Part shown: piece after piece, positions 1 through 60,149 of the stretch | Numbering within the stretch: the stretch's first letter is position 1 | Layout of the letters: each line of letters opens with the position of its first letter | Source of the DNA: a virus | Lineage: Duplodnaviria > Caudoviricetes | IMG/VR virus record: IMGVR_UViG_3300033273_000263 | Location: 1-60,149 of that record | DNA: 60,149 bases | Reading direction: 5' to 3' (one strand) | Translations under genes and position numbers: made by a program | The notes under the pieces: generated by a model | Database searches by the model: none | What the model was told of the DNA's origin: nothing | The model's input: only the letters and a program-made list of their open reading frames with translations

Positions 1-334
1 AGTTGTTACTTACCGTATGGTACACTCCACGGTGACCGACAGGAAAATACTTCTGATCTGCAAGAAAGACTTTGACACCAATCTCTTTGAAAGACATCAT
101 CATATTGTTGAACTCTAGAGAATGTGGTGTAAAACTCTCCATATTCTCATAGTTGGATGAGATATCCAATAAAGTATGAACTTCTTCCACACCATCTGTG
201 CATTCCCTAACGAGCATACACCCCATAGCATCGTAGGTAAAATACCCTTTAGTGATCTTGTCTTCGTTTGCAAGCGCAACACCTGCAAGTCCAATAGACA
301 AAGAGGCAAAAATTGCGGGAATCAATCGTTTCAT
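1..334 (-). CDS. Conserved cyanophage hypothetical protein with signal peptide (partial, runs off window start)
   Basis: Manual translation from ATG at 334: MKRLIPAIFASLSIGLAGVALANEDKITKGYFTYDAMGCMLVREC...; open to the window edge; not in the ORF track. Confidence 0.75.
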   Translation of the reverse strand, partial: MKRLIPAIFASLSIGLAGVALANEDKITKGYFTYDAMGCMLVRECTDGVEEVHTLLDISSNYENMESFTPHSLEFNNMMMSFKEIGVKVFLADQKYFPVGHRGVYHTVSNN

Positions 335-350
335 AATAAATTGCGACGAA

Positions 351-422
351 TGGGAGATGAGGGGATCGAACCCCCGACAATCTCGGTGTAAACGAGGTGC
401 TCTACCGCTGAGCTAATCTCCC
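351..422 (-). tRNA. tRNA-Val(TAC)
   Basis: GGGAGATTAGCTCAGCGGTAGAGCACCTCGTTTACACCGAGATTGTCGGGGGTTCGATCCCCTCATCTCCCA: cloverleaf, TAC anticodon, GTTCGA T-loop; CCA not encoded. Confidence 0.95.
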
Positions 423-983
423 CTATGAATAAGAGATCCACCCAGTAGCGATCATCTTCTCTTCATTTGGTGCTCGTAGACCGTGATGGGTATGTGTCCA
501 GTCTACAGGCCAAAAGAGTGTTAGACCCTTCTGAGGTTTCACTTTGTAATCTTGGTGGATCCAATATGTTTCACCACCTTCTTCGACAGTATTTAGATAA
601 GTCATCCAGGCAAGATGTCTGAATGAAGTTACCTTGTTAGATCCTGTCCGTTCACAATGTGGGTGATGAAAACCACCCGTTCCTTTAGGGTACCATTGAA
701 TGTTAAATGGTTCATCTAACTCCATAGGTTCCATAGCAGCATATGGATATTTTGCTAGATAATCATCTAACAAAATTTGGAGTTCTTGTAGGAAATTGCG
801 TACTCTACTGTCATTGATGTAGACAGGTACTGCCATATCAACAGAATTTTTAACTGATTTGTTGATTCCTCCAGAGAACTCCCCACTAACTTTTTTTAGG
901 AAGGTACAATTATCCCAGAATTCAATTAAATTGTCAATAGTCTCATTGGAGATTGTACCTCCACTAATAAAGTCAGTCTTCAT
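423..983 (-). CDS. 2OG-Fe(II) oxygenase (prolyl-hydroxylase-like)
   Basis: HxE (HCE), YLNTVEEGGET, THTHHG and K..ATGW motifs. Confidence 0.85.
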   Translation of the reverse strand: MKTDFISGGTISNETIDNLIEFWDNCTFLKKVSGEFSGGINKSVKNSVDMAVPVYINDSRVRNFLQELQILLDDYLAKYPYAAMEPMELDEPFNIQWYPKGTGGFHHPHCERTGSNKVTSFRHLAWMTYLNTVEEGGETYWIHQDYKVKPQKGLTLFWPVDWTHTHHGLRAPNEEKMIATGWISYS

Positions 984-1185
984 ACATTTTACATTCTAGG
1001 GCAGAAGGGTTCTGGTCACAGTATAGTTCAAGTGCCGTTGGATCGTGATCATCTCCAGGATGATGCTCTTTATATTCCTCCAGATCGTGCAGTTCTTCTT
1101 CGATGTGACGGCGTTGTTGAGGAGAAGTCGTAGGATTGGAAAGGATTTCCCTATCCAGCTCGATGTGCTTGTCGATGTTTTCCAT
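973..1185 (-). CDS. cp12: CP12 Calvin-cycle inhibitor (phage type)
   Basis: C-terminal LELYCDQNPSALECKMYED signature. Confidence 0.92.
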   Translation of the reverse strand: MENIDKHIELDREILSNPTTSPQQRRHIEEELHDLEEYKEHHPGDDHDPTALELYCDQNPSALECKMYED

Positions 1186-2558
1186 CAGAGTATGCTGTCC
1201 TTTGCTAGATTTAAGTAAGAGGTAACTCCCTCAGGTGAATAGGAATGTTTGATTCCTAATACAAGATACTTGCCCGAGTACATTTCGTCAAGCTTAATGC
1301 GTTCATAATCTGCTTGCGATGCTGGAATGTTGACATTGATCACATCACCAGCGCATATACCAGAGTTTCCTGGTATAGCAATGTCCAATTTAATTGCATT
1401 CAATAATTGCCATCTTGACGTACTATAAGCGGATGCAGTCACGGTGTCAAATGTCATATTTGAGGCATTTCCATCAGGATTTGCACTACTCTGGGAGTTT
1501 TTCATCACAGGAAGTGCACGAATTTTAATTCTAGTTGGTTTTGCCTCAGAAAATGAATCAGCACTTGCTCCATAAAAGGGGAATCCCCTATTGAGGTGAT
1601 TGGATAATGACCACACAGAATTGGCACCCATACTAATAGGACCATTTATGGATCCAGAAGGTGCCGAATCTTTGGTACCATCGGATGACTGACCGCCACT
1701 AGGTAGAAATCCAGAAGTCAGTGCTGGCATTGCCAAACCAATAGTCACGCTACTGTACATACCAGAGCGCATTCTTTCCAGATTGTTGGCACGATCTGGA
1801 TAGTTGATACTCTGAATTTTGTAACCATTGACATCACCTGTATTGCCGACGTTTGCCTGCTCATATGTGAAAGACTTTGGATTATTAAATGATGGATTCG
1901 ACCCAGAACACAGATAATCCATCGTACAGAAGTTGGTACCTCTATACGTCTCCCAATAAAGGTATCCAGGTCTACCTGAAGATCCACCAACAATCTTATC
2001 GGAAATATACCCAATACAGTCAAATGCTCTCCAGGAAGGAGAGATGAAATTGAAGTTACCTCTTGCTTCTTCCCATCTCTCGTGCTTTACCTGTCTCTTG
2101 AGATACTTTTTCTCAATTTCAGAGATTGCCTGGGATCCAGGTATATCAGAGAATGACTTAAATACGCGATTTGACTCATTATATGCACCACCAGGAGATA
2201 TGGTGTAGAGCATATAAGTTTGTGCTCTTTCCGTTTTGGTTACTTCACCAATTTTGAAAACCTTTTGAATAACATTGATTTCGTCTTCTGGAGCAGTATC
2301 AGTTGCCATAACCAACTTGACATATTCATTACCAGTCAAGAGTGTATTCAAATCGATCGTATCGAAGATCACCATTTCCATTCTGATGATCGGAGACTCC
2401 ACAGATTCATAATAATTAAAAGCAGAGCACATACCCTTCAGGTCATATGCTTTTTCTCCAGAAAACTTAAGACCAGACAGATCTTCATCAGGCGAAAGAT
2501 CGCGATCTAACGCCAACAGAGTAAATTCCTTTATATTATATCCTTTAGGTTGTGCCAT
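1185..2558 (-). CDS. Baseplate hub protein, gp27/late-control-D-like
   Basis: YYES..SP N-terminus, IPGN...AGDVI and SGKYLV..IKH C-terminus typical of hub proteins; position after tape-measure-like genes. Confidence 0.55.
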   Translation of the reverse strand: MAQPKGYNIKEFTLLALDRDLSPDEDLSGLKFSGEKAYDLKGMCSAFNYYESVESPIIRMEMVIFDTIDLNTLLTGNEYVKLVMATDTAPEDEINVIQKVFKIGEVTKTERAQTYMLYTISPGGAYNESNRVFKSFSDIPGSQAISEIEKKYLKRQVKHERWEEARGNFNFISPSWRAFDCIGYISDKIVGGSSGRPGYLYWETYRGTNFCTMDYLCSGSNPSFNNPKSFTYEQANVGNTGDVNGYKIQSINYPDRANNLERMRSGMYSSVTIGLAMPALTSGFLPSGGQSSDGTKDSAPSGSINGPISMGANSVWSLSNHLNRGFPFYGASADSFSEAKPTRIKIRALPVMKNSQSSANPDGNASNMTFDTVTASAYSTSRWQLLNAIKLDIAIPGNSGICAGDVINVNIPASQADYERIKLDEMYSGKYLVLGIKHSYSPEGVTSYLNLAKDSIL

Positions 2559-4936
2559 TAGAAGAAGTTACTTAATACAGTGGTACCCTCATTGAGGAAA
2601 CCAAATCGAGATTGCAAGAACTGATTAGCAGGATTTTGCTTGCCAGGGATGACAATAGGAGTTTCATCTCCACCGCCTCCGCCAACACCAGGCATTTCAA
2701 TAACATCAAGAACAATAGTCTGAACTTGCTTGCTGAGTTCCTGTGCCTCTACAATATCAGTTGCATCTTGAACCTTCTCGAAGAGATCCATAATCATAGC
2801 ACCAGTGCCAACTGCTTGACCGACACCAGGGATCATACTTGCGGCAGGTGCAAGTGATTGCATAACAGGTTTGACTGTACCCATAATACCATCAATACCC
2901 CTACCAACACCCTTGGCAATGCCCTTCAGGAACCCACCAAGACCCATTTCAGGTATCTTACCACCCTCAGACTTCAAATACCCCAGAGACGCTGCCTGTG
3001 CTATCCTGCGACCAGTCAAACCAGGATCTCTACGAGTATGGGGGGTATCAAAGGGTATTACAAAACCCCCAGAGGATCTTTGTGCGACATATTCAGTTCC
3101 GTGCCCAATAAAGTCTACGCCCTTACCTGTCAGCGATACAGGGTACCCTGACTGAGGTCCACGAATCCATCCACCCTTGCTTCTACCACCCTTCATCTTC
3201 TCAAGGACAGCAATGGTATCCTGCCACTTGCGGTGTGCCTTGTTTCTACCGTCACCGTGGTAGTAGGACAAATTATCTGCACCTCTAGGCAGTGCTGCCC
3301 ACTCCATCGACAGGTTCTTAGCAAATCTCTCTGTGGAGATCTTACCAGACATAAAATCGTTCAGTCCACGACGCTTGAGGAGCAGATTGTAGATGTAGTC
3401 CTGTCCATTCTGGTCAAACTTAAATTTCGCAGGATCCTTACCAGCATTCCTCAGAACCTCAGACGCTGTACGCATCTGGATCTGGTAACGACCCATTGCA
3501 AACTGACCACCCCTCTCATTGAGAAGTTGAGTGACCGTCTTTGTGAGGATAGAAGAGTCCTTCTTACCGCCGACCAGTTTGGTGTAGTCATTTCCAGACT
3601 CAACCGCACCGATAAAACTACCCAGGTTAGTAGATGCAGGCATTGCGGTCGCTCTAGCAGGAGCTGCACCAGTTACAACATCAAGGGCAGCACCACCAGC
3701 GGCAGTGAGGTCTTCACGCATATCAGATGACCCATTGACCCACTTTAAGACCTGCGTCAGTCCTTTCAGAAGATAGATCAGCGGTGCAAAGGCAACTTCA
3801 CCCAAGAAAGATGCCACTTGCTTGATTACTGGCATATGTGGAGCAATAAAGTCCACCATCTTCTGAATGGCAGGACCCAGTTCCTCAAAGAATTTCTTAG
3901 TTGCATTCTTGATCGGTTCAAGGAAGGCATTAATCCCTTCCATTAGTTGCCCGAAAAACTCGCTTAGGGGTTCGATCAGGTCTTTAACAACAGGACCCAG
4001 GAACTTACCTGCGTGTTCACCAAGGAACCCACCCAGTGCGTTACCAATCAGTCCACCGATAGGACCAGCAACTGCGTTACCTATCTGTGCAAGTGCTACA
4101 CCACCAACAGTGGTACCTACGCCAGCACCGATTGCTGCAGACTGACGGTCTTCCTCATCAATAGACTCATCATTTAGGGTACGTTGATATGCTGCATACC
4201 CTTGAGCAGCAGCAACGACGGTCTGACCGATGACATTGCTACCCAGGAACTTACCAAGGTTGAGGATACCTCCCCCAACCATACCCAAGAGTCTACCGAA
4301 GTTGGCAATGGTACCAATCGGATTCTTAAGGAATGAGAGACCAACCAGGGCAGCAGCACCTACACCAACCAGTTTTAGTGCACCCTTTACCCTCTCTTGC
4401 CACGTCTTATCTTTACCGAATGCCTGTTCCCAAGCACCACCAATAAATCCAGTAAGTCTCTGGAAAAACGCTACCGTTGCCTTAAAAAATGCACCTAGTC
4501 GTTCAAATGTTGTCTGTATTGCTCGTTTATTCTTCGGATCCGCTAACCAGTCCAACGCTGCAACAAACAGCATAGACTTGAGGAATTTACCCAACCACTC
4601 CAGGAACGATGGTGCTGCAGCAGAGATAACACTACCAAGTTTCTCCCCAATGTTACCACCACGTCCACCTTCGATTCTATCCTCTAATGCCTTATCCTTT
4701 GCCAGTTGCTGTCTCTTCTTCTGGTCTTGCATCTGCTGTCTTACAGCGTTCTGCTGCTTAGTCAGCATTATACCGATGCTGTTGACCGTAGCACCAAGGG
4801 AATTAATTGCACTTAATGTTGGCGCGAAACTTGCACCAGCAATCTGCTTATCACCAACGGTTATGGTAGCTCCAGAGTCCTTTGGTGCTGTGACAAACTT
4901 ATAGAATCTAATTTTAGGACTTGCTGCAGTTGCCAT
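2558..4936 (-). CDS. Tape-measure-like virion protein with lysozyme-like domain
   Basis: Long amphipathic/Gly-zipper helical region; IGAVESGNDY...AMGRYQI...EWAALP lysozyme motifs. Confidence 0.7.
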   Translation of the reverse strand: MATAASPKIRFYKFVTAPKDSGATITVGDKQIAGASFAPTLSAINSLGATVNSIGIMLTKQQNAVRQQMQDQKKRQQLAKDKALEDRIEGGRGGNIGEKLGSVISAAAPSFLEWLGKFLKSMLFVAALDWLADPKNKRAIQTTFERLGAFFKATVAFFQRLTGFIGGAWEQAFGKDKTWQERVKGALKLVGVGAAALVGLSFLKNPIGTIANFGRLLGMVGGGILNLGKFLGSNVIGQTVVAAAQGYAAYQRTLNDESIDEEDRQSAAIGAGVGTTVGGVALAQIGNAVAGPIGGLIGNALGGFLGEHAGKFLGPVVKDLIEPLSEFFGQLMEGINAFLEPIKNATKKFFEELGPAIQKMVDFIAPHMPVIKQVASFLGEVAFAPLIYLLKGLTQVLKWVNGSSDMREDLTAAGGAALDVVTGAAPARATAMPASTNLGSFIGAVESGNDYTKLVGGKKDSSILTKTVTQLLNERGGQFAMGRYQIQMRTASEVLRNAGKDPAKFKFDQNGQDYIYNLLLKRRGLNDFMSGKISTERFAKNLSMEWAALPRGADNLSYYHGDGRNKAHRKWQDTIAVLEKMKGGRSKGGWIRGPQSGYPVSLTGKGVDFIGHGTEYVAQRSSGGFVIPFDTPHTRRDPGLTGRRIAQAASLGYLKSEGGKIPEMGLGGFLKGIAKGVGRGIDGIMGTVKPVMQSLAPAASMIPGVGQAVGTGAMIMDLFEKVQDATDIVEAQELSKQVQTIVLDVIEMPGVGGGGGDETPIVIPGKQNPANQFLQSRFGFLNEGTTVLSNFF

Positions 4937-7191
4937 TATCTAATGCCTGCTCCAGTATTTGAGTATTGGACATTCGCACCGCCTCCAGAGTTGGATGCAG
5001 GTCTAACAATGGGTTGTACAACAACAGGTTGTGCTCCTGTTGTTCTCCTCTTGGGCGTAGGTGGCGGAGGAGATGTCGTATTATTATCAGTATTTATCGT
5101 TGCTACTGGATCGGGTGGGGTGTTAACAACCCTGTTCTCTGCCTTGTTTGGTGTGCCGAACAGGTGAGGATAAATGTTATGAGGACTGAGATCTCCACCT
5201 TTACCTTGCTTGTAGACTTCCAGGTGCAGGTGTGTGTTAGCAATATCACGACCAACACGTCTCATATCGACGAGTTTACCAATTTTTTGTCCTGCCTCAA
5301 CACGATCCCCAGGTTTTACGCTAGGCATCATATGAACATATCTCTGATCATATCCATCATCACCCTTAATCATCATACCAGAGAGATAGTTCAAGGTACC
5401 AAGGAACTTCTCTGCCAATACAGTACCACCAACCATCGCGACCACATCGATCGCTGGATCAACACCAAAAGGAGGTTTCTCAGTCAGGTCAATGCCAGCG
5501 TGAGCACCTCTAGATGCATTGGGGTGAGTTCTGTGGTATTGGTTTGCCTGACCAGCAAATCTACCTCTAGGCAGAGGGAAGATCGTGCTACCTTTACCAC
5601 CCTTACTAGGTCCACGGACCTTCAATTCCTCTAGCACCTGAGTGCTGGTCATTACTGCCTTCTGCTGTCTCTTCTTCTTCTCTTCAAGTTCTCTAATATG
5701 TCTTTGCTCAGCAGCAATTCTATTCTCTACAGTGTTTACACCAAAGTCAGCGTGATCACCATAATAGATGCGAGCATCTCTACCGTGTTTTGCCTGGTGC
5801 CTCTGCAGGAAGGCTAGTTTCTCCTGTGCTTTTTTAATTTCATTGTCGGTACCAGTTACAGCCCTTTCAGCCTGACGCTTCTCTCTTTCTGCAGTTGCCC
5901 TCTCGTCTTCGAGACCAAACACATTAGCAACAGCACCAAGAGTATCTCCAGCACTCTGCATCAACTCCATACCACCATTGATCCAACTCTGAAGAGTTGC
6001 CAAGGCACCCTGAACCCAAGGAGAGTTCAGCATATCAATCATACCCTGAATTGCTGAGTCAGCAATAGGTTTCAAGAAGTCTCCGATCATCACGAAGACT
6101 GGTACCATCTCATCCCAGAGACCAACGAATGCGTCTACAACAGGAGAGATGAATGACTGGAATGCTGGCCAAGCAATCTCCAAGAAGTAATTCTTGAGAG
6201 GTTCTAAGATGGGTGTGATACTGTCACCAATGAAAGCACCAACCTTCTCACCCAGGAATGATCCCAGGAACTGACCGACGATGGGACCAAACGGACCCAG
6301 GATAGGTGTCAGCAGAGCAGACATTGCAAGACCGCCGATGACGGCACCCGCACCTGCACCTACAGCAGTCTCTACCTTGTCACCCTGTGCCAGTCTGGTA
6401 GCAGTTGACGCAACACCAGCAATGACAGAGATACCACCACCTTTGAGGAACTTACCAGCACCTGCCTTGAGTCTCCTCATCCTACGGATATGGGCAATGC
6501 GTGCTGCTCTTGCTTTTACTGCCTTCTTATGTAATTGCTTGGGCGATGAGTTCTTCCTCATCGAGTTGCCCAAGAAACTAATCAGTCTCTGAGCATCACC
6601 AATAAGTTTCCAGGGTTTTAATATCCTATCTGCTACCACCAGCGTGGCGAGACCACCTACTATCTTCAGTGCTCCCATCAGGAGACTCTCTTCCCCAAAG
6701 GCACCTAGCAATAGGTTGACTGAGGTTTGTACTACGCTCCACAACGTAGACACCCACGCAGTAATTATCTTTATGCCCGTCTTGATTATACCTTTGTTCT
6801 TTGGATCGCTGAGGAAGTCTAGTACAAACCAAGTTGCAACAGACTTTACCAACCACATAAATGGTTGAAGCAACTTTTCCAACCAGGTCAGTTTCATTCC
6901 AGTTGGTTTTGCCTCAGCACCTTTATCTAAGTCTTTACCTTTTACGTTACCCTTCTCTAGTCTATCTTCTAACGCTTTATCTCTCTTCAGTTGCTCTTGC
7001 TGAGCAGTTACTCCACCAGTCAGTAGTTCTTGATTAAATGCCATTTGACTGGCAAGGATGTTACCAATATCCTCCACAACAAAACCCATCCTAGTCACTG
7101 CTGTAGTCATTGCAGAGATGGGATTAGAAGTACCACCTCCCGTCTTTGGGGGGAGGAAGGATCTAATTTTTATGGGTTTTGTTGTTGCCAT
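4936..7191 (-). CDS. Tape-measure-like virion protein with M23 peptidase domain
   Basis: Helical/Gly-zipper region; HAGID, YVHM and HLHLEV M23 motifs. Confidence 0.7.
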   Translation of the reverse strand: MATTKPIKIRSFLPPKTGGGTSNPISAMTTAVTRMGFVVEDIGNILASQMAFNQELLTGGVTAQQEQLKRDKALEDRLEKGNVKGKDLDKGAEAKPTGMKLTWLEKLLQPFMWLVKSVATWFVLDFLSDPKNKGIIKTGIKIITAWVSTLWSVVQTSVNLLLGAFGEESLLMGALKIVGGLATLVVADRILKPWKLIGDAQRLISFLGNSMRKNSSPKQLHKKAVKARAARIAHIRRMRRLKAGAGKFLKGGGISVIAGVASTATRLAQGDKVETAVGAGAGAVIGGLAMSALLTPILGPFGPIVGQFLGSFLGEKVGAFIGDSITPILEPLKNYFLEIAWPAFQSFISPVVDAFVGLWDEMVPVFVMIGDFLKPIADSAIQGMIDMLNSPWVQGALATLQSWINGGMELMQSAGDTLGAVANVFGLEDERATAEREKRQAERAVTGTDNEIKKAQEKLAFLQRHQAKHGRDARIYYGDHADFGVNTVENRIAAEQRHIRELEEKKKRQQKAVMTSTQVLEELKVRGPSKGGKGSTIFPLPRGRFAGQANQYHRTHPNASRGAHAGIDLTEKPPFGVDPAIDVVAMVGGTVLAEKFLGTLNYLSGMMIKGDDGYDQRYVHMMPSVKPGDRVEAGQKIGKLVDMRRVGRDIANTHLHLEVYKQGKGGDLSPHNIYPHLFGTPNKAENRVVNTPPDPVATINTDNNTTSPPPPTPKRRTTGAQPVVVQPIVRPASNSGGGANVQYSNTGAGIR

Positions 7192-7388
7192 TAAAGTGAC
7201 TGACCTTTGGACGCTGCCCTTTGACGGGACTCCTCTTCACGCAAATGACGAATCAGCATATTAACGTACACGTCCCGCTCCCACGGCATCATATTCTCCA
7301 ACTCAGTTAGACTGTATTTGTGATGTTGCATCAATGCAAAGTTCACTTCAAACAGATTGATCAGAGAATCGTGGGCGAGGGCTACGCG
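7191..7388 (-). CDS. gp51: Baseplate hub assembly catalyst gp51 (open frame with no upstream start; first ATG at 7331; probably reached by -1 frameshift)
   Basis: Manual translation RVALAHDSLINLFEVNFALMQHHKYSLTELENMMPWERDVYVNMLIRHLREEESRQRAASKGQSL*; NF.LMQHHKYSL.E.ENM.PWER gp51 signature; stop overlaps next ATG (TAATG). Confidence 0.85.
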   Translation of the reverse strand, partial: RVALAHDSLINLFEVNFALMQHHKYSLTELENMMPWERDVYVNMLIRHLREEESRQRAASKGQSL

Positions 7389-8092
7389 AAAAAAGCTGCC
7401 ATCCCCTCAAGAACGACTTCACTCTTCACTTCGGTCTTCGGATTGAACACCTCAATAGTATGCTTAAGTTTAGGCATACTCTCAAAGAAACCTTGCACCT
7501 TCTGGAACTGAGTGGAGTTCATACCTTCAAAGAACTCAATGAGTTCTGCTTTCTTGTATGCTTTTGCGTCTTCAACGTCTTCACCATTGGCAATTTGGTC
7601 TACGCAATCAGCAGCAAGTTGGAAGATGTCTTCCAGACCAGGATTCTCAGAGAGGTTAGTCTTAACGAAGGTATCGATGGAAGGATACTTCATAACCAAG
7701 GTAACCTCGTCAGTGATCTTGACTTTGTTACTATGATTATCAGGTACCTGCACTTCAACCTCGTCAAGGTTTACTTCAACATCAACCAGTGTTTCACCGT
7801 CGTCAGGGCAGGTGAGTTTGAACTCACTAATTTCACCGACAGACTTAGCACGAATCTTCAGGAACAGATATTCAATATCAAAGGTAGCAAGGGTATCTAC
7901 CTTCTTCACACTGGTACAATTTTTGATAATCTCTTTAACTGCTTTGACCATCTCTTTCTGATCGCCAGTCTCCATTGCAACGTAAAGCAATTTCTCTTCA
8001 CGAACTAGAAAAGGACGGTACGTTACCTTCTGACCGAAGGGCAGTACACATTCATACTCAGGCACCACCAGTGTGGGCAAAGGCATAGGCAT
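7382..8092 (-). CDS. gp26: Baseplate hub subunit gp26
   Basis: MPLPTL..P.Y, YRPFLVREEK, FDIEYLFLKIRAKSVGE, MKYP, C-terminal EG...FF. Confidence 0.9.
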   Translation of the reverse strand: MPMPLPTLVVPEYECVLPFGQKVTYRPFLVREEKLLYVAMETGDQKEMVKAVKEIIKNCTSVKKVDTLATFDIEYLFLKIRAKSVGEISEFKLTCPDDGETLVDVEVNLDEVEVQVPDNHSNKVKITDEVTLVMKYPSIDTFVKTNLSENPGLEDIFQLAADCVDQIANGEDVEDAKAYKKAELIEFFEGMNSTQFQKVQGFFESMPKLKHTIEVFNPKTEVKSEVVLEGMAAFFA

Positions 8093-8128
8093 AATTTTAA
8101 GACCAATTCAGTTGTAACTATTTAGAGA

Positions 8129-8938
8129 CTATCTGAAGATGCTACTCAAACTATCAGCAACGTCCGAAATAGCATTGATAGTTCTATCAACTCCAGCAAG
8201 AGTGTTGTTGATACTATTGAAAATATTTGTGTTAGATGTTGATGGTGCTCCACCAACAGGTTGGTTGTACAAGTCTGGTACTGCACCCTCAGTAATGATA
8301 TCTTCTGTCCAATCACCTTGACTCTTGATGGTGGTACCCATACGGAAACGCTCAACATAGAACTGAACATCCAGTTTCATCAGGTTTGTCTGTTCGTTGT
8401 TGAATGTCATTGCTCCCACATTGTATGGGAAGCAACCAACTGCTCTCCACTGTGCCGTAATTTTATTGTGTCTGATGCTCTGAACACCACGCTCAGTATC
8501 AAAGGTTCTGGTCACCAGGTTAGATCCAGGTTCCCACTTGTTGATGATAATATCAGTCACATAGTTATCATAGAAGAGACTTCTATTCTCAGTGTCTCTA
8601 GAGATAGTATTGATCCATCTCTCAAAGAACGATCTGTGCCACTGATTCTTTGTGACGAGGAAGGAGATCGTAAGTTCTTGGGGAGTCTGCTGCGTTGCAT
8701 ACCTTCTCATCGTACCGAAGTTAGTAACCTCACCTGTCATCAAATTACGAGAGGGTACCTGTACACTGTCAGCGAAGTAATCGATTGCTTCAAAGACACC
8801 CTGCGGACCACCGTATTCCCAAATGATCCCGCGTGCAAACTGGGGAATACCCATCTGCACACTAAACATATTAGAGCGAGATGGTTCATACTGACCAGTC
8901 GCAACCAGGTTCTTAAATCTTGTGAATGAGATTGACAT
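8129..8938 (-). CDS. Baseplate/tail-tube initiator (gp54/gp19-like)
   Basis: SRSNMF.V, V.VP.R, FFERW.N.I, FP..VG tail-tube-fold motifs; position between gp2 and gp26. Confidence 0.55.
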   Translation of the reverse strand: MSISFTRFKNLVATGQYEPSRSNMFSVQMGIPQFARGIIWEYGGPQGVFEAIDYFADSVQVPSRNLMTGEVTNFGTMRRYATQQTPQELTISFLVTKNQWHRSFFERWINTISRDTENRSLFYDNYVTDIIINKWEPGSNLVTRTFDTERGVQSIRHNKITAQWRAVGCFPYNVGAMTFNNEQTNLMKLDVQFYVERFRMGTTIKSQGDWTEDIITEGAVPDLYNQPVGGAPSTSNTNIFNSINNTLAGVDRTINAISDVADSLSSIFR

Positions 8939-9402
8939 TAAGCAAACCGATAGACTAATTTAGATGGAACATCTATGTTCCTGCCGTTCACTGTACTTAC
9001 AAACTGTTCACAGGGTATCAAACCCACATCAGACCACTCAGAAATCGGCACGTCAAATGTAGGTGAGAGTACATTAGAGCGTAAGTATTTATGGTAAGTA
9101 ACGGGAGGTATGTCAAGTACACCTCCTTGCAGGGACTCACCCAGTCCTGTACGCCCTGCAGGTGGTAAGTAGTGAAGGTTTGCACCCCAGAATCTAGTAC
9201 CATCTTCACCTAGCACATACACCAGAGGATATCTATCCCAGAACTGCATTCTCTCACCATAGGTAGCATTATACCTGAAGAAGACCATCTTCCCCGCCTG
9301 AGGGACACCTGCTTGCAATGCGTACTGAAAGTTACTACGCCACCACTCTCTTTTCTGAGACTTGCCGTCAGATAGATCTCGGATGTCTTCAAACAGACTC
9401 AT
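8938..9402 (-). CDS. gp2: DNA end protector protein gp2
   Basis: FF.Y.A, WDRYPLV, GANLHYLPP motifs. Confidence 0.8.
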   Translation of the reverse strand: MSLFEDIRDLSDGKSQKREWWRSNFQYALQAGVPQAGKMVFFRYNATYGERMQFWDRYPLVYVLGEDGTRFWGANLHYLPPAGRTGLGESLQGGVLDIPPVTYHKYLRSNVLSPTFDVPISEWSDVGLIPCEQFVSTVNGRNIDVPSKLVYRFA

Positions 9403-9842
9403 ACTAGCAGTTCCTTTTCTGTGAGGACTAAAAATTTCATTCTTCTGTCATTACAATACTCTCTTGCTGCTCTCCACTTCGCTTGATTGACAGCATAGGT
9501 TTTGATCTCATTCAGGTAAGTCTTAGTTACCTTAGACTTTTTCTTCGGTTCCTTAGTCTGCGCGAGTGGTTTAACTTCAATAATGAACTTCTCAGTCCTT
9601 CCACTCCTGGTCCTTGCTCTGACATAGAAGTCTGGAAAATAGCGATGAACCCTACTATCAACAGGGCTAATATAGGGGATAATAATTTCCTCACTGCCCC
9701 ACTCAACGACGTTTTCATTTCGATCACACCATACCATAAGTTTTCGTTCCCACAAAGACCTATAAATAATGTTTGTAGGATCTCCTTTGTATTTGCCTGG
9801 GTTGCTGGGTTTGAACTTTCCTGAATAACTTTTCTGAGGCAT
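9399..9842 (-). CDS. gp4: Head completion nuclease gp4
   Basis: KYKGD...I.YRSLWE, W.SEE..IPY, HRYFPDF, IEVKP, NQAKW.AA. Confidence 0.93.
   Translation of the reverse strand: MPQKSYSGKFKPSNPGKYKGDPTNIIYRSLWERKLMVWCDRNENVVEWGSEEIIIPYISPVDSRVHRYFPDFYVRARTRSGRTEKFIIEVKPLAQTKEPKKKSKVTKTYLNEIKTYAVNQAKWRAAREYCNDRRMKFLVLTEKELLV
9761..9768 (+). promoter_or_regulatory. T4-type late promoter (TATAAATA) for gp48-gp53, inside gp4
   Basis: Exact TATAAATA about 75 nt upstream of the gp48 ATG. Confidence 0.75.
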
Positions 9843-10889
9843 ATGGCAGAAGCTCCATTAGTATATCCCCGTTCAATTCCTACCCAGGTACGACCAGGTG
9901 AGTCTTCATCATCTAGTATCAGAGACTTCGACAGCTTTGGTACCAAGGTAGTTGACTACCTAAAGATCAAAGTGTATCGCAGTGCTGAAGGTAACCCGTA
10001 CTCCTATATGGGAGGTCAAGGTTCATCTACTGAGGGTGCTCTTTATAAAACTATTTATTTATATCTACCTCAGGGTTTGAAAGAAGAGTACGGTGCACAG
10101 TATAACAGAACTGCACTAGGTGCTGGTGGTCTTGGTGCTATCAAAGCAGCAGGTACTATTGCAGGTCAAAGTGTAAAGAAAACAGAAGACCTAACAAATA
10201 TTGTTCAGCAAACTGCAGGTTCGATGAAACCAGAAGCAGTTATGAATGCTGTTGCTGCTGCTGTTGGTACCGTTAACTCTGCTGTTGGTCTTGGTACCAA
10301 TGTTGATGCTAACACCCTTGCTGCCCTAACTACCAAGAAGATCTTCAACCCGTACGAAGAAACAACCTTCAGAGGTTCAAACTATAGGTCACACCAATTC
10401 AACTTCAAGTGTCAACCAAGAAACGCAAAGGAGTCTGAAGAACTATACAAGATCATTCACTGCTTGCGTCTTGCAATGCTGCCAGGTATGAATGATGGTA
10501 CTGAAGAAGAGTTCTTCACTCAATCAGGATTCAGTAACCTTGCTTCTGGTATTGTTGGCAACTCTGCAGAGACTGCTGCTGGTAGTGGTAGATGGTTGAC
10601 TATCCCCGACTACTTCCGTATCGAAGTCATTCGTGTTGAGGGTAAACCCAGTGAGAGTGGAGACCTTGAGGTTACTGCAGGTCAACCCAATGCACTCAAA
10701 AGAATTATGCGCTTCCCTGTGAAGATGGTGTTAACTAATATGAGTATTGATCTGACACCCGATGGTCCTTACAACTCACTGAAGGATGCTCTTGACAGTT
10801 CCATTGATTATGGTCCTGCAGCATTCAACCTGTCACTCTCCTTCGACGAGACTGCATTCCTCACTAAAGAATCATTCAGCGGATTTTAA
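9843..10889 (+). CDS. gp48: Baseplate tail tube cap gp48
   Basis: L.YP, IYLYLP, NPY.E..F.G...R...F.F...PRN..E motifs. Confidence 0.85.
   Translation: MAEAPLVYPRSIPTQVRPGESSSSSIRDFDSFGTKVVDYLKIKVYRSAEGNPYSYMGGQGSSTEGALYKTIYLYLPQGLKEEYGAQYNRTALGAGGLGAIKAAGTIAGQSVKKTEDLTNIVQQTAGSMKPEAVMNAVAAAVGTVNSAVGLGTNVDANTLAALTTKKIFNPYEETTFRGSNYRSHQFNFKCQPRNAKESEELYKIIHCLRLAMLPGMNDGTEEEFFTQSGFSNLASGIVGNSAETAAGSGRWLTIPDYFRIEVIRVEGKPSESGDLEVTAGQPNALKRIMRFPVKMVLTNMSIDLTPDGPYNSLKDALDSSIDYGPAAFNLSLSFDETAFLTKESFSGF
10056..10063 (-). promoter_or_regulatory. T4-type late promoter (TATAAATA) for the gp4-gp2 operon, inside gp48
   Basis: tatttata on the + strand = TATAAATA on the - strand. Confidence 0.65.
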
Positions 10890-11716
10890 TGGCATACTTC
10901 AAATATCTACCTAAGGTTTACGTTCGTAACAAGGCTGCCCTTGCTGGTCAGCAACCTTACGAACTTGCAGTAAACATCTTCCGCAGAATCAAGATTCGCG
11001 ACAGTCTGCAAGGTTCTCTGCTGGGTTTCACTCAATATGAAATCCAAGAAGGTGTAAGACCAGATCAAATCGCATACGATTACTACAAAGATCCTGGTCT
11101 TGATTGGATCGTTCTTCTAGTTAACAACATCATTAATGTCAATGAAGATTGGCCAATGAACAGAGAAGAACTCAGACAATATGTTCAGGACAAATACGAT
11201 TCCATCGAAGGGATCAGACACTATGAAACTAAAGAACAAACACTTCCTGACGGTACCATTCTACTGCCAGCAGGACTTACAGTTGACGAAGACTTCCAGT
11301 ACATAAAAGGAGATGGTAGTGTAGTCCCTAAGTCGGATTCTAGATCACCCATTTCATATTTCCAGTATGAGAGTGATAAAAATGAAATGAAGAGAAATAT
11401 CTATCTACTTCGTCCTCTATATCTCAACGACTTCATAGCAGAGTTCAAGAAACTGTGTGAATATCTACCTCACGCAGAAGTTGATGAGGAAGGAAACAAA
11501 AAAACCCCCGTCACATTGGCGGAGGAATTTATTGGTCTTCCCAGGTACAACAAACCAAGACAGTCTTCTGCTTCTACTGGTTCTGCTTCTGGTGGTGGTT
11601 CTTCCACTGCACTGATAACATCTACTGGTACCAGTGTTGGTACTGCTGGTACTGCTGCTACGGTGATCACAACCACAAGTACATCTACATCATCCACAGG
11701 TAGTGGTGGGTACTAA
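10889..11716 (+). CDS. gp53: Baseplate wedge subunit gp53
   Basis: YF...P, RPDQIA..YY.D..LDWIVLL.NNI...WP, HYET, YE...NE.KR.I; Ser/Thr/Gly tail. Confidence 0.9.
   Translation: MAYFKYLPKVYVRNKAALAGQQPYELAVNIFRRIKIRDSLQGSLLGFTQYEIQEGVRPDQIAYDYYKDPGLDWIVLLVNNIINVNEDWPMNREELRQYVQDKYDSIEGIRHYETKEQTLPDGTILLPAGLTVDEDFQYIKGDGSVVPKSDSRSPISYFQYESDKNEMKRNIYLLRPLYLNDFIAEFKKLCEYLPHAEVDEEGNKKTPVTLAEEFIGLPRYNKPRQSSASTGSASGGGSSTALITSTGTSVGTAGTAATVITTTSTSTSSTGSGGY
11498..11525 (-). terminator. Putative intrinsic terminator antisense within gp53
   Basis: Minus strand CCTCCGCCA-ATG-TGACGGGGG followed by a 7-nt T run. Confidence 0.45.
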
Positions 11717-11724
11717 ACTTTAAT

Positions 11725-12015
11725 TTAGAAGCACCAATTTTTCGACTTGTAAATGTAGCAGGGCACTCCGTGTTGGTTGTGCTCGTTCGGAATGAAGTAT
11801 GGTCCGTTGTTGTAGTGGTGGTGATGGTGGTGATGGTGGTGATGTCGTCTTGGTCTCACTGGTGTGTACCAACAGTTCCAAGACATAAACATCGGGTCAT
11901 ACACACAGTGAGATGGTTTGACCTCCCTCTCCCCGTCAGTAATACGGTGGCGATGACCTGCTAGAGCAGGTCCAGGGATCAGTAGTGCTGTCAGTAAGAG
12001 AGGGAAAAATTTCAT
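11725..12015 (-). CDS. Secreted hypothetical protein with His10 tract
   Basis: MKFFPLLLTALLIPGPALA signal peptide; HHHHHHHHHH; 4 Cys. Confidence 0.65.
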   Translation of the reverse strand: MKFFPLLLTALLIPGPALAGHRHRITDGEREVKPSHCVYDPMFMSWNCWYTPVRPRRHHHHHHHHHHYNNGPYFIPNEHNQHGVPCYIYKSKNWCF

Positions 12016-12046
12016 CGTTCTTCCGTTGATACAATAATTATATATC

Positions 12047-12071
12047 AAAAAGGGGTCTCGTAAGACCCCCC
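12047..12071 (-). terminator. Rho-independent terminator after the gp32 operon
   Basis: GGGGTCT-TACG-AGACCCC-TTTTT. Confidence 0.75.
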
Positions 12072-12080
12072 TGTGACAGT

Positions 12081-12200
12081 TTATCGATTGAACGCTCTGT
12101 CCATTCTAAGTTTGATGTAATACATCCCGATGACCCAGAGGGAGAAGAGAAACCCTTCTCCATAACTCATCGAGTTCCAGGCGTGCACTGCTTCTCCCAT
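12081..12200 (-). CDS. Small membrane protein (39 aa)
   Basis: MGEAVHAWNSMSYGEGFLFSLWVIGMYYIKLRMDRAFNR; ATG overlaps the gp32 stop. Confidence 0.65.
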   Translation of the reverse strand: MGEAVHAWNSMSYGEGFLFSLWVIGMYYIKLRMDRAFNR

Positions 12201-13129
12201 CACTCTTCAGCGAGTTTGGCGAAGTAACTCAGTGCGTCATCTTCTTCAGTGCTTCCTCCAATCGATGCATCTTTTGCAACTGAGAAGGAGTCAACATCCT
12301 CCTTCCAGGATGAGGCACTAGCGGTAATGTCTGGGGCATTGAAGGACTCGGCTTCTGCGGTCTCGGCATCGTAGCGTGGTTGAACACTCTTACCAAGGAC
12401 AGTTTGAAGGCGACCATCCAGTTCTTCGTAGGACTTGAAGTTGGAATCATCGGTGTATTCCGCCAGAGAGTACGTGTTGTTGTACACCTCCTCCAGCTGT
12501 TCGTCGTCGAATCCACCCAGGGTACCAGGGGCAGCAAAGGTGGAGTCGTCGTAGTTCCAGTAACCAGCGACCTGCTTGATCTTCAATTTGAAATCAGCAC
12601 CAGTCCAGAGATCGAACGGGTCAATAGCGGGTTGCGGATCATAATCATTCTCGTCGGGTTGCATACGAGCGGTAATCTTATCAAAGATACGCTTACCGAA
12701 CTTATACAGGAAGACTTTGCCTTCGTTCTCTGGGTTCAGAGGGTCTTTGCAGACATAAATGTTAGCGTAGTAGGACAACTTGCGCTTCTGCTTACGAGCG
12801 ATGTCTTTGTCAGACTCGCGACCAGCATTCCACAGAGTAGAATTGTGAGCGCATACGGGGCACTTCTCTCCTTTGGTTGTCGGGCAGTTCTCGATCAACC
12901 AACCACCTGGTCCTTGGAATGCGTGACTCCAGACCTGTGCCCAAGGCAGGTCGCTATCACCTTTGTTAGGGAGAAAGCGAATAATGGCAAATCCGTTACC
13001 AGATTTGTCAACCCCAGGTTTCCACAGACGGTCATCGGTTTGCTTACCGCCGCTGTTCATCTTCTCAAGTTCTTTGGTGAGCTTGGACAGATTGGAACCA
13101 GAGGATTTTTTAAGGGATGCGAAAGACAT
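12200..13129 (-). CDS. gp32: Single-stranded DNA-binding protein gp32
   Basis: MSFASLKK, D.R.WK, GNG.A.IRFLP, IENCPTT...CPVC, acidic C-tail. Confidence 0.96.
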   Translation of the reverse strand: MSFASLKKSSGSNLSKLTKELEKMNSGGKQTDDRLWKPGVDKSGNGFAIIRFLPNKGDSDLPWAQVWSHAFQGPGGWLIENCPTTKGEKCPVCAHNSTLWNAGRESDKDIARKQKRKLSYYANIYVCKDPLNPENEGKVFLYKFGKRIFDKITARMQPDENDYDPQPAIDPFDLWTGADFKLKIKQVAGYWNYDDSTFAAPGTLGGFDDEQLEEVYNNTYSLAEYTDDSNFKSYEELDGRLQTVLGKSVQPRYDAETAEAESFNAPDITASASSWKEDVDSFSVAKDASIGGSTEEDDALSYFAKLAEE

Positions 13130-13186
13130 AGTGTGTTCGTGTTTTAGTGTGTTGTGTGTTTGTACTACCCATATAGGGTAACACTT

Positions 13187-13528
13187 CTATTTAGTGCTGT
13201 CAAGTTCCTTTTTCCAGGACTTGAGACGCTTCTCCATATCATCCAGGACATCGGTAATCAACTTACCGCCGCTGTACATATGGGTCATTTGGTCGATGCG
13301 GATCTTGATCTCCGCTGCTTCTTCGTCCTCCAATGACATCAGAGAAAGTCTAGCATAGAAAACCTTCTGCTTGGCAACAAGTGCCATAGTTTTCTCAAGG
13401 TGCTCTGTCTTCTCGTCTCTAGTCATCAAGGGGAAGCGAATTGAAATATCGTACAGGTCTTTGTACAGACTCTGCATATCTACCAGTTCCTGTCGTACGA
13501 CTTCAGACTGATAAAACGGTTCGCTCAT
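13187..13528 (-). CDS. DUF1825-like conserved cyanophage protein
   Basis: FYQSEVVRQE...KQKVFYARLSL pattern; conserved position before gp32. Confidence 0.65.
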   Translation of the reverse strand: MSEPFYQSEVVRQELVDMQSLYKDLYDISIRFPLMTRDEKTEHLEKTMALVAKQKVFYARLSLMSLEDEEAAEIKIRIDQMTHMYSGGKLITDVLDDMEKRLKSWKKELDSTK

Positions 13529-13770
13529 AGGGGTAACACTCCTCTTGACGTTTTCTTAACGTAATTAAGTTGTTGAGCGTTGTACTTGATCTTATCTTTG
13601 AGGGGTCTCGAAATCAGTTTGTTAACTGTCTCCACCTCAATGTCGAACTCGTCACAGACAACTACGACTGCATCGATATAATTTACCAGACCATTGCTGT
13701 TCTTCACCACTTCCTCTACGAGAGAGGAAAATTTCGTTTGAGTCATAAATTTGTCTTGGAATTCTTTCAT
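13525..13770 (-). CDS. gp33: Late promoter transcription co-activator gp33
   Basis: YIDAVV..C....IEVE...KLIS.PLK.KI...A..LN...LP. Confidence 0.85.
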   Translation of the reverse strand: MKEFQDKFMTQTKFSSLVEEVVKNSNGLVNYIDAVVVVCDEFDIEVETVNKLISRPLKDKIKYNAQQLNYVKKTSRGVLPL

Positions 13771-14441
13771 TGATAGGCACTATTGAAGTCGTGAATGTAC
13801 TCGTGGAGCAGTTTATATAATTGATCCAAGTTTCTCTTCTCGATCACCTGTACACTACCGTCTTCTACGGCAATGATGGTGACAACCTTCTCAACTGCAA
13901 CACCACAACGTTCATAGTACATTGCAGCGTACGCTGTCTCTTGAACAAAATAGTTCTCAATCCAGGATTCTTGTTTGGGTTTCGTAGAAGTCTTGAAGTC
14001 AATCACAGCAAGTTCTCCATCGAACTCTGCTATGCAGTCAACACGACCAGCAATACGCAAATGATCACTGTAGAGAGGAGCTTCCAGTAAGTGAATGCGG
14101 TTGATCCTATCCAGCGTCGAACGGGAGGACTTAAAAAGATAAGTAGCAAGAGGATTTTCATCATCCTTTGGCACCTCTTCGTTCTTCAGGTAACATTCTA
14201 CCATAGAATGATACTTGTTTCCACGAGCAGATGCACGACCAGAAATCTTGTTTGCTTGTTCCTCACCGACACGCTTCCTCCATTTAATAATAGAGTCTTT
14301 CTTTCGGTGACTGGTAACTGTCGTGATGGACGGGTACCATTTACCTTCACTAACTTCATAAAGACGAAGACCGCTATCTTTAGTAACGGAGTTCAATTCA
14401 GTTAGTGGAACAGGAGGTCCCACCAATTCAAACATAATCAA
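13767..14441 (-). CDS. PD-(D/E)xK exonuclease
   Basis: YPSITTV, RG..YH, AGRVDCIAE, IDFKTS, Q..AYA. Confidence 0.85.
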   Translation of the reverse strand: MIMFELVGPPVPLTELNSVTKDSGLRLYEVSEGKWYPSITTVTSHRKKDSIIKWRKRVGEEQANKISGRASARGNKYHSMVECYLKNEEVPKDDENPLATYLFKSSRSTLDRINRIHLLEAPLYSDHLRIAGRVDCIAEFDGELAVIDFKTSTKPKQESWIENYFVQETAYAAMYYERCGVAVEKVVTIIAVEDGSVQVIEKRNLDQLYKLLHEYIHDFNSAYQ

Positions 14442-15187
14442 TACCCAAGGTTAATTTTGCTGATCAGATACTCGCGTACGAGACCAGACCTAACGATGTC
14501 TTCAATACCAAACTCTACACATTCAAACGAGGGCATCGTCTGAAGGATACGCATAAAGTCTAGGACACCATTCTTTTCATTACTCTTTACGAGGTCAGAC
14601 TGTGTGTAGTCACCACTGAAGATGATCTTAGAGTTTTGTCCGACACGAGTAATTATACTATCAAGTTCGTGGAAGTTCAAGTTGGAAAACTCATCAACAA
14701 TGATGATGCAGTTGTCCAGTGTGGTACCACGAATGAAAGAAGTTGACCAGAAAGATACCGTCTCCTGAGACCTGAGATTATCATAGAGCATATCAAATGC
14801 CGAGTCATCAGGCATCTCAAACATATACCTGACCATATTCTTATAGGGAATCTGATACAGGTTGCTCTTATCTTCGTGGTCTCCAGGAAGGAAACCAATC
14901 TCACGAGTAGGTACAAGAGAACGTACCATATACACCTTTTCGTAGGGAGAAGATGGTTCTAGTACATCCTTAAGCGCAAGGTACAGACTGATAAATGTCT
15001 TACCAGTACCAGCACAACCGTGAAGAACCAGGTTCTTACCTTCAGCATACGAATTGAATACTGTTTCCTGGTTGTCAGTAAGAGGTTCAATCGTCTTAAG
15101 ATGATCAAGATTGATTGGTTTCTTTCGTCTCATCTGCTTTGCTGTCATAGGAGTCTTACGCTTTCCTCTAGGTGCAGGCATAATCAA
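14438..15187 (-). CDS. phoH: PhoH-family ATPase
   Basis: G.AGTGKT, IGFLPG, RGTT, DE..N, GD..QSD, DIVRSGLV. Confidence 0.95.
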   Translation of the reverse strand: MIMPAPRGKRKTPMTAKQMRRKKPINLDHLKTIEPLTDNQETVFNSYAEGKNLVLHGCAGTGKTFISLYLALKDVLEPSSPYEKVYMVRSLVPTREIGFLPGDHEDKSNLYQIPYKNMVRYMFEMPDDSAFDMLYDNLRSQETVSFWSTSFIRGTTLDNCIIIVDEFSNLNFHELDSIITRVGQNSKIIFSGDYTQSDLVKSNEKNGVLDFMRILQTMPSFECVEFGIEDIVRSGLVREYLISKINLGY

Positions 15188-15414
15188 GTAAATCTACTAA
15201 GGTTTGCTCCAGGATGTGCCTTCTGAATCTTTTGCATCACGCTCTTGAATCCATCAGACTGTTTCGGTTTACCGTAGACGGTAGCAACGTTCTGGTTCCC
15301 GAAGTATCGTTCCAACTCGGGATGTTCTTCTTTGTATTTATCGAGATCGTGAATCGACATAAAGTTTGTCGTGATCTCTCCTGTTTCTTTGTTAATCCAA
15401 TCATAACTAGGCAT
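15184..15414 (-). CDS. Conserved hypothetical protein (FmdB-like N-terminus)
   Basis: MPSYD..N..TGE; coupled to phoH. Confidence 0.65.
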   Translation of the reverse strand: MPSYDWINKETGEITTNFMSIHDLDKYKEEHPELERYFGNQNVATVYGKPKQSDGFKSVMQKIQKAHPGANLSRFT

Positions 15415-15641
15415 TAAACTTCATCCTTGTTGTTGCGAATTTCTTCTGTAAGTTTATCTATACGTTTAAGGTCTCGTTTCAGTCGTCTCTTCATTGACTG
15501 TGCCATCCACCACATCCTTGCCTTAATCCAAGCAAACTTAATCTCCAACTCAATGTAGTAGACCAGTTTCATAAGCTCTTCGGTACCATAAAAAGCAACG
15601 AAGATAATGATCAAAAAGCACAGGATATAAGTGGCAAGCAT
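15414..15641 (-). CDS. Hypothetical membrane protein
   Basis: N-terminal TM helix; translationally coupled. Confidence 0.6.
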   Translation of the reverse strand: MLATYILCFLIIIFVAFYGTEELMKLVYYIELEIKFAWIKARMWWMAQSMKRRLKRDLKRIDKLTEEIRNNKDEV

Positions 15642-16351
15642 CAGTCAATCCTCAAGGACGGTTGAATGCAATCACATTCATCCATATGTCTAGAGCATCC
15701 ACAGTCACCTTCAGGACACCAACCCAATGCCTCAGCAACAGTTGGGAACTTACAGATGAAGTGTTGCTTAGCACCTTCTGCGATTTCCATATGCTCCTTC
15801 TGAGTACCATTAGCAGATCTCAGATTGATATAATGGATCCACGAGCGACACGAGCCCGTCATATAGATTTTGGTGGGCGTTGCCAAAGGAAGAACCATAC
15901 GAGCACATTCCTTTGCGATTCCCATATCAAGCATCTGCTTATAGAGATCCATACCCTCAGCAAAATACTTCTGGATTAAAATCTCAAAAGTTTGCTTGAC
16001 GTATGGATCAACATCATCAATAGAATTCTGACGATTCTTTGTATCCTGACGACGAAGATCGGGAAGAGGAATGTGATCTACCAACAAAGAACTGTCAGCA
16101 TACCGCTGGGAAAACTCTTGATATGTGAAGCTACGGTGACGAAGCACTTGAGCTGCGATTGCCCTCGTAGTATTGATCTCAAGGGTCATCGTTGCTTGCT
16201 CGAACACAGACCAGTGGTTGTGCTTGATACAATACTTCAGAAGACCTGCAACGTTTGGGTTGTCCTGATTAGAGGGATTGCTCACACGAGCAATGTAACC
16301 CATAGTTTTTTCAGCGTCAGGAGTGACGGATACGAAGCAGACTTTTGTCAT
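15641..16351 (-). CDS. thyX: Flavin-dependent thymidylate synthase ThyX
   Basis: H.SVFE, RHRSFTYQEFSQRY, E.AR.VLP, Q.EH. Confidence 0.96.
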   Translation of the reverse strand: MTKVCFVSVTPDAEKTMGYIARVSNPSNQDNPNVAGLLKYCIKHNHWSVFEQATMTLEINTTRAIAAQVLRHRSFTYQEFSQRYADSSLLVDHIPLPDLRRQDTKNRQNSIDDVDPYVKQTFEILIQKYFAEGMDLYKQMLDMGIAKECARMVLPLATPTKIYMTGSCRSWIHYINLRSANGTQKEHMEIAEGAKQHFICKFPTVAEALGWCPEGDCGCSRHMDECDCIQPSLRID

Positions 16352-16587
16352 TTTAGTAGTTTAATAATAATAGTGATACACATTGCTTGGAAGTAGTTGA
16401 TTGCTTTCCATCCAAAGATGGCAGGCAGTGACCAGTTCCAAGCAAACATTAGCACAAGTGGAAGTGCAAATACAGTACCAATAAAGGCACCTACCATCTC
16501 AGGTGTTACCACCTGTTCAACCTCTTCCCCCTGATTCTCTTCGACACTCCGTTCAGGTGCCTTAGTCCTAAAGGTGTAGATACTCAT
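16348..16587 (-). CDS. Hypothetical membrane protein
   Basis: LM.AWNW.LP.IFG...I.Y.QA; start at MSIYTF. Confidence 0.6.
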   Translation of the reverse strand: MSIYTFRTKAPERSVEENQGEEVEQVVTPEMVGAFIGTVFALPLVLMFAWNWSLPAIFGWKAINYFQAMCITIIIKLLK

Positions 16588-16823
16588 TTTTTCTTTCGTG
16601 GTTCCCATACTTTTGGATTAACTCTCCCTTCTGCTTGTGTAATTGAGATAAGTCCTTCCCGATATCGATCCCAATAATAATCAAATGCTTCCACTCGCTT
16701 CTTAGGCATCACCAGATCGTAATAGGTAACACCATTGTCGATGTAGGTTACCAAGAATGCTGTGACTGGAAGAGTTTTATCGTTGGCATCTTCGGGGTTG
16801 CAATTCTGTTTAATAAACCTCAA
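16584..16823 (-). CDS. Conserved cyanophage hypothetical protein
   Basis: Coupled ORF; FDYYWD.Y...G..NPK.W. Confidence 0.65.
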   Translation of the reverse strand: MRFIKQNCNPEDANDKTLPVTAFLVTYIDNGVTYYDLVMPKKRVEAFDYYWDRYREGLISITQAEGRVNPKVWEPRKKK

Positions 16824-17254
16824 GATCTATTCCCCCACTGAATAGAAGGAAACGCTTCCTTCACTACAGCGTGGGTAATTCGGTACTTCTTTTGCAGTTG
16901 CTTATCCTTAACCAAGCAGACAACCTCTGCTTCGTCCTTGTACAAACCTTCCAACATCTGAAGGAACATATTCTCCTTCTTGATAGAAGGAACATTGTCA
17001 GCGCCACCCTTGATGAAGTAGAAGAACTTGCGTGCTTCATTCTCCAAACGAGTGTGCTCAGTCCCCAGAGGTGCTGGATTGGGGGTGTAGGGTACCTCAC
17101 CCTCGGGCAGGATAGAGATCACACTGTCATCAAAGTTCCAGATGAACAAGGATCGCAGTGCTTGACTGTTGTTATCCTGCAGAATTTTGATTTTTTCTGC
17201 CTTGGTCTTGGCATTGTGTGCTTTCTGCAGCACCTCAGAAATCAGTAGTTTCAT
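16820..17254 (-). CDS. Conserved T4-like hypothetical protein
   Basis: LISEVL, LPEG.VPY, E.MF.QMLEGL...EA, VKEAFP. Confidence 0.75.
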   Translation of the reverse strand: MKLLISEVLQKAHNAKTKAEKIKILQDNNSQALRSLFIWNFDDSVISILPEGEVPYTPNPAPLGTEHTRLENEARKFFYFIKGGADNVPSIKKENMFLQMLEGLYKDEAEVVCLVKDKQLQKKYRITHAVVKEAFPSIQWGNRS

Positions 17255-17256
17255 CG

Positions 17257-18135
17257 TTAAAATTCACTTACGTAATGTAGCAGATCAGTCAGTTGCTTTT
17301 CCATAAAGTATGGATAAAGCATTCCTCTTACTGGAGGAACAATAGACTCATAGTTATCTATAATCTTTTCACTGATCTCTTTTGGAATGAAATCAAAGTC
17401 GATCAGTTTCTGATTGCGTAGATACTGTTGCATCATCTCATCGTTGTGACAGAAGTCTTCGGGAGATTGTGTTACCCACCGAGCAATTTTAACCTTTGCC
17501 AGGGGTTTTTGTCTACGTCCTTCTACCAGACAAGAATCATCGGAGAGAAAGTTAGGAATACCATCACTCCTATCACCCTTGAGAACGTGCTCAGCGATGT
17601 ACATCCTAGGGTCTAGACCTTCGATGTATTTCTTGAGGCAGGGATTGTACTGGGTAACATACCCGTACCGCTTGAGTTGAATGAAGTCTTTGTCACCAGA
17701 CAAGATCAAAGTCTTGACTGGAGGTTGCATATTGTTTTGCAACCTGATGTTAGCAAGACCCTGATGCTTACACAGAACAGCAATGATGTCATCTGCTTCT
17801 GCACCATCAATCTCCATAACTTTGTATGGAAGATTGTCTTTGAATTCTACTTTCAGTGTGTTGAGAAGGTCAAAGATGTTATCCCAGTTGTGCTTTGACT
17901 TTGCTCGATCTTTCTTCCTGGTACCTTTGTAGTACGGGAAGACTTCACGCCTCCAGTAATGCTTACTGTCATAACATAAGACAAGTTCGCCATAGGTTTT
18001 AGAAAACTCTGTGCGATAACGGCGCAAAGAATTCAGAACCATATGACGAACCAGACCTTCTTGGAGTTCCTCAGATTGATTTAGCGAAACCATAAGGTTC
18101 GCGATCATCACCTGATTCATATCGACAAGAATCAT
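17257..18135 (-). CDS. rnh: T4-type RNase H (5'-3' exonuclease)
   Basis: ILVD, YWR...FPYYK..R, EADD, SGDKDF.QL, GD.SDGIPN. Confidence 0.95.
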   Translation of the reverse strand: MILVDMNQVMIANLMVSLNQSEELQEGLVRHMVLNSLRRYRTEFSKTYGELVLCYDSKHYWRREVFPYYKGTRKKDRAKSKHNWDNIFDLLNTLKVEFKDNLPYKVMEIDGAEADDIIAVLCKHQGLANIRLQNNMQPPVKTLILSGDKDFIQLKRYGYVTQYNPCLKKYIEGLDPRMYIAEHVLKGDRSDGIPNFLSDDSCLVEGRRQKPLAKVKIARWVTQSPEDFCHNDEMMQQYLRNQKLIDFDFIPKEISEKIIDNYESIVPPVRGMLYPYFMEKQLTDLLHYVSEF

Positions 18136-18137
18136 AA

Positions 18138-18368
18138 TTAGTCGTCGTCTTCGTCATCAATCATACCATCGTCATCAGTAAAACGCAAGTAGAGTAACTC
18201 TTCTTGGTTCACTTTACCATTTTCATCAAGCATCTCTGGATGCGTGATTGCTTTGGCATAAGCAGCGTTGTCAATGAACGCTTCGATGTAGTCCTTTGCC
18301 ATCCAGAAGAACATACCTCCCAGAAGAAACGCTCCAAACAGAGCGAAAACATAAACCACTTCCTGCAT
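18138..18368 (-). CDS. Hypothetical membrane protein
   Basis: TM helix then HPEM.DENG; GGGAGAGG RBS. Confidence 0.7.
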   Translation of the reverse strand: MQEVVYVFALFGAFLLGGMFFWMAKDYIEAFIDNAAYAKAITHPEMLDENGKVNQEELLYLRFTDDDGMIDDEDDD

Positions 18369-18439
18369 CAGTTCCTCTCCCTAAACTATTAGATTATTAC
18401 GAAAGTTCGACTCCTCCTATCGATTGTGTTGGTTTCAAA

Positions 18440-18793
18440 CTATTTAGTTTTTTTCTTGCGACCTGGGCGTCGATCCTTCTCGTACTGCCAAGCATCTTCA
18501 AGAATTCCATACAGGAATTTATGCAGCTTTCTTGCTTGAGGTTTTGAGAGGTAACCGTATGCCTCCTTCACAACTTTATCTGGTTTTGTGATGTACTTTT
18601 CAAGGTCATAGCACGTTATCGATATGTTAGATGCGGTACCAGACTCAATGAATGCCGTACATTCTTTGCGAGTAAACTTCTGATCGAGCATATGCGGATA
18701 AAGTTTCATTAGAAACTTACCATCTCTCATTGCCACGTCTACCGCACGCTCAATGAGTTCACATAGTTCACCAACTTTGTCCACTTCTGTCAA
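18440..18793 (-). CDS. Conserved hypothetical protein (probable TTG start)
   Basis: EAYG.L.KP.ARK...L..IL.DA..Y...R.PGR motif. Confidence 0.65.
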   Translation of the reverse strand: MTEVDKVGELCELIERAVDVAMRDGKFLMKLYPHMLDQKFTRKECTAFIESGTASNISITCYDLEKYITKPDKVVKEAYGYLSKPQARKLHKFLYGILEDAWQYEKDRRPGRKKKTK

Positions 18794-19044
18794 ATCAAAC
18801 CTCGCTTTTTGAATTCCTGAATGGTTTCGTTGCAACCACCTGTATTCTTACCATCAACAATCAGTTGGGGGAAGGTGGCAGACCCACCAAACTGTGCATA
18901 GAATTGATCTCTGGAAAAGTTTTCGTTGAGGACTTGCTCACGATAACTCCATCCCTTGATTTTGTAAATCTCTTTGATCTTAGTGCAGAAAGGGCAACCA
19001 GGTTTCGTATAGATGGTGGTGCTACGGGGTGCGGAACTGTTCAT
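18790..19044 (-). CDS. nrdC: Glutaredoxin
   Basis: CPFC, TFPQ, GG. Confidence 0.92.
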   Translation of the reverse strand: MNSSAPRSTTIYTKPGCPFCTKIKEIYKIKGWSYREQVLNENFSRDQFYAQFGGSATFPQLIVDGKNTGGCNETIQEFKKRGLI

Positions 19045-19046
19045 AA

Positions 19047-19667
19047 TTAGAATAGATGTACGTTGAATGCGATGGACCAGCGACTACCATCGTGATCGCC
19101 AGCAATGGTTGAGTGCTCCAACCAAGAAGGGAATAGTATAACAGACTCGGGAACAGGATCAAAATAGATACCCTCTTCTGTGCCAAACATACACATCTTT
19201 GAATATGGATTTGGATTGTAGAAGAGAATACCACCCATATTAGGGGTGGTACGGTGATAGTACACTCCAGAAAGTGTATTACCTGCGTGGGTATGTCGTG
19301 GTTGTGTCTTGCCCTTCGGCAATGCATTGATCCACGACTGTGTGATCTGCCAAGTGCCCTTCAATGGTTCTATATATGCTATCGAATCAGGGACAGGAAG
19401 TTTTGTATTGGATACATAATCATCCAAACATTCTCCAAGGAATGCCTGAAACTTAGGCAGCGAAGAACCGTGCTTCTTAAAGAACTGAAGTATATGCTGC
19501 TTGTGGTGAGTACCATCAAGAGTTTCTTGCATAGCATAAGGAGACAGGTAGGAACTGTCTGACCAGTCTCCTGTCTCCTCTAAGTATTCAATAACAGAAT
19601 CGATCTCCTGAACAATCTCAGGGTCGTTGTGTTGTCGTGGGTATATTCGTGTCGGAAATAGGTCCAT
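19047..19667 (-). CDS. 2OG-Fe(II) oxygenase (TIGR02466-like)
   Basis: SW.N, HTH...SGVYY, LFPSWLEH, R.SIAFN. Confidence 0.85.
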   Translation of the reverse strand: MDLFPTRIYPRQHNDPEIVQEIDSVIEYLEETGDWSDSSYLSPYAMQETLDGTHHKQHILQFFKKHGSSLPKFQAFLGECLDDYVSNTKLPVPDSIAYIEPLKGTWQITQSWINALPKGKTQPRHTHAGNTLSGVYYHRTTPNMGGILFYNPNPYSKMCMFGTEEGIYFDPVPESVILFPSWLEHSTIAGDHDGSRWSIAFNVHLF

Positions 19668-19827
19668 TGTTCCAGTGTCGGATTACTCCGCTAATAATAA
19701 AACAGTTAGTGACAAGATAAGAGAGAAATATAATAGTCCGTACACTAGCAATGATGTTTGCTTCTTTGTCACTACGACCCTCCTTCCTACCTAGAGCATA
19801 GCTCCACAGTCTCCACGCCTTTAACAC
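19618..19827 (-). CDS. Hypothetical membrane protein
   Basis: WRLW..ALG.K.G..D.EA..IA..RT...N.FII.GV.RHW. Confidence 0.65.
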   Translation of the reverse strand: MLKAWRLWSYALGRKEGRSDKEANIIASVRTIIFLSYLVTNCFIISGVIRHWNNGPISDTNIPTTTQRP

Positions 19828-20017
19828 GTTCGGTAATCTCTTTCAATTTGCCGTCAGTAGTATATAGCAGACAGTGATTGTCAGTCAAGACGTAGTACCC
19901 AGTGATGTCCTTACCGTTGTCGCACCAACCATATGCAAACACGGGTTCATCAACCTCTTCTAAGAGGAGACGCTTGTTATGCATATAGTGACCATAGCGT
20001 TCGTGGAGATTGATCAT
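19787..20017 (-). CDS. Hypothetical protein
   Basis: Coupled ORF in operon. Confidence 0.6.
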   Translation of the reverse strand: MINLHERYGHYMHNKRLLLEEVDEPVFAYGWCDNGKDITGYYVLTDNHCLLYTTDGKLKEITERVKGVETVELCSR

Positions 20018-20196
20018 TGCTCTTCCACAATTTCAGTGTACCGACGACGGCAATAGTCAATACATTCGTCTCGATACATCATCAGTTCGTGGTAGCACTT
20101 TTGTGCGTGTGCTTCACCTCTGAGTTCGGAGTTTGGTTCAATCAGACTCTCTATCAATAGGCTCATCCCCCTGAGTTTTTGGTCCCGTGTCGCCAT
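20014..20196 (-). CDS. Hypothetical protein
   Basis: Coupled ORF. Confidence 0.55.
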   Translation of the reverse strand: MATRDQKLRGMSLLIESLIEPNSELRGEAHAQKCYHELMMYRDECIDYCRRRYTEIVEEQ

Positions 20197-20410
20197 CGGC
20201 AGCCTCCTGTGTGTGTTCCCTTACATTATATAGAGTGTCGTCCAGGCGGGCAACCTCTCCCAATCTACTTTTGTAAAATTTACTGATTTGCTTAATCTTT
20301 TTCCTCATTGCTTTGGGGTTACCCTTGTGCTCGTTGATTGCCTTACGGAGACTGTTCAACTCACGGTTGGATGTCATCAACTTACGGTCCCAAAAACCTT
20401 CATTCTTCAT
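20138..20410 (-). CDS. Hypothetical protein
   Basis: ATG overlaps the upstream stop. Confidence 0.55.
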   Translation of the reverse strand: MKNEGFWDRKLMTSNRELNSLRKAINEHKGNPKAMRKKIKQISKFYKSRLGEVARLDDTLYNVREHTQEAADGDTGPKTQGDEPIDRESD

Positions 20411-23400
20411 TAGGTTGCGTCCTCAATAACAAACTGATAATAATTAAACTGTGCAGACTTAGATCTACTCAGGTTACTATACCACACCGTACTGTTTCTG
20501 TCGTGTGATTCCTGGTACATTGCCCACTTAGCAGATCTAGAAACAGCATTGGTCTCTGCGTTTCTAATCTTAATCTTCTTAGGAAGTTGCTTCTGACTGG
20601 GATAGAAAGGAGCACTGGTCTCCTGACCATCATAGTTATCATCAGATCTGTCTGGGAACTCAAAGCGTTTCCTAAGACCATCATAGTATCCAGTGCCATA
20701 ACTCTGAACAGAATCCACAGTCCACCTGAAGTTATACCCCAGGGCAGACTCTGGTTGACCATTATCTATCTCGGTATCTTTATAGATCATCTGGGCACGC
20801 ATACGAACCTTAAATGGATCGTTCCCACCAAACACAAAGTCGTGATAGAAGTAAACTGGTTCACTATTAGCAGTTTTTCTGATCCAATACTGTACCAGGG
20901 TGACAGGTTCACCATAGTATTCCGATACAGATCCAGAACTATCCTGCAAGTCAGTTGTAAACAGATGCTCTACCAGTTCGTTAACAGCAATGTCATAGTA
21001 ATTATTGTTGACTGCCTGTAGGTTGATCATCTGGACAGGATCAGGTACCCCAAACACACCCTGCTCTGCGTTGGCATTAATGGCACCAAACTTAACTGTC
21101 TGAACAACACCAGAAGTGGCACACTGTGCCCCATCAATAGTATCTACACGAATTGCTTGGAAGAATTTTTCACCATTCCCCCCCTTATCTACTCCAAGGA
21201 AGTAGCGTTCCTTTTCATTTGTAGTATATCCTGCTGCACCATAGGTGTCTAGCATAGCAGTAATCTTATATCGAATACGATTATTATTCAGTGTCTCATA
21301 CTGAAGGGCAAAAGAAAGTCCCTTCTTAGTTTCACGAGTCATAAATCCAGACATATTATCCACCACTTCCTTTCTTCCATCAATAAATCGTGGACGCCCG
21401 TTAACAGTCAACCAGTTGCCAGTGACACCACCAGCAGAAGTCCAGGCAACAGTGCTGTTGCTATCGTCAAACATATCAACCAGACTTATCTGACCAGGTT
21501 TGCCACAGGTAGCATCATTTGTACCACGCATCTTGTGAGAGATCGTTGTGAGTTTCGCTGTCCAAGTAGTGATTAGATCACCAGCAGTTTCATCTCTCAA
21601 AGAAAATGCAGGGGAAGCACTACCATTGAAGTGACCATCGTTGATTTCTTCAACGTGGAAGGAGATATCATCCCCCTCAGATACAGAGAAGGTATAAAAC
21701 ACTTCGCCAATTCGCTTCCAATCTTCTACGTGAGATTTCTCTTGGTAGATAGTGGTACCATTTTTCTTGAGAGACCAAGTGAACTTAATACACTCACCAA
21801 ATCCACCAGTCATACCACCGTGAGATCTGATACTCAGAGTTGCATTCTTAGTTGCAGTGATGGTCTGAACAACATTCCTGCGATCAGAGTAATCACCCTC
21901 ACACTTACCACATCCATATCCATCCTCAGTAATCTGACCGCACTCGTGACGTGTCAAAGATGCGTCGAAGAATCCACGAGGTTCGAAGATGGCAGTATCA
22001 CAACCATCCTTCATTGAAAGATCCATATACTCAGGAACGATGGTATCTTCAAAGACATAACACTGAATGCCTTCATAGAACCAAGGACTGTTAACATAGT
22101 TCAAACGATATGAGATCTTCACATCATCATAGTCATCATCACCATCAAGAAGATCTTCCCAGTATTGCCACCAGCGAGAAGTCCACTTAGTAAAATTCTT
22201 ATTATTCCAATTCAATCTCTTCTCAGAGAACACTGATAGGTCATTCTCTGCGCTGCTGAGATTTGTTCTCCAACCATTACCAGTCTCAGAGAATGTTAGT
22301 GTATCTCCTTCGCTAACACTATTCTCCTGGTTACCATCAGGCACCAAAACAAAACCAAGTCTGCAAGGAACATACTGGTTGATGGTTGCAGCAGGAATAG
22401 TGAATGACTTATATCCTGTCGCATCAGTTGCATTAGGAAGAACTACTTGACCATACACAGGATCTAGACCTTGATCTACAGGTGCAAGATAGTATCCAAA
22501 AGTATTTTCATATGATGCACCACCTCTCTGACAGTTGAATTCAATCAGCAAGTCAGAAGTAACTTCGTGTCTAAGATTGTAGTATCCCTTGGTGAGGTTA
22601 GCAACCAGTGGTGCACCACCAATGGGATTGAGAGTGTACCTATGGTCCTGGGTGGTCGGATTGTAATATCTGTAAAGAGGTGCACCTTTCTCTCCTTCAC
22701 CAAGGGCACTAATGATGTTGTTACTTTCACGGTAAACGTAAACAAGAACATCATCCCTTGCTCCCATACCAGCAGCATCCATCGTGCTCTTTTCACCAGC
22801 AGGATCTGTAGTGAGCATAGTGTCTACTGTGCTGCTGCTATATGAAATAAACAGCGGATCAGAATTGGGTTGCTCCTCTACGTGTGCATAGAATGCAACT
22901 TTTGTATCGCTATACCCTGGCGGTGGTGACTCAGACAGAGAATACAGATGATTAGATGCATTTACGTGCTCCCAGATAGGCACACGGAGAGGCACGCAGT
23001 TACGGACACAGACCTTATTATAGAGTCCGTACTGGCTTTTACTGGAGAAGGTATCACAGTCCGCTTGTGGGGGTTTCCAAGCACCTCCTGCGTAGGGTCT
23101 GAAGATGCAATCGATATGATCCTTGATGCACTGTTTGAAATCAAACTCTTCCTTACAGTTGATGGAAGAGTTGTACTCACCAAAGTCATTGGTACACACA
23201 GAACCAGACGTGGGTTCCTTGGCATTAGGGAAACTGAACTGCACCTTAGAGGGTACCTGCCCAGGATCAATACCAAGACCCACCAGACTATCTAAGATAC
23301 CAGAGAAGTCATACTCGATTGGTTGTGCGGTGGGTACATCATCGTCTTCGGGCACAAAGTTCCGAATGGTTTGAGGTGCCTGAGACGGATAGCACTGCCC

Positions 23401-23565
23401 CAGGAGATTCTCGATCACCTGGTTGACAGTCTTCTGTGCAGGAGTCGAACCATCAGATCCTGTGTTTACTGGACCCCCACCAGATGCAACCTCCTGCTGT
23501 CCAGCATTGGGGTCATCCGTGGGGTCACAGTTTTGTTGAAACCAACCGTTATCACCACCTGCCAT
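20410..23565 (-). CDS. Large putative virion structural protein (1051 aa)
   Basis: Late-promoter-like ATAAATA just upstream; Cys-rich; PLYRYYN..T.DH.YT repeat unit; Y.N.FGYY...WEDL..GD.DYDD (DUF4114-like). Confidence 0.7.
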   Translation of the reverse strand: MAGGDNGWFQQNCDPTDDPNAGQQEVASGGGPVNTGSDGSTPAQKTVNQVIENLLGQCYPSQAPQTIRNFVPEDDDVPTAQPIEYDFSGILDSLVGLGIDPGQVPSKVQFSFPNAKEPTSGSVCTNDFGEYNSSINCKEEFDFKQCIKDHIDCIFRPYAGGAWKPPQADCDTFSSKSQYGLYNKVCVRNCVPLRVPIWEHVNASNHLYSLSESPPPGYSDTKVAFYAHVEEQPNSDPLFISYSSSTVDTMLTTDPAGEKSTMDAAGMGARDDVLVYVYRESNNIISALGEGEKGAPLYRYYNPTTQDHRYTLNPIGGAPLVANLTKGYYNLRHEVTSDLLIEFNCQRGGASYENTFGYYLAPVDQGLDPVYGQVVLPNATDATGYKSFTIPAATINQYVPCRLGFVLVPDGNQENSVSEGDTLTFSETGNGWRTNLSSAENDLSVFSEKRLNWNNKNFTKWTSRWWQYWEDLLDGDDDYDDVKISYRLNYVNSPWFYEGIQCYVFEDTIVPEYMDLSMKDGCDTAIFEPRGFFDASLTRHECGQITEDGYGCGKCEGDYSDRRNVVQTITATKNATLSIRSHGGMTGGFGECIKFTWSLKKNGTTIYQEKSHVEDWKRIGEVFYTFSVSEGDDISFHVEEINDGHFNGSASPAFSLRDETAGDLITTWTAKLTTISHKMRGTNDATCGKPGQISLVDMFDDSNSTVAWTSAGGVTGNWLTVNGRPRFIDGRKEVVDNMSGFMTRETKKGLSFALQYETLNNNRIRYKITAMLDTYGAAGYTTNEKERYFLGVDKGGNGEKFFQAIRVDTIDGAQCATSGVVQTVKFGAINANAEQGVFGVPDPVQMINLQAVNNNYYDIAVNELVEHLFTTDLQDSSGSVSEYYGEPVTLVQYWIRKTANSEPVYFYHDFVFGGNDPFKVRMRAQMIYKDTEIDNGQPESALGYNFRWTVDSVQSYGTGYYDGLRKRFEFPDRSDDNYDGQETSAPFYPSQKQLPKKIKIRNAETNAVSRSAKWAMYQESHDRNSTVWYSNLSRSKSAQFNYYQFVIEDAT

Positions 23566-23590
23566 AGTATCTTAAAGAGTTTCTTTTTAT

Positions 23591-23890
23591 TTATTCAGGT
23601 GCCTTTGATGGTACATAGGGATCGCGTGAGCGATTCTTGATAACAATGAAGGCATCATTATTATACTTGCGGGTACCTTTAAGAGGTGCCCACTTGGTAC
23701 CTGCACCATCAATCCCATAGACTGAGGTGCCACCAATTTCTACAACAACATCATCATAACAATCCCATCCAAGTTCTGCAATGGTGTCTGCAAGTTGTTT
23801 ATGAACTGTTTTCATCACTGCTGCTGCTTTTCTTTTTGTAATTAAAGTGTCATCCATAACGTGTTCTTCGGGTTCAAAGTTGCCGTGCAT
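23591..23890 (-). CDS. Conserved cyanophage hypothetical protein
   Basis: LGWDCYDD..VEIGG...IDG.G.KWAP.KGTRKYN.DAFIVIKNR. Confidence 0.7.
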   Translation of the reverse strand: MHGNFEPEEHVMDDTLITKRKAAAVMKTVHKQLADTIAELGWDCYDDVVVEIGGTSVYGIDGAGTKWAPLKGTRKYNNDAFIVIKNRSRDPYVPSKAPE

Positions 23891-23917
23891 AAAAAAAAGG
23901 GAGCAGTTAACTCCCTT
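23891..23917 (-). terminator. Rho-independent terminator
   Basis: AAGGGAG-TTAACTG-CTCCCTT followed by a T run. Confidence 0.65.
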
Positions 23918-23922
23918 ATATA

Positions 23923-24942
23923 TTAACATCCAGGAAGACGAGATGCGACTGTCTCCACATTCACGTATTTCTCAAGTGCCTTACGAGTCTTCTCAGTAAC
24001 AATCTGCTTACGCTTTTGACCCTTAACATACAGATCGAAGCAGTAAAGAACCCAAGGTACCGTGCAATCCATATTATCATTGCCGACGTATTTGGTGTTC
24101 TTGTTTGGGAAGATAACACCCTCGTTCTTACGCCACTCCTGAACAATGTGAGAGACACCATCCATCTCTGCTTCCATATTGTTCATTGCCATCCGATCCA
24201 GTTGAGCGAATGCCTTATTCAAGAGATCGTTCTGGGTACCATACTTCTTGATGGCAAGCAGTGCAGCACAGATCAAGTGCTGATCCCAATGCATAGAGTT
24301 GCTCATAAAGTTATCGAGATGCTTGATCTCTTCCAAGAAAATTCCGACCTGCCCAACCAATTCAGTACCCTTAGGAGCAATTTGAACTTCCCAGGTATCG
24401 GGATCATAGGCACAGCACGCCTTATGGAGTGCGGTCAGGATCTGACCTTTGCTCAGTTTATTGGACTTGGGTTGGTAACGGTACATACCAGAGAGGATAC
24501 CGTAAAGTTTCTCCTGGTTTTTCTCAGTTGCATCAGGAGAGTCAAAAGTATTGTAGGAAGTCTGGATACGAAGGCAGGAGTCGTAAGAGAACTCAATGTA
24601 GAAAACTTCCTTCGGGATCGCATCAGATCCACCTTCTGCCCAGTTCTTTGCACGGGTGTTGGAGTCAAGACGCCAACGCTGACCTGCCTTATACTTTTTA
24701 CCAAAGATCTCATCGTCCTTGGTGAGTTTGGCAATGAACACCACCCAGTGTTCGGGCATCAGGCGTGCCAGGTGAGCGCGAGCACGCTTCAAACGTGCCA
24801 GAGTATCGCGTTGACAGAACACCTCATCAAGTTGAGAATATTCTTCATAGTTCATCCAACCAGAGGTAAGAACGTTGGATTCACGGGTAGGCATAAACGG
24901 CACAATGGTACCGTCTGCACGAAATACAGTAGTCGTAGTCAT
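23923..24942 (-). CDS. ParB/DndB(DGQHR)-like early protein
   Basis: QR motif, LDSNTR (cf. DGxHR), Y.TFDS; own sigma70 promoter. Confidence 0.5.
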   Translation of the reverse strand: MTTTTVFRADGTIVPFMPTRESNVLTSGWMNYEEYSQLDEVFCQRDTLARLKRARAHLARLMPEHWVVFIAKLTKDDEIFGKKYKAGQRWRLDSNTRAKNWAEGGSDAIPKEVFYIEFSYDSCLRIQTSYNTFDSPDATEKNQEKLYGILSGMYRYQPKSNKLSKGQILTALHKACCAYDPDTWEVQIAPKGTELVGQVGIFLEEIKHLDNFMSNSMHWDQHLICAALLAIKKYGTQNDLLNKAFAQLDRMAMNNMEAEMDGVSHIVQEWRKNEGVIFPNKNTKYVGNDNMDCTVPWVLYCFDLYVKGQKRKQIVTEKTRKALEKYVNVETVASRLPGC

Positions 24943-24994
24943 AGTTTTTTCGGTTGCGTATAGAGAGACTCAGGTGCCTCCCTTTGACTCTCCC

Positions 24995-25023
24995 AATATA
25001 CACAAAAAAAGGACCCCTGTCAA
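24995..25023 (-). promoter_or_regulatory. Sigma70-type early promoter overlapping the psbA terminator
   Basis: TTGACA-17 nt-TATATT. Confidence 0.7.
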
Positions 25024-25032
25024 GGAGTCCTT
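25004..25032 (-). terminator. psbA terminator
   Basis: GGACTCC-TTGACA-GGGGTCC-TTTTTTT. Confidence 0.75.
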
Positions 25033-25056
25033 ACTTGGATTGTTAGGAAACCAACA

Positions 25057-26136
25057 TCAACCGATTGCAGGTGCCTTGAGTGCCACAGGGGTGGATTCAA
25101 CAGATGCCAGGTCCAGAGGGAAGTTGTGAGCGTTGCGCTCGTGCATCACCTCAAAACCGAGATTAGCACGGTTGAGAATGTCTGCCCAAGTGTTGATCAC
25201 ACGGTTCTCGTTATCCAGCAGAGACTGGTTGAAGTTGAAACCGTTGAGGTTGAATGCCATTGTGCTAACGCCCAGGGCAGCAAACCAGATACCGACAACA
25301 GGCCAAGCAGCAAGGAAAAAGTGTAGTGAACGAGAGTTGTTGAACGAAGCATACTGGAAGATCAGACGACCAAAGTAACCGTGTGCAGCAACAATGTTGT
25401 ACGTTTCTTCTTCTTGACCAAACTTGTAACCATAGTTCTGGGACTCAGTTTCGGTGGTTTCACGAACCAGCGAAGAGGTAACCAACGAACCGTGCATTGC
25501 ACTGAACAGAGAACCGCCAAACACACCAGCAACGCCGAGCATATGGAACGGATGCATCAGAATGTTGTGCTCTGCTTGGAAGACAAGCATATAGTTGAAG
25601 GTACCAGAGATACCAAGAGGCATAGCGTCAGAGAAAGAACCTTGACCAAAGGGGTAGACAAGGAACACTGCAGATGCTGCAGCGACAGGTGCGCTGTAGG
25701 CAACGCAGATCCAGGGGCGCATACCCAGGCGGTAGGAGAGTTCCCACTCACGACCCATATAAGCGTAGATACCAATCAGGAAGTGGAAGACTACCAGTTG
25801 GAAAGGACCACCATTGTACAACCACTCGTCAAGCGATGCGGCTTCCCAGATGGGATAGAAGTGAAGTCCAATAGCGTTAGAGGAAGGAACAACAGCACCA
25901 GAGATAATGTTGTTACCCCACATAAGAGAACCCGAAACAGGTTCGCGGATGCCATCAATGTCCACAGGGGGAGCACCGATGAAGGCGATGATGAAACACG
26001 TTGCTGCAGCGAGCAGCGTAGGAATCATCAGGACGCCGAACCAACCGACATACAGACGGTTGTTGGTGGAGGTGACCCAGGAACAAAACTCCTCCCAGGT
26101 AGATGCGCCTTGTTGGCGCGAAAGTGTTGCAGTCAT
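25057..26136 (-). CDS. psbA: Photosystem II D1 protein, no intron
   Basis: [44 protein letters not shown]. Confidence 0.99.
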
Positions 26137-26150
26137 CGTTAATGTACTTG

Positions 26151-26250
26151 AAGTAAGACCATCAGGGAAATGGTGGAGTTACTATTCCTCCCCACCCTCA
26201 GGGGAGGTATGAGAGACGTGATTTAGTCACCCTATAGGTCTCGGTTTGGG
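26151..26250 (-). ncRNA. PhotoRC-II-like cis-regulatory RNA in the psbA leader
   Basis: Stems GAGAC/GTCTC, CCTCCCC/GGGGAGG, ACCAT/ATGGT directly 5' of psbA; matches my recollection of the cyanophage PhotoRC-II motif. Confidence 0.7.
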
Positions 26251-26298
26251 GTGAGATCTTCGGGATGAGAAACGGTTAAGTTTCGTAACCCGTTGATG

Positions 26299-26332
26299 TA
26301 TTTATATTAAGGGAAAACCGAACCTTTGTCAA
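26299..26332 (-). promoter_or_regulatory. Overlapping sigma70 (TTGACA-17-TAATAT) and late (TATAAATA) promoters of psbA
   Basis: Both motifs read directly from the sequence. Confidence 0.7.
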
Positions 26333-27663
26333 GCGGGATAGTCCCAGGATGTGACACTTCCTGAATTGTGTGTCCCCCAGGTGCCTGAGTGGTACAGGTA
26401 CGGTACGGTCCTGACCTTGCAGGATTCCCCAGTACAGATCAAGTCATCCACGATCCTCCAGGATTCCATAACCTCATCAGCGTGAACGAAGTGACTCTGA
26501 TCCCCGTTGATAGCATCATACAAAAGTTTCTCATACCCATCGATGGATCTATCTTCAGGATAGTTGTGTGTGAGGGTAGCAGTCTCAACATCATTTTTGA
26601 ATCCAGGTGCCTTCATATCCAGACGAATGTCTAGGTGAGGACGTGGTTGCAAACGCATAACAATACGATCATTATACTCGTGACCTTCAAACAGTTGTTG
26701 TGGTGGTGCCTTCAGTTTGATCACAACCTCAACACACTGATAAGGCATCCGTTTGCCAGTCATAAAGTTGAAAGGAACTCCCTCCCAACGCCAGTTGTCG
26801 ATGTACATATCGCCACAGGCATAAGTTGGAGTCTGACTATTGTCATCAACTCCTTCCTCGTCACGGTACCCTATGTACTGACCGAGAATAAGTTTCTTAC
26901 CCAGGCGAGTTGCAGCGAGAACCTTAGACTTCTCCCTACGAATCTCCCTGGCATCCATCCTACAAGGCGCTTCCATAGCGATCAATGCTAGGACTTGAAG
27001 GACGTGGTTCTGTAGCATATCTCTGACCACACCAGCAGTCTCATAGTATTGTGAACGACCTTCACATCCTATGGTCTCAGTGGCAAAGATCTGAACTTCC
27101 TCTACGTAGTTCCTGTTCCAAAGTGGTTCCAGTAGAATATTGCTAAAGCGGGTGGCAAGGATATTATTAACAGTATCTTTGCCGAGATAATGGTCAATGC
27201 GATATACTTGTTTCTCGCGTAGATGTCGAGCCACCACAGATGATAGATTATCAGCAGATTTATAATCGTATCCAAAGGGTTTCTCGATAACCACGCGGGA
27301 GTGATCTGGGTCATCCAGTCTCCCACTTTCTTTAAGATTGGCAATCGCATTAGCATACCTCTCTGGTGGCACGGATAAAAAATACGTATTGTCGTGTAGG
27401 TAATAAGGAAGAAGAGAAAGAGTATCATCATTGGCCAGATCAACACAGGTGTAATCAAGTTGTTGTAAGAACTCTTGAGGGTATTCTCCTAGAGTCTTCT
27501 TCCATTCGGATGCAGTTGGTGAACGTCTAGCAGCACCAGTAATTAAAAAATTCTCTGGCAAAAAATTCTTCTGCCAGAGTTTGTATAGTGCAGGGATTAG
27601 TTTCTTCTTACAAAGGTCTCCCGTTGCTCCGAAGATAACAATCCCTTTAGTGAGCGGTACCAT
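26329..27663 (-). CDS. zwf: Glucose-6-phosphate dehydrogenase
   Basis: IFGATGDL, EKPFG, YRIDHYLGK, RDMLQNH; start taken at MVPLTKG. Confidence 0.96.
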   Translation of the reverse strand: MVPLTKGIVIFGATGDLCKKKLIPALYKLWQKNFLPENFLITGAARRSPTASEWKKTLGEYPQEFLQQLDYTCVDLANDDTLSLLPYYLHDNTYFLSVPPERYANAIANLKESGRLDDPDHSRVVIEKPFGYDYKSADNLSSVVARHLREKQVYRIDHYLGKDTVNNILATRFSNILLEPLWNRNYVEEVQIFATETIGCEGRSQYYETAGVVRDMLQNHVLQVLALIAMEAPCRMDAREIRREKSKVLAATRLGKKLILGQYIGYRDEEGVDDNSQTPTYACGDMYIDNWRWEGVPFNFMTGKRMPYQCVEVVIKLKAPPQQLFEGHEYNDRIVMRLQPRPHLDIRLDMKAPGFKNDVETATLTHNYPEDRSIDGYEKLLYDAINGDQSHFVHADEVMESWRIVDDLICTGESCKVRTVPYLYHSGTWGTHNSGSVTSWDYPA

Positions 27664-27784
27664 TTCCGTCATAGTCGTCTGAGTCATAGTAGTCATTCTC
27701 ACCCTTATAGGCTCCAAAGAACAGGGTGGCACATAAAAAGGGTATTGCTGCCCAAAGTAAGACATTCCCTAGTAGGTGTTCCAT
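27647..27784 (-). CDS. ndhP: NDH-1 subunit NdhP (45 aa)
   Basis: Manual translation MEHLLGNVLLWAAIPFLCATLFFGAYKGENDYYDSDDYDGNGTAH; TM helix plus FFG...YDSD.YDGNG(T/S)AH C-terminus of NdhP. Confidence 0.8.
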   Translation of the reverse strand: MEHLLGNVLLWAAIPFLCATLFFGAYKGENDYYDSDDYDGNGTAH

Positions 27785-27808
27785 TGTACTATCTATGGTT
27801 GTGATTTA

Positions 27809-27892
27809 TCATTTAGGTTTTTTAACTGGCCAAGTTAATTCTAACGTAATTGTCAGGAGAACAACGAAAGAGAATATAAAGATTGAAGTCAT
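27809..27892 (-). CDS. Small membrane peptide (27 aa)
   Basis: MTSIFIFSFVVLLTITLELTWPVKKPK; ATGA-coupled to gnd. Confidence 0.5.
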   Translation of the reverse strand: MTSIFIFSFVVLLTITLELTWPVKKPK

Positions 27893-28953
27893 CGCACGTC
27901 GTGACCTCCGAACATTGCTCTCATACCATTTAGAACCTTGGCAGTGAAAGCACCCAGACGGCGCGACTCAAAGCGCGAATACAAAGCACTACTGATAACA
28001 GGAGCGGGTACGCCAAGATCCACAGCAGCGTGAACCGTCCAACGACCCTCACCAGAGTCTGATACTCCCCCATCGAATTTGCTAAGCTCTCTATCGTGCC
28101 GTAGAACATCAGCGGTAAGATCGAGTAACCAACTGCCAACCACGCTACCACGACGCCAACACTCAGCCACCTTAGACACGTCAATGTCATAACAATAATC
28201 TTCTGGACAGTCCATTGGAGCGACCTCAGCATCTCCTTCTTTGACATACTTAGCACCTGCATTTGCTTCGTGAAGAATGTTAAACCCTTCTGCGTATGCT
28301 TGCATAATGCCATACTCTACGCCATTATGCACCATCTTTACAAAGTGACCTGCACCAGGTCCACCACAGTGCATCCAACCAAACTCTTCAGGGTATAGAA
28401 CATACCCATCACGACCTGGGAGACGTTCGGCGGCATCAATTCCTGGGGCGAGTGCATCAAAGATTGGACGACAAGTGGCGACCGCAGTATTTCCACCACC
28501 AACCATAAGACAGTATCCACGATCCAGACCGTAAACACCACCGCTAGTACCGCAGTCAATATACGCGATACCAAGTTTTGCAAGGCGCTCTGCTCTTTTC
28601 CGACTGTCCTTAAAATTGCTATTGCCATTATCAATAATAATATCTCCTTCACTACAATATCGTAGTAACTCATTGAGTGTCTCCTCTACAGTTTCTGCTG
28701 GTACCACCATCATAAAGACGCCAGGTTGATATACAGTCTCATCTGACTTCTCGCCATAAATTGATGTTCCTTGGTGTACTACTTGAACAAGGCTTTGTAT
28801 AGAAGTGGTAAATCCACTGAGATAACCCGCTTCATATTGTGCAGCAGCTTTTTCATAGTTGTTACGGTAACCCCATACTTCGTGACCTGCTTTAATAAGA
28901 CGACGGGACATACCTTCTCCCATTCGTCCAAGTCCAATCATTCCTACTTTCAT
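27889..28953 (-). CDS. gnd: 6-phosphogluconate dehydrogenase
   Basis: GLGRMG, DCGTSGG, GHFVKMVHNGVEY, DSGEGRWT, FGGH. Confidence 0.97.
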   Translation of the reverse strand: MKVGMIGLGRMGEGMSRRLIKAGHEVWGYRNNYEKAAAQYEAGYLSGFTTSIQSLVQVVHQGTSIYGEKSDETVYQPGVFMMVVPAETVEETLNELLRYCSEGDIIIDNGNSNFKDSRKRAERLAKLGIAYIDCGTSGGVYGLDRGYCLMVGGGNTAVATCRPIFDALAPGIDAAERLPGRDGYVLYPEEFGWMHCGGPGAGHFVKMVHNGVEYGIMQAYAEGFNILHEANAGAKYVKEGDAEVAPMDCPEDYCYDIDVSKVAECWRRGSVVGSWLLDLTADVLRHDRELSKFDGGVSDSGEGRWTVHAAVDLGVPAPVISSALYSRFESRRLGAFTAKVLNGMRAMFGGHDVR

Positions 28954-29138
28954 TTTCCTTCGTTAATAAAATATTCAGGTAAGGGACATCCCTTGAAATC
29001 GTTTATCTCATCGACTGCTAAGACAAACATTACTGCGGATCCGAGACAAAAAGCAAACAGCATTTGAGGGAAGTTGTAATTACAATCATTTGCTGTTGGA
29101 TCTTCGGGTTCATCATCGTGAGGAAATCGCATTTTCAT
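28950..29138 (-). CDS. Hypothetical membrane protein
   Basis: Coupled between ptox and gnd; FKGCP.P. Confidence 0.6.
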   Translation of the reverse strand: MKMRFPHDDEPEDPTANDCNYNFPQMLFAFCLGSAVMFVLAVDEINDFKGCPLPEYFINEGK

Positions 29139-29638
29139 ACGATCATCTCCATTGCTTTTAGTAATTCGTTGCTGTGTGTTAGTTCATCATTCAAGATCTC
29201 AAGGATTTTTTCATCTGGACCTTTGTCTGCAAGATACTTAGCATATGTAGTTGCAGCGTGGACCTCTACTTCGTAGGACAGATGGTAAGCAGCACGAGGA
29301 GCCACCCAATAATAAACCACGTTGACCCAATAATAGATAAGGACGAGGTGTTTGGCAACAAAGCGATCCACCCAATGAGCATTACCGCCCCTACTCTCCA
29401 TATATTCCAGATGTTCTGTTTCATTTACAGACTGTGCAAAGTGTTCCTTCATCAAATAAAGATGTTCTGGTCCACGTAAACCCATACTTTCTCTGAAGTG
29501 TAACACACTCAAGAATGCAAAATAAGGTGCCCGAGCAATTTCCTCAAGCACCCAAAAACGTGGATAATCTCTTCCCCTATAGAGGAAGTCTAAGATTGCA
29601 ACAGTGATGTCCAAAACAACAGTGTTGAACTTTTTCAT
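29135..29638 (-). CDS. ptox: Plastoquinol terminal oxidase
   Basis: RFWVLE.IAR.PYF, NE.EHL..ME, E.HA..TY, DE..H diiron motifs. Confidence 0.93.
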   Translation of the reverse strand: MKKFNTVVLDITVAILDFLYRGRDYPRFWVLEEIARAPYFAFLSVLHFRESMGLRGPEHLYLMKEHFAQSVNETEHLEYMESRGGNAHWVDRFVAKHLVLIYYWVNVVYYWVAPRAAYHLSYEVEVHAATTYAKYLADKGPDEKILEILNDELTHSNELLKAMEMIV

Positions 29639-29778
29639 TATAGGTCGTCTGTAAAATCGTAGGTCATTTGACCGTACCAATGTTCATCATCTTCCCAAGT
29701 CGAAGGTTCTGAGAACAGTTCATCCATCTTAATCTTGAAGATCCTTTCTTTAAGAATTTCGATGTCTTCTTCACTCAT
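29638..29778 (-). CDS. Small acidic hypothetical protein (46 aa)
   Basis: MSEEDIEILKKRIFKIKMDELFSEPSTWEDD...; stop overlaps the ptox ATG. Confidence 0.55.
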   Translation of the reverse strand: MSEEDIEILKERIFKIKMDELFSEPSTWEDDEHWYGQMTYDFTDDL

Positions 29779-29820
29779 TGGTACACACCCTATCTAGATT
29801 AGTTTGCTTGATTGTTACAG

Positions 29821-30018
29821 TTAGTTTGTCACCAGTTCAAGATATTTCTCGAATGCTTCTTCGATCCCGTTTGTAGTCGGGTTACCTTGACTTACCCAGT
29901 CGTGACAAAACTCGTAGAGATGTTTCGTTGTCTTGAGTTTGAAATGCTTTTTGAGTTTGAGGAATGCTTCTGCCCTGAGAAGCATTCGTTCATCACTGTA
30001 GCGCCAGTCTTCAGTCAT
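29821..30018 (-). CDS. Conserved hypothetical protein
   Basis: DWRYS.ERM.LR...YEFCHDWVSQGN. Confidence 0.65.
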   Translation of the reverse strand: MTEDWRYSDERMLLRAEAFLKLKKHFKLKTTKHLYEFCHDWVSQGNPTTNGIEEAFEKYLELVTN

Positions 30019-30175
30019 CTAATACTGCACGAACTTCTCTTGGATTATACACCATACTCTGAGAAAGTCTACACAGTTCTAGATAAAATTCTACCTTGAC
30101 TTTAGACAGGTCTCGATATTTGTTGAGAGTCATCCAAGATCCGCTAGCATCCTGGCATTGCAATTTGTATCGCAT
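30011..30175 (-). CDS. Hypothetical protein (54 aa)
   Basis: Manual translation MRYKLQCQDASGSWMTLNKY...; CTAAATA late motif upstream. Confidence 0.5.
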   Translation of the reverse strand: MRYKLQCQDASGSWMTLNKYRDLSKVKVEFYLELCRLSQSMVYNPREVRAVLDD

Positions 30176-30203
30176 CACTATGTTCCGTGTTACCAGTATT
30201 TAG

Positions 30204-30228
30204 AAAAAAAGGGTGACCGAAGTCACCC
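30204..30228 (-). terminator. Rho-independent terminator
   Basis: GGGTGAC-TTCG-GTCACCC-TTTTTTT. Confidence 0.85.
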
Positions 30229-30738
30229 CAATGTTATCTTGTTAGCATATTGTCTTGCGTATATAGTTCGATAACCGTGGACACCCCATCCCAACCAACG
30301 ATATGATTTCTTCATATACCAATCAATAGACTGACCAGAAGTCTTCATTGAAGGAAGGATGTCTTGCCACTGTTTTTCGTTAACAAGATAACGAAGTTGT
30401 GTACCGAGAGTGGAAGGGTCTCCACCATACTTGCTAGCAAAGGTACCAAGACCATTGTAACGTCTGATAGAGGTCCACTGAATGAGACCATAACCACCCG
30501 AACGGCAGTTTAGATAAGAAACTCGGGCACCACCTTCACAAATGTTGGGGTGGAAGTTGCTCTCTTGTTTGATGTTACCAAGAACAACTGACAAAGCATT
30601 CTTATCCTTAATGCCTTGGTCTTGCATAAACGAAAGAGTTGTTTTCTCATTCGCGTTGCAAGTCTCGCAAACATACCGTGCTGCATCTGCTGCAGGTGCG
30701 GTTGCCAGACAACCAAGGACTAAAAGGGATTTGATCAT
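30223..30738 (-). CDS. Secreted phage tail-lysozyme-like protein
   Basis: Signal peptide; GNI.QES.F.P, GYGLIQWT...R, QL.Y. Confidence 0.8.
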   Translation of the reverse strand: MIKSLLVLGCLATAPAADAARYVCETCNANEKTTLSFMQDQGIKDKNALSVVLGNIKQESNFHPNICEGGARVSYLNCRSGGYGLIQWTSIRRYNGLGTFASKYGGDPSTLGTQLRYLVNEKQWQDILPSMKTSGQSIDWYMKKSYRWLGWGVHGYRTIYARQYANKITLG

Positions 30739-30752
30739 AAACTAAATTGAAT

Positions 30753-30836
30753 TCAACTTTCATCACCTGATTGGGTGAGTAAAGCGGCACTGACAAATGT
30801 ACCAATAAGAATTAAAAACAATGTTAGTATGTACAT
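30753..30836 (-). CDS. Putative hydrophobic leader peptide (27 aa)
   Basis: MYILTLFLILIGTFVSAALLTQSGDES; ATG inside a long stem. Confidence 0.35.
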   Translation of the reverse strand: MYILTLFLILIGTFVSAALLTQSGDES

Positions 30837-30889
30837 TTCAGTGCCGCAATGGGTAAGTATTTATACCTTACCAGATACTAGGAGGTGGA

Positions 30890-30982
30890 TTAGGGTATGA
30901 TTGGGGACAGGACCGCCCAACTAAAAAGAGAAGTTACGGTTCCAAACAATAAGGTGGTCGTGGTGAAGTTCATTGGAGTCAT
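30890..30982 (-). CDS. Small membrane peptide (30 aa)
   Basis: MTPMNFTTTTLLFGTVTSLFSWAVLSPIIP. Confidence 0.4.
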   Translation of the reverse strand: MTPMNFTTTTLLFGTVTSLFSWAVLSPIIP

Positions 30983-31073
30983 TCATCAGAGGACATACTA
31001 TATAGCATCGGTTTTGTATCACGTTGATACAAAACGTATCGGTTATTACCCTTTAGGATGTTTTGTCAGAGGA

Positions 31074-31181
31074 TCACCAAATACCAGGGATGAGTTGTCC
31101 AGTAACAGCGTAGGATCCCATTGCTGCTACGACTCCGAGCATTGCTGCCCAACCATTAATGCGTTCTGCGTTTTCGTTCAT
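31074..31181 (-). CDS. hli: High-light-inducible protein (35 aa)
   Basis: MNENAERINGWAAMLGVVAAMGSYAVTGQLIPGIW. Confidence 0.93.
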   Translation of the reverse strand: MNENAERINGWAAMLGVVAAMGSYAVTGQLIPGIW

Positions 31182-31687
31182 CGTTGTTCTCCATAAGTGG
31201 TCAGGTAACCCAATACGGTATCTGGGTCACTAATTTCATAGGGGTCAACAGGGCAGTTACCCACCTTGCCAGGTTCTTCAAACAGTTGTTCGATCACCCC
31301 GTCGTTAACAACCATAGCATAGCGCCAGGATCGGAACCCGAAACCAAGGTTCGCTTTGTTAACTGACATACCCATTGCGTAGGTAAATTCACCGCTACCA
31401 TCAGCAATAGGTTTCACATTTTCAATACCCTGGTCCTTGAACCAGGCATTCATAACGAACGAATCATTAACACTGAGGCAATAAACCTCATCAATGCCGT
31501 TCTCTTTGAACTCTTCATACTTCTCTTCATAACCAGGGAGTTGGTAGTTAGAGCAAGTAGGAGTGAATGCACCAGGGAGTGCAAACACAATCACACGCTT
31601 ACCTGCAAAGAGGTCTCCAGAGGAGGTGTGAACCCAATCACCGTTCTCACGGGAGTGGAAGGTAACTTCAGGTACTCTAAGTGCCAT
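31178..31687 (-). CDS. Peroxiredoxin (PRX5-like)
   Basis: LPGAFTPTCS, SVND.FVM.AW, RSWRY. Confidence 0.93.
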   Translation of the reverse strand: MALRVPEVTFHSRENGDWVHTSSGDLFAGKRVIVFALPGAFTPTCSNYQLPGYEEKYEEFKENGIDEVYCLSVNDSFVMNAWFKDQGIENVKPIADGSGEFTYAMGMSVNKANLGFGFRSWRYAMVVNDGVIEQLFEEPGKVGNCPVDPYEISDPDTVLGYLTTYGEQR

Positions 31688-31693
31688 AGTAAA

Positions 31694-31780
31694 TCAATAA
31701 GTTTCAGAAAGTTTTTCGACAGAAATGCTCAGCAAGATAAAGAAGGTGATTGCTGTAACGGTCCAGAATAATTCTACCAT
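31694..31780 (-). CDS. Small membrane peptide (28 aa)
   Basis: MVELFWTVTAITFFILLSISVEKLSETY; coupled to the hli stop. Confidence 0.55.
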   Translation of the reverse strand: MVELFWTVTAITFFILLSISVEKLSETY

Positions 31781-31989
31781 CACATTACGCCGAAGAAGAG
31801 TTTACCAGTAAAGGCATAGGAAATCAAGGCTGCCACAAAACCCATCATTGCGGTGCGACCATTCAGACGTTCTGCACGCTCAGCATACGGTTCGTAACCA
31901 TAGCGTTCCATTGCTTCTTTGGTCATATACATTGTAGGTTCTTTGGCAAACAGATTCATTTGCCCCCACTCGTTCTTGGTAACGGTCAT
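31780..31989 (-). CDS. hli: High-light-inducible protein
   Basis: N.FAKEP.MY...AERLNGR.AM.GF...TG..FFG. Confidence 0.92.
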   Translation of the reverse strand: MTVTKNEWGQMNLFAKEPTMYMTKEAMERYGYEPYAERAERLNGRTAMMGFVAALISYAFTGKLFFGVM

Positions 31990-32015
31990 CGTGTTGTGTA
32001 ACAAAATACTACAAA

Positions 32016-32044
32016 ACTATATAGTAAATATTAAGAGTTGTCAA
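32016..32044 (-). promoter_or_regulatory. Sigma70-type promoter of the hli-prx-hli operon
   Basis: TTGACA-17-TATAGT. Confidence 0.7.
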
Positions 32045-32325
32045 GAATCGAATGTAATGACATCCTGACCGACCGTACCAAAGACATCAACGGGACCACC
32101 AGCAACGGGATAAGGATGCTCGTCGTGGTGAGACTGGTTCAGGTTGAAACTCACATACTCTTCGGGGAGTTGTGACTTTGCCTGACGGTACATCGTGTCA
32201 AGACCTTGATAGTGACGCCAGATAGCCCCCTCTTCCTGCTGGTCCAGATCTACCTTGAGTGCCTCTTGTACGGCACGAGAGGCAGCGTCTCGTGCTGCCT
32301 TCAGAGCGTTAACGTAATCAGTCAT
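32041..32325 (-). CDS. Hypothetical protein
   Basis: ORF in operon. Confidence 0.6.
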   Translation of the reverse strand: MTDYVNALKAARDAASRAVQEALKVDLDQQEEGAIWRHYQGLDTMYRQAKSQLPEEYVSFNLNQSHHDEHPYPVAGGPVDVFGTVGQDVITFDS

Positions 32326-32539
32326 AAGTTGCGTTGAGAATACCTTTAGAAATCTTGTGCGACTCCCACATAGAAGTCATCTCCAGCATCTTCATCAGAG
32401 GATTTTTCTTGCTGGGTTTGGAGAATGCACCTTCTTCGCAAGCGAAGTAGTTGCACATATGGATGACATACTCATCTGGAAGTTGTTCCAGGTACATCAT
32501 CATATCTGCCTTAATGGCAGGAAAGTCTGCTTGTGCCAT
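32318..32539 (-). CDS. Hypothetical protein
   Basis: Start at MAQADF. Confidence 0.5.
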   Translation of the reverse strand: MAQADFPAIKADMMMYLEQLPDEYVIHMCNYFACEEGAFSKPSKKNPLMKMLEMTSMWESHKISKGILNATYD

Positions 32540-32567
32540 AGGGCACCGCTTGTGTAGGGGTTTTGCT

Positions 32568-32813
32568 TTAAGTGCGCTTGACATCATCCTTTACATAACA
32601 GGGCACGGTGTCTGGGTCCAACCACTTAGTGTACTCAAAGTCCTCCATCGCAGTCAGAAGTTGCATCTGATTATCGAGAAGGTACATATCGCTATACCGT
32701 TTGGTATAAGGATCTGCTTTCTGGATACGGTAGTCGGGGTTACCATTCAGTTCAATGGTACCACACTGGACGTACCGATAGGGGAAACGCTCAAGAAGAA
32801 CAGTGGGTTTCAT
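32568..32813 (-). CDS. Conserved cyanophage hypothetical protein
   Basis: ERFPYRYV..G...NG.PDYRIQK...Y.DMYL.DN.MQ...AMEDFEYTKWLDP; GGAG RBS. Confidence 0.75.
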   Translation of the reverse strand: MKPTVLLERFPYRYVQCGTIELNGNPDYRIQKADPYTKRYSDMYLLDNQMQLLTAMEDFEYTKWLDPDTVPCYVKDDVKRT

Positions 32814-32846
32814 AGTATTGTCTCCAGGACTCCTAAAGTATAGCAT

Positions 32847-32871
32847 AAAAAAAGGACCCCGTGGGGTCCTT
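32847..32871 (-). terminator. Rho-independent terminator
   Basis: GGACCC-CACG-GGGTCC-TTTTTTT. Confidence 0.7.
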
Positions 32872-32907
32872 AGACAGTTCAAGTTTTGGCTCCACCAGGA
32901 CTAGGTG

Positions 32908-33111
32908 CTATGCAGTACCAAATCCGATATCAGAAGCGAGATGGTCGAGGAAGACTTCGTAATCCTCGTCTGGATCTCCATAAAAACGGACACCCACTGT
33001 CTCGTACCAACGGAACAATCGATTGAATAGAGAAGGATTTTCTCGATCAAGTGCAATGTCTCCGTTAACGACTGACCTGAGATAGGTATAGTCGGACTTA
33101 CTGATAGGCAT
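32908..33111 (-). CDS. Hypothetical protein
   Basis: GAGG RBS; GV.F.GDP.EDY. Confidence 0.6.
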   Translation of the reverse strand: MPISKSDYTYLRSVVNGDIALDRENPSLFNRLFRWYETVGVRFYGDPDEDYEVFLDHLASDIGFGTA

Positions 33112-33156
33112 AAGAATACCTCACTTCTAGACTGTAGATTAAATCCCTTGCGGGAA

Positions 33157-33230
33157 CGGGTCAGGTTGGACTCGAACCAACGACCGATCGCTTAGAAGGC
33201 GATTGCTCTCTTCCACTGAGCTACTGACCC
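33157..33230 (-). tRNA. tRNA-Arg(TCT)
   Basis: GGGTCAGTAGCTCAGTGGAAGAGAGCAATCGCCTTCTAAGCGATCGGTCGTTGGTTCGAGTCCAACCTGACCCG. Confidence 0.95.
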
Positions 33231-33238
33231 AGTGGATT

Positions 33239-33394
33239 CTATGTTGTCATAAGTAAGCGGATTTTAATTGCAGTTACCTCTGCAGAAGCGTGATCATCTT
33301 TTGAAATGTAATCGTGTAGACGGTCAATCATAATTGAAAGTGTCTTCTCAAAATACTCTTGGTCATCAGAAACATCCTGATTCCAATCGTTCAT
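33239..33394 (-). CDS. Hypothetical protein (51 aa)
   Basis: MNDWNQDVSDDQEYFEKTLSIMIDRLH...; AGGGGG RBS; TTGACT-18-TATAAT promoter at 33423-33452. Confidence 0.55.
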   Translation of the reverse strand: MNDWNQDVSDDQEYFEKTLSIMIDRLHDYISKDDHASAEVTAIKIRLLMTT

Positions 33395-33448
33395 TGGTGA
33401 TCCCCCTTGCTTCAACTCGCTAATTATATATGCAAGTGGAAGAGAAAG

Positions 33449-33913
33449 TCAAGAGGGAAAATAGTCCTTGCGATAGTACCGACCTAGGATATTACTGTTG
33501 TAATAAGCAGGGGTACCATCCGCAAGTGCTTTGGTTAGAACGTCGTGAAGAAAAAGTTGTCTTGTCTCTTCGTAATTTGTTTTTCCTGGTGTTAGGTGGA
33601 AGGAGAGGATTTCTCTAGTAAAAGCGTTCCGTCCAAACTTCTTAACATCTGCCGAAAGCTCTGGACAAGATCCATAGTAGTTACGCCAGTTGCTTTCAGA
33701 TGTAACTCGTCGCCGTTTTCTAGTTTGATCTGTAGATCTAGGCTTTCGTTTTTGCCAGAAATACTTTCTTCCGATGTACGAACGGTTAGTGGTGCTACAG
33801 GTAATCTTGTAAACAAAACCATAGTAGTCCCCAATATCGCTCCCGTCAAAAGGGGAGCCCATATAGATCCAGGGATTTTCATATTCATTAATCGGGGTCT
33901 CCATCGTCATCAT
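33449..33913 (-). CDS. GIY-YIG endonuclease
   Basis: GFVYKIT.......YIGRK, W..YYGS, F.REIL, E, YN.NI. Confidence 0.85.
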   Translation of the reverse strand: MMTMETPINEYENPWIYMGSPFDGSDIGDYYGFVYKITCSTTNRSYIGRKYFWQKRKPRSTDQTRKRRRVTSESNWRNYYGSCPELSADVKKFGRNAFTREILSFHLTPGKTNYEETRQLFLHDVLTKALADGTPAYYNSNILGRYYRKDYFPS

Positions 33914-34049
33914 TACTATACACTATACGCCCGACTGTGATTGCGGGTTCTTGTGTGTATTTAGAGATATCAGAGTAGATCTCAGATTCAATCTCATTGA
34001 CTAAACCTTTGAGTTCATTCAACATCAACTTTAGTTTAGACCTGTCCAT
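33888..34049 (-). CDS. Conserved small hypothetical protein
   Basis: MDRSKLKL...E.ESE.YSD...Y...DDDG.PD. Confidence 0.65.
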   Translation of the reverse strand: MDRSKLKLMLNELKGLVNEIESEIYSDISKYTQEPAITVGRIVYSNDDDGDPD

Positions 34050-34704
34050 CGAGACCCTCCTGAAGTTTCTCCCAATCTTTGTTGAAGATATCCAAACCTT
34101 CTCTAGTGAGAACGTGGTCATACATCTTCCAGAATACAGGGACTGGTAGGGTAACTACGTCAGCACCGTAAAGAAAACATCTGGATACGTGATGGACATC
34201 TCTGAGAGATGCTGCGAGAACTTGTGTCTCTACGGAATGAACCTTGTAAGTACCACTAATAGCACGTACAAGCTCAACACCACTAAAACTGTTGTCATTA
34301 CATCTTCCCACAAAAGGTGAGACATATGTTGCACCTGCTTTCGCTGCCATAATAGCTTGTGCAACAGAGAAAATCAAAGTCACATTTGTTTTGATTCCAT
34401 CAGCTGATAGATCAGAACAGGCAAGTAGTCCTTCTACATTACAAGGAAGTTTGATGGTAACGTTTGGTGCTATTTGGTAGTATTGAACTGCCATATCTAG
34501 CATCTCATCTGCAGTATCACCCACTACTTCTGCAGATATTGAAGCACCCCAAGAGAACATCTCAGAGAACTTGTAGATAATGTCCAGCGGATCCTTGCCT
34601 GCTTTGAGCATCAAGGAAGGGTTGGTCGTAATTCCATCAACAAGACCTGTATCGATAGCAGGCTTTGCCAATTCAGGATCGGAACAGTCGAGAAAAATCT
34701 TCAT
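34036..34704 (-). CDS. talC: Transaldolase (TalC)
   Basis: KIFLD, GITTNPSL, IKLP, NVTLIFS, YVSPFVGR, LAAS.R. Confidence 0.96.
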   Translation of the reverse strand: MKIFLDCSDPELAKPAIDTGLVDGITTNPSLMLKAGKDPLDIIYKFSEMFSWGASISAEVVGDTADEMLDMAVQYYQIAPNVTIKLPCNVEGLLACSDLSADGIKTNVTLIFSVAQAIMAAKAGATYVSPFVGRCNDNSFSGVELVRAISGTYKVHSVETQVLAASLRDVHHVSRCFLYGADVVTLPVPVFWKMYDHVLTREGLDIFNKDWEKLQEGLDGQV

Positions 34705-34738
34705 CGTTCAGTCTCCTATAGTTAAAAGTATTTAGTAC

Positions 34739-34764
34739 AAAAAAATGAGCACCTAAGTGCTCAT
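34739..34764 (-). terminator. Rho-independent terminator of the riboswitch operon
   Basis: TGAGCAC-TTAG-GTGCTCA-TTTTTTT. Confidence 0.8.
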
Positions 34765-34928
34765 ATCTTTTTGTTATAAACTGGGTTGAAGGTTAGAGAT
34801 TTTTCTAACCACTCACGGTAGTGAATACAATAGCAGGACCAGTATGGTACCCCTCGGTATTTGAGATTGTAACACGCTGGTTCCCTGCTATCTCTATCCA
34901 TATCATCATAGTGATATCGATAGTCCAT
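34761..34928 (-). CDS. Small DUF4278-like protein (55 aa)
   Basis: MDYRYHYDDMDRDSREPACYNLKYRGVPYWSCY...; L.YRGV.Y motif. Confidence 0.6.
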   Translation of the reverse strand: MDYRYHYDDMDRDSREPACYNLKYRGVPYWSCYCIHYREWLEKSLTFNPVYNKKI

Positions 34929-34931
34929 TTA

Positions 34932-35099
34932 TCACTTGTTGTAAGTGTGACCGCGATAGCAGAAAGTTCCGTGAACTTCATTGACAGTGCCCGACTTACA
35001 CTCAAACTTAACACCACGATATGCAGTGTGAGAGATTTGAGCATCGTGAAGGGAAGATGCCTTTTCGATCTGCTTCTTGATAAGAGATAAGGTGTTCAT
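34932..35099 (-). CDS. DUF4278-family small protein (55 aa)
   Basis: MNTLSLIKKQIEKASSLHDAQISHTAYRGVKFECKSGTVNEVHGTFCYRGHTYNK; two YRG motifs; AGGAG RBS. Confidence 0.8.
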   Translation of the reverse strand: MNTLSLIKKQIEKASSLHDAQISHTAYRGVKFECKSGTVNEVHGTFCYRGHTYNK

Positions 35100-35134
35100 A
35101 ATAGACTCCTGAAATACTAGGGTGAATTAACTCC

Positions 35135-35357
35135 CGTTCCTTCAGTCGTTTGCGTCCCAACGGCATTCTGGGACAGATTCCTTTACGGTCTCTACCAGTT
35201 CTACCAACACTGCGGGAGGTAGATTTCGATTTGTACTGATCTTTAGCATTAATGCTTCAGCATCAGCACAAGTCATTGATGCATATAGAAGTAAATCTAA
35301 CATTGGGATGAACGCTCCGTTCCGCGACTTACTTGCGTCCACCGAAGTGGATGAACG
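35135..35357 (-). ncRNA. Tandem glutamine (glnA-type) riboswitch, second aptamer split by an ORF
   Basis: Aptamer 1 CGTTCA-TCCAC/TTCG/GTGGA-CGCAAGTAAGTCGCGGAACG (35318-35357); aptamer 2 CGTTCA-TCCCAA...TTGGGA-CGCAAACGACTGAAGGAACG; upstream of DUF4278. Confidence 0.75.
35142..35303 (-). CDS. Riboswitch-embedded small protein (53 aa)
   Basis: MLDLLLYASMTCADAEALMLKISTNRNLPPAVLVELVETVKESVPECRWDAND; GGAG RBS between the aptamers. Confidence 0.65.
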   Translation of the reverse strand: MLDLLLYASMTCADAEALMLKISTNRNLPPAVLVELVETVKESVPECRWDAND

Positions 35358-35381
35358 TAAATAGGGGATTGCTCCCCCACT

Positions 35382-35510
35382 TTATTTATGCTTTCGGAGA
35401 CGTTTTTTAGTACCCCTACGCTTCTTAGAATCATATCTTAACTCTTTTTTAAGAGAGGCAAGGAATCTAAGGTGCTTGCGGGTCTCGTCTCTTTCAGACT
35501 TAGGAATCAT
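35382..35510 (-). CDS. Small basic hypothetical protein
   Basis: MIPKSERDETRKHLRFLASLKKEL... Confidence 0.45.
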   Translation of the reverse strand: MIPKSERDETRKHLRFLASLKKELRYDSKKRRGTKKRLRKHK

Positions 35511-35514
35511 AGCA

Positions 35515-36696
35515 CTAAAGAGAGAATCCTGCAAACGTGTCAGCGGTAACATCCTGCTTGATAGCACCCACAACATAGGACTCGATCTCAGTCTCTTGAG
35601 GAGCGTTCTGCTGACCCTTAGAGTTCAACCAATGCTCTGTCCAGGGAAGAGGGTTGCTCTTGGCAGGGATGTCATAGATAGGATCAAAACCAACTGCCTT
35701 CAGACGACGGTTAGCAATCCATTCCACATAACGACCCAGCAATTTAGCGTTGAGACCGATCATAGAACCGTTCTCGAACAGGTACTCTGCCCACTGCTTC
35801 TCTTCATCAACACACATACGGAACATCTCAATGACGTTCTCTTTCTCTTCCTCCATAATCTCAGACATCACAGGATCATCACCTGCTGCCCACTTGTTCA
35901 GAATGTTCTGTGTGAGTACAAGGTGTTGTGATTCATCTCTCGCAATAAGAGAAATGATTTTTGCCGATCCTTCCATAAGCTTAAGTTCGCCAAAAGCAAA
36001 CGAGCACGCGAAGGAGACATAGAACCTAATTCCTTCCAGGATGTTAACATTAACTACTGCTCGGTAAAGTTTACGTTTGAGTTCGCGAAGTTCTTCTTCT
36101 GCAACAGGAACACCCTCAAGATTGTGCTTCCACATAGGACCAGATCCCCACTGCTGTGCAGCGTTGATGAACTCGTCGTATGCTGCAGTCACAGACTGTG
36201 CACGTTTGATGATGTTCTCGTTGTCCAGAATGGTGTCAAAGACTTCTTCTGGATTACTGTAGACGTTCTTGATGATGTGCGTATAGGACTTGCTATGGAT
36301 CATCTCAAAGAACTCCCAAGCAATCATAGCAGATTCCAACTCAGGTAGTGAGCACCAAGGGATAAAAGCAAGCCCAGGACCACGCCCTTGTACGGAGTCA
36401 AGGAGGATCTGGTACCGTAGATTGCTTGTAAAGATGTGCTTCTGGGTTTCATTCAGTGTTTGATAATCACTACGATCCTTCTGGAGAGAAACCTCTTCAG
36501 GTCTCCAGAAGTACCCCAGTTGCTGCGTCGTCAGTTTATCAAAGACGGGATACTTAGATCCATCGTATCTCTGGACCCCCAGAGGGGGTCCGAAGAACAT
36601 TGGAGACTTCTTTGCTTCTACTCTGTTAGGGTTAAATACTGTAGTACCTTTGATGCTGTCGCCGTCGTTGTTCAACTTAAACTTTGCAACTGTCAC
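35515..36696 (-). CDS. nrdB: Ribonucleotide reductase class Ia beta subunit
   Basis: FWRPEE, LDSVQGR, E.IH..SY, LEGIRFYVSF, RDE..H, APQETE..SY. Confidence 0.97.
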   Translation of the reverse strand: MTVAKFKLNNDGDSIKGTTVFNPNRVEAKKSPMFFGPPLGVQRYDGSKYPVFDKLTTQQLGYFWRPEEVSLQKDRSDYQTLNETQKHIFTSNLRYQILLDSVQGRGPGLAFIPWCSLPELESAMIAWEFFEMIHSKSYTHIIKNVYSNPEEVFDTILDNENIIKRAQSVTAAYDEFINAAQQWGSGPMWKHNLEGVPVAEEELRELKRKLYRAVVNVNILEGIRFYVSFACSFAFGELKLMEGSAKIISLIARDESQHLVLTQNILNKWAAGDDPVMSEIMEEEKENVIEMFRMCVDEEKQWAEYLFENGSMIGLNAKLLGRYVEWIANRRLKAVGFDPIYDIPAKSNPLPWTEHWLNSKGQQNAPQETEIESYVVGAIKQDVTADTFAGFSL

Positions 36697-38971
36697 AATC
36701 TTCCTCCTTAGCGTTTGCGATTTCGTTTAGTAGTTTTTCTAGGCGTTCTGCCTCATTATCATTCTTACCATCATATGTATTTTGATAGTAAGAAGTCTTC
36801 CAACCGTACTTGTACGTAGTAAGCAAATCATTTGCCATTACAGAGACAGGCACTTCATCGTTGGGATAGTTCTCTGGATTGTAGGACCAGTTACCACTGA
36901 TTGCTTGATCAAAAAACTTTTGCATCACGGCGGTGACCTTAATATAACCCTCATTAGATATCATATCCCAGAGAAGAGTGTACTTACTCTTGAGATGAGG
37001 GTAACCAGGAACAATTTGCTTGAGTGGACCTTTCTTGCTCTTCTTAACGGACAGGTAGTCGCGAGGAGGTTCGATTCCATTGGTAGCGTTTGACACAACG
37101 GAACTGCTCTCCGATGGCATCTGTGCGGACAGTGTGCTGTGTCGGAGTCCGTGCTCCAAGATAGACTCTCTAAGACTCTGCCAATCATAGAAGTATGCAG
37201 GTGCCACAATTTCGTCAACTTCCTTCTTGTAAGTATCGATGGGAAGGATACCATCAGCGTACTTGGTACGGTTAAATACATCACAAGGACCCTTTTCCTT
37301 GGCGAGAGTGTTAGATGCCCTCAGGAGGTGATACTGGAATGCCTCAGAGAGTTTATGGACCTCAGTGTAAGCAGCAGGATCATTATACTTGTGACCAAGT
37401 TTAGCAAGGTAGTGTGCCAGACCAATAAAACCAATACCCAAAGAACGACGGGCAAGGGTGCTGCGCTTAGCAGCAGCAACAGGATACTCCTGATAGTCAA
37501 TCAGTTCTTCGAGACCACGGACAGTAAGGTCACATAGTTCTTCAAGTTCACCCAGGTTACGCATCTTACCAACGTTGATTGCCGACAAAATGCACAATGC
37601 AATCTCACCATCTGCATCATCGATATGATTGATGGGATCGGTCGGGAGAGTAATCTCCTGACACAGGTTGGACATATAAACTTTGTCCTTAAAGGAAGAG
37701 TGAGTGTTACAGTGATCGATATTCATAATGTAAATACGACCAGTCTCATTCCGCTCCTTCAGAATATCCAGAATCAACTCTTGTGCTGGAATTGCTTTCT
37801 GAGGAACATCGGGATCTCCCTCATAGGCACGATATAGATCGTCGAAACCATCAGTACCAAATGCTTCATAAAGACCAGGCACATCGTGAGGTGAGAAGAG
37901 AGTGATGTGCTCATTGTTAATGAATCGCTCATAGAAGATTTTAGAAATCTGAATAGAGTAATCCAGTTTTCTCACACGGTTATCTTCAGTACCTTTGTTG
38001 TTCTTGAGGACGATGATGTCCTCTATTTCTTGATGCCAGATAGGAAAGTGAACTGTAGCAGAACCACCTCGGATGCCGTTTTGTGTGCAGCATCGTACAG
38101 TTGATTCAAACTTTTTAAGGAAGGGGACCACACCTGTGTGTTGTACCTCTCCATCTCGGATCTTGCTGTTGATACCACGGATTCTGCCTGCGTTAATGCC
38201 GATTCCAGCACGTTGTGCGACGTATTTACCAATAGCCATATCAGAGCTAAAGATAGAATCGAGGGTGTCATCAACATCAACGAGAACACAAGATGCAAAT
38301 TGGCGCAGTGGTGTTCTGACTCCTGCCAAAACTGGTGTTGGGACGTTGATCTTTCCTTTGGAGGTTGCTGTGTAGTAGCGTCGTACATAGTCGAGTCGTG
38401 TTTCCTTAGGGTAACTCTGGAACAGCGTTGCTGCAACCATAATGTACATAAACTGTGGCGTCTCATAGAGAAGACCACTGCTACGATCCTGTACCAGATA
38501 CTTATCGACAACCTGACGGAGACCTGCATAGGTAAACCCATAGCAGCGTTGGTGATCGATAAAACTATCTAGTTGTTCCCACTCACTATCTTCATATTTA
38601 TTGAGAATAGACGCATCATATACTCCCAGTTCAACACATCTTTCTACGTGACTCTTGAGAGATGGGTACCCTGAGGTATTCCAGTCTGGGAACACTTGTT
38701 TGCGTACAGAAAACAGGAGTAAACGTGCAGCAACGAATTGATAGTTTGGATTATCGAGACTGATCAGGTCACTAGCAGACTTAATCAGGATATCTTGAAT
38801 TTCAGAAGTCTTAATGCCATCGAAGAACTGAAGGTTGGCATTCATTTCTACTTGTGATTCACTTACGCCTGCGACTCCTTCGCAAGCAAACTCAACCATC
38901 TGATGTACCTTGTCAAGGTTGAGAGGTTCGGCAGTTCCGTTCCTTTTAATGACATTCATACTTTCTTCCAC
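36677..38971 (-). CDS. nrdA: Ribonucleotide reductase class Ia alpha subunit
   Basis: ATP cone; QFASC, SNLCQEI, MPSESSS, KTSYY, C-terminal CDSC. Confidence 0.97.
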   Translation of the reverse strand: MEESMNVIKRNGTAEPLNLDKVHQMVEFACEGVAGVSESQVEMNANLQFFDGIKTSEIQDILIKSASDLISLDNPNYQFVAARLLLFSVRKQVFPDWNTSGYPSLKSHVERCVELGVYDASILNKYEDSEWEQLDSFIDHQRCYGFTYAGLRQVVDKYLVQDRSSGLLYETPQFMYIMVAATLFQSYPKETRLDYVRRYYTATSKGKINVPTPVLAGVRTPLRQFASCVLVDVDDTLDSIFSSDMAIGKYVAQRAGIGINAGRIRGINSKIRDGEVQHTGVVPFLKKFESTVRCCTQNGIRGGSATVHFPIWHQEIEDIIVLKNNKGTEDNRVRKLDYSIQISKIFYERFINNEHITLFSPHDVPGLYEAFGTDGFDDLYRAYEGDPDVPQKAIPAQELILDILKERNETGRIYIMNIDHCNTHSSFKDKVYMSNLCQEITLPTDPINHIDDADGEIALCILSAINVGKMRNLGELEELCDLTVRGLEELIDYQEYPVAAAKRSTLARRSLGIGFIGLAHYLAKLGHKYNDPAAYTEVHKLSEAFQYHLLRASNTLAKEKGPCDVFNRTKYADGILPIDTYKKEVDEIVAPAYFYDWQSLRESILEHGLRHSTLSAQMPSESSSVVSNATNGIEPPRDYLSVKKSKKGPLKQIVPGYPHLKSKYTLLWDMISNEGYIKVTAVMQKFFDQAISGNWSYNPENYPNDEVPVSVMANDLLTTYKYGWKTSYYQNTYDGKNDNEAERLEKLLNEIANAKEEDCDSCKV

Positions 38972-39957
38972 TGTGAAAATTTAACTTTGGCTGTGAGACC
39001 TTGGTAGGTATTGGATTCTACCAGAGATTGAACATCGTGTCCAGCAAGGACCATATCATTGATGTCCTTTTCTTTAATTGTATTTGGCCAGATGACTACT
39101 TTGTAACCTCTGGTGATGGCATTGGAGATTCGAGTTGTGATTTGTTCGTTACGTGGTTCGTTATCAAAAACATAAACAGGATCGCTCCAATTAAACGACC
39201 CAATATCAACGTCAGCCCCACACATTGCAACGCAGTTTTCCAAGAAGAGAGAGTCAAACGGTCCCTCCACGATGTAGATACTACGGTCATCTCGTACTCG
39301 GTCGAGACCGAAGAGTTTGGGTTTAGTTTCATCAAACAGAATAGTAATGTATCTAAGTTTGGTGTGTGGAGATAGTGATCTACCTTGGATTCCAAACCAG
39401 GTACCATCAGGATTTGTCAGAGGAATAATGATCCTTGGCAGATCCTTCTGGAGATTCTCAAACGTTTGCTTTTGTGTGTTAACAAACCTCTTGAACCTTT
39501 CAGCATAATAGATATGTTCTAGTTTAGAACCTGTGATTTGCCTCTGTTCAAGATAGATCCGAGCGGGGTGTTCTTTATTTAGCGAGTCAATACTTGGCAG
39601 CTTAGTACCAGTATTAAAATTCGGTTTGTTGTGAACTATTTTGGTGAAAGATGGTTCTGCAACTCTGGTATGCTTGCCCGTCAGTCCTTCCTTGTACCGT
39701 TCTAGAACGTATTGATCGTATAGATCCCTAGCATTATCCTTTAGGAAATTGGCAAGCGTCCTACCTACACCACAGTTATGACACTTGAAGATAAAGTCAC
39801 TACCCTTGGTGAAGAAATAACCCCTTGCTTTTGACTTCTGCTTCTGAGAGTCACCGCAATAGGGGCATCTAAAGTTATAGAGGGTTGACTTTTTCTCCGT
39901 GAACTTGTCGAGACGACCGCCGACCAGGCGAGCGTACTTGACATTAACGTAACTCAT
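38956..39957 (-). CDS. gp61: DNA primase gp61
   Basis: CPYCGDS...CHNC zinc finger, EGPFDS, DNEPRN, KDIND. Confidence 0.95.
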   Translation of the reverse strand: MSYVNVKYARLVGGRLDKFTEKKSTLYNFRCPYCGDSQKQKSKARGYFFTKGSDFIFKCHNCGVGRTLANFLKDNARDLYDQYVLERYKEGLTGKHTRVAEPSFTKIVHNKPNFNTGTKLPSIDSLNKEHPARIYLEQRQITGSKLEHIYYAERFKRFVNTQKQTFENLQKDLPRIIIPLTNPDGTWFGIQGRSLSPHTKLRYITILFDETKPKLFGLDRVRDDRSIYIVEGPFDSLFLENCVAMCGADVDIGSFNWSDPVYVFDNEPRNEQITTRISNAITRGYKVVIWPNTIKEKDINDMVLAGHDVQSLVESNTYQGLTAKVKFSQWKKV

Positions 39958-40382
39958 CCTGGTCTGACGATCTCAACTCCTGTTATTGTACTTGTATATG
40001 GAGCATCCGTCAATATTTTGACAACAGGTGGTACCACTTGTAATAGTGTCACAATCGTAGCAATTACAGCAGTGGCACCGATGACAAACTTATTATTCTT
40101 TTCAACTTTCTTTTCAAGAACACCCATCTTATCATCGATGTTCTTGAACATACGATCATCATACTTCTGATGATCTTTAATCATCTGGACGATAGCATTA
40201 TTTGCTTTGTCGCCTTCATCGAGTCTGTTCTCGTGACGCTCCAAAACGATAGCAATCTTGTTGCTATTATCTGAGATAGTGGAGACTGCTCGCTCAAGTT
40301 TGTCGAGCATCTCTTTACTTAGGTCTTCATAGATACCGAGTTTAGATTCAAGGACCGCTAACTTACCAAGACCAAAAGCCAC
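39954..40382 (-). CDS. Coiled-coil protein with C-terminal TM helix
   Basis: Heptad-rich region then FVIGATAVIATIVTLL. Confidence 0.65.
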   Translation of the reverse strand: MAFGLGKLAVLESKLGIYEDLSKEMLDKLERAVSTISDNSNKIAIVLERHENRLDEGDKANNAIVQMIKDHQKYDDRMFKNIDDKMGVLEKKVEKNNKFVIGATAVIATIVTLLQVVPPVVKILTDAPYTSTITGVEIVRPG

Positions 40383-40385
40383 GAC

Positions 40386-41342
40386 TCAACACCCCTTAGA
40401 CTGATACTTTTTCTTTGTGCAGAACTTGCGAGGTTTTTTAGTAGTCAGTCCCATCATCGGAGGATCGAACCCCGCAGTGGGTCCATTAGCATCAGCACTA
40501 CCACTGAAACCACCATCACCAGCACTCATTGTGGGTGCCTCTTCAGGAATAAAATCTTCTTTGCGAGTCTTCATACGCTTAGCGTATTCATAGTAAGACT
40601 CACCAGGACGCAGTTTTTTCCAGTCAGAACCGCTGGACTTCTTAGCACTGGTACCACGATCTTCACGAGCACGTTGGTTAGGACCAGGACCACCTAACTT
40701 ACGGTCCTTGTCAGGATCGGGATGCCAGAAATCGCCACGCTCTAGGATAGTTTCTTCACCCATTGCTTTCTGTTTACGAAGTTTCTTAGGATCCTTAGTC
40801 TTGGATGCTCCGTAACCTTCTGGACTATCAGGATCTCGTGCAACTCCGTGTCTTGCACTTCTTTCATAATCAGACATATTTGCACGTCTTCTCTTTGCTT
40901 CATCTGGAGAATACTTTCTACCAGTGTTGTGCCATTCCTTACCAACGTGACCTCTCTTCTCAGCATCAGCAGAAGCAGCTCTACGCTCATTCTTCTTGCG
41001 ATTTGCTTTGAAGTCCTTCAATGTCATTCCTTCATCAACAGTCTTTCTACGACCACCGCTCATCGCTTGATCGTGCTGAACAGGTCTACCAGTTTTTTTC
41101 TTGGCAACCGCTCTCTTAGAACCATCAGGATTGATAAAGTCTGAAGGATAGGTTGCTTCAGATACTTCTTCCTTCTTCACAGGAAGGTTCTTCTCTTTGG
41201 TCTTAGCAAATTCTCTGACTGCCTTGACGGACATATCCTTCGCGGCATCACGAACTTCGGGAGATGGGTTGTCCATCTCTCCCTTCTGGGTGGCACGTAC
41301 CATCCCCATAAATCTACGTTGTGCTACAGACTTTGCAGGCAT
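40386..41342 (-). CDS. Modular charged protein, putative internal head protein
   Basis: MPAKS.AQ.RFMG module; segments delimited by xxE sites. Confidence 0.65.
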   Translation of the reverse strand: MPAKSVAQRRFMGMVRATQKGEMDNPSPEVRDAAKDMSVKAVREFAKTKEKNLPVKKEEVSEATYPSDFINPDGSKRAVAKKKTGRPVQHDQAMSGGRRKTVDEGMTLKDFKANRKKNERRAASADAEKRGHVGKEWHNTGRKYSPDEAKRRRANMSDYERSARHGVARDPDSPEGYGASKTKDPKKLRKQKAMGEETILERGDFWHPDPDKDRKLGGPGPNQRAREDRGTSAKKSSGSDWKKLRPGESYYEYAKRMKTRKEDFIPEEAPTMSAGDGGFSGSADANGPTAGFDPPMMGLTTKKPRKFCTKKKYQSKGC

Positions 41343-41704
41343 TAGATTTTACTCAATTCTTCTTGAACATATTCGTCAAAATCAATATCAGTGAGCAGTC
41401 CTTCCTCAAGTCTATTCAAGAAATAGAGGTAAGTCTTTAGCGCACTCCAGTATTGACTTTCTATCTTAAAGATAAGCAGCGGGATTGCTGCATCACCAAA
41501 CACATTAAACAATACGATTAGATGATTAATAATGAGATGATTACGTAACACCCCAGTCTTAGCGTACCTTCCAAAAAGGCGCTTCAGATATTTGAAGCGC
41601 ATCATATCTTCTTGGAAGTCTTCGTATGTTACTGACTGGGGGTTATCATAATGTTTCATTGCGAACAACATAAAATTGTCCGCATTGAGCACCGTAAAAA
41701 TCAT
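41342..41704 (-). CDS. Conserved T4-like hypothetical protein
   Basis: NF..FA.K.Y.NP...F.ED..RFKY.KRL...LI.NH.I.L.NVFG. Confidence 0.75.
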   Translation of the reverse strand: MIFTVLNADNFMLFAMKHYDNPQSVTYEDFQEDMMRFKYLKRLFGRYAKTGVLRNHLIINHLIVLFNVFGDAAIPLLIFKIESQYWSALKTYLYFLNRLEEGLLTDIDFDEYVQEELSKI

Positions 41705-41721
41705 AATATATTAGCAAGTTA

Positions 41722-42303
41722 TCAAGTGCCGAAGGTCAGAACTGCGCTGTCGGAGATAACTTCTTCTGCACCAGCGGTGCTTGTCAGTTTCACACGATAC
41801 TTGTAACCGTCTTCGGATGCGGTCAGACCAGTCAGTGCCAGAGATGCACTGGTTGCACCACTGATGTTGCTCCAGCGGGTACCAGTTGCAGTTTGGCGCT
41901 GCCACTGATAGACCACGGTACCAACGTCTGCAGTTGCGGTAACCGAGAAGGTTGCTGCACCAGATGCAGAAGTCTGTGCTGTGGGTTGTGCACTGATGGT
42001 GATTGCCGATGCCACGTCTGCTGCGATGGTGTCGTCAGACAGAGTTTCGTTAGCATTGGTATCGGGGTTGCTGAGGACCATCAGGTGCTCTGCCTTGTGA
42101 CGTGTCTTACCAGATGCGTCAGTATATGTGCGATATGCCCACCAACCAGGGGAAGTGAGACCACGCTCTTTGTTCTCGCTCAGACCTGCTTCGGTCGCAT
42201 CAACGAAAACGATTGTTTCGGTGGAAGAACCACTGCCGTTTCCACGGGTGGCTGCCACTTTGGTTTGGTTTGCTACTGCGTCAGTTCTCCCGTAAAGAGA
42301 CAT
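41722..42303 (-). CDS. Virion structural protein with Ig-like domain
   Basis: PGWW.Y..Y.D..G..RHK.E; I..QP...F.V...YQWQ...GAT..L...DGY.YR Ig motif; TATAAATA at 42335-42342. Confidence 0.75.
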   Translation of the reverse strand: MSLYGRTDAVANQTKVAATRGNGSGSSTETIVFVDATEAGLSENKERGLTSPGWWAYRTYTDASGKTRHKAEHLMVLSNPDTNANETLSDDTIAADVASAITISAQPTAQTSASGAATFSVTATADVGTVVYQWQRQTATGTRWSNISGATSASLALTGLTASEDGYKYRVKLTSTAGAEEVISDSAVLTFGT

Positions 42304-42341
42304 TGTTTCTTACTCCAGTTAATTGCCTATTAGTTATTTAT

Positions 42342-42368
42342 AAAAAAGGGAGGTGTTACCCTCCCCCT
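42342..42368 (-). terminator. Rho-independent terminator
   Basis: GGGAG-GGTAACAC-CTCCC-TTTTTT. Confidence 0.65.
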
Positions 42369-42372
42369 TCTA

Positions 42373-42576
42373 TCACTCTTCGTCCCTTGCCTTGATTGCT
42401 TTCTCAACCACTGCAAGTAGTTGGTCGTCCATATCGGTCTTCGTTAGGGTAACTGCCTTCTTAAGGATCACCAAGCAAAGTTCGATAAGTTTTTCGCCAA
42501 GTTCCTCATTATCAGGGATGTTTGATACAGCATCCTTTACAATTTTGGATGCTAGGGGAAGCAGAAATGCCAACAT
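42373..42576 (-). CDS. Conserved small hypothetical protein
   Basis: GAGG RBS; T.TD.DD.L motif. Confidence 0.65.
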   Translation of the reverse strand: MLAFLLPLASKIVKDAVSNIPDNEELGEKLIELCLVILKKAVTLTKTDMDDQLLAVVEKAIKARDEE

Positions 42577-42612
42577 AATTAACCTCAGGATAGAAACTCT
42601 ATCCTATATAGG

Positions 42613-43062
42613 CTAGTGGTTGTGAGATTCTGCAACTACAACTTCAAGATCCTCAACAGCAACGTGCTCAAAGATCCGACCTACTTCGTCTACGATGTCG
42701 TAGTGAGTCACTCTATGAGTGATATCGCCTTGGGGTTCTGCCATTTCCTCAAGGGTGTGACGCTCGGGAATAGTGGTGCACAGACCATAGTCAGCGTGCT
42801 CAACATACTTAGCACAGATGTGAGTCTTCTTACCCATCGCCTTAGCAACTGTCTTGCGACGGTTCAGCAGGTACTTGTCAGACTTATCGTGGTCACCGTC
42901 GTTGTCGATGTCCTTGTCCTCTTTCCCCACGGGATCAAGTTTTTTTGCTGCTTCCTTCAGAGTTTCCAACTCCATTTGGAGCAGTTGGCGGATGGATTCT
43001 TTCATTAGATCAGATTTCTTAGGGTTGATGATAACTTTGGTTTTCTTTTCAATTAAGTCCAT
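42613..43062 (-). CDS. Hypothetical protein, putative head-internal
   Basis: [22 protein letters not shown] module. Confidence 0.65.
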
Positions 43063-43064
43063 AA

Positions 43065-45137
43065 TCACTTACCAAAATTAGGAAACGCTTTATTGAAGAC
43101 TTCAGAAGCTTCCTTGTGCTTACCTTGCTTAGTCAATTCTTTCGACTTAGCAAGTGCTGCAGATTTTGCCTGCTGCTCAGGAGTCTTCTCCTCACCCAGA
43201 CGGCGAGCAACTTTGTCGCTACCTCTGGATACTGCACGGGCAGTCTTACCAACTACCTTCTTGATACCACGCTTAATGGCACTGCCTGCACGACGCAAGA
43301 GTGACTTTTTCTTGGTACCACTATCACTAGAGGAAGAACCACCAGAGGAAGAGGAGGAAGAACCACCACCGCTGCTGGAACCACCAGAGTAGGAAGAACC
43401 AGAAGAGGTTGTGCTAGAGGAGGAAGAACTGCTACTGCTCTTACCACCCGAAGAACGGATCTTATCGAGCAGTGCCTCACCCTTCTTACGAGTTTCAGCG
43501 TCCTTGTCGGAACCACTAGACTTTGCAGCGGGTTTAGAATCACCACCAGAAGACTTCGACTTGCTCAGTGCCTCACGCTTTGCCTTGATACGTGCTGCTT
43601 GGTAAGAACCAACAGCGTGACCTGCTGCTGAACTTGCAGCACCGATTACTTTCTTAGCACCAGACTTAACTGCTGCCTTAGCACCCGAACCAACTTTCTT
43701 AGCACCTTCGCCTGCCTTAGATGCTGCAGACTTTGCTGCTTCACCTGCCTTAGAGGCACCGCTCTTCAGAGCAGAACCAACAGCAGCTGCTGCTTTCTTG
43801 ACTTTCTGTACGCGAAGGGCACGACGACCTGCTCTAGCGGCAGGAGTCTTTGCTGCTGCCTTAGATGCCTTAACAGCAGAATCGTAATAGTCTTCAGTGA
43901 GGAGTTCCATTTCAGCGAAAGTCTCACACGCTTCTTGGAGGAGTTCTTCGCTGTCCAGGTCAACCAGTGCTTCGATGATCAGATCTTGCAGATCCAGATC
44001 GGTCAGGGTGTCAAACTCTTCATTGAGTTCATCAACCAGATCCCACATCCACTCTTCGGATTCCTTGACGCAGTTAGGAACTTCCTTACCACCCTTCATC
44101 TTGGTACCCTTAGCAACGTAACCATCCCAGCACTTGCCAGCACCAACATTCTTGCGAGCATTCTTCAGACCTTCTGCCAGATCAGGGTGAGGTGCATACA
44201 GGGGACCTTCATAGTTACCAGCAAATTCTACATCTTCTTTGTAGTTGCTACGTGCTTTCTCATCACCCATCTTGGCGAAACGCTCATTCTCTTTCTGACG
44301 AGCGATAGCAGAGACAATCTTAGAAGACTTGTTCTGTGCATCTTCCTTATTCTTACCCTTGGAGGACAGAGAAGTACGTGCCAGGTTACCAGCACGACGA
44401 TACATCGCGTTTTCTTTTTTCTTGTCGATGGGTTTGTAACCCTCTTCGACTTCATTCTCTTCTACGTTAAGAGTCTTGGGATAGTTCTTATCCCCAGGCT
44501 TAGCAGGATGCTCGCCACGCTCACGCTTAGCGTGAATGTTATCCCAGAGACCTTTCTTCTCCTCCAGGTTCTCTCCAGTTGTTTCTGGTTCAAATGAATT
44601 CTTGAGCGCACCTTTGCCGTACTGAGCCGTAATTTGCGCCCTAACCATATCAACTGCCTTCTTCTGCGCTGCACGAGTTGCTGCAGGGTCATACTTCTTT
44701 GCTCCTTTGTTAGAGGAAGCACTAGATCCGTAACGCTGATTTCCACCAAGACCGCCTCTTTCCATACGACGGTCTCTCAGGCGGTCTGCCTCTTCTTCTT
44801 TAATGACCTCTTCGGTCTTAGGGGAAGCGTCAGATGCTTTTGTACTGATGGAACGTTGGGTTGCTGTTACAGGTCCCTCAGTAGTTTGCTTTTCTTTGAC
44901 GCTATCAATCTTTCCAGAAGCAGCACTAGGTTTCGCCTTGATAGTTGCCATATTCTTGTTCTCAAGAATGATGTCGGCAATCTCGATGAGTCTGTCAGTC
45001 TTCAGTTTAGACTCAATATATTCGTGAATCTCCTTCACATCTTCACAGTTATGTGATGCATACTCAACAACGTATGTCACAGACTGTAGCTCTGCAGGGG
45101 AATACTTAAGTAGTTTCGCGGCGTAAATTGGGTCCAT
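43065..45137 (-). CDS. Large modular low-complexity protein, putative internal head polyprotein
   Basis: Lys/Ala/Ser-rich modules separated by xxE sites; CTAAATA late motif upstream. Confidence 0.7.
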
Positions 45138-45160
45138 CTCTAGGCTTCTTTTTGATAATA

Positions 45161-46309
45161 CTATTTAGACTTACGGAAGTCGCTGAACTTTTTCACCGAC
45201 TGCCCAGGTGTCATTTCCTGTACTGCTGTACGATATGCATCGGTACCAACCTTCCAAGTGTTACCAGATCCATCGTCTGCAGAATGATGCTTCTCTGCTA
45301 CCTCATTGAGGTGCTGCAACCAGCAACGGAATCTCCATCCATTCTCATCTTCAAAGATTGCATAGTTAGTTCCTCTATATACAATCTCACCACGAACACC
45401 AGTATCGAGGTGCTCTACAAGTGATCCAAGATTGAATACTTCTTTAGAAACGTATGCTTCACGGAGACCTTGCTGGTCAAGTTTGGGAGCAATGCTCCAC
45501 ATTTCTTCTACTTGCTGTTCTTGCTCAACAATACCCATCCCCTTACGAACAGCATTCATCAGGTTTTTTGCCAGTTGCTCGTTACCACCAGGGATACCCT
45601 TAGCAAACTCAGCGATGTTACCTTCAGCAGCAAATGCACGCATCTTAGATGCGGACATACCTTCTACTCCTTCGGCATCAGGGTCACGTTCACCTGCGGA
45701 TTCAACTCTGAGTTCTTCAAAATTGTATGCTGTGCCATTATACTTGTTAAGAAGATTGCTGAACTCAGCAACGCGATCAGAACCGACAACCATAGTAACA
45801 GAAGAATATCCCTCTTCATTGATTGCTGATAACACATTAAAAATATTCCCCTTGTCAGATTCATTTACAATAGCATCCTTATGGGAAGGATACATCTGTT
45901 TCATATATCCGATCTTTTCCTTGGGTTCAAGGGGGTTCTTCTTAGGATCCACCGAACGGGAGGGATAGATTCTATAGTCACCACCTTCTGCCATCGATGC
46001 TACTGTGTCAAGCAGTTTCTCGTGACCGATTGTGGGAGGATTGAAACGACCGAATGTGATGGCAATGGAACCAAGGTCTTGGACACTTGCATTGCCCTCG
46101 TCCTCAACAGCACCGTTTTCAGCACTTGCCTGTGCTTGCGCTGCTTCCTCTGGACTGACCGCTACTAGGCGCTGACCGCCCTCAGATTTTGCAACAATGT
46201 TACCAGTACGATCAGCGTAGTAACCGTGACCGACGTGTTGCAGACCACGTTTTGCTGCTGCTTCTCCAGCGACTGTACGTGCTTCAGTAATAAAACTAGC
46301 GAATCTCAT
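45161..46309 (-). CDS. Cytidyltransferase-like (HxGH nucleotidyltransferase)
   Basis: FGRFNPPTIGH, VGSDRV, SAG.RDPDA...MSASKMR. Confidence 0.85.
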   Translation of the reverse strand: MRFASFITEARTVAGEAAAKRGLQHVGHGYYADRTGNIVAKSEGGQRLVAVSPEEAAQAQASAENGAVEDEGNASVQDLGSIAITFGRFNPPTIGHEKLLDTVASMAEGGDYRIYPSRSVDPKKNPLEPKEKIGYMKQMYPSHKDAIVNESDKGNIFNVLSAINEEGYSSVTMVVGSDRVAEFSNLLNKYNGTAYNFEELRVESAGERDPDAEGVEGMSASKMRAFAAEGNIAEFAKGIPGGNEQLAKNLMNAVRKGMGIVEQEQQVEEMWSIAPKLDQQGLREAYVSKEVFNLGSLVEHLDTGVRGEIVYRGTNYAIFEDENGWRFRCWLQHLNEVAEKHHSADDGSGNTWKVGTDAYRTAVQEMTPGQSVKKFSDFRKSK

Positions 46310-46340
46310 CGTGTTATTCGTTGTTTCCCTTATATATTTA

Positions 46341-47534
46341 TTAACCCCAGTTCTTCTCTACTGTGAAGTTGGCGCGGGAGAACTCCAAGCGGTCAACCAA
46401 TTTGAGAGCAGAACCAGAGGTGATTGCGACAAATCCTTCAGGTGCAGTGACCCGATAACCGCTATCCGTCTTTATATAGGTACCAATCGACTTGACCTTT
46501 TCCAGTTGACGGATGACCAGGGTCTTAGCAGCAATCAAATTCATATAAGAAGCAACAGTCATATAGATTGAACGGTACTGAGTGCGGATGAAACGCACAC
46601 CGTCTGCCTTGATCTTTTGATACTTTGCTTTAGTGCTTGCTTGTTTCTTGCTAGCGATCTCTTTGTCAAGAGTCTCAGAGTAATACTTCTCAAACCCCTT
46701 AGCGACTGCTGCAGCACTGGAGAATGTCAGACCGCGACGAATGAAGGAGTTGAAGTACACCTTGAACATAGCGGACAGGAGGAACTTACCATCTCCAGTC
46801 TGCTTAAGGATATCAAGGAAGGCAGATGCTTGCTTGAGAGAACCCTCTGCTCTGTTTACTGCGAGGTTGTACTGTGTTTGCTGTGCCTTGGTAAACTTAG
46901 AAGCACCACTGGCATCAGTGAAGTTGGAAGAGAACACAGAGATAGTGTTCACTTTCTTGAATCTGTTGACATTAACACCGAAACTAGCGTTCATATCACG
47001 CAGTTCAGGACCACCACTGTAGCGAGTGTGGAATACAATGCCGATATTAGATGCTGCAATCTTCTTACCCATCTCACTCTTCTGGGGGACAGCGTAAGTG
47101 ATGGTATTTGGTTGGAACATATAGCACGCTTCACCATTTACGGTGGCAGTTTTCACATCACCTTTCGTGAACAGAAGATCTCCCTGCACCACACCAGTAA
47201 TACCAAGTTTAGGGAGTTCACGAAGACAAGTCTTGAGTTTATTTGCCAGTTCACCACTGTAGAGAAGGTCAACATCCTTATCATTCATACAGATCTTGGG
47301 CACCTTGGCGAACACACCCTTGGTACCAACAAAGAAGTCTTTGGTTTCTGGGTGCTGACCACAGATAACAGCAGGTGCACCATCCCACTTGGTAGTAATA
47401 CGGATACCAGAGTCGGGTTCAGATAGCATCTTGCCAAGTTCACGGAGGAATGCAATAGCGTTCCTGCCGCCGTCCGAACCTTGGTTCAGGATGTCGTCTT
47501 CTAGGTGTTCGAGGTGAGTGTTCTGCTTTGCCAT
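46341..47534 (-). CDS. Conserved protein with RNA-ligase-like nucleotidyltransferase motifs
   Basis: TKWDG (I), QGDLLF (III), EGFV (IV), LKLV (V). Confidence 0.7.
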   Translation of the reverse strand: MAKQNTHLEHLEDDILNQGSDGGRNAIAFLRELGKMLSEPDSGIRITTKWDGAPAVICGQHPETKDFFVGTKGVFAKVPKICMNDKDVDLLYSGELANKLKTCLRELPKLGITGVVQGDLLFTKGDVKTATVNGEACYMFQPNTITYAVPQKSEMGKKIAASNIGIVFHTRYSGGPELRDMNASFGVNVNRFKKVNTISVFSSNFTDASGASKFTKAQQTQYNLAVNRAEGSLKQASAFLDILKQTGDGKFLLSAMFKVYFNSFIRRGLTFSSAAAVAKGFEKYYSETLDKEIASKKQASTKAKYQKIKADGVRFIRTQYRSIYMTVASYMNLIAAKTLVIRQLEKVKSIGTYIKTDSGYRVTAPEGFVAITSGSALKLVDRLEFSRANFTVEKNWG

Positions 47535-47583
47535 ATCTGTATTATAGCGCGTGATGGGGTCCTGTCCCCGTATAGTGGACAGT

Positions 47584-48489
47584 TTACCAGGGGTCCCCTG
47601 ACATCTTCAGACTGCTGGCAAGTTTCTCAGATTCATACTTGAATCTCATCTTCAGGATCTTCTTCGATCCTGCTTTGACACCAATAGAATCGTTACCAAC
47701 TTTCTCAAACTGGATCTGCTGAGTCATAATCGCTTCCAGTTTAGGGTTGTTGAGAGGATCTTCCACGTCTGCAGTGAAGGGTGCATTCTTTCCTTTACCA
47801 GTTACCTTAACATAGGGAGGGAATAGTTCTGTACTAGCATCGATCCACCCCCTGATGATATACTCTTTACGATCTTTCTGTTGCATCGTAGACAACTTCG
47901 CATACATCGCATCTCTACACTTGTTGAGAACATCAGATCCCATCTTATCGGTCTGCATCTGAACTGCCTTTGCTCCTCGGATAGCAGACTTTCTAGCACT
48001 AGCAGACTTCGGTAACTTGAAGTTCTTTACAACTTTGTCTACAGCATCTTTATTAAACTTTGCTAGGACAATACCCAGATCTTTTTCTACCGTACCAACA
48101 CCAGGGTTCTTAAAACCAATATCACCTTTACCAGATGTAGACTTAGCAGAAAGACCTAAGAATCCACCAGAGTTAAACTTAACTAAAACATCAGTTGGGT
48201 TCTTTTTCTGGTCAACTTCTGTACCAGTTACTGCCTTAAAAGAAAACCCAGGACGTGCTGTCCAATATACACTTTGAACACCACTATATCCATTTCTTCT
48301 TGCCCACTTCAAAAATTCTTCTGCCATTTTAATGGCACGACCAATCTGCTGAGTGCCTTGATCTGCAGTCAGTAGTGCAAGTTTCCTGGTGTACTGTGCC
48401 TCAGACGCATCATCAGGAAACTTATTATTGTTGAGAGCATACGCAGTGTAAATCTCATTTACATCTGCCAAGTCTGTATTAGCAGGCAT
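47584..48489 (-). CDS. Hypothetical protein, restriction-endonuclease-like
   Basis: NE...PTDVLV...GLSAK resembles PD-(D/E/S)xK. Confidence 0.5.
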   Translation of the reverse strand: MPANTDLADVNEIYTAYALNNNKFPDDASEAQYTRKLALLTADQGTQQIGRAIKMAEEFLKWARRNGYSGVQSVYWTARPGFSFKAVTGTEVDQKKNPTDVLVKFNSGGFLGLSAKSTSGKGDIGFKNPGVGTVEKDLGIVLAKFNKDAVDKVVKNFKLPKSASARKSAIRGAKAVQMQTDKMGSDVLNKCRDAMYAKLSTMQQKDRKEYIIRGWIDASTELFPPYVKVTGKGKNAPFTADVEDPLNNPKLEAIMTQQIQFEKVGNDSIGVKAGSKKILKMRFKYESEKLASSLKMSGDPW

Positions 48490-48503
48490 TAGACCAGAAT
48501 ATT

Positions 48504-49097
48504 TTACCTACTATTTAGATTGATGTGGGACAGGGTAACATTAAAAGCGATGCTGTACCTGTCTTGAGGTACTGGTGACTGATCAATCCAGTGCATAATC
48601 CAACTAGGAAATGCAACCAAGAGTCCTGTAACAGGTTTCACAATCATCCTGTGACTGTTCCAGTTATTATCTTCGCGTATTAAATCCCTCGGTACGGTGT
48701 ACTCTATGACACTATGTGGATTGGCAAGGATCAGGGGAGCAGTATGCTCATCTGCCTCTGGATAAAAAACGAAACTGATCCAGTGATTAGCGTGGATGTG
48801 TGGTTCTGTGTTAAAAGCATTCTGTGGTCCAGAACTATTTCGATTGATCCAGAAGTCACTGATTTGAGGATTTGCTTTCTCGGATAGACCGTACAGTTCA
48901 GCGAAATGCGGAATCTTACTATTGATATGGTCTGTCAGTTCTGGGATATCTTCTTCCAGTGGACCACTTTGCCACCCGTTCGTATGGTAAGAAGGTCTGC
49001 TCTTCTCCATATCAATACAGTATTGGAGAATCTTATCGCAATCTACAGAAAGAACCTCTGTTGCTAAGAAACTAGCAAAAGTGGGTTGCAGGTTCAT
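48504..49097 (-). CDS. 2OG-Fe(II) oxygenase (TIGR02466-like)
   Basis: GWQS, W.N, HIH...S.V.Y, FPSWI.H, R.SIAFN. Confidence 0.85.
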   Translation of the reverse strand: MNLQPTFASFLATEVLSVDCDKILQYCIDMEKSRPSYHTNGWQSGPLEEDIPELTDHINSKIPHFAELYGLSEKANPQISDFWINRNSSGPQNAFNTEPHIHANHWISFVFYPEADEHTAPLILANPHSVIEYTVPRDLIREDNNWNSHRMIVKPVTGLLVAFPSWIMHWIDQSPVPQDRYSIAFNVTLSHINLNSR

Positions 49098-49642
49098 CAG
49101 AATGTACCAGGTTTCTTATAGAGATTCATTGCAAAGCACCTACGATGAAAGTCTGTTCTTGGTACCTCGTGCAACATCTTAGCATCAAAGATCAGTAACT
49201 GTCTCTCGGATGGAAAGTATGGACTGTTGCCACCAAATATGATTGGTGCTGCTCCCTCATCAATGCGTATATATCCAACTGCAGCAAAATCTGCTGGGTA
49301 GTGATTGTGTGGTTTCACATAATCACCTGGTGTGTAGTCAGCACCCCAGCAGTTCCTCACTTCAAATTCAATGTCAGTAGTGCCGTCATTCAGTCCACCG
49401 TAAACTCTACCACCAGCATTGTACACAAGATTAGAAATCATCTTGCAACAAAGTTTTGCATATTCTTCACATAAGGGAAGACTCAAATCCACATCGGTTT
49501 GGGTACCTACTATATTAGAGGAGATAGGTTGCCCCTTCCCCTCTAAGATCCAATCATCGATTGCTTTATCTGCTTCAGTGATACATTCCTGTGGAAGAAT
49601 AAATTCAAACACAGGTTGACCAGCACCAACATAAACAGTCAT
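49097..49642 (-). CDS. 2OG-Fe(II) oxygenase
   Basis: WGA.Y, HNH.P, LHEV, R...A.N. Confidence 0.75.
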   Translation of the reverse strand: MTVYVGAGQPVFEFILPQECITEADKAIDDWILEGKGQPISSNIVGTQTDVDLSLPLCEEYAKLCCKMISNLVYNAGGRVYGGLNDGTTDIEFEVRNCWGADYTPGDYVKPHNHYPADFAAVGYIRIDEGAAPIIFGGNSPYFPSERQLLIFDAKMLHEVPRTDFHRRCFAMNLYKKPGTF

Positions 49643-49857
49643 AACGAATTTTTTACTTGCTCCACAACCTTATCTATAACATCAACATCAATGCCTAAGA
49701 ATGGTGGGATGATTCCCATCATTCTAAGAAGACCATCAACAAATAGTGCTAGCACAATGAACCCTAAAATCATACTGATAATAGAAGCAGTACGATTATG
49801 TTTTGCCATAGCAGCATCAATCATTTGCTGCACTTCTTGTCGATAATCTTCTGGCAT
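49639..49857 (-). CDS. Small membrane protein
   Basis: HNR.A..IS..LG...L..F.DGLLR..G.IPPF. Confidence 0.65.
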   Translation of the reverse strand: MPEDYRQEVQQMIDAAMAKHNRTASIISMILGFIVLALFVDGLLRMMGIIPPFLGIDVDVIDKVVEQVKNSL

Positions 49858-49875
49858 TGTTTTAAGTTGTAAAGG

Positions 49876-50376
49876 TCAGCGGTCGCCTTCTGCTCGCTCT
49901 TCAGAGCGTACTACTGTGAACTCACCTTCGGGATATCGTGTGGCAAGTTTTACAGTGTTGCGGAAGATCACTTCTTCAAAACGAAGATTGAGTGCCATAC
50001 ACGCTTGGGCAGCATACCAGAGGATGTCTCCCAGTTCGGTCATCAGATGATCACGAACGTCTTCGTTGTAAGGCTTACCTTGGAATTTGATTTTCTTCAC
50101 CAGTTCCATAAACTCACCACTCTCTGCCACGAGACCAGAAGCAGCGGTGTCAAGGCGTTCGATCTTACAACCTGCCTTGTGAAGTTCTTGGTAACGCTCC
50201 ATCAGAGCGTCAAAATCTTTAGAAGGGTCGCTTGTGACGACATCAACGAACTCGATATATTTATCGAGATCAACCTCCATTTTTTGTTCTTGACGCCTTT
50301 TAGCATTATCTACTACCTTTTTGGACGAGGGTGTGTTGAAACCCTTAAAGTCCTGAGGCATTGCATCAATCGACAT
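49876..50376 (-). CDS. mazG: MazG-like NTP pyrophosphohydrolase
   Basis: AE.GEF.E.VKK, ELGD..WY, N..KL..RYP. Confidence 0.92.
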   Translation of the reverse strand: MSIDAMPQDFKGFNTPSSKKVVDNAKRRQEQKMEVDLDKYIEFVDVVTSDPSKDFDALMERYQELHKAGCKIERLDTAASGLVAESGEFMELVKKIKFQGKPYNEDVRDHLMTELGDILWYAAQACMALNLRFEEVIFRNTVKLATRYPEGEFTVVRSEERAEGDR

Positions 50377-50378
50377 AA

Positions 50379-51743
50379 TTAAACCTTCCAGTCAGTGAAC
50401 AGTTTGTTTTCGAGAACCTCAACAGGTCCTTCGGGTTGACCAGCATCCACGACTTGCGGCTGCTCGTCACAATCATACAGGCGCATCTTTGCCCTGTCAA
50501 TACCCACAACGAATCTCTTGTGCATTGTGGGGTCATTGTATCTATTCTTAAGTTGTTTGATCATAATCTGACCCGATGCTTCCAGATCTTCCGAACTGAT
50601 CAAAGCAAACATAAAGTCTGCAGTAGCAGGAAGACCGAAGGATTCTGAGGTGTCGGTCAGTTCAACGTCGCTGTTACCATACCCACTCCGAGTAGTCTGA
50701 GTAGCGGTAATGATAGGCACGTCGCACTCACCAGCAAGACCACGGAGTTCTTCAGCGATTGCTTTAACATAGGTGTACGAGTTTACGATAGCGCCTTTGT
50801 AGCGTGAGGATGCACAGATGTTCAGATAGTCAATGTAGATGACATCTGGTACAAAGGACTTTTTGACTGCCAGTTCCTGAAGGAGTGCCTTGAAGTGTCC
50901 CTTGTGAGCAGACGCAGTGGGGTACTCCTTGATAACCAAACGACCTTGTGTCTTAAGCGACAGTTTGTGGATCTTGTTATCAAACATCACCTTGGGTAAT
51001 GTTTCCAGTTGCTGCACACCAACGTTCAAGAGATTAGCGTCGATGCGTTCTGCAATCCTTTCCTCTGCCATCTCCAGCGTGATGTAAAGGACATTGTATC
51101 CTGCCATCAGGTGTGATGCTGCACAGTGACACATAAAAAGACTCTTACCAACACCCGTACCTGCCAGGGCAACGTTGAGAGTCTTCTTACAGATACCACC
51201 CTTGGTAACCTTGTTCAGCATACTAAGGTCAAATGGGATCCGTTCTTCATCACGATGGTAATACTCATAGCGAGCATCAGCATCAAAGATGTAATCGTGT
51301 CCAACTGAGTTATCAAAACTGACAGCAAGTGCATCAGAGAGGATAGATGGAATAGCATCACGTCCTCGCATCTCATCGTTACCCTCAGCAATCTGAATAG
51401 ATTCGAGGAGAGCATTGTAGATAGCACGATCGCGACACCACTTCTCCGCAGTATCACACAACCACTTAAGGTCGTGTGGTTCATCAGAGGACTCCTGCAC
51501 AATCTTAGCAGTGTGTGCATACACATCCCCAGTCAAGTCTTTCCGACCTTCAAGTTCAATGCATAGTGCTTCCTTAGATGGAAGTGCATCGTACTCAATA
51601 AAGTATTCTGAGAGTTGCTCGTAGATTAATTTATTGGAATAGTCCTCAAAGAACTCAGACTTGATGTGAGGAAGAACTCTGCGCGTGAACCCCTCGTCAA
51701 AAAGCATCGATGATACTAAAAGGGATTCAACAGAGTTAGACAT
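50379..51743 (-). CDS. gp41: Replicative DNA helicase gp41
   Basis: AGTGVGKS, LEMAEE, DYLNIC, SESFGLP.TAD, QLKNRY. Confidence 0.96.
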   Translation of the reverse strand: MSNSVESLLVSSMLFDEGFTRRVLPHIKSEFFEDYSNKLIYEQLSEYFIEYDALPSKEALCIELEGRKDLTGDVYAHTAKIVQESSDEPHDLKWLCDTAEKWCRDRAIYNALLESIQIAEGNDEMRGRDAIPSILSDALAVSFDNSVGHDYIFDADARYEYYHRDEERIPFDLSMLNKVTKGGICKKTLNVALAGTGVGKSLFMCHCAASHLMAGYNVLYITLEMAEERIAERIDANLLNVGVQQLETLPKVMFDNKIHKLSLKTQGRLVIKEYPTASAHKGHFKALLQELAVKKSFVPDVIYIDYLNICASSRYKGAIVNSYTYVKAIAEELRGLAGECDVPIITATQTTRSGYGNSDVELTDTSESFGLPATADFMFALISSEDLEASGQIMIKQLKNRYNDPTMHKRFVVGIDRAKMRLYDCDEQPQVVDAGQPEGPVEVLENKLFTDWKV

Positions 51744-52314
51744 AGTGAGTGTACGTGCTGAGGAGATACTTGTCGTTGGAGATGGCAGGTTTCCCGCAGT
51801 GTGGATATAACCACAGGGGCGGGAAGATTACCATCCTACCAGTTTTGGGTTTGACTGTAAAGTCATCGAAGAAAACTGTTTCACCGCCTTCTTCGACATC
51901 GTTAAGGTACCAGAAGATTGAGAGGAAACGTCGTGCCGAATCATAATCGCCAACATCAACGTGAGTGTCAAACCTATCGTCTGTTCCTGCCTCATACTTC
52001 TTGACTCTGAACTGTTCTAATGCAGAGCGTTTAGGAAAACTCTGCCTGCATTGAACATCGTCCATATATTTCTGGACATAATGGGAACCAGACTCAATTA
52101 AAGCATTATGGATAAGACCCCAGTCATTTGCTGGGTGCTCAGTAAGATCTGTATGGTCATCCAGGTACTGAGTGATATTAAATTGTTTGAACTTTGGTTT
52201 ACCACCATTATCAAACTCTTCCAAGATTTGACCTTGGAAGAGTCGAATGACATTCTTACACAGATCTTCAGTGAGTGTGTAATCGTAAACTTGGATAAAG
52301 TCTTTAAGATCCAT
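51736..52314 (-). CDS. 2OG-Fe(II) oxygenase
   Basis: HVD, YLNDV.EGGET, FPP.W.YPH.G, KY..STY. Confidence 0.87.
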
Positions 52315-53317
52315 AACCAAATTCCTTTCTTGCAGATTCGTCAAGTGCTTGCATCACTTCGGGGGTGAAGTATCTTTCGGGATTAGCCAGAATAGCAGAA
52401 GGATAAACAGAGGATTCACCAACAACGACACGATTCCCCTTACGGGTGAATACTCCGTACTGTTCACCCAATTCCAATAATCCATAATACCTGTCCAGTC
52501 CGCGTTCGTCATAGAAAAGACGTGTTGCAACTTTGCTGTTCTCCTTGGTGAATCGAGACTTCTTAGTTTCGCACTTGATGATGTTACCTACAACTTCCTT
52601 ACCATCCTTCTCTTTAGATTTGGAGAGATAGATGATGGTTGAAGCAGCGTACTTCAATCCCGATCCACCACCCATCTCTTTAGTAGGTACATAAGCACCC
52701 ACCACATCATATGTATGATTGGTAACAATCATAGGAATATTTGCTTTACCCAGTTTGAGGGTGAGGACTCGGAAGATTGCCTTAACAACTTGTGCTCGTG
52801 TCATATCACGAGTCTCCTTACCTGCCTCAGAGTCTTCAATCTCCTTGGTGGTAGAGAGCATACCCAGGGAGTCAAGCACAAACATCAGGGGTTTGCGATC
52901 CTCTGGCTTCTGCTCCAAATACTTGTCAGCAATCTTCAGTGCTTGAGTTCGGAATTCCTGTACAGTGGTAACAGGAACAATGATCATACGCTTAGAGTCG
53001 ATGTTACGACTCTCGATCATATCTTTAGAAAGTGCTGACTCAGACTCAAAATAAATGACTCCAGCGTCAGGATCAGTATCAAGGAAATGACGCACAACAG
53101 AGAGAGTAAAAAAAGTCTTCCCTGTGGACGATTCTCCAGCAATAGCGGTGATCTTATTAGAGGGAATACCCCCAAAGATAGATCCACTAACCAAAGCGTT
53201 AAAGATATAAGAGCCAGTGTCAACGAAATCTGAAACGTCGCCAGCAGCAACCCCCTCACTAACAACTGAAGCATACTCATTACCGATCTCGGAAATGACT
53301 GTGTTTAAGAAACTCAT
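52304..53317 (-). CDS. uvsX: RecA-like recombinase UvsX
   Basis: [29 protein letters not shown]. Confidence 0.95.
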
Positions 53318-55791
53318 ACGAATAGGTCTTCTAGGGTAGCGATTTTCTCTGCCTTCCAGTTGATTGTATCCATAATCACCTGTAGAGGATCGAGAAAACT
53401 TTTCTGAAATTGTAGATCGTAATCGATCGACTTGTCAAGTCCAAACTCCTTGGGAAGAGTCTGGAAGAATGAGATCACATTCTCATTGATCTTGTTTGGT
53501 TGACGAAGGTACAAGAACTTAATCTTTTCGCCGTCTTGAATGAGGGGATACTTGTGTGTGATCTTGGTTTTCTTTGCGTGAAAATTATATAGCAGAGCAC
53601 CACGAACGTGGATCGGGGTACCCTTACTATAGATTGTGGCAGGGTTGGAGAACTTTGCAAGGTTGTTGCATCCACGAGGGAATGCAATTTCTTCTGGTGG
53701 AAGACTTTCAAACTTCTTACGAAAGTTAGCAACGTACTCCTGAACATCATCTTGGGTACCATTCATAATAACCTTCAGGGCATCCTTAATTGCCGTACGG
53801 CAGGATGCTGGTGTGGATGATTTGACTGCTTCGATACCCATCATCTTGAGTTTGGGTTCAGTAAACCTCACACCTTCGATGTCCCAAGCATTGAGGATGT
53901 ACCTCTTCTTGGCAGTCCAGATGCCTTTGTTCGCGATAGTCTCGCGCTTCATAAACATCTTCTGGTCGTACGCATTAACGTACCGTGCTAGTTCTTTGTA
54001 CGATTTGTCGATGAATGGTTCGATTCGATCCGTACAGGCTGCATCGAGAAAGTCAACGATCCTCTCCTTCGAAACATCTCGTGAAGCAAATACAGAACGG
54101 ACAAGTAGATCAAGACAGATATAGATGCTGTCAGTATCACTGGCAATAACATAGTCTTTGTCCTCCGTGTTGAGTAGTTTATTTAGATAGGCATTCATCT
54201 TGTTCTCAATCCAACGGATCGATACCTGTCCAGACAGAGTGATTGCCTCAGCATTGGCAAGGTTATAGTACCTAAAATACTGGTTACCAATGGCACCATA
54301 GGCACTGTTAAGTTGAATCTTGCGTGCCATCTGGATATTGTTGAATGCACTGATATCATCCTGTAATTTAGGATCACCAGTTTCTTCAAACTTTTTCTTG
54401 GCAGCAAGCATCTTGCCCTTGTAGATCTTACGTTCATCGTAGATCTTCTGCATCATCTCAGGGAGAAAACCGTGAATGTCCTTACGATACTGAGCACCGT
54501 TAGCACAAACACAAGTATCTCCCTTGATGGTAACCTCCTGGTTTAGGAGTTTATCTACCGAGACACCTGGGAACCTCTCATCCACCAACGTCTCTGGCGA
54601 GATGTTGTACTGCATAATGAGGTGAGGGTATAGGGAGTTGAGGTCAAAAGAGACCACCCATTCATACTGCCCAGGAACAGGTTCTTTGACATACGCACCA
54701 GCATACTTGTCATCCTTCTTGGACTCCTGTTTCGGTGGAACACAGATCTTACGATCCTTGAGGTAATTATAGATGAGGGTATCCCACATCCGTACCTGAG
54801 AGTAGACATCTTCGAAATTGACCTTAGCATCATATGCCATAGTCACTGCAAGTTCTAGTAGTTTCATCTTGTGCTCAAGACGATCCACCAGTTCAACGTC
54901 GATGATGTTGTACTCAACGAACTTCTGCCAGTCATTCGTATAGAACTCCTTGAAGTTCTCGAACTCACTGTGATCCAACTTCTGCTGGTTCAGTTCAACA
55001 AAAGCAATATGATCCAGTCGATAGGACTCCTGGTTGCTATAAGTGAACTTCTGGTACAGGTCAAGGTAGTCAAGGATGCTGACACCCAAGATGTCATAGG
55101 CAAGGTTCTTGCGACCTTTGATGTACACCTCACGCATATTCACCTTGTCCCAAGGGGACAGGGACTTCTGCCACTTCTCACCAAGCACACGCTCAATGCG
55201 ACGGCAGATATACGGGATGTCATACAGGTTACAGTTCCAACCAGTAACAACATCAGGAGTATTCTCAACCCACCACTTGTGGAAGTCTGCAAGCATCTCC
55301 TGCTCAGTCCAGAAGACACGATACTCAGTATCGATTTTTGCCTCCCTGGTACCCCAGGTGATGAACTTACCAGACGACAAGTCTTTAATGGTGATGAGCA
55401 GCATCTCCTCTTGACACGCCTCGGTGTCTGGGAAACCGTTCTCACAAGCAACCTCAATGTCAATCGTATAGATCTTCATCTGTTGCAGGTTAAATCGAAG
55501 TTGACCAGGGTAGTTTTCACTGATCCACTGGTACACAAATCGTTCATACCCGTGCACTTCAAACCCATCAACGTCCTTGTACTTCTCGATGAATTCACGA
55601 GCACGACGGGCACCATCCTGAACAACAGGTGCCATCTGCTTGCCATCAAGAGATTTCCATTCACCCTTGGGCGATGGTACAAACAGAACGGGTTTAATGA
55701 TCTGCTTGAATGAAACAGGAGACCCATTCTCATACCCACGGCAGAGGATGGCGTCTCCTAGAAGTGTAACGTTTGTATAGATTGAACTCAA
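53314..55791 (-). CDS. gp43: Family B DNA polymerase gp43
   Basis: DIEV, GWN...[31 protein letters not shown]. Confidence 0.98.
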
Positions 55792-56024
55792 AGTGCCTTC
55801 TTGTAGTTGGTAACGGCGTCGTCAGACGGATCTACTATAGTCAAGATCACGTCAGAAGTCAAGAAAATATCGCGCTGGTCTGTGTACAGGGGATACCTAG
55901 TCCACGCATTAGCATCGATCCTCATACAGTTACCAATAAGATACGATGGTTCTTCATCTAGTTCAGTAACCTCACCCATAAGGTGAGTGTGATCCTTAAG
56001 AATCACTATCTTTAACGGACTCAT
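55788..56024 (-). CDS. Hypothetical protein
   Basis: Coupled to gp43; beta-rich. Confidence 0.6.
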   Translation of the reverse strand: MSPLKIVILKDHTHLMGEVTELDEEPSYLIGNCMRIDANAWTRYPLYTDQRDIFLTSDVILTIVDPSDDAVTNYKKAL

Positions 56025-56355
56025 TGTGATGTACCTCAGTTAATGTTTCCCATCGTGCCTTAACTTCAGGATGGGGTTCGTAAATGGTGACGACTTGAGA
56101 CAACTGAACAAGAGTTCTATTGTCACAGGAAAGTGGAATCCACGGGAACAACTCAAGATTGAGATCATTGATCTTCTGAGGTGTATCATCAGCACCTTCT
56201 TCAAATAACATCTCTGCAGTTGCAGTGATGGTAACAGTATAAGGATTTGTGAGAAAATAACCGATTGGTGAGTATGATTCCTGGTTAGGATATGCTTCCT
56301 TTACATCAGCAATGATGTCCTCACCGCTTGCGATTCTTACGATTTTTACGGTCAT
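55996..56355 (-). CDS. Conserved hypothetical protein (Sm-like)
   Basis: K......GED.IA...NP...PW.PL...V....EP. Confidence 0.65.
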   Translation of the reverse strand: MTVKIVRIASGEDIIADVKEAYPNQESYSPIGYFLTNPYTVTITATAEMLFEEGADDTPQKINDLNLELFPWIPLSCDNRTLVQLSQVVTIYEPHPEVKARWETLTEVHHNESVKDSDS

Positions 56356-56548
56356 AGTTTTTCTCCAATAATTTTTCATAGACATCTCTTACGATGTCAC
56401 CAAATGCCCTTCTAGCGGTGATGTTCTTTTCATCTGCTAGCACCCTAGCATAATACAAAATTGTCTCGGCATCTTCAGTAGGAACATCTAAAGTAACCGA
56501 TTCATATTCTTGGCAGTTCTTGGGCGTACAGTTAACATAATAATTCAT
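56321..56548 (-). CDS. Hypothetical protein
   Basis: GGAG RBS. Confidence 0.55.
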   Translation of the reverse strand: MNYYVNCTPKNCQEYESVTLDVPTEDAETILYYARVLADEKNITARRAFGDIVRDVYEKLLEKNYDRKNRKNRKR

Positions 56549-56563
56549 ACAATCGCTCCAAAT

Positions 56564-56588
56564 AAAAAGAGACCCTTGCGGGTCTCTT
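56564..56588 (-). terminator. Rho-independent terminator
   Basis: GAGACCC-GCAA-GGGTCTC-TTTTT. Confidence 0.75.
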
Positions 56589-56619
56589 CGGTTGTATTCT
56601 ATTTATACTATCTGGAAGA

Positions 56620-56991
56620 TCAGAAGGAATACTTCAGACCTGCCTTGGTGCCGTATCCACGGTCAACGCTGGAAGAACCAGAACCGAGGAACGAAACTTC
56701 ACCATAGACGCCGAGTTTCTCGGTAACCGAGACGCCCAGACCTGCCTTACCCGAAGGAACGGTGTCAACCTCGCCACCGTCAGGGGAGACGACAGAAGCG
56801 CCTGCTTGGACGTAGTAGGAAGCAGACTCACCAAGAGGACCTTCGTAGCCCACGTGGAGGTCAGTCGTCGTGCCAGTGTAGTCCGAACCAGTGAAACCAG
56901 AGTTGGCTTCCACGTTAACGTAGGGACCTGCCAGGGCAGCAGCGGGAGCGAACGCGAGAGCAGCAGCAGCTGCGAAAGCAGTTTTGATCAT
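56620..56991 (-). CDS. Small outer-membrane beta-barrel protein
   Basis: Signal peptide; alternating beta strands; C-terminal G.KYSF (BamA-type terminal Phe). Confidence 0.8.
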   Translation of the reverse strand: MIKTAFAAAAALAFAPAAALAGPYVNVEANSGFTGSDYTGTTTDLHVGYEGPLGESASYYVQAGASVVSPDGGEVDTVPSGKAGLGVSVTEKLGVYGEVSFLGSGSSSVDRGYGTKAGLKYSF

Positions 56992-57067
56992 AGTTGTTTT
57001 ACCTTTGAATTTACTTGCGGAGTGGTTACCCGCAGATGGAGGATCGGGTTTTCCCGATCGCTTAAGA

Positions 57068-57097
57068 ATTGTACATCACCCTGAGAAATCTTGTCAA
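57068..57097 (-). promoter_or_regulatory. Sigma70 promoter of the OMP gene (late TATAAATA also at 57124-57131)
   Basis: TTGACA-18-TACAAT. Confidence 0.6.
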
Positions 57098-57170
57098 CCC
57101 CTCAGGGCGCTGTAACAAAAAGTTATTTATACACCAAACCGTAACGTATTGTTACAGTTTATGCCAACCA

Positions 57171-57365
57171 TCACTGATAATTATCAATGATGCTCTGGCA
57201 CTTGTCTAGGTTCTTCTTGCAAAAATTATGCACGTAAGAGTCTGCATCTACACTCATTGTATAATGAGCGTGAGTATGCAAAGACTGAATCACAATCAAG
57301 AACCCAACTACAAGTAGGTTAAACTGCGTCACTGGGTTCAGTAGAACCCGTAGTATCAATTTCAT
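57171..57365 (-). CDS. Hypothetical membrane protein
   Basis: HP/NPVT.FNL...H..AHY.M..D.D.YV..FC. Confidence 0.6.
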   Translation of the reverse strand: MKLILRVLLNPVTQFNLLVVGFLIVIQSLHTHAHYTMSVDADSYVHNFCKKNLDKCQSIIDNYQ

Positions 57366-57801
57366 AGATCTTGAGTTTCTGGTGATCAGGAATAACCTTC
57401 TTCAATTCTACCACAAGCATTCCATTTGTAAAGGTTACCGATCCAACCTCTACATCATCACTCAAGTTGAAACCTCTAGCGAAGGTGCGAGTCGATACGC
57501 CCCGATGCATATACTCGTCTTCAGCATTCGTATCCTTCGCTGCCTTGGACTTGATGAGCAAGACATTGGATTCCGTGCTCACTTCAATGTCTTCTGGTGC
57601 CCATCCAGCAAGTGCTAGTTCGATGCGCCACTTAACTTCTGATTCTTTGATCAGGTTGTATGGAGGGTACTGTCCACCAGGTTGGTTGTAACCATACGAA
57701 TTCAACCGATGGAAAATGTCATCCAATCCAACGCTATAGCGATTGGCTGCATCAAAAATCCTGTCCAAATCTTTGGACGTGTAACGTGAAAGTCCAGTCA
57801 T
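57319..57801 (-). CDS. hsp20: Small heat-shock protein Hsp20
   Basis: YPPYN, ALAG, Y.HRG...R.F.R.F.L, NG.L; AAGGAG RBS. Confidence 0.93.
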   Translation of the reverse strand: MTGLSRYTSKDLDRIFDAANRYSVGLDDIFHRLNSYGYNQPGGQYPPYNLIKESEVKWRIELALAGWAPEDIEVSTESNVLLIKSKAAKDTNAEDEYMHRGVSTRTFARGFNLSDDVEVGSVTFTNGMLVVELKKVIPDHQKLKIYEIDTTGSTEPSDAV

Positions 57802-57947
57802 TGTAGTTCTCCTTAAAAAGCGAGAGTCGTTGTGTGGTCCCCGAAGGCAACCATAATTATATAGACGAGATGGTACCAAAAAGCAAGTTCGGTTCTCACC
57901 AAAGAAAGAAATCTACTAAATAGCTCTGATCGTAAATTGATTCGGTA

Positions 57948-58454
57948 ATGAAGAAAGCACTGTTTGCTTTTGGAATGATTTTGATGACTGCACCTGCTAT
58001 GGCAGGTGGACTTGTTACTAAACACGCATCCAGTGTTCAACTGACTGTCGATGCTGCAAGAACTACTGCCACGAGAGTGGGTAACTCCTACTCGGTATCT
58101 GGTAGCGGTGTTGTCACTGACGTTGGTGGCAGTGGCACTGCTGACCTTGGTGTTGGTGGTCTTGGCACCATAACTAATGGTGCTGCTGCTGGATCTTTTG
58201 CCACAGCGACCCAAGCAACCTCTGGTAACGCTTTTAGTTTCAGTAACTCCTTTACAGCAGGTGATTCCATAATCACAACTGCTCCCACTGTGGGCAATGT
58301 GAGTGCGTTCTCCAATCAAACTTCTTACGCTGCAGGAACTGCTGGATCTCTGGCAGGTACTGTAACCACAGCAGGTGCTCTAACTGTAACCGCAGGTGGA
58401 GCTGGTACTGTTGCAACAGGACAATTTGTTAGCGAGATTACTGTTATCGACTGA
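57948..58454 (+). CDS. Secreted Gly/Thr/Ser-rich protein
   Basis: Signal peptide; CTAAATA late motif at 57916-57922. Confidence 0.75.
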   Translation: MKKALFAFGMILMTAPAMAGGLVTKHASSVQLTVDAARTTATRVGNSYSVSGSGVVTDVGGSGTADLGVGGLGTITNGAAAGSFATATQATSGNAFSFSNSFTAGDSIITTAPTVGNVSAFSNQTSYAAGTAGSLAGTVTTAGALTVTAGGAGTVATGQFVSEITVID

Positions 58455-58462
58455 GGTTTGAT

Positions 58463-58897
58463 ATGGATCGTTTGAAAGAAGCAATCGGTCTTGGACTTGT
58501 CTTAGGTATGTTTCACGGGGCTGCTCAAGCAGTACCCGTGGTCCCAAACTTCACACAGGGGTCGATGACGAGCCACACAGAGACGACACAAAAGATAACA
58601 GAAACCATCAACTCGATGGACTATAACACTGGATATCAATATTCAGTAACAGGGAGTGGAGTAACCGCGTCAGGTAATCTTTCGCCTGGCACAGGTACAA
58701 GTAGCGTAACTATTGATGGAGTGACTTCGCAATGGACAGGAATCGGATCGAGACCAACATTCACACAAACAACACCAGGCGCAGCGTTTCAGTTTACAGA
58801 AACGTACCAAGGTCCTGGTTTAAGCAACCAAACAATAATTCAAAGGGTGACAGAGGTTACCAGTGTGACAGACACAACAAGCATTTTCACGCAGTAA
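58463..58897 (+). CDS. Secreted Thr-rich protein
   Basis: GAGG RBS; AQA-VPVVPNF.QGSM. Confidence 0.75.
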   Translation: MDRLKEAIGLGLVLGMFHGAAQAVPVVPNFTQGSMTSHTETTQKITETINSMDYNTGYQYSVTGSGVTASGNLSPGTGTSSVTIDGVTSQWTGIGSRPTFTQTTPGAAFQFTETYQGPGLSNQTIIQRVTEVTSVTDTTSIFTQ

Positions 58898-59607
58898 GAA
58901 ATGTATCGCTCAGCACTGTTATTGGGATTAGTCTGCTATGCCCTAGCGTTCTACGTGCTGAAACTGTTGGTGGAGTCTCTGCAACAGCTTCCCCAATAGC
59001 GAACAGCTCAGGCTCAGTGACCAACCAAGCTATTCAGGTTTTACAGGGTCCATACATCACTAACACATACGGGAACGGGATCCAGTGTCAAGGTCCCACT
59101 GTTAACTTCACTCCATATGTTACAGGTAGTGCATCTGCTACTAAACCTTACGAACCATATTATTGGGATCCTGTTTATGATATGCGGGATCTTGATGAAG
59201 ATGGTGCCCCTGATAATCCTGGCTCTATTCTTTACACTGTTCCTGTAAGAACAGGACAGAAAGATAACTACAACTTAGGTGTAGGTTTCTCTGCTACTTG
59301 GTCTTCTCCATTAGATAAGAAGTTGCAAGACCAATGCAAAGAAGCAGCTGCTGCTAACATCGCATTGATGAAGCAACAAGCTGCTAATAAAAGATTAGAT
59401 TTTGAAATTGCCAGATTAAAAAATTGTGGAGAATTATTAAAGCAAGGAATTCAATTCCACCCTAAGAGCCCTTATTATTCTGTGTGTGCTGATGTCGTCG
59501 TGAATAATCCACCAGGACATACACATCCACACGTTCATTCTATTCCTAGTCCCGTTTCTAGAAAAGCAGAAGATTTAGGTGGACCGTTACAATCTACTCG
59601 TCAGTAA
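58732..59607 (+). CDS. Secreted/membrane hypothetical protein overlapping the previous gene
   Basis: Hydrophobic stretch then AETVGGVSATA.P.ANSSGSVTNQAIQ; only in-frame start is at 58732. Confidence 0.7.
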   Translation: MDRNRIETNIHTNNTRRSVSVYRNVPRSWFKQPNNNSKGDRGYQCDRHNKHFHAVRNVSLSTVIGISLLCPSVLRAETVGGVSATASPIANSSGSVTNQAIQVLQGPYITNTYGNGIQCQGPTVNFTPYVTGSASATKPYEPYYWDPVYDMRDLDEDGAPDNPGSILYTVPVRTGQKDNYNLGVGFSATWSSPLDKKLQDQCKEAAAANIALMKQQAANKRLDFEIARLKNCGELLKQGIQFHPKSPYYSVCADVVVNNPPGHTHPHVHSIPSPVSRKAEDLGGPLQSTRQ

Positions 59608-59974
59608 GGTGATCAGCACACTGTAGTTCGGTAGGTTCATCACCACTATTCCAGAACTTCTGGTTTGCTTCCAGAAGTGCTTCTGTTACATCCTCTTTGA
59701 ATGAGCGACGTGGAATGAAGATCTCATCATCTTCCGTCTTGTACTCTGGGTGATTCTCTTTGAATTGAGTTTCAGAATCATAGAGTAGAGAACGTGTAAT
59801 GTCATTGACTATTTCTAGGCACGATCCAGGGAGATTAGAATAGTTACCATTGCCAGTGCCATACATCAGTTCTCTCACAACATCAAGTAATTTGATGTAG
59901 GTAACTGCTTTCTCTGCGAAGACGAGTTCGAACTCTTCTTGGTGTTCAGTTGTTTTGAATGTGGGGATGTTCAT
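59594..59974 (-). CDS. Hypothetical protein
   Basis: 126-aa ORF. Confidence 0.6.
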   Translation of the reverse strand: MNIPTFKTTEHQEEFELVFAEKAVTYIKLLDVVRELMYGTGNGNYSNLPGSCLEIVNDITRSLLYDSETQFKENHPEYKTEDDEIFIPRRSFKEDVTEALLEANQKFWNSGDEPTELQCADHLTDE

Positions 59975-59983
59975 TTGTTTTTC

Positions 59984-60149
59984 TCACAATAGAGGAAGTA
60001 TCTGGGGCTTGGGTCGGCGGGCGGCGCGGAGAGCAGGGATGGCTTTACCATCTTCGCCCCAATATCCCATTTTCATCATCCAAGCGATGACTGCCTCCAG
60101 CTCAGTGTCAGCGCCCCATTGGGCGGCTTGGGTGGCGACATCAGTTACC
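59984..60149 (-). CDS. Hypothetical protein (partial, GC-rich)
   Basis: ...VATQAAQWGADTELEAVIAWMMKMGYWGEDGKAIPALRAARRPKPQILPLL*. Confidence 0.6.
   Translation of the reverse strand, partial: VTDVATQAAQWGADTELEAVIAWMMKMGYWGEDGKAIPALRAARRPKPQILPLL

Follow-up and report, generated by a model that had tools for sequence, protein, structure and literature searches.

The 60,149-nucleotide stretch of viral DNA analysed here (the window) is likely to carry a T4-like cyanophage cassette that runs from a putative late promoter to a terminator and whose leader is a nested double glutamine riboswitch, for which we propose an ON switch. Two glutamine-aptamer cores were found on the minus strand at 35357-35134, and all features described below lie on that strand. 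An earlier note on this DNA had taken the leader for one of glutamine-riboswitch type with two cores, and this reading stands: every string that it quoted was located on the minus strand, and the elements covary among relatives. Four other matches to RAAGGAACG occur in the window, none of them with a CGUUCA partner.

The outer aptamer

Comparative evidence shows the putative outer sensor to be a canonical glutamine-I (glnA-type) three-way junction whose P3 is AGUCG/CGACU. In P1, the first CGUUC, or CGUUC(1), at 35353..35357 is paired with GAACG(2) at 35139-35135. The P2 hairpin, UCCAC-UUCG-GUGGA (35338..35351), has all four of its four pairs changed on both sides among relatives, and its stem encloses another ORF in 44 of 125 relatives. 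The following J2/3, CGCAAGUA (35330..35337), agrees with the RF01739 consensus CGGAAGUA and contains both the AGUA half of a loop E motif and the long-range C at 35335. The two strands of P3, AGUCG (35325..35329) and CGACU (35144..35148), covary with each other and are flanked by AGUA and GAAG (loop E). The closing segment (35134..35143) is made up of the GAAG half of loop E, the 3′ strand of P1 and the long-range G35134, the string GAAGGAACG being located by string match at 35143-35135. The third base of J2/3 (C or G) covaries with the base after GAACG(2); indeed, the long-range pair C35335-G35134 flips from C-G to G-C in 5 of 18 sequences (13 CG, 5 GC). The glutamine-I features, namely P1, P2 followed by CG(G/C)AAGUA, P3 with loop E and the long-range pair, are thus all found in the outer aptamer. 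Its P3 is not a simple hairpin and holds a 176-nt insert in the window.

At Rfam gathering thresholds the window gave no match. Below threshold, only unit 1 was recognized, by Glutamine-II with 28.2 bits (cut-off 33) and by Glutamine with 27.4 bits (cut-off 35). We used natural ORF-less relatives as stand-ins for the window leader without its ORF, and three of them scored 46.8, 43.6 and 41.9 bits against RF01739 (cut-off 35), while a fourth reached 34.1; the RF01739 alignment in these relatives is that of the outer aptamer, nested, with a 48-nt P3 insert. The glnA-class match expected by the earlier note was therefore obtained above the cut-off in ORF-less relatives and remained sub-threshold, in unit 1, when the full region of the window was searched. 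This shortfall goes with the 176-nt P3 insert, and the window falls below the Rfam cut-off because its P3 encloses a second, permuted core and a 162-nt gene.

The inner, circularly permuted core

The predicted inner core lies inside the P3 loop and builds on the opposite end of this P3, and the comparative evidence shows it to be circularly permuted. Its first segment, GGAACG(1), was found by string match at 35323-35318, and its P1 is a hairpin, GAACG-GAG-CGUUC (35310..35322), in which the GAG loop occupies 35317-35315 and CGUUC(2) occupies 35314-35310. This P1 is CAACG...CGUUG in 7 of the 120 hits of an unbiased sample, both sides always changing together and never singly. P2 is formed by a 5′ arm, UCCCAAUG (35301..35308), holding the AUG of the embedded ORF (35303-35301), and by a 3′ arm, CGUUGGGA (35155..35162), which provides the codons R-W-D of the same ORF. 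The UCCCAAUG/CGUUGGGA stem has 8 bp and closes around the 53-aa ORF, and four of five pairs are changed on both sides among relatives. Its conserved part is only 5 bp in most relatives, and a 5-bp P2 is a weak closure for a 140-nt loop without tertiary help. The inner J2/3 is CGCAAA (35149..35154), and its long-range C at 35152 covaries with the base after GAACG(1) (15 GC and 3 CG; 7 of 7 in a separate count). The minimum-free-energy fold of the window leader (-78.9 kcal/mol, z -2.67) forms the inner P1 hairpin as well as the 8-bp P2 around the ORF.

The inner core has no loop E motif, with CGCAAA in place of CGCAAGUA and CG in place of GAAG, and lacking it may not be a ligand binder. Only the outer aptamer would then sense glutamine, the inner core being a degenerate clamp for the long P3 insert and the embedded gene a passenger without regulatory link. 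The Rfam models, which align the outer aptamer only, are consistent with such a division, and so is the fact that units are found both with and without ORFs, the P2 loops of different phages holding different inserts or none, as in a permissive site. However, the ligand contacts named in the available part of PMC6698751, that is the C1:G pair, a G>G:C triple and the long-range pair, involve bases that are all present in both cores, and the inner P1, P2 and long-range pair covary. The AUG, stop and RBS of the embedded gene also fall within structural elements in nearly all relatives. Moreover, the embedded genes belong to two families that are distant paralogs by profile comparison (88.9%, E 2.4e-6; BLASTP of one family against the other gave no match) and that are always in the riboswitch position: a protein-similarity search gave 15 loci, and in each of them CGUUCA stands just before the ORF AUG and GGAACG at the 3′ end. 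We consider it rather unlikely that the outer aptamer is the only sensor.

Nested arrangement of the two cores

On the covariation data, the two units are nested, CGUUC(1) pairing with GAACG(2) to form the outer P1 and GAACG(1) with CGUUC(2) to form the inner one, which is the sole fit to both the P1 and the long-range covariation. Among 210 loci rows we observed three P1 states, outer CGUUC/GAACG with inner GAACG/CGUUC (137 rows), outer CGUUC/GAACG with inner CAACG/CGUUG (50 rows) and outer CGUUU/AAACG with inner CAACG/CGUUG (9 rows); like the other covariation counts, these were taken without weighting for relatedness, and several of the informative states may each represent one clade. An odd nearest upstream CGUUN was seen in four of the 210 rows, and we presume that these are pattern matches inside P2 loops. 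When the long-range pairs are read nested, 36 of 36 are paired, against 20 of 36 when they are read side by side, and both of these "linchpin" pairs show compensatory flips in the nested register only. The three P1 states and the long-range flips therefore point to a nested register and not to a side-by-side one.

The covariation of the P2 stems and of AGUCG/CGACU was examined in 73 aligned relatives, where they were 98.5% paired, against 93.4% in shuffles, with 10 pairs changed on both sides, a number reached in 0 of 500 shuffles. A control in which the partners were slid by 1-3 columns gave 31-50% paired. The shared P3 is itself 100% paired, two of its five pairs being double-changed and two having wobble changes, and all five positions are paired in 10 of 10 distinct arm pairs. 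Position 5 occurs as G-C, A-U or U-A and position 2 as G-C, A-U or G-U, and the compensatory variants are AGUCA/UGACU, AAUCG/CGAUU, AAUCU/AGAUU and AGUCU/AGACU. The complementarity of AGTCG and CGACT that the earlier note had pointed out thus corresponds to a real pairing; the way in which the P1 strands and the long-range pairs covary does not support its picture of interlocked side-by-side units, each with its own P1.

Side-by-side aptamers, with CGUUC(1)-GAACG(1) and CGUUC(2)-GAACG(2) as their P1s and AGUCG/CGACU as a pseudoknot, would agree with the two sub-threshold local Rfam hits, which put unit 1 in this register. They would also agree with the alignment of Weinberg et al. 2010 (supplement file 5), in which P3-less units of this kind are listed singly and to which five ORF-bearing 5′-arm strings gave 0 matches. 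GAACG(1) is, furthermore, transcribed before CGUUC(2), so that transient side-by-side pairing could take place. However, this arrangement entails P1 mismatches (C-C, G-G, U-C or G-A) in 59 loci and leaves the long-range pairs without any compensatory change, and the best full Rfam alignment in ORF-less relatives is nested, which makes it very improbable. We give almost no credence to the idea that recombination or module shuffling of small phage genes has its boundaries at the CGUUCA and GGAACG blocks and that these are not a ligand sensor: the cassette does occur in differing contexts, with nrdB and talC on either side in the window and in phage Syn33 and td nearby in S-RSM4, and units exist with and without ORFs, but recombination sites need no compensatory base-pair changes and a solved ligand-binding core is matched in full.

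The embedded gene

Judged from its pattern of conservation, the ORF enclosed by the inner P2 of the nested leader is a real gene. It comprises 53 codons and a stop (35142..35303), matches phrog_504 (E 7e-24) and encodes a two-helix, two-cysteine protein. Its location as a whole ORF inside P2 of the second aptamer, with the AUG in the stem, had been noticed before and is borne out, as the reading frame is unbroken in 113 of the 115 long second units and P2 covaries. The stop codon UGA (35144-35142), inside CGAC-UGA-AGGAACG, lies as previously claimed within a conserved segment, CUGAAGGAACG, and the stop is found in CGAC-UGA/UAA-AGG for 106 of the 113 intact ORFs. The last six codons and the stop are written in the P2 stem, the junction, P3 and the loop E strand. 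The putative RBS, GGAG (35318-35315), consists of the GAG loop of the inner P1 and the preceding G, and GAG/GGAG is present in 105 of 113 ORF-bearing units against 0 of 10 ORF-less units.

The dN/dS of the ORF, calculated among relatives, is about 0.37; variation is mostly at third codon positions and length differences are multiples of 3. The predicted structure of the protein is helical (pLDDT 82). Comparison of the protein with Pfam gave a weak, chance-level match only. None of its 36 homologs carries a name other than "hypothetical", the viral clusters obtained from the ESM Atlas are likewise unnamed, and no PDB structure matched the model in Foldseek at E ≤ 0.001. The Syn33 annotation of the embedded gene is 26 codons too long, extending across the first core, and is one example of the gene starts that can be corrected here. 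That the 140-nt insert is a structured non-coding RNA with a fortuitous ORF, as its position inside an RNA element could suggest, is scarcely credible at all given the intact reading frames, the dN/dS with its third-position variation and indels in multiples of 3, the phrog_504 match and the confident helical model.

Transcription signals and downstream genes

A motif resembling T4-type late promoters, CATAAATA, was found upstream of the leader at 35383..35390, with ATAAATA at 35389-35383. The consensus of such promoters is TATAAATA, located about 6 nt before the transcript start. Phage Syn33 has TATAAATA in the position, relative to its aptamer, that CATAAATA takes in the window, and 16 of 119 relatives have ATAAATA no more than 45 nt upstream. 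A hairpin, GGGGA-GCAA-UCCCC (35364..35377), starts 6 nt past ATAAATA and probably marks where the transcript begins; its counterpart in Syn33, with which it covaries, is GGCAGC-GCAA-GUUGCC. At the other end of the cassette (34738..34764), an intrinsic-terminator-like hairpin of 8 bp (34764-34745) is followed by a T-run, so that the late-type ATAAATA and the terminator ascribed earlier to this unit are both present. A search of RNA runs for the cassette gave no run above 0.08 of the sampled words, all matches being contigs.

The gene downstream of the leader (34932..35099) is preceded by an AGGAG RBS (35106..35110) and encodes a DUF4278-like (IF17-like) protein of 55 aa that matches phrog_545 (E 1.6e-32), contains YRGV and YRGH motifs and matches PF14105 at E 7e-4, its 20.3 bits lying below the cut-off of 25.3. 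A second small ORF (34761..34928) with a KYRGVPY motif is weakly DUF4278-like (PF14105 E 0.071); it had no match in PHROG, and part of its length lies within blastn matches to S-RS29, S-MS29 and S-RSM4. The downstream proteins of relatives matched DUF4278 at E ≤ 0.01 in 18 of 21 cases (above the cut-off in 3), and a YRG/DUF4278-type gene is found downstream at every resolved locus, in agreement with the DUF4278-like genes that had been proposed from the window. In the fold of the window, the first CGUUCAU also has a pairing partner at the beginning of the DUF4278 gene (GUUCAU/AUGAAC). We set this pairing aside, as it allows no covariation and is absent in relatives with other N-termini.

Proposed regulation by glutamine

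An alternative helix, which we call X, spans 35109..35145 and pairs CUGAAG (35145-35140) with UUUCAG (35114-35109), enclosing a small hairpin, P4 (GGG/CCC, 35135-35133 with 35122-35120), that is 92.8% paired. Helix X has 6 bp, is 99.3% paired in 91 sequences and is present in the minimum-free-energy fold of the window; its middle pair is GC in 43, AU in 27 and GU in 21 of these sequences and never A-C. This is the single covarying pair of the helix, and the observed double-changed count was reached in 139 of 500 shuffles (one control). Helix X covers only two bases of the downstream RBS, the first two of AGGAG. The conservation of a helix that competes with the aptamer and overlaps the downstream RBS suggests a glutamine ON switch. 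When glutamine is bound, the aptamers would hold CUGAAGGAACGG, so that the competing CUGAAG/UUUCAG helix and the GGG/CCC hairpin would dissolve and the IF17-like DUF4278 gene could be translated, as in the ON switch of the host gifB leader; without glutamine, helix X would cover the start of AGGAG.

The same aptamer folding would bury the RBS and AUG of the embedded gene, and we therefore infer an opposite response of the two proteins. A ribosome on the embedded gene would have to unfold both sensors, and it would follow from this geometry that ribosome passage and ligand binding are mutually exclusive. The shared P3 could also make cooperativity of the two glutamine sites possible. However, helix X would also be opened by any ribosome that terminates on the embedded stop codon, and this bears against a simple ON logic. 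The leader could be a cooperative glutamine sensor that has two sites and whose parts alternate with those of a translated gene, in which binding excludes embedded translation, the outputs are reciprocal and each ribosome resets the system, although we hold this fuller reading to be on balance doubtful. If true, low glutamine would yield the embedded two-cysteine protein and high glutamine the IF17-like one, and the riboswitch would be gated by translation and consist of a natural circularly permuted, strand-swapped aptamer pair. The proposed nested riboswitch, with or without these further properties, would link the nitrogen signal of the host to phage small proteins resembling an inactivating factor of glutamine synthetase.

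Distribution

The junction was found in 414 of 50,697 deposited phage genomes, in which the element is annotated as "hypothetical protein" or left unannotated; it would therefore represent a widespread phage riboswitch hidden by its own architecture. When the exact junction pattern was searched in 185,579 species genomes, there were seven matches, five of them real, all on phage-like contigs or metagenome bins and none in a cultured cyanobacterium. A survey from the Breaker laboratory states, in the available part of PMC5473149, that only two glutamine aptamers occur in cyanophage genomes and that phages rarely use riboswitches. None of the literature covered, outside which Ames and Breaker 2011 and Ren et al. 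2015 lie, describes a glutamine riboswitch that is nested or carries a gene.

Comparison with known systems

The outer aptamer shares with the glutamine-I family (RF01739), of which the Synechocystis gifB/IF17 leader (PMC6212724) is an example, its P1, P2, CG(G/C)AAGUA, P3, GAAG and covarying long-range pair. The available part of PMC6212724 presents glutamine riboswitches as ON switches for IF17 and IF17-like DUF4278 proteins and reports that a short sequence near the 3′ end of the aptamer pairs with the RBS. The window resembles the gifB leader in having a DUF4278-like (IF17-like) gene downstream and a competing helix that touches the RBS as proposed there; however, this helix uses the loop E strand and not, as in that description, bases 3′ of P1. 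Unlike the glutamine-I family, the window has a P3 that is not a hairpin, and its element is phage-borne with a putative late-type promoter.

With glutamine-II (Downstream-peptide motif, RF01704; 6QN3), the window has in common the CGC junction form and the G after GAACG, as well as the sub-threshold score of unit 1. It differs from this class in that neither GGAACG is enclosed by a local P2 hairpin, the partner of AGUCG is 176 nt away and the score is below the cut-off. According to the available part of PMC6698751, the glutamine-II crystal contains a strand-swapped dimer, and a form made of two pieces was still able to bind glutamine; the core would therefore tolerate a P1-equivalent helix made of separate strands; in the window, unlike in the crystal, the strand exchange would take place within one molecule and be fixed by evolution. 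The leader resembles known tandem glutamine aptamers in having two cores, but these are described, in the available parts of the published accounts, as adjacent and independent units.

The present architecture indicates that coding inserts of 140-200 nt can be accommodated in a stem-loop of a small-molecule aptamer, and that an aptamer core can be circularly permuted and have a helix in common with another core. Such insert tolerance, permutation and helix sharing could be useful to RNA engineers and bear on the design of Rfam-type models.

ORFs are known within other structured RNAs, such as group I and II introns (in peripheral loops), tmRNA and RNAIII/hld, and the tandem glycine riboswitch has contacts between its aptamers. 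Like the ORF-carrying introns, tmRNA and RNAIII, the leader hosts a coding sequence in a hairpin loop of a folded RNA, and like the tandem glycine riboswitch it would join two ligand sites by shared structure. Unlike in those ORF-carrying RNAs, however, the host RNA here is a leader of the metabolite-sensor type, and nucleotides of the predicted sensor double as the start codon, stop codon and last six codons of the gene.

Organization of the element and covariation of its stems

The window covers 60 kb of the genome of a T4-like cyanophage, and nrdA, nrdB and talC lie around the element, in the gene order found in phage Syn33. The Rfam scan returned a PhotoRC-II RNA (26174-26265, 76.2 bits, cut-off 39) and two tRNA genes (33157-33230 and 351-422), all on the minus strand, as are the window's features described below. 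Every string quoted in the earlier note, which had proposed a tandem glutamine riboswitch, was found. Reading 5′ to 3′, with copy numbers in brackets, unit 1 consists of CGUUC(1) (35357-35353), the P2 hairpin UCCAC-UUCG-GUGGA (35351-35338), the junction CGCAAGUA (35337-35330), the 5′ strand of P3, AGUCG (35329-35325), and GGAACG(1) (35323-35318). A GAG loop (35317-35315) leads into unit 2, which comprises CGUUC(2) (35314-35310), the 5′ arm of P2, UCCCAAUG (35308-35301), an embedded ORF of 53 codons identified by translation (35303-35142), the 3′ arm CGUUGGGA (35162-35155), the junction CGCAAA (35154-35149), the 3′ strand of P3, CGACU (35148-35144), and GAAGGAACG (35143-35135). No glutamine family was returned for the window at gathering thresholds; relaxing these gave only sub-threshold matches, both to unit 1, with 28.2 bits for Glutamine-II (cut-off 33) and 27.4 bits for Glutamine (cut-off 35).

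To the window we aligned 72 loci out of the 73 in its class (short unit 1, ORF in unit 2), omitting L004, a locus nearly identical to L003. The proposed pairs were 98.5% paired in this alignment vs 93.4% in column shuffles, and 10 pairs showed double-sided changes, a number that none of 500 shuffles reached; when the partners were slid by 1-3 columns, pairing was 31-50%. Covariation was observed at 4/4 pairs of the unit 1 P2 and at 4/5 pairs of the unit 2 P2, whose arms lie some 245 columns of coding sequence apart in the alignment. The cross-pairing of the two units suggested earlier (AGUCG/CGACU) was 100% paired, with the compensatory variants AGUCA/UGACU, AAUCG/CGAUU, AAUCU/AGAUU and AGUCU/AGACU as well as wobble intermediates. 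Where unit 1 bears an ORF, its stem takes the forms UCUCAUG/CAUGAGA, UCUUAUG/CAUAAGA and UCCUAUG/CAUAGGA, and all three stop codons occur in these stems, each with a matching change on the opposite arm. These patterns show that the proposed stems are real.

Nested arrangement of the two cores

The earlier note had paired the P1 strands side by side, and this part of its reading is contradicted by the relatives. In 137 of 210 locus rows, the outer strands are CGUUC/GAACG and the inner ones GAACG/CGUUC; in 50, outer CGUUC/GAACG accompanies inner CAACG/CGUUG; and in 9, outer CGUUU/AAACG accompanies inner CAACG/CGUUG. The remaining rows lacked the 3′ flank (8) or the 5′ match (2), or had an odd nearest CGUUN (4), which we took for pattern matches within P2 loops. 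The second and third states pair only as CGUUC(1)-GAACG(2) and GAACG(1)-CGUUC(2), and are thus nested. In an unbiased sample, scanned for with no constraint on these 15 bases, the inner pair was double-changed in 7 of 120, with a single-sided change in none.

The same conclusion is reached from the long-range pair which, in the solved structures as described in passages of PMC6698751, forms between the third base of the junction and whichever base follows GAACG. In two distinct sets of loci, this pair is flipped from C-G to G-C. All 7 loci with a C directly after GAACG(1) have CGG as their unit 2 junction, and of the 12 loci with CGG as their unit 1 junction, 11 have a C directly after GAACG(2), the twelfth being an unrelated chance match. 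Over 18 aligned sequences, the nested register was paired in 36/36 cases with both pairs compensated, whereas the side-by-side register was paired in 20/36 with none compensated. In ORF-less relatives, the Rfam glutamine model itself aligned from CGUUC(1) to GAACG(2), with AGU.../...ACU as P3 and a 48-nt insert; these nested alignments scored 46.8, 43.6 and 41.9 bits (cut-off 35), and a fourth ORF-less relative gave 34.1 bits to unit 2 only. Both the 8-bp P2 and the GAACG-GAG-CGUUC hairpin are also predicted when the window is folded on its own.

Four agreeing lines of evidence (P1 strands, unbiased sample, long-range pairs and Rfam alignment) therefore argue for two nested cores, the outer sensor being a regular glutamine-I aptamer. 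On these comparisons, the P3 loop of the outer aptamer holds a circularly permuted second core without loop E, its P1 closed by the GAG loop and its P3 end open, so that P3 is common to both cores end to end. We read the element as a structurally new variant within the glutamine-I riboswitches.

Distribution among cyanophages

The element is widespread in cyanomyoviruses. Similar DNA was found by blastn in 419 phage records, cyanophages without exception, and the 40-nt junction alone is present in 414 of 50,697 phage records. In IMG/VR, pattern scans matched at least 120 loci, and 125 distinct elements, window included, were parsed among the matches listed. Either unit of these has as its P2 a short hairpin or a stem enclosing an ORF: unit 1 has the short form in 81 and carries an ORF in 44, and unit 2 carries an ORF in 113, has the short form in 10 and is long but lacks an ATG in 2.

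The cassette of S-RSM4 (L162 1201-1775) lies near thymidylate synthase rather than between nrdB and talC, which indicates that the unit moves as a module. Four loci (L158, L159, L160 and L154) carry the phage element on contigs of assemblies labelled Nonlabens xiamenensis, Euryarchaeota archaeon TMED129 and Synechococcus sp. (metagenome bin); two of these contigs measure 188-194 kb, and all four are probably cyanophage contigs within cellular assemblies. In another locus (L015 690-1000), an ORF-bearing unit stands alone without the first core, its P3 strand now CAACU, followed by repeated terminator-like hairpins and another CGUUCAUCCC; this may be a view of the unit without its partner.

The embedded genes

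That a protein-coding ORF lies inside the aptamer was borne out. Among the matches listed, the ORF is intact in 113/115 long second units, starting with an ATG about 10 nt after CGUUCA, and in 106/113 it ends with UGA or UAA within CGAC-UGA/UAA-AGGAACG, the conserved segment in which the earlier note had placed the window's stop (UGA, 35144-35142). All 113 cluster in one family, with a median dN/dS of 0.37 over 112 distinct coding sequences; variation is highest at third codon positions and length differences are multiples of three. The window's copy matches phrog_504 (E 7e-24) and, used as query, found 15 viral loci at 57-87% identity. It is predicted to fold into a two-helix hairpin (pLDDT 82) with no significant match in the PDB, and searches of Pfam, among its homologs and in the ESM Atlas pointed to no function. 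Among the same listed matches, 39/44 unit 1 ORFs belong to a second family (dN/dS 0.16), whose representative L006 matches phrog_6471 (E 4e-38) and which is related to the first over a Cys...Cys core (profile comparison: 88.9%, E 2.4e-6). Taken together, these sequence features show that the embedded ORF is a gene.

Its last six codons and stop (W-D-A-N-D-stop) also form the P2 arm, junction, P3 strand and loop E strand. This stretch is invariant at all three codon positions in the alignment of the window's class, indicating both RNA and coding constraint. The GAG loop yields a GGAG 11 nt 5′ of the embedded AUG, and GAG is found in 105/113 ORF-bearing units vs 0/10 ORF-less units among the matches listed, counts that ignore relatedness.

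The deposited Syn33_196 CDS (79 aa; L161 1511-1750) starts upstream and crosses the first aptamer core. The window's ORF listing holds an alternative 66-aa version of the embedded ORF with a GTG start; this type of upstream extension is out of frame in most relatives.

Downstream gene and putative switching

In every locus with sufficient flank, the element is followed by a gene for a YRG-motif protein. The DUF4278-like targets claimed earlier agree with a match of 20.3 bits for the window's protein, below the cut-off of 25.3 (phrog_545, E 1.6e-32), and with matches at E <= 0.01 in 18/21 downstream proteins of relatives, 3/21 being above the cut-off. Glutamine riboswitches are described in passages of PMC6212724 as ON switches for IF17 and IF17-like DUF4278 proteins, with the proposal that aptamer-adjoining bases pair with the RBS until glutamine binds.

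From pairing in relatives, we identified a candidate helix X between CUGAAG (35145-35140), made of the last two P3 bases and GAAG, and UUUCAG (35114-35109), whose final two bases open the AGGAG site. It is 99.3% paired in 91 sequences, its middle pair being G-C in 43, A-U in 27, G-U in 21 and A-C in 0; covariation is seen at one pair only, a count reached by 139/500 shuffles. Inside it, a 3-bp GGG/CCC hairpin (35135-35133 with 35122-35120), 92.8% paired, draws on the last base of P1 and on the G of the long-range pair. Since helix X and this hairpin cannot coexist with the outer aptamer, the most economical reading would be that glutamine switches the DUF4278 gene ON, and such switching logic is plausible.

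Folding of the inner core would bury the RBS and AUG of the embedded gene, and a ribosome translating that gene would have to open the inner P2, junction and P3 as it proceeds, and loop E and helix X when it terminates. Because of this, the embedded and IF17-like proteins may respond to glutamine in opposite ways. Translation would reset the sensor, and the shared P3 could couple the outer site to a putative second one in the inner core, which lacks loop E.

GUUCAU of the first core (35351-35356) is complementary to AUGAAC at the DUF4278 gene start (35094-35099), and the minimum-free-energy fold of the window pairs them, a possible second occlusion of this start codon. Codon 2 of the gene is AAC in 64/91 and AAT in 3/91 relatives, vs AAC 46 and AAT 25 in the window's large genes.

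Putative promoters and terminator

As the earlier note had it, a late-type ATAAATA motif, CATAAATA (35390-35383), lies just upstream, and a terminator hairpin with a T-run (34764-34745) ends the unit. The hairpin GGGGA-GCAA-UCCCC (35377-35364) follows CATAAATA by 5 nt, and T4 late promoter geometry would place the transcript start at its first base. In Syn33, TATAAATA and a covarying GGCAGC-GCAA-GUUGCC hairpin occur at offsets equal to the window's. Among 119 relatives with enough flank, ATAAATA was found <=45 nt upstream in 16 and a sigma-70-type TTGAC-N17-TANNNT, its -10 box inside an inverted repeat, in 72; the NtcA-box-like GTA-N8-TAC was present <=110 nt upstream of the first CGUUCA in 81/119 (e.g. 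L001 530-650). The window's upstream region has neither of the latter two, only the ATAAATA motif. Given these differences, one cassette seems to come under early promoters in some phages and late promoters in others.

A small, very basic ORF of 42 aa (MIPKSERDETRKHL..., 35385-35513) lies between nrdB and the cassette, its stop overlapping the ATAAATA motif; it had no match in PHROG.

Comparison with described glutamine riboswitches

Our full-text literature search, with Ames and Breaker 2011 and Ren et al. 2015 outside its scope, did not turn up any glutamine riboswitch described as nested or as bearing a gene. In the portion of the Weinberg et al. alignment consulted (supplement file 5), P3-less units are entered singly, and five ORF-bearing arm strings had no match there. 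Passages of McCown et al. 2017 (PMC5473149) state that only two glutamine aptamers were found in cyanophages, and other phage papers, in the parts available, mention the glutamine riboswitch without a nested layout. Later papers, in the sections available, describe tandem or triple aptamers that sense independently.
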